Shown here piece after piece: positions 1-35,046 of a stretch of DNA of 35,046 nucleotides; position 1 is the first letter of the stretch; every line of letters starts with the position of its first letter. The notes under the pieces were generated by a model. It was not told the origin of the DNA. It saw only the letters and a program-made list of their open reading frames with translations, and searched no databases. The translations under genes were made by a program, and so were the position numbers. The DNA is from Abditibacteriaceae bacterium. GTDB taxonomy: Bacteria; Armatimonadota; Abditibacteriia; Abditibacteriales; Abditibacteriaceae. The stretch covers positions 1 to 35,046 of the forward strand of contig JANMKN010000021.1 in NCBI GenBank assembly GCA_031372065.1, in the 5' to 3' direction.

Positions 1-711
1 GGCAAGGGCACGCGCATGAAAAGCGACTTTGCCAAAGTGCTGCATACGCTGGGTGGCAAACCGCTTATCGCGTGGGCGCTGGATGCGGTTGCGCCGCTCC
101 ATCCCAACCGCACGGTTGTGATTGTCGGTCATCAGGCCGAATCTGTGCAAAGTGCGGTCAACGAACGCTTTGCCAACATAGAATTCGCCTTGCAAAGCGA
201 AATGCTGGGCACGGGCGATGCCGTCAAGCGCGCCATGCCGCTACTCGAAGGTTTTGAGGGCGAAGTGATTGTCACCTGCGGCGATGTGCCGTTGCTCAAA
301 ACCGAAACGCTGCGCCGCCTGATTCAAACGCGCCGCGAAAATGATAGCGCCGCTTCAATGTTGGTGGCGCAAATTGATGAGCCGGGTTCTTACGGGCGCG
401 TTTTGTGCGACGAAGAAAATCGCGTTTTACAAATTGTCGAGGCCAAAGATGCCACGCCGGAAATTTTGGCGGTGCGCAATGTCAACGCGGGAACGTATTG
501 TTTCGATGCCAAAGCCTTGTGGCCGCAGTTGGCGCGTTTGACCAATAACAACAAATCGGGCGAGTATTATCTCACCGATGTGGTGGGCTTTTTAGCCAAC
601 GAGAATCAGCGTGTGGACGCCGTTTTCATCGGCGAACGCGAAATGACCGGCATAAATACGCGCGAGCAATTGGACGAACTCGAAGCGGAATTGCAAAGCG
701 AGGCGACATAG
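1..711 (+). CDS. glmU: GlmU-like N-acetylglucosamine-1-phosphate uridyltransferase, pyrophosphorylase domain only; 5' end lies outside the window
   Basis: Frame opens with GKGTRMKS..KVLH (end of the LAAGxGTRM motif). Also has CGDVPL, YGR, VEAKDA, NAGTY, NNNKSGEYYLTD and GINTREQL. Stops before the LbH acetyltransferase domain. Lies directly upstream of prs. Confidence 0.85.
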   Translation, partial: GKGTRMKSDFAKVLHTLGGKPLIAWALDAVAPLHPNRTVVIVGHQAESVQSAVNERFANIEFALQSEMLGTGDAVKRAMPLLEGFEGEVIVTCGDVPLLKTETLRRLIQTRRENDSAASMLVAQIDEPGSYGRVLCDEENRVLQIVEAKDATPEILAVRNVNAGTYCFDAKALWPQLARLTNNNKSGEYYLTDVVGFLANENQRVDAVFIGEREMTGINTREQLDELEAELQSEAT

Positions 712-833
712 GCCGCTGAACTTTGTTACGCCGATTTCATGGCGGATACTCGCGGATTGTTGATAGAAGTCAACCTCAATTTATCCGCGCTCATCAGCGC
801 CCGCAGGCCGCGTGACTAAGTTTAGCGGCCTAT
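708..833 (+). repeat. Long imperfect inverted repeat/hairpin filling the glmU-prs spacer
   Basis: ataggccgctgaactttgttacgc (708-731) pairs with gcgtgactaagtttagcggcctat (810-833). Inner pairs are cgcggat/atccgcg and gttgat/gtcaac. Confidence 0.75.
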
Positions 834-839
834 TAAAAA

Positions 840-1802
840 ATGACCCAAATCGCGCACGGCATGAAAATTTTCACGGGCAATTCCAACCCGCAGTTGGCGC
901 AGGCCATTGCGGGTCATTTGGGACAATCGCTGGGAGAAATGGTCATTACGCGCTTTGCCGATGGCGAAATGCGTTGCGCGATTGACGAAAGCATTCGCGG
1001 CTGCGATGTTTTCATTATTCAGCCGACCTGCGCGCCGGTCAACGAAACGTTGATGGAACTGCTTATCATGTGCGATGCCTTCAAACGCGCCAGTGCGCGA
1101 CGCATCGTGCCGATTATGCCGTATTTTGGTTATGCGCGGCAAGACAAAAAAGTGCGTGCCCGCGAGCCGATAACCGCCAAATTGGTCGCTGATATGCTGA
1201 CTTTGGGTGGGGCGGATCGCATTTTTGCTATTGATTTGCACGCCGGGCAAATTCAAGGCTTTTTCGATTGTCCGGTAGATCATTTGTATGCACAGCCGCT
1301 AATCGCGCAATATTTAAGGGGCAAGGGCATCGTCGGCGAGAAAGTGGCGGTGGTTTCGCCCGATGTCGGCGGCGTGCAGCGCGCCACCATTTTGGCCGAG
1401 CGTTTGGGCGCTGATTTGGCGATTGTTGCCAAGCGTCGTCCCGAACCGGGCAAAGTCAAGATCATTGATGTTATCGGCGATGTCGCAGGGCAAATTTGCG
1501 TGTTGACCGATGATATGATAGATTCCGGTGGCACGTTTGTCGCTGCCGCCGATGAACTGGCGCGGCGTGGCGCGAAGGAAATTTACGCCTGCGCCACACA
1601 TCCCGTTCTGAGTGGCGAAGCGATTCATCGCTTGCAAGATTCACAAATCAAGGAAATTATCGTGATGGATACGATTCCAATTCATCCCGAACGGCGTTTG
1701 CCGAAAATTACCATTTTGAGCGTCGCCAAAGTGTGCGCCGATGCCATTTTGCGAATTCATAATGATGATTCGGTCAGCACCATGTTCGACGGTCACGATT
1801 AA
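840..1802 (+). CDS. prs: Ribose-phosphate pyrophosphokinase
   Basis: RFADGE, PYFGYARQDKK, DLHAGQIQGFF, VSPDVGG, DDMIDSGGT motifs. Confidence 0.98.
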   Translation: MTQIAHGMKIFTGNSNPQLAQAIAGHLGQSLGEMVITRFADGEMRCAIDESIRGCDVFIIQPTCAPVNETLMELLIMCDAFKRASARRIVPIMPYFGYARQDKKVRAREPITAKLVADMLTLGGADRIFAIDLHAGQIQGFFDCPVDHLYAQPLIAQYLRGKGIVGEKVAVVSPDVGGVQRATILAERLGADLAIVAKRRPEPGKVKIIDVIGDVAGQICVLTDDMIDSGGTFVAAADELARRGAKEIYACATHPVLSGEAIHRLQDSQIKEIIVMDTIPIHPERRLPKITILSVAKVCADAILRIHNDDSVSTMFDGHD

Positions 1803-1844
1803 AAGTAAGCCCACAGGGCTTTTTCAAGGAGAAGTAGAAAAACC

Positions 1845-2507
1845 ATGTCAAGTTACGATCTCAAAGCGCAAAAGCGCACAGCAGACGGCAAAGGTGCCGC
1901 CAAAAAACTTCGCGCCAGTGGTCATGTGCCCGGCGTCGCCTACAGCAAGCAGGGAGCGCCTGAAACGCTGTCCATCAACGCCAAGGATTTGTGGGATGTC
2001 ACCACGCATCATCATTCGCACGGTTTATTGAACCTCAATTTTGATGATGGCTCAACGCTGCCAGTCATTATCAAATCCATCCAGCGCCATCCCGTATCGC
2101 ACAAGCCACAATCCATTGACTTTCTGCGCGTTTCGCTGACCGAAACCGTCGAAGCGACTGTGCCCATTGCTTTAATTGGTGAATCACAAAGCATGAAAGA
2201 CAATGATGGCATTCTGGTGCAGTCGCTGCATGAAATCCACGTCAAAGCGTTGCCCGGCGATTTGCCCGAAGCGATTGAAGTGGACATTTCCAATCTCGAA
2301 TTCAATGGCGCACCAATTCACGTCAGCGAAGTCGCCTTGCCCCAAGGTGTCACGGCGCTAACGGCTGGCGATACAGCCATTGCCGTTGTGAACCCGCCGG
2401 ATGTCGAGCCGATTGTTGAAGAGCCGATGGATCCGGCTGATGTCGAAGCCATCGAACAAGCCGAACGCGACGCCGACGAGCAGGACAAAGACGAAAACGG
2501 CAAGTAG
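1845..2507 (+). CDS. rplY: 50S ribosomal protein L25/Ctc (long form with acidic tail)
   Basis: AAKKLRASGHVPGVAY, IQRHPV, IDFLRV, LPEAIEVDIS; AGGAG RBS; prs-rplY-pth synteny. Confidence 0.95.
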   Translation: MSSYDLKAQKRTADGKGAAKKLRASGHVPGVAYSKQGAPETLSINAKDLWDVTTHHHSHGLLNLNFDDGSTLPVIIKSIQRHPVSHKPQSIDFLRVSLTETVEATVPIALIGESQSMKDNDGILVQSLHEIHVKALPGDLPEAIEVDISNLEFNGAPIHVSEVALPQGVTALTAGDTAIAVVNPPDVEPIVEEPMDPADVEAIEQAERDADEQDKDENGK

Positions 2508-2508
2508 A

Positions 2509-2591
2509 CAGTGAGCAGTAGGCAGTGGGCAGAATTCAGTAGGAATTTCGTAGCAAACTTCTGAATCCTGACTACTGCCCACTGACCACTC
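2509..2591. repeat. Inverted element made of 7-bp subrepeats (CAGTRGG-like) between rplY and pth
   Basis: Left arm: cagtgag cagtagg cagtggg cagaatt cagtagg. Right arm: acttctg aatcctg actactg cccactg accactc. Confidence 0.75.
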
Positions 2592-2597
2592 TTCTTC

Positions 2598-3245
2598 ATG
2601 TTTCTCATCGTTGGACTTGGCAATCCGGGCGCGCAATATGCGCGCACGCGGCACAACATCGGCTGGCTTGTGCTGGATGAATTGGCGCGCCGCTGGACAA
2701 TCCAACTTTCGCGCACCAATTGCGAAGCGAAAGTCGGCGGCGGAATCATCGGCGAACAGCGCGCGACGCTTGCCAAACCGCAAACTTTCATGAATTTGTC
2801 GGGCCGCAGCGTGGCGGCGTTGATGCGCTACCAAAACGTGCCGCGCGAGCGCATTATTGTCATTACCGACGACCTCAATTTGCCAGTCGGCAAGCTGCGT
2901 TTGCGTCCCAACGGCAGTCACGGCGGGCATAACGGCCTCAAATCCATCGCGCAGCATTTAGGCGGTGATCAATACGCGCGTTTGCGTTTTGGCGTTGGCG
3001 AACCGCCGCAAGTCGAACGTGAAGCAAGCGGCACTAAAGACTTTGTCTTGCGCCCGTTTTTAGCCGATGAAATGCCCGCCATCGAAGCCGCCATTTCGCG
3101 CGCCACAGATTGTATTGAGACTTTTGTGCGCGAAGGCGTGGAAATCGCCATGAACCGATTCAATGCTGAACCGTCAGCCCCCAAGACCGTAAAAACTGCT
3201 CCTCAGCGAGTGATTGCACACGGCAACGAAAAGGGAAATTCATGA
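2598..3245 (+). CDS. pth: Peptidyl-tRNA hydrolase
   Basis: LIVGLGNPG..YARTRHNIG, KPQTFMNLSG, DDLNLP, GGHNGLKSI, RLRFGVG. Confidence 0.97.
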   Translation: MFLIVGLGNPGAQYARTRHNIGWLVLDELARRWTIQLSRTNCEAKVGGGIIGEQRATLAKPQTFMNLSGRSVAALMRYQNVPRERIIVITDDLNLPVGKLRLRPNGSHGGHNGLKSIAQHLGGDQYARLRFGVGEPPQVEREASGTKDFVLRPFLADEMPAIEAAISRATDCIETFVREGVEIAMNRFNAEPSAPKTVKTAPQRVIAHGNEKGNS

Positions 3246-3703
3246 AACAAACGATTTACAAAGGGCTTATTTTGCTGCTGCTTGGCGCAGTTTTGGTGGG
3301 CACGCCCAGTGTCATAGCCAAATCCGCTAAAAAAACGCCCGCAAAAGCCAAAACCGCCGCGCCGAAATGGGGCACATCCTACAAAGACGCGCTGACGCAA
3401 GCCAAAAAAACCGGCAAGCCCATTTTAATTGACTTCAATGCGACATGGTGCGGCCCTTGTCACATGATGGAAGACGAAGTTTTCAAAACGGCGGGCTTCG
3501 CTGCCGAAGCCAAAAAATGGGTTTTGCTGAACGTTGATGTGGACAAACATCCCGACTTAGCCCAGCATTACAACGCGAGTTCATTGCCACTGTTAGTCAC
3601 TTTGAGTCCCAAAGGCAAAACGATTTCGAGCCAAGCGGGTTATGGTGGCTACGATTATGTCATGGACTGGGTTAAAAGTTCTTACAAAAAAGCCAAAAAG
3701 TAA
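3242..3703 (+). CDS. Exported thioredoxin-family protein
   Basis: N-terminal signal peptide, K/A-rich linker, DFNATWCGPC active site; ATGA overlap with pth. Confidence 0.88.
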   Translation: MKQTIYKGLILLLLGAVLVGTPSVIAKSAKKTPAKAKTAAPKWGTSYKDALTQAKKTGKPILIDFNATWCGPCHMMEDEVFKTAGFAAEAKKWVLLNVDVDKHPDLAQHYNASSLPLLVTLSPKGKTISSQAGYGGYDYVMDWVKSSYKKAKK

Positions 3704-3731
3704 GAAACATCGTGAAATTGCACTATACTTT

Positions 3732-3768
3732 AGCGGGCCAGGAAAAGAAGTTTTTCTGGCCCGCTTTT
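3732..3768 (+). terminator. Intrinsic terminator-like hairpin after the thioredoxin gene
   Basis: agcgggccaggaaaa-gaag-tttttctggcccgct followed by ttt. Confidence 0.6.
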
Positions 3769-3783
3769 GTATTGAGGTGCAAA

Positions 3784-4857
3784 ATGGATGTCTTAAAAGG
3801 CCGTGGCGCCGCCGAAAATCCGCCGAATCGTTTTGAAAAATTGTGGCTTGATTCGACCTGTGAAGGCGCGGGCGAGGGCGATTCGTGGCCCGATAACGAT
3901 GAAAAACCGGCGCCGCGCACGGAATTCTTTCGCGAGACGGCCAAAAGCATTCTGGCGCAGAACCAAAGCCCGGATATTGGCTTCGATACCTCGGTAAATC
4001 CGTATCGCGGCTGCGAACATGGCTGCATTTATTGCTATGCGCGCCCGACGCACGAATATCTTGGCTTTAGCGCCGGTCTGGATTTTGAAACCAAAATCAT
4101 CGTCAAGCACAACGCGCCGGAACTGCTGCGCAAAGAACTCTCGTCGCTGCGTTACAAACCGCGTTTGGTGGCGATGAGCGGCGTGACGGATTGTTATCAG
4201 CCCATCGAACGCGAACTATGCCTGACGCGCCGCTGCTTGGAAATTTTGGCCGATTTTCGTAACCCGGTGGGCATCGTCACGAAGAATCATCTCATCACGC
4301 GCGATGTGGACGTTTTACAAAAATTAGCCGCCTCTCAAGCGATTTCGGTTTGCATTTCGGTGACGACTTTGGACAAAGATTTGGCGAATAAAATGGAGCC
4401 ACGCGCCAGCGCGCCGCATAAACGACTGGAGGCCATTGAAACGCTCGCGCGAGCCGGAATTCCAGTTGGAGTTTTGGTTTGTCCAGTGATTCCCGGCCTG
4501 ACCGATCACGAAATTCCCGCCATTTTGCAAGCGGTTGCCCAAGCGGGCGCTTGTTTCGCGGGTTACAACATGATTCAATTGCCTTACGCGGTCAAAGACT
4601 TGTTCGACGAGTGGCTACAAGCGCATTTTCCCGAACGGCGCGATAAAGTCATCAGCAAAATTTGCGCGGTGCGCGGCGGCAAACTTTACGATGCCGATTT
4701 CGGGCAACGCATGACCGGACAAGGCGTTATCGCCGAGCAAGTGCGCTCGTTGTTTCGCATCGCGCGGCGCAAAGCAGGCATTCCCGAACAAGGCCCGCGT
4801 CTTTCCTCCGCCAACTTTCGCCGCCCCATTGCAGGACAACTGGAACTTTTCGATTGA
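3784..4857 (+). CDS. PA0069/Rv2578c-family radical SAM protein (spore photoproduct lyase-like)
   Basis: KGRGAAENPPNRFE, SVNPYRGCEHGCIYCYARPTHEYLG, SGVTDCYQP, C-terminal GQLELF. Start set at ATG 3784 instead of GTG 3712. Confidence 0.92.
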   Translation: MDVLKGRGAAENPPNRFEKLWLDSTCEGAGEGDSWPDNDEKPAPRTEFFRETAKSILAQNQSPDIGFDTSVNPYRGCEHGCIYCYARPTHEYLGFSAGLDFETKIIVKHNAPELLRKELSSLRYKPRLVAMSGVTDCYQPIERELCLTRRCLEILADFRNPVGIVTKNHLITRDVDVLQKLAASQAISVCISVTTLDKDLANKMEPRASAPHKRLEAIETLARAGIPVGVLVCPVIPGLTDHEIPAILQAVAQAGACFAGYNMIQLPYAVKDLFDEWLQAHFPERRDKVISKICAVRGGKLYDADFGQRMTGQGVIAEQVRSLFRIARRKAGIPEQGPRLSSANFRRPIAGQLELFD

Positions 4858-4869
4858 AATTCTGGATTA

Positions 4870-5520
4870 ATGAACCAAACTTTAGTCAAAATTTGCGGCA
4901 ACACCACGCTCGAAGACGCGCAAGTGGCGGTGCGTTGTGGCGCCGATTATGTGGGCGCCATTGTGGAATATCCGCCTTCGCCGCGTCACGTTTCGCTGGC
5001 CTCCGCGCGCGAAATTCGCCGAAATTTGCAAGAAAGCGCGGTAGGTTTTGTGGCGATCACAGTAAATTTATCGCTGGATGAATTGCGGCGCTTACACGAC
5101 CAAGTGCGGCCCGATGTTTTGCAGTTGCACGGCGATGAAACACCAGAATTAGTTGTCGCGCTGAAAAACGAAGGCTATCGAATTTGGAGTGCGGTTCACA
5201 CGGCGCAGCGTGCCGCGCAAATGCACGAGGCAGGCGCCGAGGCGATTTTAGTAGATGCCCGCGTGGCAACAGCGGGCGGCACAATTTACGGTGGCACAGG
5301 ACAGCGCAGCGACTGGATTTTAGCGCGCGATTTGATAAATCAAGGCGTGCGCGTCATTTTGGCGGGCGGTTTGGACGCGCAAAATGTAAAATCCGCGATT
5401 GAACAGGTTCGCCCTTGGATGCTGGATACCCTTAGCGGCGTTGAGGCACGAAAAGGCGTTAAAGACCCCGAAAAAGTCGCACAATTTATCGCGGCAGCAC
5501 GCGAAGACAGCGCGGCATGA
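4870..5520 (+). CDS. trpF: Phosphoribosylanthranilate isomerase
   Basis: VKICG, SPRHVS, QLHGDE, GGTG, ILAGGL, SGVE..KGVKD. Confidence 0.95.
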   Translation: MNQTLVKICGNTTLEDAQVAVRCGADYVGAIVEYPPSPRHVSLASAREIRRNLQESAVGFVAITVNLSLDELRRLHDQVRPDVLQLHGDETPELVVALKNEGYRIWSAVHTAQRAAQMHEAGAEAILVDARVATAGGTIYGGTGQRSDWILARDLINQGVRVILAGGLDAQNVKSAIEQVRPWMLDTLSGVEARKGVKDPEKVAQFIAAAREDSAA

Positions 5521-6185
5521 ATTGCCTTCTGGTTTTTGCCCGCGCGCCGCAACCGGGCAAAGTCAAAACGCGTTTGGCCGCGCATATTGGCGACGAAGCC
5601 GCCGCGCGCCTTTACGCCGCGATGCTGCAAGACACCTTAGCCGTTGCCGAAAACGCCGCGCGTGATGGCAAAGTAGAAGTCGTGGTCTCCTACACACCGT
5701 CCGACGCCTTCGCGCCGGGCGAATTTTCGCTGGCGAATTTCTGGCGCGGTGCAAAAATGCCGCAAATTGGCGCCGATTTAGGCGAAAAGATGCGTTTTGC
5801 CATCGCAAATGGCTTGGAGCAAGGGGCAGAGCGCGTGCTGATAATCGGTTCGGATTTGCCCGATTTGGAATCTGGGATTTTGTGCGAGGCGTTTGAAAAA
5901 TTGACGCATTACGACCTTGTTTTTGGCCCGGCGCAGGATGGCGGCTTTTATCTCATTGGCGCCCGCGCGCCGTTGCCGGACGATATTTTTGACGGCGTGC
6001 TATGGAGCCTCGCATCCACTTTGCAAAGCGTGCTGCACGTCGCGCGTGGCTTGAATCTGAGCGTCGCGCTTTTGCCGCAAGGCGCCGATATAGACGAATG
6101 GCGTGATGTGCAAAACTTCGTGGCAAATTCGCCAAGCAACGCGCCTCATTTTAAAGCCGCGCTGCGCATAATAAACACACGATAA
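5517..6185 (+). CDS. DUF2064/TIGR04282-family glycosyltransferase-like (CofC-like) protein
   Basis: [47 protein letters not shown] overlap with trpF. Confidence 0.88.
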
Positions 6186-6225
6186 GCAATGGCACGCGCT
6201 GATTGTCACCACTGTCTTTCGATTT

Positions 6226-6257
6226 CTCTGTGTTCCTCTGCGTTCATCTGTGGTTAA
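6226..6257. repeat. Half element of about 9-bp subrepeats ending in TTAA
   Basis: ctctgtgttc ctctgcgttc atctgtggttaa upstream of hisF. Confidence 0.55.
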
Positions 6258-6267
6258 TTTAAATTCT

Positions 6268-7026
6268 ATGCCTGCCAAACGAATTATTCCTGCCTTAGAC
6301 ATCAACAACGGGCGCGTGGTGAAATGCGTCAAGTTTGAAAATATGCGCGATGCCGGCGATCCTGTCGAACGCGCCGCTTATTACGATCAAGCGGGCGCCG
6401 ATGAACTGGTGTTTCTCGACATCACGGCCTCGCACGAGCGGCGTGGCATCATCGCCGATTTAGCCGCGCAAGTCACCGAAGAAGCGTTTATTCCTTTCAC
6501 TGTCGGCGGCGGCTTAAAGCGCACCGATGAAATGTCGCAAGTGCTTTCGGCGGGCGCGGACAAGATTTTCATCAACACGGCGGCGTTTGAAAATCCCGAT
6601 TTAATCGCCGAAGGCGCCGATAAATTCGGCGTGCAATGTATTGTAGTGGCGATTGACGCCAAGCAGCGCGGCGAAAATTCGTGGGAGGTTTATCTGCACG
6701 GCGGGCGCACGCCAACCGGCAAAGATGCCGTCGAATGGGCACGCGAGGCCGAAAAACGCGGCGCGGGCGAAATTTTGCTGACTTCGATGGACGGCGACGG
6801 CACGCAAGCCGGTTACGATTTGGAACTGACGCGCGCTGTGGCCGAAGCCGTGAATATTCCCGTAATTGCCAGCGGCGGCGCGGGCAATGTCGATCACATT
6901 TACGATGCGCTAACTTACGGCAAAGCCGAAGCCGCGCTCGTCGCTTCGATTGTGCATTACGGCATTTACAGCATTCGCCAAATCAAAGAAGAACTCGCCG
7001 CACGCGGCGTGGAAGTGAGATTGTAA
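6268..7026 (+). CDS. hisF: Imidazole glycerol phosphate synthase cyclase subunit
   Basis: [53 protein letters not shown]. Confidence 0.97.
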
Positions 7027-7034
7027 GGCAATTG

Positions 7035-7382
7035 ATGGGTGTAAAATACTTACCTGTATTTGCTTATGGCACACTGCAAGCCGATGGAGTTTCCGCATGG
7101 ATTCTCAAAGGCAAGTTAATGCGAGTTGCGCGAGCGTCCGCACGAGGCACGGTTCTATCAATAACCGCAGCCTATCCGACAGTCGTTTTCTCTAAAGGTG
7201 AGGAAATTATTGAAGGTGGACTATTGTGGATAGAGCCGGACTTGCATGAAGAAACAATTCGAGTGTTAGATCACTATGAGGGCCACCCTAATCTATTCAA
7301 AAGGATCAAAATCATAGTGTCTTGTAGTGAAGGGGAAGTGGAGGCATATGTTTATGAGTGGAAACAACGAGACGTGGGTTGA
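7035..7382 (+). CDS. Gamma-glutamylcyclotransferase (AIG2-like) family protein
   Basis: VFAYGTL, YP, G, LDHYEG, F/Y-KR, AYVYEW motifs. Real start is probably ATG 7035. Confidence 0.85.
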   Translation: MGVKYLPVFAYGTLQADGVSAWILKGKLMRVARASARGTVLSITAAYPTVVFSKGEEIIEGGLLWIEPDLHEETIRVLDHYEGHPNLFKRIKIIVSCSEGEVEAYVYEWKQRDVG

Positions 7383-7902
7383 ATATCTCAATGCAGCACG
7401 TCGGAAGTTACACATAGCGAAATACCATCTGGGAAAACTGGAAGTATTGGTCCGACCCGACAACCATTCCCAAGAACAGATTGCAATCCAAGCACACTTT
7501 GAAGGAGTATTGTTCGCTGTTATCGCAGCCGCAGATCAAATCGCAGAAGCAATTAATCTGGCGCAGCGGTTGGGTCTAAAAAATCCCAATTTACGGTGTG
7601 CTTTGGATAACGTGGAACCGTCTGAAGTATTCGATAAATTTAGTAGATGGTGGAATGAACCAATCATCCGTGATGTGAGGAACATTCGTCGTTTAGCCAC
7701 ACACCACCACTATAAGAAAAAACCTCCCACAAACCATTCAGAATCCGGTGGTCTGGTATTAGAGGTGGAACAGCCACAAGGCTCATCTCTTTATCGTGGA
7801 TCGCGGGAGTTAACGGCTTATAGCCGCGCAGTCGTCGAGGCTGCGAAACGCCTTGAACCATTGTTGATAGACCTTGAACGGCAACTCAGCAAGGGTGATT
7901 AA
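7348..7902 (+). CDS. Hypothetical all-alpha protein, possible HEPN-superfamily (Cthe_2314-like) RNase
   Basis: Helical pattern, FEGVLF..AAADQIA segment, and RNIRRLATHH (R-x4-H) motif; AT-richer than neighbours. Confidence 0.5.
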   Translation: MFMSGNNETWVEYLNAARRKLHIAKYHLGKLEVLVRPDNHSQEQIAIQAHFEGVLFAVIAAADQIAEAINLAQRLGLKNPNLRCALDNVEPSEVFDKFSRWWNEPIIRDVRNIRRLATHHHYKKKPPTNHSESGGLVLEVEQPQGSSLYRGSRELTAYSRAVVEAAKRLEPLLIDLERQLSKGD

Positions 7903-7922
7903 TTCCACCAATAGGGAAATTT

Positions 7923-8309
7923 ATGTTTTACGACGAATTAAAATACGATGACAAGGGCTTGGTCTGCGGCGTGTTTCAAGACTGGCAGACGGGCGAAGTC
8001 TTGATGGTTTCATGGCTCAACCGCGACGCGGTAAAACAGACTTGGGAAACCAAGCGCACTCATGTTTTCCGCCGTTCGCGCGGTTATATCATGATGAAAG
8101 GCGAAGTTTCGGGCAATGTGCAAATCGTCCACGAAATGTTCGCCGATTGTGACCGCGATGCGCTCGTCATTAAAATCGAGCAAGTCGGCGGCGCGGCCTG
8201 CGCGCACGGCTATCGCAGTTGCTTTTTCGAGCGCGTCGAAGAAGACGGCAGCATGGTGACGCAAGGCGAGCCACTTTTCGACCCAGAAGCCGTTTACGGG
8301 AAAAAGTGA
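7923..8309 (+). CDS. hisI: Phosphoribosyl-AMP cyclohydrolase
   Basis: GL...QD..TGEVLM, RSR, KGEVSGN, DCDRDAL, C.HG.RSCF. Confidence 0.92.
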   Translation: MFYDELKYDDKGLVCGVFQDWQTGEVLMVSWLNRDAVKQTWETKRTHVFRRSRGYIMMKGEVSGNVQIVHEMFADCDRDALVIKIEQVGGAACAHGYRSCFFERVEEDGSMVTQGEPLFDPEAVYGKK

Positions 8310-8406
8310 ATTAAACACAAAGGCCACAAAGGTATCACAAAGAACACATAGAAAAATCAAACCTTTTGTATTTCTTTGTGCGCGCTTTGTGGCCTTTGTG
8401 TTTAAT
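8310..8406. repeat. MITE/REPIN-like inverted element with 22-bp perfect terminal IR made of CACAAAG subrepeats
   Basis: attaaacacaaaggccacaaag (8310-8331) / ctttgtggcctttgtgtttaat (8385-8406). Confidence 0.85.
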
Positions 8407-8414
8407 AATTCATA

Positions 8415-8672
8415 ATGGGCGACATCAAAAGCGCGAAGCTGATTATTTTCAAAGGTTTTTTGTTTCTCTTCGCGGGACTTTTGGCGGCGGGCGGATTGCT
8501 GCTGGAAAACTTTTCGTGGCGCATCGCGGCGCTTTTAGGCATTGCGATTTGGTCTTTTTGCCGCTTTTATTACTTCGCGTTCTACGTTATCGAAAAATAT
8601 GTTGACCCATCGTATAAATTTGCCGGTTTGGGTTCGTTTTTGCTGTATTGGTTCAAGAAAAAAGCACCATGA
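8415..8672 (+). CDS. Small hypothetical membrane protein
   Basis: 85 aa, two hydrophobic helices, YYFAFYVIEKYVDP segment; ATGA overlap with the next gene. Confidence 0.75.
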   Translation: MGDIKSAKLIIFKGFLFLFAGLLAAGGLLLENFSWRIAALLGIAIWSFCRFYYFAFYVIEKYVDPSYKFAGLGSFLLYWFKKKAP

Positions 8673-9052
8673 AAACTTCCACTTCCCGCACTTTGCTCGG
8701 CGCGACTTTTATTTTGGCCGGACTGAATCACTTTCGTTCACCCGAAGCGTATCTGCAAATTATGCCCGATTATTTGCCCGCACACGAACAATTGGTGGCG
8801 ATTAGCGGCGTGGCGGAAATGTTAGGCGGACTCGGCGTTTTGCTGCCGCCAACGCAGCGCGCCGCCGGTTGGGGCCTCGTTTTGCTGCTTCTCGCGGTGT
8901 TTCCGGCCAATATTTATGCCACGCAGCATGGCATGGAACTCTTCGGCAAAAACGTGCCGCGTTGGATGTTGTGGGCACGCTTGCCCCTTCAGTTTTTACT
9001 CATTTGGTGGGTTTACAAAGCGTCTGTGAAAAGCAAAAATCCTTCTCCTTAA
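8669..9052 (+). CDS. DoxX-like membrane protein
   Basis: AGLNHF, MPDYLP, SGVAE, VFPANIY, RLPLQ motifs. Confidence 0.85.
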   Translation: MKTSTSRTLLGATFILAGLNHFRSPEAYLQIMPDYLPAHEQLVAISGVAEMLGGLGVLLPPTQRAAGWGLVLLLLAVFPANIYATQHGMELFGKNVPRWMLWARLPLQFLLIWWVYKASVKSKNPSP

Positions 9053-9074
9053 AACAAACAGGAGAAGGATTTTT
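9035..9074. terminator. Bidirectional intrinsic terminator between convergent genes
   Basis: aaaaatccttctcct ... aggagaaggattttt, 15-bp perfect IR with A/T tails. Confidence 0.8.
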
Positions 9075-9080
9075 CCATTT

Positions 9081-9455
9081 TCAGCGCACAACGCCGCAGT
9101 CGTGAGCGAAGTAAGCCGGATTCAAATCGGCTAATGTGTCTTTGAGTTTTTCCAATTCCTCTGCCGGGCCATGCACTTCGAGACGCGCCACATCGGCAAT
9201 TTTCAGAAATTCGGAGAGAATTGGATTCACGCGGGTTAAATGCTCCAACAAACCATCCGCGCCGCTGTAGGCTTCACGACAGAAAACCTCGTCGCCGTTG
9301 ATGGTGAAGTCGTAATACAGGCACTTGTCTTCCGGCATCGTGTTGGCGACCATACGCCGCAAAATGGCTTTGGCCGCCTCCATTTGCCCCGGATGCACCG
9401 CAAAATACGGGTGAATGCTCACCGCTTGCGACAGTTCATGCGATAATTCGCTCAT
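9081..9455 (-). CDS. ABM/dimeric alpha-beta barrel (putative quinol monooxygenase-like) protein
   Basis: HPYF.V.PG, E..CLYYDF, REAY..ADG..EH, EVHGP; AAGGAA RBS upstream of ATG 9455. Confidence 0.7.
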   Translation of the reverse strand: MSELSHELSQAVSIHPYFAVHPGQMEAAKAILRRMVANTMPEDKCLYYDFTINGDEVFCREAYSGADGLLEHLTRVNPILSEFLKIADVARLEVHGPAEELEKLKDTLADLNPAYFAHDCGVVR

Positions 9456-9575
9456 GATTCGATTCCTTTCCTTGGTCAGCTTTGATGAAACGGGCACAAG
9501 TTTTCAACAAAATCGCATCGCTGGCATCGGCAAAGGAAAGTGGAAGCGAAGCGGGCGCTATGGTGAAATAAGGGT

Positions 9576-10319
9576 ATGAGTTTTCGCAGAATGTCTTTTC
9601 GGGGCCACCGCTCCGCTTTCACTTTGGTGGAATTGCTTGTCGTCATAGCGATAATATCGCTGCTGGCCGCTATTTTGTTTGCGGCTTTTGCGCGAGTGCG
9701 CGAAAACGGGCGCAAAACCAATTGCCTCAGCAATATGAAGCAAATCCAAATTGCCATCATGCAATACTCGGATGCCAACGACGAAACGATGCCGCTGACT
9801 TTTGCCGATTTCAACCCCACCAACAACACATGGGAGCCGGCCAATGGCGAAAAAGCGTGGGTTGAAGCCTTGCAACCTTACATTCAAAGCACACAAGTTT
9901 TCAATTGTCCCAGCGACACCAGCGTAGCGACCAGCAGCGCGACAACCAGCAACACAGATTACGCTTACAATGCGGCGTTAGCCTTTGGTGCGGGCGGTGC
10001 GCGCTTGCCACGCATCACAGCGGAAATTACGCATCCCGCCACCACCGTTTTGCTGCTCGAAGCGGTGCCCGGCGACGCCACCCTCAGCGCTCCCGCCGCT
10101 CTCAACAAAACCGGGCCAATGACAGGCGCCAATGCTTTTACCAACACCAAATTAACGCGTCATTTAGGTGGTTCCAATATCGCTTTCGTGGACGGCCACG
10201 CCAAATGGTATCAGGCCGTCAACGACAACGAAAGCGATAAAATCATGGGGCCAAATACCACTTACGCCGCGTCCGGCGACAACCCTACCCTGCACGGCAG
10301 CGATCAAGTGACGTTTTAG
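9576..10319 (+). CDS. Prepilin-type N-terminal cleavage/methylation protein with DUF1559 and H-X9-DG motif
   Basis: AFTLVELLVVIAII, CLSNMKQI, FNCPSD, RHLGGSNIAFVDGHAKW. Confidence 0.92.
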   Translation: MSFRRMSFRGHRSAFTLVELLVVIAIISLLAAILFAAFARVRENGRKTNCLSNMKQIQIAIMQYSDANDETMPLTFADFNPTNNTWEPANGEKAWVEALQPYIQSTQVFNCPSDTSVATSSATTSNTDYAYNAALAFGAGGARLPRITAEITHPATTVLLLEAVPGDATLSAPAALNKTGPMTGANAFTNTKLTRHLGGSNIAFVDGHAKWYQAVNDNESDKIMGPNTTYAASGDNPTLHGSDQVTF

Positions 10320-10413
10320 TTAATTTTCTTCTCAAATCGTCCGCGTGGGATAAAAAGAGCCGTTTTAGCCGTGTTTTTTGGCATTCTGCACGCAAAAAAG
10401 CCCATTTTCACTT

Positions 10414-10612
10414 TGCGGAATGCAGAAAAATGTTGCGGAACGCAGAAAAATCTCGCGGAACGCTAAAAAATCCTGCGGAATGCAGAAAAATCTCGCGGAA
10501 TGCGCCCCCAAGCCTGCGGAGTGCCGAAAAACCCTGCGAAGTGCCGAAAAATGCTGCGGAATGCACTCTCACGCTCGCGAAGCGCGAAAAAATCGTGCGG
10601 AATGCGAAAAAC
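10414..10612. repeat. Tandem array of 10 units, 20-21 bp (YGCGGAAYGC-AGAAAAAT-like)
   Basis: Units start at 10414, 10434, 10454, 10474, 10494, 10515, 10535, 10555, 10576 and 10596; one inverted copy near 10374-10393. Confidence 0.9.
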
Positions 10613-10629
10613 TAACTAAAATTAGCTTC

Positions 10630-11577
10630 TTAGGCATCCACTTCGGCCAAATCGAATTGATACCAAACGGTGCCGATGAAAAAGTGTAACATCGAGCCGC
10701 GTCCAATCACGCGCACTCGTTCGGGCATTTCGCCATCTGGCAACACCAGTTTTATTTCGCGGGCGCGCACCATTTTATCATCGCTAAATTCCTGCACCAC
10801 GCAGCGATTTTTCTGCTCGCCGTAACCGCTAAACAGTGCCACACGATGGTTATCGGTTGCCAAAGCATGAGCGCCGCGAATTTCGTTGTGCCAACCGCAG
10901 ATTTCGCCATCAGGCTTGATGCGTGCAATCGGAAATTCGGTGTAATAGCAAAGCCAAGTGGCATCGCGTGCCACATTCATCGCATAACAATCAGCGATGA
11001 AACCGCAATTCCCTTTCGGTTCAAAACGCCAGAGAATCTCGCCATTGACATCGAAACGCAACACCCCGGAAGCGCCCATTGGCTCGTTCCAGCCGTAATT
11101 GCCAAAAACGCCTTCATCGAAATACGCCGCCCAAATCGTGCCGTCCTGCGCTACTTGAACGTGCTGAATACCATCGCCCATCACGAAGCGTCGTTTTAAA
11201 ACGCCATCGGCACCGTAAACCGCCGCGTTTTGTTCGGGTTTACCGCCATTATAATTGCAGCGCGCCGCCACGATCAAAGTCTCGTCCCACGAAAGAGGCT
11301 GAATATGCGGATGCGATTCTTCCACATTGCGCAAGGCTATTTCCCCACTGAATTCAGGGGCAAACTCCAACAAATCCATCGAATACGGTTCGACTTTACT
11401 GCGCGCAAACGAAGCCCAACCTTCTTGCACATAGCGCGCATGGGGGCTATCGCGATGTTGCTTTTGCACTGCCAAAACTAAAGCATTATCTTCCGGGCCA
11501 ACGCCAACGTTTACAATTTCGCGTTCACTTAGTTGCTCGCTGAAATCGGCGACAGGTTGCAGAATAAATTCTTTCAT
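10630..11577 (-). CDS. Hypothetical protein, probable beta-propeller
   Basis: GDGIQHVQ..DGTIWAAYFDEGVFG and IADCYAMN..W.CYYTEFP repeats; ATGA coupling to the upstream gene. Confidence 0.75.
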   Translation of the reverse strand: MKEFILQPVADFSEQLSEREIVNVGVGPEDNALVLAVQKQHRDSPHARYVQEGWASFARSKVEPYSMDLLEFAPEFSGEIALRNVEESHPHIQPLSWDETLIVAARCNYNGGKPEQNAAVYGADGVLKRRFVMGDGIQHVQVAQDGTIWAAYFDEGVFGNYGWNEPMGASGVLRFDVNGEILWRFEPKGNCGFIADCYAMNVARDATWLCYYTEFPIARIKPDGEICGWHNEIRGAHALATDNHRVALFSGYGEQKNRCVVQEFSDDKMVRAREIKLVLPDGEMPERVRVIGRGSMLHFFIGTVWYQFDLAEVDA

Positions 11578-12665
11578 GGCGTCATCAGCCAATCGAGCGA
11601 AAAGTGCGCGAAGGTGATATGTTGGTGATTATCGGTTTCAAAAAGGCAGCCGATGGTGCCGTCGGACACTTCGGCTAAATTGGAATAAGCAAAATTACCC
11701 GCGACGAACGTTTTTTTGATGGGCCACGTTTGGCCGTCGTCGCTGCTGAGATAAATCGTGCCGTTTTCGCGTTTGGTGCTGCGCGGCCCGGAATATAACA
11801 ATTTGCCATCGCGCAAGCGCAGAATCGAGCCTTGGCAGCGCGGGTCAATTAAATCGAGCGCATCTTGAACGGGCGACCACGTTTGGCCGCCGTTGCTACT
11901 AAAACTGATTTTTCTCACCGCTTTGCCGCCCATTTGCCGCGAATTGAGCATCACACGGCCATCAGAAAGCTCCACAAGCTGACATTCGTTGACGATGCCC
12001 TCGCCATTGGGCACATTGTCACTGCATTGCCACAAAGCACCGCCGTCATCGCTGTAAACTGCGTAAGCGTTCCACTTGCCGAACGGCCCTTCGTTGAAAG
12101 GCATGATAAGGCGTCCCGCGTGCGGCCCTTTTTGGATTTGTATGCCGATGCCCGGCCCGCTGGCGATAGTCGTCGCTTTTTCGGCGCGCTTCACTTGTCG
12201 CGTAATCTCTTGCAAGGCGCTCCACGTTTGGCCTTCGTCGTCGCTGTGCATCAGATACGACTTCACAATGTCATCGCCCTCATAGCCGGTTTTAATTTGG
12301 CCGCTGGCTTCTTTTAAATTGGCCGGATACGATTGAAACATCAGCAAAACGCGCCCGCTTTTTCCCTCGATAACTGCGCATGGATTATTCAGCGGGCGCT
12401 TGCCACCATCGGCTATCGTTTGCACGGGCGACCACGTTTTTCCAGCATCAAGCGAGCGGCGCAAGATAATTTTGTTTTCGGCTTGATCGCTGAGGTTTTT
12501 GCGACCTTCGGCAAAGGCCAAAAGCGCGCCCGATTTGGTGACGACAATCGAAGGAATGCGCACCGCCGGAAAGCCGCTTTCGCCCGCCGTAAAAACGGGA
12601 ACAAATTCCGGCGCGGCGTGTGCTATCGAAGCCAAAAACGCGGTCATAAAAAGAATTTTTCGCAT
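11574..12665 (-). CDS. Secreted sialidase-family (GH33/BNR Asp-box) protein
   Basis: Signal peptide MRKILF..AHA, VRIP motif, AEGR, several S.D.G.TW Asp-boxes, E..R and AYS residues. Confidence 0.9.
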   Translation of the reverse strand: MRKILFMTAFLASIAHAAPEFVPVFTAGESGFPAVRIPSIVVTKSGALLAFAEGRKNLSDQAENKIILRRSLDAGKTWSPVQTIADGGKRPLNNPCAVIEGKSGRVLLMFQSYPANLKEASGQIKTGYEGDDIVKSYLMHSDDEGQTWSALQEITRQVKRAEKATTIASGPGIGIQIQKGPHAGRLIMPFNEGPFGKWNAYAVYSDDGGALWQCSDNVPNGEGIVNECQLVELSDGRVMLNSRQMGGKAVRKISFSSNGGQTWSPVQDALDLIDPRCQGSILRLRDGKLLYSGPRSTKRENGTIYLSSDDGQTWPIKKTFVAGNFAYSNLAEVSDGTIGCLFETDNHQHITFAHFSLDWLMTP

Positions 12666-12678
12666 GATGTTTGAGAAT

Positions 12679-12930
12679 AATTGTGCCCTATTTCGGAATT
12701 TTAGGGCGCTAAATGGTTTTTTTAGTGCCCTAAAAGTTTCATTTAGTGCTCTGTTTTCATTTTTTTGCGCCCTAAAATTCTCATTTAGTGCTCTGTTTTG
12801 AAATTTTAGGGCGCAAAAAAGTTCATTTAGCGCTCTGTTTTGGAATTTTAGGGCGCAAAAGAGTTCGTTTAGTGCTCTGTTTTGGAATTTTAGAGCGCAA
12901 AAAAGTTCATTTAGTGTTCTATTTTGGGTT
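12679..12930. repeat. Tandem array of 12 x 21 bp with a 42-bp higher-order repeat; palindromic core TTTAG-N-GC-N-CTAAA
   Basis: Cores every 21 bp from 12679 to 12910, alternating tttagtgctctgtt and tttagggcgcaaaa. Confidence 0.9.
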
Positions 12931-12931
12931 T

Positions 12932-13024
12932 TTAAACACAAAGACACAAAGATTTAGTTGATTGAGCAAAAGCAAGGCTTTGTTTACAACCTTTAATTCT
13001 TCTTTGTGATGTCTTTGTGTTTAA
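12932..13024. repeat. Second CACAAAG-type inverted element with 15-bp terminal IR
   Basis: ttaaacacaaagaca (12932-12946) / tgtctttgtgtttaa (13010-13024); same termini as 8310-8406. Confidence 0.8.
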
Positions 13025-13081
13025 TTATAGAATCCAATCGCAGAATCCATTGGGAGAATCGCGTCAGAACGCCGATCAAAA

Positions 13082-14542
13082 TCAGGCAATATCCATTTCA
13101 CCGACGCGGTGCAGTTTCATGGCGTTGGTTGAGCCGTGCTGCGTGGCGGGAGCGCCCAAAGTCACGACAACAATATCGCCGGGCACCACGATACCCGATT
13201 CGATGAGGCGCACATCGCCGTGTGTAATCATGTGATCGGTGTCGAGGCTGCGCTCAATCAGGACAGGGCGCACACCCCAAACCAATTGCAATTGTCGCGC
13301 GATGTCATCGTGTGGCGTGAGGGCAATAATGGGCACCGGCGGGCGAAATTTGGCGACTAATCGCGCACTGGAGCCGGTTTCGGTGAAACAGGCAATGGCG
13401 CGGGCACGCAAGCGCGCGGCAGCGTGCGCAGCGGCTTCGGCGACGGCCAAAGCGAAATTGTTTTGGCCGATCTTCAAATCGCGTCCCAAGCGGCGCATTT
13501 CGTCCCAATCGTCTTCACAGTTCAATTCGACGCGTTCCACGATACGCACCATCATTTGCAGCGCTTCCAAAGGATAAGCCCCGGCTGCGGTTTCGCCCGA
13601 TAGCATCAGCGCGGCGGAGCCATCTAAAACCGCGTTTGCCACATCGCTGGCTTCGGCGCGCGTTGGGCGCTGACTTTCGGTCATGCTTTCCAGCATCTGC
13701 GTGGCGGTAATCACCGTTTTGCCCATCTCGTTGGCCGCGTGGATGATCTGCTTTTGCAAAAGCGGCACTTCTTCGGGCGACATTTCCACGCCCAAATCGC
13801 CCCGCGCCACCATAACGCCGTCAGATTCGTGAATAATCGCTTCTAAATCGTCAATCGCTTCTGGTTTTTCCAATTTGGCGATGATTTGCATCTTGGAATG
13901 ATGGCGATTGATAATTTCGCGCAGTTCGCGCACATCGTCGGCGCGACGCACAAACGACAGCGCGACATAGTCCAGCCCGTTTTGAATGCCCCATTCGACA
14001 TCGTGACGATCTTTTTCTGAAAGCGCCGGAGCCGAAACCGCCACGCCGGGCAAATTAATGCCTTTATTTGGCTTCAAAATGCCGCCGATGCTCACCGTGC
14101 AGCGCACATCGGTATCCGTGGATTCCTCGACTTGCAAAGCCAGCAAACCATCGTCCAACAACAAGCGATCACCACGACGGCAATCGCGCGGCAGCGCCGG
14201 ATAGGTTGTCGAAATGTATTCGGCATCGCCGATGCAAGGCCGCGTGGTCAGCGTGAACGTGCGGCCTTCAATCAGTTCAATCTGCCCACTGGCGATGGGG
14301 CCGACACGAATTTTAGGGCCTTGCAAATCTTGCAAAAATGCGACGGGTTTGCCGACTTCGGCGCTGACGCGGCGCAAGGTTTCGACGTGTTCCGATTGTA
14401 AATTCGGGCCGCCGTGCGAGAAGTTAAAGCGGGCCACGTCCATGCCGTTCAACAACAGGGCGCGCATCATTTCCGGCGAGCGCGACGACGGCCCGATGGT
14501 GCAGATAATCTTGGCGCGGCGCGGTGAAGAGTGAGTTGTCAT
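13082..14542 (-). CDS. pyk: Pyruvate kinase
   Basis: KIICTIGPSS, RFNFSHG, DLQGPKIR, LLLDDG, KGINLPG, AKLEK, MVARGDLGVE, ATQMLESM, PTRAEASDVANA. Confidence 0.98.
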   Translation of the reverse strand: MTTHSSPRRAKIICTIGPSSRSPEMMRALLLNGMDVARFNFSHGGPNLQSEHVETLRRVSAEVGKPVAFLQDLQGPKIRVGPIASGQIELIEGRTFTLTTRPCIGDAEYISTTYPALPRDCRRGDRLLLDDGLLALQVEESTDTDVRCTVSIGGILKPNKGINLPGVAVSAPALSEKDRHDVEWGIQNGLDYVALSFVRRADDVRELREIINRHHSKMQIIAKLEKPEAIDDLEAIIHESDGVMVARGDLGVEMSPEEVPLLQKQIIHAANEMGKTVITATQMLESMTESQRPTRAEASDVANAVLDGSAALMLSGETAAGAYPLEALQMMVRIVERVELNCEDDWDEMRRLGRDLKIGQNNFALAVAEAAAHAAARLRARAIACFTETGSSARLVAKFRPPVPIIALTPHDDIARQLQLVWGVRPVLIERSLDTDHMITHGDVRLIESGIVVPGDIVVVTLGAPATQHGSTNAMKLHRVGEMDIA

Positions 14543-14559
14543 AAAATGCCTTAGAAAAC

Positions 14560-14592
14560 AAAATAGCACGCTACAGATTAGCGTGCTATTTT
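14560..14592 (-). terminator. Intrinsic terminator after the DUF547 gene
   Basis: aaaatagcacgcta-cagat-tagcgtgctatttt, perfect 14-bp IR. Confidence 0.75.
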
Positions 14593-14623
14593 TTCCGATA
14601 CATTTCGAAACGTCGCTGCGAAA

Positions 14624-15559
14624 TTACTGCCCGGAAATCGGCGACAAATTTGGATCGCGATTTAAGGCGCGTTGGGTGCGCAGGAATTTGATTTCCACAT
14701 CAGGAGTGTTCGTGAAATAGCGCTTATTCGAGCCAATAATCGAATAATCCGCCAACAAACGACGAATTCCAGCCCAGTTTTTTTGCGCTCCTTTGGTTTT
14801 GAACAAAGCATCGGCTTCTTGTAACAACGGATTCACCGTCGCCAAGTTGTTAATGATCAGCAGTTGCACATTGTTGGGGTCGCTAACAAAGTAGCCCACA
14901 TTCTGATCAAGAACAGCATCCAAGCCGACCAAACGATAAGCGGTGCGATTTAAAGAAGGCCCGCCCAACGTGCCGTCGGTGAGCGCAAAAAAAGCGCGCG
15001 GGTCCATTGCCGCAATCTTTTTGCGCAGTTCGGCAAACGAATAATCTTTGCCGGCCACGCGATGCGTTTTTGCCGTATCAAAGTCGGGAATATTATCCGG
15101 CGTGCTGATCGGGTAAGCTGTGGCGATAGTGTTGACAACGTGTGCGTTGTAAGCGTTGATCCAAAAAACCAATGCCGCCGAGTAATCAGGGGTTTCTTTT
15201 TCTTCTTCGCGTCCCACTTTGTCGGTGACTTTTTCGCGCCGCGTTAGCACGGGAAACTTGGAAGCATCGGCGGTTGCCACGGCTTGAATGAACAATTTCA
15301 AGGCTTCGTTGTTTTTCAGTCCCAGATAGTTAACGTGCCCGTCTTTGTCCACATTGTTAATCAAGGCGGCATCCAGCAGCGAATACGGAAATAAAATTCC
15401 CTGCGGAAAATCTGTCGGTTTCGCTTCTTCCGGCACTTTTACTTCGGTTTTTTCCGTCGCCGGTGCATCTTCTGCCCAAAGCGCGTTGCTTGCGGCACCG
15501 GTTAATGTCAGGCCCAGCGGCACAGCCGCCAACCATAAACTCGTTCTAAATTGCTTCAC
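14624..15559 (-). CDS. Exported DUF547-domain protein
   Basis: G.VNY, FWINAYNA, DPR.FFAL; GTG start with GGAG RBS and a signal peptide. Confidence 0.8.
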   Translation of the reverse strand: MKQFRTSLWLAAVPLGLTLTGAASNALWAEDAPATEKTEVKVPEEAKPTDFPQGILFPYSLLDAALINNVDKDGHVNYLGLKNNEALKLFIQAVATADASKFPVLTRREKVTDKVGREEEKETPDYSAALVFWINAYNAHVVNTIATAYPISTPDNIPDFDTAKTHRVAGKDYSFAELRKKIAAMDPRAFFALTDGTLGGPSLNRTAYRLVGLDAVLDQNVGYFVSDPNNVQLLIINNLATVNPLLQEADALFKTKGAQKNWAGIRRLLADYSIIGSNKRYFTNTPDVEIKFLRTQRALNRDPNLSPISGQ

Positions 15560-15649
15560 AAAAAAACTCCTTCTTTTAAAGCATACGAAAATCAAGGCGC
15601 GCAAGAGACGGCGTGTGCCGCGTGCGGTTCATTTGCGCCAAATTACCGT

Positions 15650-16372
15650 TTATTGTGCGTTGTCTTTGAGCCTCGCGATTTCGGCCATGATGCGCTCGCC
15701 GATGACATCTAACGTTTCGCGGTCAGCCTTGCGCGCATATTCTTCGGCGAAATAGAGCGGCTTTCCGAAATACACTTCGGGATGGATTAAGCGAAATTTC
15801 GGTTGCAGCGGCGAGAGTGCGGCCTGCGTGCCTTTGAGATACATCGGCACCACCGGCGCTTTGGCCGAATGCGCTATAAGTGCCACGCCATGCTCGGCGG
15901 GGCCAAGTTCGCCGCTGCGCGTGCGCGTGCCTTCGGGAAAAATCACCAGCGCTTCATCGTTTTGCAAAACGCGCATCGCCATGCGCAAAGCGCGACGATC
16001 CGGCGCGCCGCGTTTGACCGGAAAACTGCCCATGCGCCGGATAATCCAACCAAGAATTTTCAAGCCGCCCGTTTTCTTTTCAAAAAGTTCGGCCTTGCCC
16101 ATCGTCGTTACCGGACGCGGCACCGTGCATCCAACCAGCGGCGGATCAAAAAGCGACGCATGATTCGGCGCGATAATCACGCGCCCTTGCATCGGCACAT
16201 TTTCGAGGCCATGCACTTTGAGGCCGCCAATGCGAAACAAGATGCCGTAAGAGCCATACATCAAGCGATAAACAAAGCCATGCAGCGGCTCAACGGCCTT
16301 ATCTTCGGCGCGCACCTTGGGATTTCGTCTGGCTTCTTTGATAAGCGACGGAGCTTCGTTCGTTTCGCTCAT
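15650..16372 (-). CDS. plsC: 1-acyl-sn-glycerol-3-phosphate acyltransferase
   Basis: NHASLFD, KAELF, FPVKRG, IFPEGTR motifs. Confidence 0.9.
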   Translation of the reverse strand: MSETNEAPSLIKEARRNPKVRAEDKAVEPLHGFVYRLMYGSYGILFRIGGLKVHGLENVPMQGRVIIAPNHASLFDPPLVGCTVPRPVTTMGKAELFEKKTGGLKILGWIIRRMGSFPVKRGAPDRRALRMAMRVLQNDEALVIFPEGTRTRSGELGPAEHGVALIAHSAKAPVVPMYLKGTQAALSPLQPKFRLIHPEVYFGKPLYFAEEYARKADRETLDVIGERIMAEIARLKDNAQ

Positions 16373-17058
16373 GATACAGCCTCTTTTTCGCGCACCAGCT
16401 GCACCAATTGTTCAATAACCTGCTGTGGCGAAAGATTATCGGTAAGGACGTGAATAGCGTCCGGCGCGGCTTTGAGCGGTGATGTTTTGCGTGTGCTATC
16501 ACGAAAATCGCGTTCAAGCACATCTTTTTCGGCTTCTTCAAGAGAAAACGGCGCCGCTTCGCCGGATTTTTGCCGCCATTCGCTCAAACGCCTTTGCGCC
16601 CGCTCGCGCGGCGTGGCTGTTAAAAAGATTTTCACATCGGCATCGGGGAAAACCACAGTTTGAATGTCGCGCCCTTCCAAAACTGCGCCGCCACAATCGT
16701 TTTCGCTGTCGCGCCCGATGCGTTTTTGCTGCGCCACAATTACTTCGCGCACGCCCGCCAAAGCTGAAATTTGCGAGGTGAAATCGCCGATTTGCGGCGT
16801 GCGAATAAAATCCGTCACATCACGCTCACCGACAAAGACGCGCGTGCCGCGCCCTCGCAAAGAAATCGGTAAATCGCGCGCCAGTTCGATAATTTCGGCT
16901 TCGTTTTCCGGCAAATTCAGCCCTTTTTCCAACGCGGAAAGCGCCACCGCGCGATACATCGCGCCGGTGTTGACATAGGCGAAGCCCAAACGCGCCGCCA
17001 ATTCTTTGGCGACGGTGCTTTTCCCAGCCCCCGCCGGGCCATCTATTGCGATTATCAT
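16369..17058 (-). CDS. cmk: Cytidylate kinase
   Basis: IAIDGPAGAGKST, TGAMYRA, EGRDI.TVVFPDA, RDFRDSTR..SPL. Confidence 0.96.
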   Translation of the reverse strand: MIIAIDGPAGAGKSTVAKELAARLGFAYVNTGAMYRAVALSALEKGLNLPENEAEIIELARDLPISLRGRGTRVFVGERDVTDFIRTPQIGDFTSQISALAGVREVIVAQQKRIGRDSENDCGGAVLEGRDIQTVVFPDADVKIFLTATPRERAQRRLSEWRQKSGEAAPFSLEEAEKDVLERDFRDSTRKTSPLKAAPDAIHVLTDNLSPQQVIEQLVQLVREKEAVS

Positions 17059-17122
17059 CGGCCCCAAAGTGTAGCGATAAAATGGCGCGTGCGCTTTGCC
17101 TCTCGGCGGCTCCGCCAAACGA

Positions 17123-17299
17123 CTGCGCGCCAGCGCGGAATTGCTGCGCGCCAGCGCGGAATCATTGCGCGCCAGCGCAGAATTGCTCCGCGCCAGCGCG
17201 GAATCACTGCGCGCCAGCGCGGAATCACTCTGCGCTGGCGCAGAATCATTGCGCGCCCGCGCAGAATCATTGCGCGCCAGCGCGGAATTGCTCCGCGCT
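17123..17299. repeat. Tandem array of about 8.4 x 21 bp (YTGCGCGCCAGCGCGGAATYR) with palindromic core
   Basis: Units at 17123, 17144, 17165, 17186, 17207, 17228, 17249 and 17270, plus a partial unit; lies between lhgO and cmk. Confidence 0.92.
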
Positions 17300-18495
17300 C
17301 ACGCTACAATCTGCCGCGCGATTTCTTTACCGATTTCCAGCGATGCCGTCGCAGCGGGCGACGGCGCATTCAAGACGTGCAGGGCGCTTTCATCCCGCAC
17401 TAATAAAAAATCATCTTCCAAGTGGCCATCGGGATGCAAGGCTTGAGCGCGCACGCCTGCTGCTGACGGCACTAAATCGTCGCTTTGCACTTCAGGAATC
17501 AGCGTTTGCAAACTGCGCGTGAAAATGGATTTATTGAACGAACGCCCCATTTCGCTAAGTCCCACGCGCGGATAACGCAGCGCCAACTTGTGAAGGCCGG
17601 AAAAGGTTAGCGTTTCCCACAAATCGCGTGCGTTAAAGTCAAATTTCTTGTAACCCTCGCGGCGCAAAGCTAAAACCGCGTTCGGGCCGCAGTGAATGTT
17701 GCCGTCTATCATGCGCGTGAAATGCACGCCCAAAAACGGAAAGGCCGGGTCGGGAACGGGATAAATTAAATGCTTCACCAAAAAGCGTTTTTCCGGCTTT
17801 AACTCGAAATATTCGCCCCTGAACGGCACAATTTTCACATCAGTTTGCGCGCCCGCCATGCGCGCGATGCGGTCACAATGCAAACCGGCGCAATTAACTA
17901 AAAAGTTCGCTTCAAAACTGCCCCCTGTCGTTTCAATCGCATAACCACCCGCCGATTTTGGCAAAGTTTGCACGCCAGCGCCCAATTGAATTTCACCACC
18001 GCGTTCTTGAATGAGTTGCGCTAATTTTTCGCAGACATTTTTGTAATCGCAAATGCCGGTTGACAACACGCGCAGCGCCGCCACGCAATGCAAATGCGGC
18101 TCGATTTCTTGAGCTTGCGCGGGCGTTAATTTCTCAACCGCGAGGCCGTTTTCAATGCCGCGCTGCTGCAAATTTTCGAGGCGTGGAATTTCATCTTGGC
18201 GCGTGGCGACGATAACTTTGCCGCAGACTTCGTGCGCAATGTCATGCGCGCGGCAAAATTCGATCATCGCGGTGTTTCCGGCTCTGCACAACTGCGCTTT
18301 CAGGCTGCCCGGTTTGTAATAAATGCCCGAATGAATCACGCCCGAATTGCGCCCGGTTTGATGCGCGGCAAGGCGCGTTTCTTTTTCGAGCAGCAATAAT
18401 TTCGCGCCGGGCCTCGTTTGAAGCAACGCCGCGCCGGTGGCAAGCCCGATAATGCCGCCGCCGATGATAACGAAGTCGTAACGCTTGCTTATCAA
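17299..18495 (-). CDS. lhgO: L-2-hydroxyglutarate oxidase
   Basis: IIGGGIIGLA, HQTGRNSGVIHSGIYY.PGSLKA, PFRGEY, IYPVPDP.FPFLGVH, GVRAQA, NAPSPAATASL. Confidence 0.93.
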   Translation of the reverse strand: MISKRYDFVIIGGGIIGLATGAALLQTRPGAKLLLLEKETRLAAHQTGRNSGVIHSGIYYKPGSLKAQLCRAGNTAMIEFCRAHDIAHEVCGKVIVATRQDEIPRLENLQQRGIENGLAVEKLTPAQAQEIEPHLHCVAALRVLSTGICDYKNVCEKLAQLIQERGGEIQLGAGVQTLPKSAGGYAIETTGGSFEANFLVNCAGLHCDRIARMAGAQTDVKIVPFRGEYFELKPEKRFLVKHLIYPVPDPAFPFLGVHFTRMIDGNIHCGPNAVLALRREGYKKFDFNARDLWETLTFSGLHKLALRYPRVGLSEMGRSFNKSIFTRSLQTLIPEVQSDDLVPSAAGVRAQALHPDGHLEDDFLLVRDESALHVLNAPSPAATASLEIGKEIARQIVA

Positions 18496-18563
18496 AATTT
18501 TAGTTCCCGCGATGCCGTTTAATTTAGCATACTGCTCGTGATTCCATTTCGATCAAGGACAAC

Positions 18564-19559
18564 ATGAAAAATTATCTTCCGGCGCCTGCGCGCTATGAAA
18601 GCATGAAATACAATCGCAGCGGACGCAGCGGCTTGAAATTGCCCGCCGTTTCGCTGGGTTTGTGGCACAATTTCGGCGGCGTGGACACTTTGGAAAACGC
18701 CCGCGCTATGTGCCGCACGGCGTTCGACCACGGCATTACGCATTTCGATTTAGCCAACAATTACGGCCCGCCGCCCGGCAGCGCCGAAGAAAATTTCGGA
18801 CGCATTCTCGACCACGATTTGCGCCCGTGGCGCGACGAACTCATCATTTCCAGCAAAGCCGGTTACGGAATGTGGCCCGGCCCTTATGGTGATTTCGGCT
18901 CGCGCAAATATCTTTTGTCCAGCCTCGATCAAAGTTTAGGGCGCATGAACCTTGATTATGTGGACATTTTTTATCATCACCGGCCCGATAACGAAACGCC
19001 GCTCGAAGAAACCATGAGCGCGCTCGACCAAGCCGTGCGCTGCGGCAAGGCGCTTTATGCCGCGATTTCCAATTATCCCGCCGAAAAAGCTGCGCAAGCT
19101 GCCAAAATCGCGCGCGAACTCGGCACGCCGCTGCTCATTCATCAACCGGCGTATAGCATTTTCAATCGCTGGGTCGAAAAAGATTTGCTGGCGACTTTAG
19201 AAAGCGAAGGCATCGGCTGCATCGCCTTTTCGCCGCTGGCGCAGGGAATGCTGACCAATAAATATCTCGGCGGCATTCCGGGTGATTCACGCGCCGGAAA
19301 ACCCAACGGTTTCTTGCGCCCGCAACACGTCACCGATGAAGCCTTGGGCAAAGTGCGCGAATTAAATGAACTGGCAGAGCAGCGTGGCCAAACCTTGGCG
19401 CAAATGGCCTTGTCGTGGGTTTTGCGGCACCAAAACATGACTTCGGTTCTCATCGGCGCCAGCCGCCCGCAGCAAATCACCGATTGCGTCGGCTGCTTAA
19501 AAAATCTCGAATTTTCCGCCGATGAATTAGCGAAAATTGATGCCATCGCGCCTGCTTGA
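18564..19559 (+). CDS. L-glyceraldehyde 3-phosphate reductase (YghZ/Gpr-type aldo-keto reductase)
   Basis: SLGLWHNFG, HFDLANNYGPPPGSAE, SKAGY.MWPGPYG, DYVDIFYHHRPD. Confidence 0.93.
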   Translation: MKNYLPAPARYESMKYNRSGRSGLKLPAVSLGLWHNFGGVDTLENARAMCRTAFDHGITHFDLANNYGPPPGSAEENFGRILDHDLRPWRDELIISSKAGYGMWPGPYGDFGSRKYLLSSLDQSLGRMNLDYVDIFYHHRPDNETPLEETMSALDQAVRCGKALYAAISNYPAEKAAQAAKIARELGTPLLIHQPAYSIFNRWVEKDLLATLESEGIGCIAFSPLAQGMLTNKYLGGIPGDSRAGKPNGFLRPQHVTDEALGKVRELNELAEQRGQTLAQMALSWVLRHQNMTSVLIGASRPQQITDCVGCLKNLEFSADELAKIDAIAPA

Positions 19560-19572
19560 ATTAAAGAGTAAT

Positions 19573-19662
19573 GAATGGAGCGCGGAACGTCGCCAGTCGC
19601 CCAAAGAGCACTCGAAACAGCTTGGATTGATGTTTTGCATCGGGCAGTTCCGTGTTCCATTC
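19573..19662 (+). repeat. REPIN-like long hairpin after the AKR gene
   Basis: gaatggagcgcggaac / gttccgtgttccattc: 16-bp stem whose two mismatches are both G-U. Confidence 0.65.
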
Positions 19663-19687
19663 TTGAAACGTGACATGTTTTGTGAAA

Positions 19688-20311
19688 ATGAAATCTCTGC
19701 ATTACTCACGCTTTACCACAATTGGTTTCGTTTGTGTTTTGCCTTTGCTGCTGGGAATTGCTTTATGTTTCAAGCAACATCAGCGGATTGCTACACAGGA
19801 ATTGCGCTGGGCTTTGGGCCGCAACAACTATCAATCCGTGCGTAAATGGGCCGTGCAAGCGGGCGATGTCAATGTTAAACCTCTCAAAGAACTTCAACCC
19901 GGCGACTTTGAATTTACCTCACAAGATGGAAGCCCTTACTACGGCGATACGCCTCTTACGATGGCCGTAAAGCATGATGACATAGAAACCATACGCCTTT
20001 TGCTGCAACGGGGGGCAGATGTTAATCAAACAATTGAGGGGAGATTCGTTCCCATTGCGCCTTTAATGACCGCTATAGAACACAGTAACGCCGAAGCAGT
20101 GGAACTTTTACTGGCGCATGGGGCCTCGGCCAATATTGGTGATGAGCATGGGTTTACAGGTTTGGAAATTGCCGAAAATATCGGAAATAATCCCTACGCC
20201 GATTGGCGTTGGGGTGGATTTTCCAAACACAAAGACGCAACCCTGCCTCAAATCGTGAGCCGCAAGAGAGTTGTTTGGCTGTTGAAACAAGCTGGTGCTT
20301 TTGCCCAGTAA
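19688..20311 (+). CDS. Ankyrin-repeat protein with N-terminal membrane anchor
   Basis: GDTPLTMAV..LLLQRGADVN, PLMTAI..LLLAHGA, G.TGL.IA repeats. Confidence 0.85.
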   Translation: MKSLHYSRFTTIGFVCVLPLLLGIALCFKQHQRIATQELRWALGRNNYQSVRKWAVQAGDVNVKPLKELQPGDFEFTSQDGSPYYGDTPLTMAVKHDDIETIRLLLQRGADVNQTIEGRFVPIAPLMTAIEHSNAEAVELLLAHGASANIGDEHGFTGLEIAENIGNNPYADWRWGGFSKHKDATLPQIVSRKRVVWLLKQAGAFAQ

Positions 20312-20336
20312 AAACACTGAAGCGGTCATGTGTTTT

Positions 20337-21317
20337 TTAGTCTCTCCAGCGGATGCCGGACTGAATATCGCGCAGCATTTTGATGTAGCTTTCATAGCGC
20401 GCAGCGTGGATTTTTTTATCCTCCACGGCGGCGCGCACCGCGCATTTGGGTTCGTGATCGTGTGTGCAATCGCCGAATTTGCAGTTTTCCAAAAACGGCA
20501 GAAATTCGGGAAAACACTGGTCTAAATTTATTTCCTGCTGCTCAAACAAAACGACTGTTTTTACGCCCGGCGTGTCGGCTAAATAGCCGCCGAAATCCAG
20601 CGGATGCAAGGAAACATCGGTTGTGGTGTGGCGACCTTTGCCGATGTCCATCACGTCGCCGACCCACAAATGCAATCCCGGTTGCACGGCGTTGACAAGC
20701 GACGATTTCCCCACGCCCGAACTGCCCAAAACAGCCGAAATGCGGTCTTTGAGATGCTTTTGCACTTCTTCGAGGCCAATGTCTTCGTCAGCGGCTGTTA
20801 AAACAACTGGATAACCCAAACTTTCGTAAAGTTTTTGAATCGGCGCGATTTCTTTTTTGAGTTCGCGCTTTTTCATGAGGTCTATTTTGTTGAAGCAAAT
20901 CAGCGCTTTTAATTCGTTCGATTCGGCCAAAACCAAAAAGCGGTCAAGGCGATGCGTGTTTAAATCCGGCTCGCGCACCGACAGCACAATGACAACTTGA
21001 TCGAGATTTGCCAGCGTGACTTGCGCCAGTTTGCCGACGCGTCCACGCGACAGCGTTGAACGGCGCGGCAACACTTGTTCGATTGAGCCTTCGCGCAAGT
21101 AAACACCATGCACATTGGTGCCCGTAGTTTCGAGAGAAAGCACACTCACTCGGTCGCCGACGACAACCGGCTGTGTGGTGGTTTGGCGCCCTTTTTTGAG
21201 GAGTCCGCGAATCTGACAAACACGCGGCGACGGGTCTGTATCGCCTTCGATGTCCACTTCATATAAGCCGCCACCAATAGCGCGCGTGACGGTTCCGATT
21301 AAAAGTTCTTCGGTCAT
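20337..21317 (-). CDS. rsgA: Ribosome small subunit-dependent GTPase A
   Basis: VVGDRV, NKID, GSSGVGKSS, GRHTTT, DTPG, CKFGDCTHDHEPKC zinc site. Confidence 0.96.
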   Translation of the reverse strand: MTEELLIGTVTRAIGGGLYEVDIEGDTDPSPRVCQIRGLLKKGRQTTTQPVVVGDRVSVLSLETTGTNVHGVYLREGSIEQVLPRRSTLSRGRVGKLAQVTLANLDQVVIVLSVREPDLNTHRLDRFLVLAESNELKALICFNKIDLMKKRELKKEIAPIQKLYESLGYPVVLTAADEDIGLEEVQKHLKDRISAVLGSSGVGKSSLVNAVQPGLHLWVGDVMDIGKGRHTTTDVSLHPLDFGGYLADTPGVKTVVLFEQQEINLDQCFPEFLPFLENCKFGDCTHDHEPKCAVRAAVEDKKIHAARYESYIKMLRDIQSGIRWRD

Positions 21318-21372
21318 AGCTTTTAGCGATTAGCTTTTAGCGGTTAGCCATAACAGCTAATCGCTAAAAGCT
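21318..21372. repeat. Inverted element of 7-bp subrepeats (TAGCNNT) filling the C26-rsgA spacer
   Basis: agcttttagcgattagct (21318-21335) / agctaatcgctaaaagct (21355-21372), perfect 18-bp IR. Confidence 0.8.
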
Positions 21373-22109
21373 CACCGCTTTTTGCTGGCCTCCGAAACCA
21401 GCCAATCAAATAAGGGTTGAAACTGCGGGTAAAGAGCGGCGATTTCTTCGGGATGAAACTGCACGCTGAGGATTGGCTTGCCGTCGCTGCTTTCCAAGCC
21501 TTCAATCACGCCGTCTTTGGCGAGGCTGTTGATTTTTAGCCCCGGCGCAACATCTTTAGCGGCTTGATGATGATACGAATTGACGGCCATTTTTGTGTTG
21601 CCCAAAACCTGCGCCAAAAGCGAGTTGGCTTCGATATCAATCGAATGCAACAGCGTAACTTCCAGCCCATCGCCGTAATGCTTGCAAGCGCCCTCGACTT
21701 GCGAGGGAATATCTTGAACCAAAGTGCCGCCAAGCGCCACGTTAAGCAGTTGCAAACCGCGACAAATGCCCAAAATTGGCACGCCTTTTTCTATGGCGGC
21801 GTTGGTCAGCGCGATCTCTAACGCATCGCGTTTGGGGTCTTGATATTTGCTGGTGATATGCGGCTCTTCGCCGTAATTCAGCGACAAAATATCGCCGCCA
21901 CCGGTTAGCAAAAGGCCATCGGCGGCCTCCAGTGCGGCCAGAGTTGTGGCTTCATCGGTCACGCAAGGCAGCAAAAGCGGCACGCCACCGCTACGCGCGA
22001 CAGATTGCGTGTAGTCAATGTCGCAGCCGTTCCATACGGTCTGCGGTTTCGAGTCGCCCGCGCTTTCGTTTTTGCGCCCGGCGGTGATGAGAATAATCGG
22101 TTTTTTCAT
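21372..22109 (-). CDS. Peptidase C26 / gamma-glutamyl-gamma-aminobutyrate hydrolase-family glutamine amidotransferase
   Basis: DGLLLTGGGD, RD..E, LGICRGLQ, GGTLVQD, VNSYHHQA, DGVIE, VQFHPE. Confidence 0.92.
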   Translation of the reverse strand: MKKPIILITAGRKNESAGDSKPQTVWNGCDIDYTQSVARSGGVPLLLPCVTDEATTLAALEAADGLLLTGGGDILSLNYGEEPHITSKYQDPKRDALEIALTNAAIEKGVPILGICRGLQLLNVALGGTLVQDIPSQVEGACKHYGDGLEVTLLHSIDIEANSLLAQVLGNTKMAVNSYHHQAAKDVAPGLKINSLAKDGVIEGLESSDGKPILSVQFHPEEIAALYPQFQPLFDWLVSEASKKR

Positions 22110-22130
22110 GGGTGAAATGGTTTCACGGAG

Positions 22131-22168
22131 AAAACAAAAACGGCTGCCCCATGAAGGAGCAGCCGTTT
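22131..22168 (-). terminator. Attenuator terminator upstream of the C26 gene
   Basis: Minus strand reads AAACGGCTGCTCC-TTCAT-GGGGCAGCCGTTT TTGTTTT. Confidence 0.8.
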
Positions 22169-22190
22169 AATATCGGAACAAAAAGCCGAG

Positions 22191-22253
22191 TTAAAACGGG
22201 CCATCACAGAGGCGAGGAGAAAAAGAAAAGTTGAAAATAGAAACAATGAGCAT
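22191..22253 (-). CDS. Putative 20-aa leader peptide MLIVSIFNFSFSPRLCDGPF
   Basis: ATG 8 nt downstream of GAGGAGG (22262-22268); lies between a promoter and a terminator. Confidence 0.65.
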   Translation of the reverse strand: MLIVSIFNFSFSPRLCDGPF

Positions 22254-22292
22254 GGGGTTCGCCTCCTCGTGGATTTTTTAACAGCGCAAGGC

Positions 22293-22321
22293 ATTGTAGC
22301 GCTCGTTTTGTGCGGCGTCAA
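22293..22321 (-). promoter_or_regulatory. Sigma70-type promoter TTGACG-N17-TACAAT
   Basis: -35 at 22321-22316, -10 at 22298-22293, exact 17-bp spacer. Confidence 0.75.
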
Positions 22322-24147
22322 GCGATTTTTTCAACCGCTCCGTTATCCTCTTGAAATTGCGCCGCATAAAGGCGCGCATAGGCGCCGCTGCGGGCCAAAA
22401 GTTCGCTGTGCGTGCCGCGTTCGATGATACGTCCGTGTTCCAAAACAAGAATTTGATCGGCTTCCAAAACTGTTGACAAACGATGCGCGATGGCGAACGT
22501 TGTGCGGCCTTGCGACAGACGGTCAAGCGCATCTTGAATGAGACGTTCGCTGTGCGTATCGAGCGCGCTGGTCGCTTCATCCAAAATCAAAATGCGCGGC
22601 TCTTTTAAAATGGCGCGGGCGATGGCGATGCGCTGTTTTTGGCCGCCGCTGAGTTTGTAACCACGCTCGCCAACCAGAGTTTCGTAGCCATCCGGCAGCG
22701 TCATAATATGTTCGTGAATGGCCGCTGCTTTGGAAGCTTCAATGATTTGTTCATCTGTTGCATCGGGCCGTCCGTAGCGCAGATTTTCTTTGATGGTGTC
22801 GTGGACTAAATAGCTTTCCTGCGTGACGACACCAATGATTTGCCCGATGGATTCGAGGGCGAGGTCTTTCACATCATGGCCGTCAATCAGAACGTGCCCA
22901 CCACTTGCATCATAAAGGCGCGGGATAAGATAGGTCAGCGTTGTTTTGCCCGAACCGGAAGCGCCAACTAAGGCGATATGTTCGCCCGCTTTGGCGGTTA
23001 GAGAAACGCCGTCCAAGGTTGGCGCTTCTTGGTTTTCGTCGTAGTGAAAACTGACGTTTTCAAAAGTGACAGCGCCGGAAATTTCCGATGGTTTTAGCTT
23101 TTTTGCATCGGGCGCGTCGCGGATTTCCTGCGGCTTGTCGAGGTATTCAAAAATGCGATCAAAAAGAGCCAGCGCGCCAGTGATTTCGACTTGAATATTC
23201 AGCAAGTTCGTCAGCGGAAAAAACAAGCGCGATTGCAGCGAGGTAAACGCCACAATGGTGCCGATGGATAATGTCGGGTCGTTTTTTTCGACAATCAGCC
23301 AGCCGGCCAGCCAATATACCAAAACCGGCGTCACCGAAAAAGTCAGCATAATCACGCTGAAAAAGACACGCATCAAAATGCCCTGCTTCAGTTGCGAATC
23401 AGTGAGGAGTTGGTTTTCGCTCGCAAATTTCTCGCTGGTCAAACCGCGCCGCCCGCTGGTTTTGGTAAGCAGTGCGCCCGATACCGAAAGCGTTTCTTGC
23501 ATCGTGGCATTTAAATCGGCCAATTGTTGCTGCGCTACGCCGCGAATGCCGCGCGAATATTCACCGACATACGACGCGAAAAACGCAAAAAGCGGCAACA
23601 CGCCAACGCTGAGTAAAGTCAAGCGCCAATCCATGTAAAGCATGGCGACAATGGTGGAAAGCACTGTCGCGGCGTTTGATAAAACATTGGCAACCGTGTC
23701 GGATAACACGCCTTGCACGCCGCCGACATCACTGACCAAGCGGCTTTGCAATTCTCCAGTGCGCGTGGCGGTGAAAAAACGCAGCGACATTCCCTGCAAG
23801 TGATCGAAAAGCTGATTGCGCAAATCGCGCATGATGCGCTGCCCAACGGCCATCGAAAGGTAGCCATACCACAAGCCCAGCAGCGTGCCGCCGATAGTGA
23901 CAAGCAACGTTAGCAGCGTGTAATGTGTAACAAGGGGCAAGTTGCTTTTGCCCAGCCCTTGGTCAATGATAACGCGCAGATAAAACGGCGAAAGCAAGCC
24001 CATAGCCGCTGCCGCCAGCACTAAAAACGCAATAGCAGCCAGTTGCCCTTGATAAGGCTGGAAAGCGCGCGCCACGCGCTTCACCGTAGCGCGCGGAATC
24101 GGTTTGCGTTTGGGTTTTTCTTCGTTGTTAATTTTGGTTTCGGGCAT
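22318..24147 (-). CDS. ABC exporter, fused permease/ATPase (MsbA/ABCB type)
   Basis: TM domain plus GASGSGKTT, LSGGQKQRIAIAR, ILDEATSALD, IAHRLST. Confidence 0.95.
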   Translation of the reverse strand: MPETKINNEEKPKRKPIPRATVKRVARAFQPYQGQLAAIAFLVLAAAAMGLLSPFYLRVIIDQGLGKSNLPLVTHYTLLTLLVTIGGTLLGLWYGYLSMAVGQRIMRDLRNQLFDHLQGMSLRFFTATRTGELQSRLVSDVGGVQGVLSDTVANVLSNAATVLSTIVAMLYMDWRLTLLSVGVLPLFAFFASYVGEYSRGIRGVAQQQLADLNATMQETLSVSGALLTKTSGRRGLTSEKFASENQLLTDSQLKQGILMRVFFSVIMLTFSVTPVLVYWLAGWLIVEKNDPTLSIGTIVAFTSLQSRLFFPLTNLLNIQVEITGALALFDRIFEYLDKPQEIRDAPDAKKLKPSEISGAVTFENVSFHYDENQEAPTLDGVSLTAKAGEHIALVGASGSGKTTLTYLIPRLYDASGGHVLIDGHDVKDLALESIGQIIGVVTQESYLVHDTIKENLRYGRPDATDEQIIEASKAAAIHEHIMTLPDGYETLVGERGYKLSGGQKQRIAIARAILKEPRILILDEATSALDTHSERLIQDALDRLSQGRTTFAIAHRLSTVLEADQILVLEHGRIIERGTHSELLARSGAYARLYAAQFQEDNGAVEKIA

Positions 24148-24167
24148 TCAAGTTTTGGTAAGGCGAA

Positions 24168-24626
24168 TTAATACGGAAAAATGGCGCGCGGCGCTTGAGG
24201 ATATTTCTTTTTCGCTTCGTCAACAATGCTGACATCGGTGGCAAAACCCCAATGCAACACTTTCCATTTCTTGCCATTTTTATGCAGCAGCGCAGCCATT
24301 TCGCCCCAGAGGAATTTCTCGTCAATCGGTTTGCTGTCTTTATGCAGCGCGTTGCCTTGCATAAAAGCCCATCCGCTTTGCGTTTTCAGGCTGCCAACGC
24401 GAAAAATAACAGGAAACTTTGTCGTTTTTTGCACCGGAATGCGAAGCGCATCCATGATCGCTTTGCGTTCGGCGCCGCCTGGTTTGGGCGTGGTTGCTTT
24501 GCTTACTGTTTTGTTCGGCGCTTTGCTTGTTTTTGCTTTGAGCGCCGATTGCGCGGCAAAAACAAGCAAAAGCAATAGCAGAAGTTTTTTTATGTTGCTC
24601 CTTGCAAACCAAAAAGAATTTTTCAT
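24168..24626 (-). CDS. Secreted basic hypothetical protein
   Basis: Signal-like LLLLLLLVFAAQSA; ERKAIMDALR, GWAF, ALL, YPQAP.AIFP pattern. Confidence 0.7.
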   Translation of the reverse strand: MKNSFWFARSNIKKLLLLLLLVFAAQSALKAKTSKAPNKTVSKATTPKPGGAERKAIMDALRIPVQKTTKFPVIFRVGSLKTQSGWAFMQGNALHKDSKPIDEKFLWGEMAALLHKNGKKWKVLHWGFATDVSIVDEAKKKYPQAPRAIFPY

Positions 24627-24702
24627 GGTCGAATTACCGTTTCCAAAAAGATGTGGTTGTTTTAGCGTATCAAAACGTGGGCAAACAAAGAAACGAAATT
24701 TC

Positions 24703-26214
24703 ATGTTTAAAACAGCGATGTTCTCAATGGCTCTTAGCGCTTTGATGAGTGCCACGGTAATGGCGGTGCCTTTTAAAATTCAGGTCGTGGATGAGCAAAC
24801 CGGACGCGGCGTGCCGCTTGTGGAATTGAAAACAACCGACGCCACTACTTACTATACAGATAGCAATGGCATCGTGGCTTTCGAGGAGCCGGGACTGATG
24901 AATCAGGACATCTTTTTCTCATTGAAAAGTCATGGCTATGAATTTCCCCAAGACGGCTTTGGCAGTCGTGGTAAGGCGCTTAAAACTGTTCCCGGTGGCA
25001 GCGCGCAACTTTCCATCAAGCGCCTCAATATCGCCGAGCGACTTTATCGCATTACCGGGCCGGGCATTTACCGCGATACAGTTTTAGTCGGCGAAAAAGC
25101 GCCGCTCAAAGCGCCGCTTTTAAACGGAAAAGTGATGGGCCAAGATACCGTGATGTCCACGGTTTACAAAAACAAAATTTATTGGTTTTGGGGCGATACT
25201 TCGCGGCCCGCTTATCCTTTGGGCAACTTTCACACATCAGGCGCCACGTCGCTGTTGCCAAACCAAGGCGGGCTGAATCCAAGTGTCGGCATTGATTACG
25301 ATTACTGGGTGAACCAAGATGGTTTTTGCCGCGCCATGGTGGAACTGCCGCCCACCGCAGGCGCCACGCTGATTTGGATTGATGGCCTGATAACTTTGCC
25401 CGACGAGAAAGGCAACGAGCGCCTTGTTGGGCATTACGACAATTTGAAAAGCATGAGCGAACCGCTCGCGCAAGGTTTGATTGTTTTCAACGACCAAAAG
25501 CAAACTTTTGAGTTACTCAAGCCGTTCGACTTGAAAAATCCGCTGCACCCGCGCAATTATCCGTTTCGCGTGAAAGTGAAGGACGCCGATTATTTTTACT
25601 TCGCTTCGCCCTTGCCCAACGTGCGCGTCAAAGCCAATTGGAACGATATCCAAAATCAGGCGCTATATGAATCTTACACGCCGCTCAGACCCGGCACGCG
25701 CTTTCAAAAAGAGCAAACCGAACTCGAACGCGACGCGGCGGGCCAATTAGTGTGGACATGGAAGCAGAATACCGCGCCGCTCAACGGTTCACAGCAAAAC
25801 CAACTCATCAAAGCAGGAAAAATGAAGGCAGATGAGTCGCCGTTTCGCCTCACGGATAAAGATTCGGCCCAACCTATCGAAGCGCACAACGGCTCGGTTT
25901 TTTGGAATGATTACCTCAAAAAATATGTGATGATCTTCGTGCAGGCGGGCGGCAGTTCCTCGTATTTGGGCGAAATTTGGTATGCCGAAAGCACCACGCT
26001 CGAAGGCCCGTGGCAGAATGCCAAAAAGATTCTCACGCACGAAAAATACACCTTCTACAATCCCGTTCAACATCCGTTTTTTGACGACGGGCGTTTTGTT
26101 TATTTTGAAGGCACTTACTGCAACACATTTTCGGGCAATGATAACCAAACCCCGCGCTACGATTACAACCAGATGATGTATCGCTTGGATTTAAGCGACG
26201 CGCGCTTGCGTTAA
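24703..26214 (+). CDS. Secreted hypothetical protein (possible beta-propeller hydrolase-like)
   Basis: Signal peptide from ATG 24703; VVDEQTGRGVPLVEL, WFWGDT, YFEGTY, PRYDYNQMMYRLDL. Confidence 0.75.
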   Translation: MFKTAMFSMALSALMSATVMAVPFKIQVVDEQTGRGVPLVELKTTDATTYYTDSNGIVAFEEPGLMNQDIFFSLKSHGYEFPQDGFGSRGKALKTVPGGSAQLSIKRLNIAERLYRITGPGIYRDTVLVGEKAPLKAPLLNGKVMGQDTVMSTVYKNKIYWFWGDTSRPAYPLGNFHTSGATSLLPNQGGLNPSVGIDYDYWVNQDGFCRAMVELPPTAGATLIWIDGLITLPDEKGNERLVGHYDNLKSMSEPLAQGLIVFNDQKQTFELLKPFDLKNPLHPRNYPFRVKVKDADYFYFASPLPNVRVKANWNDIQNQALYESYTPLRPGTRFQKEQTELERDAAGQLVWTWKQNTAPLNGSQQNQLIKAGKMKADESPFRLTDKDSAQPIEAHNGSVFWNDYLKKYVMIFVQAGGSSSYLGEIWYAESTTLEGPWQNAKKILTHEKYTFYNPVQHPFFDDGRFVYFEGTYCNTFSGNDNQTPRYDYNQMMYRLDLSDARLR

Positions 26215-26244
26215 ATATCAAGGCAAAGGACATAATAAATCGCA

Positions 26245-27036
26245 ATGGGCAGACTAAATTCTGGATTAAAGCGAGTGATCAATGGCTCGCCACTCGAATC
26301 TTTGGCTCGCCGGGCTTACGCTCTTATTCTCAATCGGCGACGTTCGGCGGCAGATATTCGAAACGAACAATATAACGAGCAAACACTTGCAGTTATGCAG
26401 TGTGTTCTCAAACCTGACTCTAACTGCATTGACGTGGGATGTCACAGCGGTCTGGTTTTGCGTGATATTTTAAATTTGGCCCCACAAGGTCAACATTTCG
26501 CTTTTGAGCCGCTACCGGACTTCTATACAGCGTTGCAAAACGACTTTCGGGATTATCCAAACGTGCAGTTTTTGAATTTGGCCTTGTCGGACGAAAGCGG
26601 GGAAATTGAATTTCAGCACGTTGTCACGAATCCGGGTTATAGCGGATTGAGGCGGCGACAATATGACTCCGACCACGAACAAATCGAAACTATCTCAGTG
26701 AATAGGGCGCGATTGGATGATGTGCTGTCACAACAGCCGCCTTGCCCCATTCATTTCATTAAAATAGACGTGGAAGGCGCCGAAAGTCTGGTGTTTCGCG
26801 GCGCCGAGGAAACTTTGCGCCGCTATCGTCCCTACATCGTTTTCGAGCATGGCGGCCCGTCTCTGGAGTATGGGAGCGGCCCGGAGGACATTCACGATTT
26901 TCTTTTCGGTTGCGGCCTACGCGTTTCGTTGATGGAAGCGTGGCTGAAAAATAGTCAGACCTCGGCGATGACAAAAGCAGAATTTCATAGAGCGTTTTAT
27001 AATCAAGGCCAATTTTATTATATGGCGCACCCTTAA
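26245..27036 (+). CDS. FkbM-family methyltransferase
   Basis: IDVGCHSG, AFEP, ALSD, RLDD, FIKIDVEGAE. Confidence 0.92.
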   Translation: MGRLNSGLKRVINGSPLESLARRAYALILNRRRSAADIRNEQYNEQTLAVMQCVLKPDSNCIDVGCHSGLVLRDILNLAPQGQHFAFEPLPDFYTALQNDFRDYPNVQFLNLALSDESGEIEFQHVVTNPGYSGLRRRQYDSDHEQIETISVNRARLDDVLSQQPPCPIHFIKIDVEGAESLVFRGAEETLRRYRPYIVFEHGGPSLEYGSGPEDIHDFLFGCGLRVSLMEAWLKNSQTSAMTKAEFHRAFYNQGQFYYMAHP

Positions 27037-27095
27037 GTTAATGTATTCAAATGACGCACAAGCATCGCGTTGGCGCTGCGAGCAAACAAGTTTCA

Positions 27096-28217
27096 TTAAC
27101 CGACCAATTCGCGCAAGGATTCGCCAACAAACGCCACTTGTTCGCGCGTCAGGCAAAGTGCTGAAGGCAAATTCACGCCGCGCATTCCGATGTCATACGC
27201 CACGCGATTGCGCTTTTGTGCCACCTGCGCTGAAGGCAGGTTTTCATAAGCCGGAAGCGCGCTGAGAGGATGAAAAAACGGACGCGAATCTATGTTGCGC
27301 ACCGCCAAAAACTCCATCACTTGCGTTTTGCTAAGTCCGGTTGAAGCCTCAAAAAGCGCTGTTACCATCCAATACGAATTTTTCGTGTTGGGCGGCTCGT
27401 AATTCAGCGTAATCTGCGGCACATTACACAATTCTTCTCGATACCAGGCGAAGATTTCACGCTTGCGATGGACTAATTCGTCCACGCGTTCCAACTGCGC
27501 CAAACCCATCGCCGCTTGCATGGCGCTCATCTTGTATTTGTAAGCGACTTCGGTATTAAAAAACTGCACATCGCCCGGCACACGGCCATGATCGCGTAAG
27601 AATAAAGCGCGGCGAAAAAGTTCTTCATCATCCATCGCCAGCAAGCCACCTTCGCCGGTTGTCAACGTTTTCGAGCCATGAAAACTAAACACGCCGGTGC
27701 GCCCCAAACTTCCAGCGCGTTGACCGTGAAACTCCGAGCCAATCGCTTCGGCGGCATCTTCGATTATCGCGATTTCATGGCGCGCGGCGATGGATTTCAG
27801 CGCCTCATAATCGGGCATTCCGCCGTATAGATCAACGGGAATGACCGCTTTGGTGCGCGGCGTGATGCACGCTTCAAAAGACACTGCATCTATGCACCAC
27901 GTTTGCGCATCCACATCGGCGAAAACCGGCGTCGCTCCGACGTAATTAATCGGCGCCGCCGACGCAATCCATGTCGCATCGGGAACGATTACTTCGTCGC
28001 CGGGACCGATATTTAGGGTCAGCAGCGACAAATGAATCGCCGAGGTGCAAGACGGCAACGCCGCGCAAAAACGCACGCCGAGATAGTCGGCAAATGCTTT
28101 TTCAAAGCGCTCATGGTATTTGTTGGCCTCGCCATACCACGCCGTTGCCGCTGCATCAGTAACGTAAGCGATTTCTTTGTCGGTAATCCACGGTCCGGCC
28201 ACAGGAATGCGTTGCAT
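27096..28217 (-). CDS. DegT/DnrJ/EryC1/StrS NDP-sugar aminotransferase (perosamine synthetase-like)
   Basis: SCTSAIHL, GPGDEVIVP, IEDAAEA, SFHGSKTLTTGEGG, NLPS. Confidence 0.93.
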   Translation of the reverse strand: MQRIPVAGPWITDKEIAYVTDAAATAWYGEANKYHERFEKAFADYLGVRFCAALPSCTSAIHLSLLTLNIGPGDEVIVPDATWIASAAPINYVGATPVFADVDAQTWCIDAVSFEACITPRTKAVIPVDLYGGMPDYEALKSIAARHEIAIIEDAAEAIGSEFHGQRAGSLGRTGVFSFHGSKTLTTGEGGLLAMDDEELFRRALFLRDHGRVPGDVQFFNTEVAYKYKMSAMQAAMGLAQLERVDELVHRKREIFAWYREELCNVPQITLNYEPPNTKNSYWMVTALFEASTGLSKTQVMEFLAVRNIDSRPFFHPLSALPAYENLPSAQVAQKRNRVAYDIGMRGVNLPSALCLTREQVAFVGESLRELVG

Positions 28218-28218
28218 T

Positions 28219-28950
28219 TTAATCTTTGACGCACTTCAAATAGCCATCGGGCGCGACGGTAATGAGCAGTTTGTCTGAAATAGAGCGGTCAATTTGAAAG
28301 CGGTCATTTTTCGATAGAAATTCGCGCACCGCCGTTTTGGGATTGTTGCCCACGCCCCACGGACGATCCGGGAAAAACGTGGCGGGCATATCTTCGATAA
28401 TTGTATCGAAAACCACGGCGTAACCACCGTTTTTCACCAATGGCGCATATAATTCCAACTCACGCAAAACGTGGTCGTGCGTGTGGTTGGAATCGAGAAC
28501 AAGCAGCACGTTTTTGCCCCGCGCCAATTCGCCAACTTGCGCCGCGATGTTTTCATCAATCGAAGAGCCTTCGATCATCGTGATGCGCTTAAACATCGGA
28601 TGATTTTCGATTTCGGTGCGGTTATGCACGCGGATTTCGATGTCCACACCGAGAACTTCGCCATGTCCCATCATTTCACACAGCGAGGCATAATAAATCA
28701 GCGAACCGCCGTGCGCGATGCCGGTTTCGATAATCAAATCAGGCCGCATTTGCCAGATAATTTCCTGCATGGCGACCATATCTTGCGGAAATTGAATAAT
28801 CGGACGGCCCATCCAAGTGAAATTGTAAGAGTATTTTTCCTTGGAAACGTCCGTAATCCATTGCTGTGAGGCCGCACGCAGCGATTCACTGTGGCCCAGA
28901 TTACGAATGTGTTGTTGTTTTTGTGCTTCAAAGGCCGCATTTCCATCCAT
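28219..28950 (-). CDS. CmcI/cephalosporin hydroxylase-family protein (probable sugar O-methyltransferase)
   Basis: YSYNFTWMGRPIIQFPQD, PDLIIETGIAHGGS, LDSNHTHDHV, GNNPKTAV. Confidence 0.9.
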   Translation of the reverse strand: MDGNAAFEAQKQQHIRNLGHSESLRAASQQWITDVSKEKYSYNFTWMGRPIIQFPQDMVAMQEIIWQMRPDLIIETGIAHGGSLIYYASLCEMMGHGEVLGVDIEIRVHNRTEIENHPMFKRITMIEGSSIDENIAAQVGELARGKNVLLVLDSNHTHDHVLRELELYAPLVKNGGYAVVFDTIIEDMPATFFPDRPWGVGNNPKTAVREFLSKNDRFQIDRSISDKLLITVAPDGYLKCVKD

Positions 28951-28976
28951 GAGTAACTCGCTTTCTCTACTTTTGC

Positions 28977-29783
28977 TCACCGGCGGCGCATGACTGCCAT
29001 GCGAATGGGACTGAACTGACCGCTCCACGGTAGATCCACGGCAAGCTGATGAATCTCATGTTCATAATCCGGCTTTTCACCGCGCATCCGGCACATCGCC
29101 GAATAAATGACACGCGTGGCAAAATAATAAGAACTCGAAAAATCTTTAAATTCCATAAGATTAAAAAAAGGTTCCGCACATTGCCGCCACTGCTCTTCGG
29201 TAAAAAGCAAGTTATGCCAACGAATAGGAATTTCCTCTAAGCCAACCGCGCGCCGTGCCGAAGAAAGGTTGTTTTGCCCTTCAATAAAATTCTCGATGGC
29301 AATATAATAACCGCCCCTCTTCAAACGCCCCGCTATTTCGGCTATGGCAGTGGCTTGGTCATCAGAAGATTCCAAATTAATAAGACAGCGATCACTAAGA
29401 GCGACGTCGAAAGTCTGTGAGCCGCAGGCCATCTCTAAATTTGTCGCATCGCCGACGCTAAAGGCAACACGGTCTTGCAATGCCGGAATTTGTTGCAATC
29501 GCCGCAAGGCATTTTTAATCATGCCGGGGCTATAATCCACGCCCAAAAATCGTCCGCGCGTCCATGCCTGAGCGACCATAAGCGTGGAAAAACCGTCGCC
29601 ACACCCCACATCCAAAACCGAGGCATCTTCCGGCAAATCCAAGAGATTCAACGCGTCGGTAATAGTAGTGATTTCCAAACGGCGCAAGTGAACATCATCG
29701 GTTGTGGCCGTTGGCACATCCATATTTTGACGCGCTCTCTCATCCCAATAATTTTTGATTTTTTCACTTTGTTTTTCGCTCAT
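28977..29783 (-). CDS. Class I SAM-dependent methyltransferase
   Basis: VLDVGCGDG, GVDYSPGMI, GDA, FDVA..RCLINL, LKRGG. Confidence 0.88.
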   Translation of the reverse strand: MSEKQSEKIKNYWDERARQNMDVPTATTDDVHLRRLEITTITDALNLLDLPEDASVLDVGCGDGFSTLMVAQAWTRGRFLGVDYSPGMIKNALRRLQQIPALQDRVAFSVGDATNLEMACGSQTFDVALSDRCLINLESSDDQATAIAEIAGRLKRGGYYIAIENFIEGQNNLSSARRAVGLEEIPIRWHNLLFTEEQWRQCAEPFFNLMEFKDFSSSYYFATRVIYSAMCRMRGEKPDYEHEIHQLAVDLPWSGQFSPIRMAVMRRR

Positions 29784-29853
29784 ATTTGCCTTAAGGGTCT
29801 TGGCTTAATTCCCATTGAATATTTCAAACTATGGTTTCTCGCTAAGACTGATT

Positions 29854-30945
29854 TTATTTGCCTTTTTTGGAAGTCTGCCCTGTTACAGCCCGCCAGCGGG
29901 TGCCCAGGGCCAATTTGGGCCGAATTCCGTTGAGCAAATTCTCCATTTGCTCACGCGGAGTCAGTTTAATCCCCAGATTGCGCCGCGCTATGACCTCCAT
30001 TTGTTCAGGTTCGGTCATAACAGCGGTTTTGTGCATTTCGTGGCTCATGCAGGTTGCACACAGCGAGTGAGCATATTTTAGTCTTTGCAGTTCATCAAAA
30101 GGAGTGTCAAGAAATGAAGGTGCTATAGTGTATTTTTTGTCGAAGGTGCCGCAACACAAAGCCACGCTGCCATCAGCATTGAGACTCATTTCCTCAGCGC
30201 GCAAACGACAATCGCACGGCGCGGTGCCAACACGCAATTGTTTATGTTCATTCGGCGAAATTGCCAACAATTCAATAACTTTTTTGTCGGCTTCGTCAAT
30301 GTGGCCTTCGTAATAAGCCAGATTCTTCTCCAAAGGCATTAAATAAGCCCACACCGGCTCCCAATTGAAACCTAATTTCTGAACTAAATCGCGCATAGCA
30401 TTGTGTTCTTTTCCCATATTATGCCGATAGCGCAAATACGACACGAACACTTGCATTTTGCTGCTTTGTTCGTCAATGACTTCACGTAAACGGTGCATAT
30501 TCGCCTTCACGATTTCTATGTCACCACCGCTATGCGTTTGCTGGTAAATCTCCTGTCTAAATCCCGATAGCGAAATTCGGAATCTATCTGGTTCTGCGGA
30601 CACCACCTCGGTAAGGCGATCAATTCGATTGAGATTGCTGGATAGATAACACGGAAAGCCATGTCGCTTTACACTGGCAACGATTTGCGAGAGTTCAGGA
30701 TGCAGTAACGGCTCCGTCCATGAAAACAAGCTGATATATTGCACGTTCGGTGTCTCACACACTACTTTATCCATGATCGCATCGAACATAGCAACGCTCA
30801 TACGCCCTTTAGGTCGCGCTGCCTCGCGGGAATTGCCGACCGGGCACGATGGGCAACGTAAATTGCAACCTTCGATCACATCAATGTTATATGCAAATGT
30901 TTTTTTTGTAGATGCTTGAATCACATCATTCTGCTCAATGGGCAT
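29854..30945 (-). CDS. Radical SAM protein with C-terminal SPASM/twitch-like cysteines
   Basis: CNLRCPSC, WTEPLLHP, SSN; C-terminal C..DGSVALCC..CATC. Confidence 0.88.
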   Translation of the reverse strand: MPIEQNDVIQASTKKTFAYNIDVIEGCNLRCPSCPVGNSREAARPKGRMSVAMFDAIMDKVVCETPNVQYISLFSWTEPLLHPELSQIVASVKRHGFPCYLSSNLNRIDRLTEVVSAEPDRFRISLSGFRQEIYQQTHSGGDIEIVKANMHRLREVIDEQSSKMQVFVSYLRYRHNMGKEHNAMRDLVQKLGFNWEPVWAYLMPLEKNLAYYEGHIDEADKKVIELLAISPNEHKQLRVGTAPCDCRLRAEEMSLNADGSVALCCGTFDKKYTIAPSFLDTPFDELQRLKYAHSLCATCMSHEMHKTAVMTEPEQMEVIARRNLGIKLTPREQMENLLNGIRPKLALGTRWRAVTGQTSKKGK

Positions 30946-31013
30946 CTTCCGAACCCCTTTCAAGACTATCAATTCACGTTTTCCTGCAAGCCAACACAAA
31001 TGTCCAGTTAGGG

Positions 31014-33380
31014 TTAGTGGCCTTGCGCTGTGCCGCGTTCTGCCAAATGCCTTTGCAAACGGTCACGCAGGTCAGTATAAGCCTGCCGCGCATCGAAATT
31101 ATCGAATGCAAATTGTAAAGCGATATCTTGCAAAGATTCACGTTGCTTTTCATAGAGCAAAAGGCAAGCAACCGCGTCGGCAAATTCTTCCCACGAATTG
31201 ACAACTATGCAGGGCGCTTCGTCTGTCCAGTGTAAGCCTTCGACACCCGGATGCCATGTTACAAGCGCCTTACCGTGGCTAAGAGCCTCAACTGTTTTGA
31301 TCTTCAACCCTGTCCCGAATCGTGTTGGATTAATTACTACCGCAGCCTGCTGATATTCGGTGTTCACATCCTCCACACGGCCCACAATTTCAATTCGGTC
31401 ATCATCGCTTGCCGTAGCAGGCATATATTCGCCGATGCCACCTACCACGCGCCACTTGACAGCCGGAAACATTTCACACAAACGCGGCCACGCGTTTTGA
31501 AAAAACTCCGTTACACCATGTTGATTCAGCGGGTTATCGGAACTGATGAGTAAAACACGCTCTGGCACAATCGCACTTTCCTGCTTTTCGACTTGCTGAT
31601 CTACGCCAACAACCAGCACTTCGCGTTCGGGCACAAGGTCTCGAAAATAGGCGGCTTCTTCGCTTTGGATCGCCAAAACCACATCGCTGCGCAACAAACG
31701 ACGTCGCTCTTCCTCGCGGGTGCAAGTCCACAAACCTGTAATACCAAAAGCCGCTGCGTTTTCACTTTTATCGGCTTGGCGATCCAAGGTGTCTATGATT
31801 TTCAACGTGCTATGCGGCATGGCATCTAAGCATTCGCTGTTGAATGCATAAGCGACAATCGCCGCTGCCGGTTGAAATTGTTTTCCCATTGCCCGCGCCA
31901 CCGTCACGCTTTGCGGCGACGCTCCAAAATGAGAAATCGGCGGCAAATGGCGTGGACGGCCTTCCTCTGGCTTCAGGGAATTGCTTTCCACCTCCTCATC
32001 TGATGATCGAGATTGTCGCGTTGCCGGCGCGTTTTGCTTTGAGATTCTCACAGAGCGCAGACGATTCTTGGCAGCATCTCTCCATGATACAGGAAAAATC
32101 GAAGTCATAAAAATTCGGAACTGTCGCACCCGTTGAAGTAAGCCCGCGCGCGACCATAACGGCGTGTCCTCCAAAGACCAAACAACATCTGTTAACCGCT
32201 CAATCTCGCGGCGCGCTTCCAGTGATAATTCCGGCGTTTCCACAAACAACACGGTGCGATAGCCTTCGCCACGCAACCAAAGCAGCAAATTGCGCAAACG
32301 CAACTGACTGCCATGCGCCACAGGCCACGGTGCCAGAGGCGAAATCAGCAAAATAGTGGCTTGATTAACAGACTTATTGGCCTTGTTTTGCCGCATCGCG
32401 CCACCAAAAGAAGAGCGCATTTTTTTATAAACACGTTGCGGAGTGACAGCTTGCAGCAAACGGACAAGTAAAGGCAATAAGCGATGCCGAGCCGTTTCCT
32501 TCCCGCGTTCTACTGCCTGTTGCCAAACGTGTCGTTGCAGCATGGCTTTTTGGCTGTGCCACGCCAATTTCCAACGTCCAATACGCCCCAATGGGGCATA
32601 AACGGGCGAGGCTAAAATATGACAGGCAGCATGGAAAGCAATGCTTTGATGCGGGTAGCGGCCTGCCCAGTGTCCCAGTCCTGCAATTGCCGCTGTTTTG
32701 ACGTGGCTTTGTGACGCACCTCCAAGACGGCGATGCACTTTGACGTCACTCAGCGTTTCCATTTTGCCCAAAAACGCCATAGCCGCAAGGATTATCCAGT
32801 CGTCGCCAATGCGATTACTAAGAGGTGTTGTGGGTGAGGGCGCGACGCGCTCTAAAAAATCGCGACGCATCAAGCCATAAAACAGGCCGTTCCAATTGAC
32901 TTCGGCGTAATAATGCACAACGCGCGAAGCGGCATTTTCATTGGTAATATGCAAGGCGTCTTCGGCACAAAGCCACTCCTCGCCCTGATAATAATGGGCT
33001 TGGCCGCCCACAACAGCGTAATCGGGGTGCGCTTCTAACACCCGCACGCAATGTTCAACATAATCGCTGTCCACCCAATCATCGTCGCCCAGCCACATAA
33101 AATATTTGCCGCGCGCGAGTGAAAACACTTCATTAAAATTTGCCGTCGGGCCGCGATTTTGGTCTTGCCGGATATATTTCAAGCGATTGTCTTGCGCCGC
33201 TAATTCACGACAAATCTGCTCGGTGCCATCGGTGGAAGCGTTGTCGGAAACAATGATTTCCAAATTGCGATAACCTTGCTCCAACGCCGAAACTAAAGCC
33301 TGACGGACCATGAGTTCCCGATTATAAACCGGCAATCCAATACTGACCAAAGGCCCATTATTTCCGTTGATGTCACTCAT
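31014..33380 (-). CDS. Fused GT2 (N-terminal) + GT4-like (C-terminal) glycosyltransferase
   Basis: VSIGLPVYN, SDNASTDGT, WLGDDD; then GSQLR, NPTRFGTGLKIKTVEALSHGK. Confidence 0.88.
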   Translation of the reverse strand: MSDINGNNGPLVSIGLPVYNRELMVRQALVSALEQGYRNLEIIVSDNASTDGTEQICRELAAQDNRLKYIRQDQNRGPTANFNEVFSLARGKYFMWLGDDDWVDSDYVEHCVRVLEAHPDYAVVGGQAHYYQGEEWLCAEDALHITNENAASRVVHYYAEVNWNGLFYGLMRRDFLERVAPSPTTPLSNRIGDDWIILAAMAFLGKMETLSDVKVHRRLGGASQSHVKTAAIAGLGHWAGRYPHQSIAFHAACHILASPVYAPLGRIGRWKLAWHSQKAMLQRHVWQQAVERGKETARHRLLPLLVRLLQAVTPQRVYKKMRSSFGGAMRQNKANKSVNQATILLISPLAPWPVAHGSQLRLRNLLLWLRGEGYRTVLFVETPELSLEARREIERLTDVVWSLEDTPLWSRAGLLQRVRQFRIFMTSIFPVSWRDAAKNRLRSVRISKQNAPATRQSRSSDEEVESNSLKPEEGRPRHLPPISHFGASPQSVTVARAMGKQFQPAAAIVAYAFNSECLDAMPHSTLKIIDTLDRQADKSENAAAFGITGLWTCTREEERRRLLRSDVVLAIQSEEAAYFRDLVPEREVLVVGVDQQVEKQESAIVPERVLLISSDNPLNQHGVTEFFQNAWPRLCEMFPAVKWRVVGGIGEYMPATASDDDRIEIVGRVEDVNTEYQQAAVVINPTRFGTGLKIKTVEALSHGKALVTWHPGVEGLHWTDEAPCIVVNSWEEFADAVACLLLYEKQRESLQDIALQFAFDNFDARQAYTDLRDRLQRHLAERGTAQGH

Positions 33381-33913
33381 TCGCTATCTTGGAACGGCAA
33401 ATAATTCGCGTCTTTTTCGCTGATAATACTCACCGGCAACGGCCAGTGAATCGAAAAAGCAGCATCGTCAAAACGCGCGCCGCGCGCGGCTTCGGCGTGA
33501 TATTCGGCGGACATTTGATAAAACACTTCGCTGTTGTCTTCAAGCGTTTGAAATCCATGCGCGATGCCTTCAGGCAAGTAAATCATCGTGCGATTTTGCG
33601 CGGATAATTCAACAGCGAACCATTGCTTGAATGTCGCCGAATCGCGGCGCAAATCCAGCGCGACATCGTAGATTTTCCCCATTGTGCAACGCACTAATTT
33701 GGTTTCGCCATGCGGCGCCTCCTGCCAGTGCATTCCACGCAAAGTGCCTTTTTGGTGGTTGAACGAAATATTGCACTGCACGAAATCGGCGCTCAAAACT
33801 CGTGATGCAAATTCATCGCGACAAAAGGTGCGCGCGAAAAATCCGCGCTCATCAGCGATGATTTTCGGTTCGATAACCCACACGCCACGCAAAGGCGTTT
33901 CAAGGAATTTCAT
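33377..33913 (-). CDS. rfbC: dTDP-4-dehydrorhamnose 3,5-epimerase family
   Basis: DERGFFAR, GTLRGMH, KLVRC..G.IYDVALDLR, AHGFQTL; start ATG 33913. Confidence 0.9.
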   Translation of the reverse strand: MKFLETPLRGVWVIEPKIIADERGFFARTFCRDEFASRVLSADFVQCNISFNHQKGTLRGMHWQEAPHGETKLVRCTMGKIYDVALDLRRDSATFKQWFAVELSAQNRTMIYLPEGIAHGFQTLEDNSEVFYQMSAEYHAEAARGARFDDAAFSIHWPLPVSIISEKDANYLPFQDSE

Positions 33914-35046
33914 TCGAGGATTTCCAACTCTGGAATTGGCACGACGAACTTTCCACCCCAATCGCGAATGTGCGCCATTTGTCCCATGATTTCATCGCGC
34001 AAATTCCACGCGAGAATCAGCAAATAATCGGGCCGCACGGCGCTGATTTTATCGGGATGAAAAATCGGCAATCTTGTGCCCGGCAAAAAGCGCCCTTGTT
34101 TATGCGGGCTGCGATCAACCGTAAACGGCAGCAAATCGGGTCGCACACCGCAGTAATTGAGCAGCGTGTTACCTTTAGCGGGCGCGCCATAGCCTGCGAC
34201 GGTTTTTCCATTGCGGCGCGCTGCAATGAGAAATTCCAATAGCGCCAATTTGGTTTCGCGCACTTGGGCATCAAAAGCCGCATATGTTTCGACTTTATCA
34301 AGCCCCGCTTGCAGTTCGGCCTCGCGCACGGCCAAAACGCGCGGCGAAATTTCCGCGTTTTCCGTCTCGTGCCGCGCGAAAACGCGCAAGCTGCCGCCAT
34401 GTGTGGAAATCTCTTCTACATCGAAAATTTCGAGGCCATGCGCGGCGAAAATCTTCTGCGTCGCCAAAAGAGAAAGATACGAAAAATGTTCGTGATAAAT
34501 GGTGTCGAATTGGTTGCGCGCCATCAAAAGCATAACGTGCTGAAATTCCACGCTGAGAACGCCGTCGCGATTCAGCAAAACTTTCAATCCCGCTACAAAA
34601 TCGTTGATGTCGGGCACATGAGCCAAGACATTGTTGCCGACCAATAAATCGGCGCCGCGATTTCCCATGCGAATTTCGCGCGCGCTTTTTTCACCTAAAA
34701 AACGCACCAGCGTTTCGATGCCCGCCGCCTGCGCTACCGCCGCCACATTGCGCGCCGGTTCGATACCAAGGACCGGCACACCGCGCGCTTTGAAAAATTG
34801 CAACAAATAGCCATCGTTACTGGCGATTTCGATCACCGACGATTTTTCATCATAGCCAAAGCGGTCAATCATCGCCTCGGCAAAGCGCTGCGCGTGGGCA
34901 AGCCACGAATCGGAATACGACGAAAAATAAGCGTAGTGTCCGAAAATCTGCTCTGGACTTTGAAACTCCGGCAATTGCACCAAAAGGCACTTTTCGCAGA
35001 CAAAAGCGTGCAACGGAAAATATAATTCGGCCTGCTCCATTTGGTG
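33910..35046 (-). CDS. NDP-hexose 3-C-methyltransferase family; 5' end lies outside the window
   Basis: C..C.LVQL, YAYFSS, EIASNDGYLL, NNVLAHVPD, FDTIYHEH, YGAPAKGNTLLNYCG. Confidence 0.92.
   Translation of the reverse strand, partial: HQMEQAELYFPLHAFVCEKCLLVQLPEFQSPEQIFGHYAYFSSYSDSWLAHAQRFAEAMIDRFGYDEKSSVIEIASNDGYLLQFFKARGVPVLGIEPARNVAAVAQAAGIETLVRFLGEKSAREIRMGNRGADLLVGNNVLAHVPDINDFVAGLKVLLNRDGVLSVEFQHVMLLMARNQFDTIYHEHFSYLSLLATQKIFAAHGLEIFDVEEISTHGGSLRVFARHETENAEISPRVLAVREAELQAGLDKVETYAAFDAQVRETKLALLEFLIAARRNGKTVAGYGAPAKGNTLLNYCGVRPDLLPFTVDRSPHKQGRFLPGTRLPIFHPDKISAVRPDYLLILAWNLRDEIMGQMAHIRDWGGKFVVPIPELEILE

Follow-up and report, generated by a model that had tools for sequence, protein, structure and literature searches.

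How is a gene for a Peptidase_C26 hydrolase, followed directly by rsgA, controlled in an uncultured member of the Abditibacteriaceae, and what signal would the control respond to? The window, i.e., the whole stretch of 35,046 nt that was analysed, carries a short leader ahead of these two genes. The original prediction took it for an undescribed leader-peptide attenuator, in which a ribosome stalled in a small upstream ORF (uORF) would allow read-through, with an amino acid, a polyamine-type metabolite or an antibiotic as the stall signal.

Parts of the leader and their conservation

On the minus strand, the parts follow in the order promoter, Shine-Dalgarno sequence (SD), uORF, inner hairpin, terminator with U-tract and C26 gene. 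The near-consensus promoter was located as predicted, with a sigma70-type -35 hexamer (TTGACG, 22316..22321) and a -10 hexamer (TACAAT, 22293..22298) separated by 17 nt. It scores 10/12 and is the best among 10 promoter-like sites in 18000-26000 (shuffle mean 5.9). Transcription would start near 22286, as judged from the promoter. The -35 hexamer overlaps the TGA stop codon of an upstream ABC exporter gene (22318..24147, minus strand), the end of which lies inside the promoter, so that its transcript would also enter the leader.

The SD (GAGGAGG, 22262-22268) and the uORF (20 codons and TAA, 22191..22253) were likewise present where they had been expected. By a rough count, GGAGG stands ahead of only about 88 of the 2230 long ORFs in this genome, and a perfect SD that is kept at the uORF is therefore informative. 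The SD and the 5′ arm of an SD hairpin together span 22259..22268, and the hairpin pairs 22266-22259 with 22215-22208, an anti-SD strand centred on codons 14-15. The predicted complementarity between codons 12-15 and the SD region was confirmed as 8 bp of pairing but not as 12 contiguous bases. Upstream of the SD, the 5′ leader strand (22270..22285) is predicted by folding to extend the SD hairpin over the 3′ end of the uORF, a lineage-specific anti-antiterminator extension that varies among genomes and is weak in the relative G001.

Codons 17-20 and the stop codon (22191..22203) provide the 5′ strand of a predicted antiterminator, the partner of which is the 5′ arm of the terminator. The inner hairpin (22173..22189) fits both states and stacks within the antiterminator. 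The intrinsic terminator (22131..22168) has a 13-bp stem at 22138-22168 and a U-tract ending 21 nt from the C26 start, much as proposed; it is the top-listed of 20 terminator-like sites (-24.0 kcal/mol, z -6.96, 0/200 shuffles). In the same study, a second sample yielded a contig (depth 2.9) that is identical to the window over 22044-22395, which makes an assembly error in the leader unlikely.

Relatives were found by a C26 protein search of 41 genomes. All parts of the leader are present in all four genomes of one uncultured genus of Abditibacteriaceae, comprising the window genome (G000), G001, G002 and G003, and in G002 and G003 the leader lies directly ahead of the C26 gene. Pairwise identity is 1.00 for the invariant -35 and -10 hexamers and for the SD arm; the anti-SD strand is at 0.94, the antiterminator strand at 0.87 and the terminator at 0.84. 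The corresponding values are 0.57 in the promoter spacer, 0.46 in the uORF loop (codons 2-13) and 0.65 at four-fold sites of the C26 gene. The frame and stop codon of the uORF are kept in all four genomes, as the prediction required of relatives, with lengths of 20, 20, 20 and 19 codons, an SD spacing of 8-9 nt, and a distance from start to Arg of 39, 39, 39 and 36 nt despite indels.

All eight pairs of the SD hairpin are kept in the four genomes. In the terminated fold, 4 of 24 pairs show a two-sided change, three of them among the four pairs of the inner hairpin and one among the 12 pairs of the terminator stem. The antiterminator helix (9 pairs, 97% of cells paired) has three one-sided changes and no two-sided change, so the anticipated stem covariation was found in the first two structures and not in the third. 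These pair counts are weak tests, resting as they do on four related sequences of which two are close (C26 97% identical). The leader layout is real and, by its conservation, under selection.

The leader seems to have gone undescribed, as originally suggested. The window gave no Rfam 15 match at the gathering threshold, and Rfam searches returned chance-level matches only over the leaders of L001, L003 and L004, and chance matches of miRNA type and similar over five C26 loci and six loci of a neighbouring gene, X (see below). Searches of the literature on Armatimonadota attenuation, rsgA/uORF attenuation and GCS2/C26, in which subscription papers were thinly covered, found no description of it. 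BLASTN detected no second copy in the window genome other than the terminator's own reverse match. A strict leader pattern matched 3 of 27 family genomes, missing the leader of G001; a covariance model (R1) applied to 31 genomes gave strong scores for its four training leaders only; and a scan of a collection of 185,579 species returned three loci, coinciding with the leaders of the three relatives. None of these three scans found a full copy outside the genus.

Weaker or partial candidates were discarded. Of 25 lower-scoring places of the covariance model, the 13 inspected were all ordinary terminators, promoters or palindromes; four matches in a metagenome pattern scan all fell in one antisense stretch of an unrelated coding gene; and eight viral matches all lay within open frames of 215-433 codons. 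Possible leaders upstream of the G016 and G013 orthologues of C26 gave no alignment with that of the window and were not counted. In the G016 orthologue (L037, ~6780-7720, plus strand), Ala replaces the catalytic Cys; the candidate leader there has a uORF of 24 codons, an SD/anti-SD pair and a long hairpin.

Predicted folds and the stall signal

Folding of the 180-nt leader gives -51.1 kcal/mol (z -4.46, 0/200 shuffles), a value mostly derived from the terminator. Taken alone, the antiterminator (-11.5 kcal/mol, z -1.23, 26/200 shuffles) and the SD hairpin (z -1.06, 31/200) are unremarkable. As an isolated duplex, the antiterminator is equalled by 219, 5, 417 and 960 of 2000 shuffles in the four genomes, standing above shuffles in one of them, and the SD/anti-SD duplex is better than 1949-1997 of 2000. 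Both helices are supported by conservation and not by stability. In the folding models the proposed antiterminator forms in all four genomes, and it is conserved, but by itself it is no stabler than chance in the window genome and has no two-sided covariation.

The effect of a translating ribosome was modelled by folding only the nascent RNA downstream of its footprint (9-18 nt) in the four genomes. With the P site at codons 1-13, predicted antiterminator occupancy is mostly 0.6-0.9, except in G003, where it is 0.2-0.4 over the first 4-7 codons. For every genome and footprint it drops at codons 14-15 and is 0 from codons 16-17 to the stop, suggesting that a ribosome finishing the uORF would favour termination and one stalled early would favour read-through. 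The full-length leader at equilibrium adopts the terminator fold wherever the ribosome is placed (P 0.89-1.0); the switch would thus have to be kinetic, with the choice made during transcription. Without a ribosome, antiterminator occupancy is predicted to be 0.43 in G000, 0.84 in G001, 0.41 in G002 and 0.03 in G003. The variation stems from the layout of the helices: the invariant SD helix shares no bases with the antiterminator, and the extensions that overlap it are lineage-specific and do so in three of the four genomes. The SD hairpin would therefore be inconsistent across genomes as an anti-antiterminator, according to these models.

Given its conservation in four of four genomes, the maintained frame and stop codon, and the covariation, the layout agrees with that of a ribosome-coupled transcription attenuator, and the locus is very probably regulated in this way. 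The preferred reading, at a probability of about 0.55, is that it senses ribosome stalling in general. The strong SD would be loaded with a ribosome before the SD hairpin can be closed by the anti-SD strand, which lies about 50 nt further downstream. If translation proceeded to the stop, the ribosome would cover codons 17-20, no antiterminator would form, and the terminator would win. If the ribosome stalled within the first ~13 codons, codons 17-20 would stay accessible and, enclosing the inner hairpin, would pair with the 5′ arm of the terminator, and RNA polymerase would read on into the C26 gene (and rsgA). The trigger would likely be a general one, such as ribosome-targeting antibiotics or a shortage of any charged tRNA needed for codons 2-14, because the peptide is conserved only where RNA pairing already fixes the bases.

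Several observations sit uneasily with a general stall sensor. The genes behind the leader are not among the known resistance or rescue factors, and a scan of the two ABC-F genes and hflX of the same genome saw no uORF attenuator leader at any of them. The antiterminator has no two-sided covariation and exceeds shuffles in one genome of four, the equilibrium fold of the full-length RNA is the terminator, ribosome-free occupancy ranges from 0.03 to 0.84, and seven amino acids (Ala, Cys, Glu, Gly, Met, Trp and Tyr) do not occur in the stall-sensing stretch of the uORF in any of the four genomes.

The foremost alternative, although an unlikely one, is a classical amino-acid attenuator that reads the Phe (or Leu, Ser or Arg) codons of the uORF. 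These four are the only amino acids common to the sensing stretch of all four uORFs, and they occur, with two to three Phe codons, within the permissive codons 2-14. The same genome has an Ile-rich leader before cimA, and U-richness could itself have been selected for Phe. According to a report on C. glutamicum aroR (Phe-Tyr-Phe), two Phe codons can suffice (PMC11802643). Against this, Phe codons within codons 2-13 of the four genomes number 10 in frame, compared with 15 and 16 in the other frames, and are not significantly above base shuffles in any genome (P 0.87, 0.70, 0.38 and 0.91); they are never in tandem, and their positions differ. The Phe/Ser richness noted originally thus reflects a U-rich loop, not codon selection, and the count argues against a Phe/Ser stall signal. 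The Arg-Leu codons form the anti-SD strand, and for this reason they are invariant at the DNA level. None of the four uORFs has Glu or Cys, the signals most to be expected ahead of a gamma-glutamyl cassette, in its sensing stretch; Gln is found only in that of G002, and no Phe-rich leader was seen within 420 nt of the pheS, pheA or DAHP synthase genes.

All four peptides end with the motif R-L-x-[DN]-G-x-F, but its conserved codons all lie on the anti-SD or antiterminator strands, where the silent changes are wobble-compatible. With no enriched codon, and with the conserved residues on RNA-paired bases, a general stall sensor is the simplest reading, and an antibiotic or general-stall trigger fits best, ahead of a Phe or polyamine sensor. 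One specific antibiotic mechanism was set aside: a macrolide arrest peptide of the R/K-X-R/K type, as named in PMC12121999. RLR occurs in two of the four uORFs, at the edge of or past the permissive stretch, and antiterminator occupancy with a ribosome arrested there is predicted to be 0-0.6 depending on the footprint and 0 at 15-18 nt.

The neighbouring genes and a probable ancestral cassette

The ABC exporter gene of the window genome has no other terminator before the leader, and this bears on the view that the leader is un- or weakly regulated: a generic terminator would end the ABC transcript and trim a strong promoter, the uORF being a passenger or encoding a small product. Similar terminator stems at ordinary gene ends elsewhere in the family, and the individual weakness of the alternative hairpins, would fit such an arrangement. 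It is nevertheless rather unlikely. The leader is kept with three different upstream neighbours, and the ABC gene is not adjacent to it in G001 (divergent neighbour) or G003 (different neighbour); the antiterminator and anti-SD strands are conserved well above neutral sites; and the uORF frame survives indels.

The C26 gene (21372..22109, minus strand) encodes a class I glutamine amidotransferase-like hydrolase of 245 aa with Cys116, His219 and Glu221 present. It matches Peptidase_C26 (PF07722, 211 bits, E 2.5e-62, residues 4-221), and the nearest solved structure is Lin1909 (3FIJ, E 3.9e-43), with PuuD (6VTV) at E 4.1e-25. Its designation as a PuuD-like hydrolase stands at the level of the C26 family, with the Cys-His-Glu triad shared by PuuD and Lin1909, but not at that of the PuuD equivalog NF008471 (101 bits, cut-off 266); unlike PuuD, its ancestral partners are a GCS2 ligase and protein X. 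Behind it, rsgA (20337..21317, minus strand; TIGR00157 above cut-off) specifies a small-subunit GTPase and is present in a single copy in the window genome. The 54-nt spacer between the two genes (21318..21371) is almost one palindrome (-31 kcal/mol, without a U-tract), and no promoter or terminator was called in it; each relative carries its own, different palindrome at this place. Elsewhere in the window, a tandem 21-nt repeat at 17046-17300, between an oxidase gene and cmk, gives repetitive spurious ORFs on both strands.

A longer unit, X - GCS2 ligase - C26 - rsgA, follows the leader in G001. Protein X (534 aa) has no Pfam match, and a resemblance to the galactose-mutarotase-like DUF4380/DUF5107 range is a lead only. 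A GCS2 orthologue is found in 14 of 401 genomes of the phylum; it is preceded by X at all 12 loci examined and followed by C26 at 9 of the 12 within the fetched stretch. GCS2 and C26 enzymes in other bacteria add glutamate to amines and remove it. The window genome (94% complete) has neither a GCS2 family match nor X. In the rsgA tree, G000 and G001 are grouped against G003 (95/95), and in the C26 tree G002 groups with G003; from these groupings, X-GCS2 was likely lost at least twice, the leader and C26 staying. The operon of the window is then likely a deletion remnant of a leader-X-GCS2-C26 cassette. The proposed C26-rsgA operon is retained as a gene order behind the leader, with the adjacency of rsgA limited to the genus. 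At 22 rsgA loci elsewhere in the family, C26 is within 1.5 kb at none and the upstream ORF is divergent at 18. With rsgA placed behind C26 in this genus alone, the leader is likely an element of the ancestral X-GCS2-C26 cassette, and rsgA may be a passenger.

G002 has two rsgA copies (L098 C9 and L123 C22), one of them 91% identical to that of the window and placed after an ABC gene, the other with apparent frameshifts. On the second rsgA contig, possibly a contaminant, the ABC gene stands directly before rsgA without a leader. The double rsgA is possibly due to bin contamination together with assembly error. In another genus, g2 (L008-L012, L017), the C26 orthologues of G004 and G012 follow what is presumably a MarR and efflux-pump pair, and G021 and G023 of the same genus have upstream sequence similar to that before C26 in G004 and G012.

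In other Armatimonadota, the X-GCS2 cassette has a different conserved leader, without an evident uORF, as seen in G005, G251, G175 and, less clearly, G372 (L078, ~3085-3330, minus strand; L080, ~1250-1500, plus strand; L085, ~2510-2760, minus strand; L139, ~6590-6800, minus strand). Its parts are a promoter, a GGCTGG...CCAGCC helix, a GGCRCCTGC arm and a terminator-like hairpin, and three of these loci gave no Rfam match. In G013 (L036, ~7300-7500, minus strand) and G061 (L082, ~1370-1420, plus strand), the sequence GGGCGGGAGTC...CGACCC[C]GGC stands before C26 or X and may be a repeat or a third type of leader.

The association with rsgA raises the possibility that the leader times initiation: the SD hairpin would leave the 30S subunit little time to load, and under a shortage of mature 30S subunits the uORF would stay empty, the antiterminator would form by default, and rsgA would be raised as feedback. 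The invariant 8-bp SD helix, lying clear of the antiterminator, resembles an initiation lock more closely than an anti-antiterminator; predicted ribosome-free occupancy of the antiterminator reaches 0.84 in G001 and some 0.4 in both G000 and G002; and leader, C26 and rsgA occur together in all four genomes even though X-GCS2 was apparently lost at least twice. The predicted value of 0.03 in G003 speaks against it, as do the leaderless rsgA contig of G002 and the 22 rsgA loci outside the genus, and the idea is improbable. Two reports add that expression of bmrB and cplR drops when uORF translation is blocked (PMC4191407; 10.1101/2022.12.05.519065). In a broader, still doubtful form, the leader would be a kinetic gauge of 30S initiation capacity: its strong SD would be locked by its own uORF some 50 nt later, and the antiterminator would form each time that no competent ribosome loads or that one stalls early. 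Such a gauge would have taken the place of the different, riboswitch-like leader carried by the X-GCS2-C26 cassette in other Armatimonadota, and would have put the sole rsgA under ribosome-quality feedback.

Very unlikely is a metabolite-dependent arrest peptide, in which a polyamine or gamma-glutamyl amine in the exit tunnel would match the ligase/hydrolase cassette: the chemistry noted above, the uORF-less terminator leader of the same cassette elsewhere (which suggests metabolite control) and the shared peptide ending are in its favour, but codons 2-13 share only 46% identity, every conserved C-terminal codon lies on an RNA helix (wobble pairs explain third-position C/U opposite G equally well), and in the folding model a ribosome arrested from codon 16 onward blocks the antiterminator instead of freeing it. 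On the same grounds of identity and pairing, the polyamine-type signal that had been proposed is unsupported.

Other leaders and known attenuators

The window genome has 286 strong promoter-like sites, of which 10, the window locus among them, have a leader terminator and a gene. It also has 1356 sites with an SD and a short ORF, 35 of them followed by a terminator, and two of these 35 have in addition a promoter and a 7-base anti-SD: the window leader and one (G000:C378:28045, plus strand, L088) with a promoter, a GGAGG-GTG 34-codon uORF with anti-SD, and a terminator, ahead of a second tRNA-Ser(GCT), an AAA_5 ATPase and a DUF2201 protein. Both uORFs contain F-S-F-S, with different Ser codons, a resemblance that has no comparative support since the AAA orthologues in six genomes lack the leader.

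Further leaders of this general form were seen. A promoter, a 71-codon uORF and a terminator lie ahead of an array of eight tRNAs (G000:C272:6866, minus strand), the genes after which are presumably of a putative RNA-repair type; a 59-codon uORF using all 20 amino acids, again with promoter and terminator, precedes tRNA His-Trp-Thr (G000:C4:10075, plus strand); and a promoter, GGAGG, a 48-codon uORF and a terminator precede rtcB (G000:C405:300, minus strand, joining C398). Before a cimA/LeuA-like gene (G000:C16:13440, minus strand, L089) there is a leaderless 19-codon Ile-rich uORF with a terminator, which appears to be a classical amino-acid attenuator. Ribosome-coupled attenuation is plausible in this organism given its other uORF-terminator leaders (cimA/LeuA-like, rtcB, spare tRNAs). 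The uORFs before rtcB and the tRNA genes use 16-20 amino acids, and the uORF ahead of the C26 gene lacks seven in its sensing stretch.

Among known systems, the leader resembles those of B. subtilis vmlR and C. difficile cplR, with a uORF and its SD in a 5′ hairpin, an antiterminator and a terminator, and with read-through expected upon an early stall (PMC9226507; 10.1101/2022.12.05.519065); its inner hairpin occupies the position of the vmlR pause hairpin (PMC9226507). It differs from what is described there in the length of the uORF (19-20 codons across the genus, compared with 3-4 codons ahead of ABC-F resistance genes), in using the 3′ end of the uORF itself as the antiterminator strand, and in a conserved SD helix that does not overlap the antiterminator. 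A hairpin over the downstream SD, looked for in the window genome against the vmlR/cplR layout, was not found. B. subtilis bmrB likewise combines a leader ORF with a terminator, an antiterminator and an anti-antiterminator and responds to several ribosome-targeting antibiotics, but its ORF is 162 bp long, holds the terminator and controls a multidrug ABC exporter (PMC4191407).

The actinobacterial whiB7/wblC uORF shares the logic predicted here, complete translation leading to the terminator and a stall to the antiterminator, and also varies in sequence between species (PMC10274678). In the same source, whiB7 uORFs are longer, Ala-enriched and cover most amino acids, whereas the window uORF is short and lacks seven in its sensing stretch, and its target, unlike that of whiB7, is not a regulator. 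Hairpins 1:2, 2:3 and 3:4, with termination favoured by a ribosome at the stop codon, are shared with E. coli trpL, pheL and pheST and C. glutamicum aroR (PMC11802643), but unlike in those classical attenuators the uORF has no enriched control codon and no codon link to the downstream C26, GCS2, X or rsgA genes. E. coli toiL is another uORF in which stalling at many positions suffices, as proposed here; it acts by translation attenuation and Rho, and the window leader has an intrinsic terminator (PMC12121999).

The attenuation mechanism is itself textbook, and no more than a single genus of uncultured bacteria has the element; it would be a known kind of switch on an unusual target. If the preferred reading of a general stall sensor is correct, ribosome-stall attenuation extends to a little-studied family and to such a target: a gamma-glutamyl ligase/hydrolase cassette that is as yet uncharacterised and, within the genus, RsgA, a GTPase of 30S maturation. 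If instead the leader gauges 30S capacity, an uncharacterised glutamyl ligase/hydrolase pair would be tied to translation stress. With two unrelated leader types on one cassette, the inducer of either would point to the function of the cassette.
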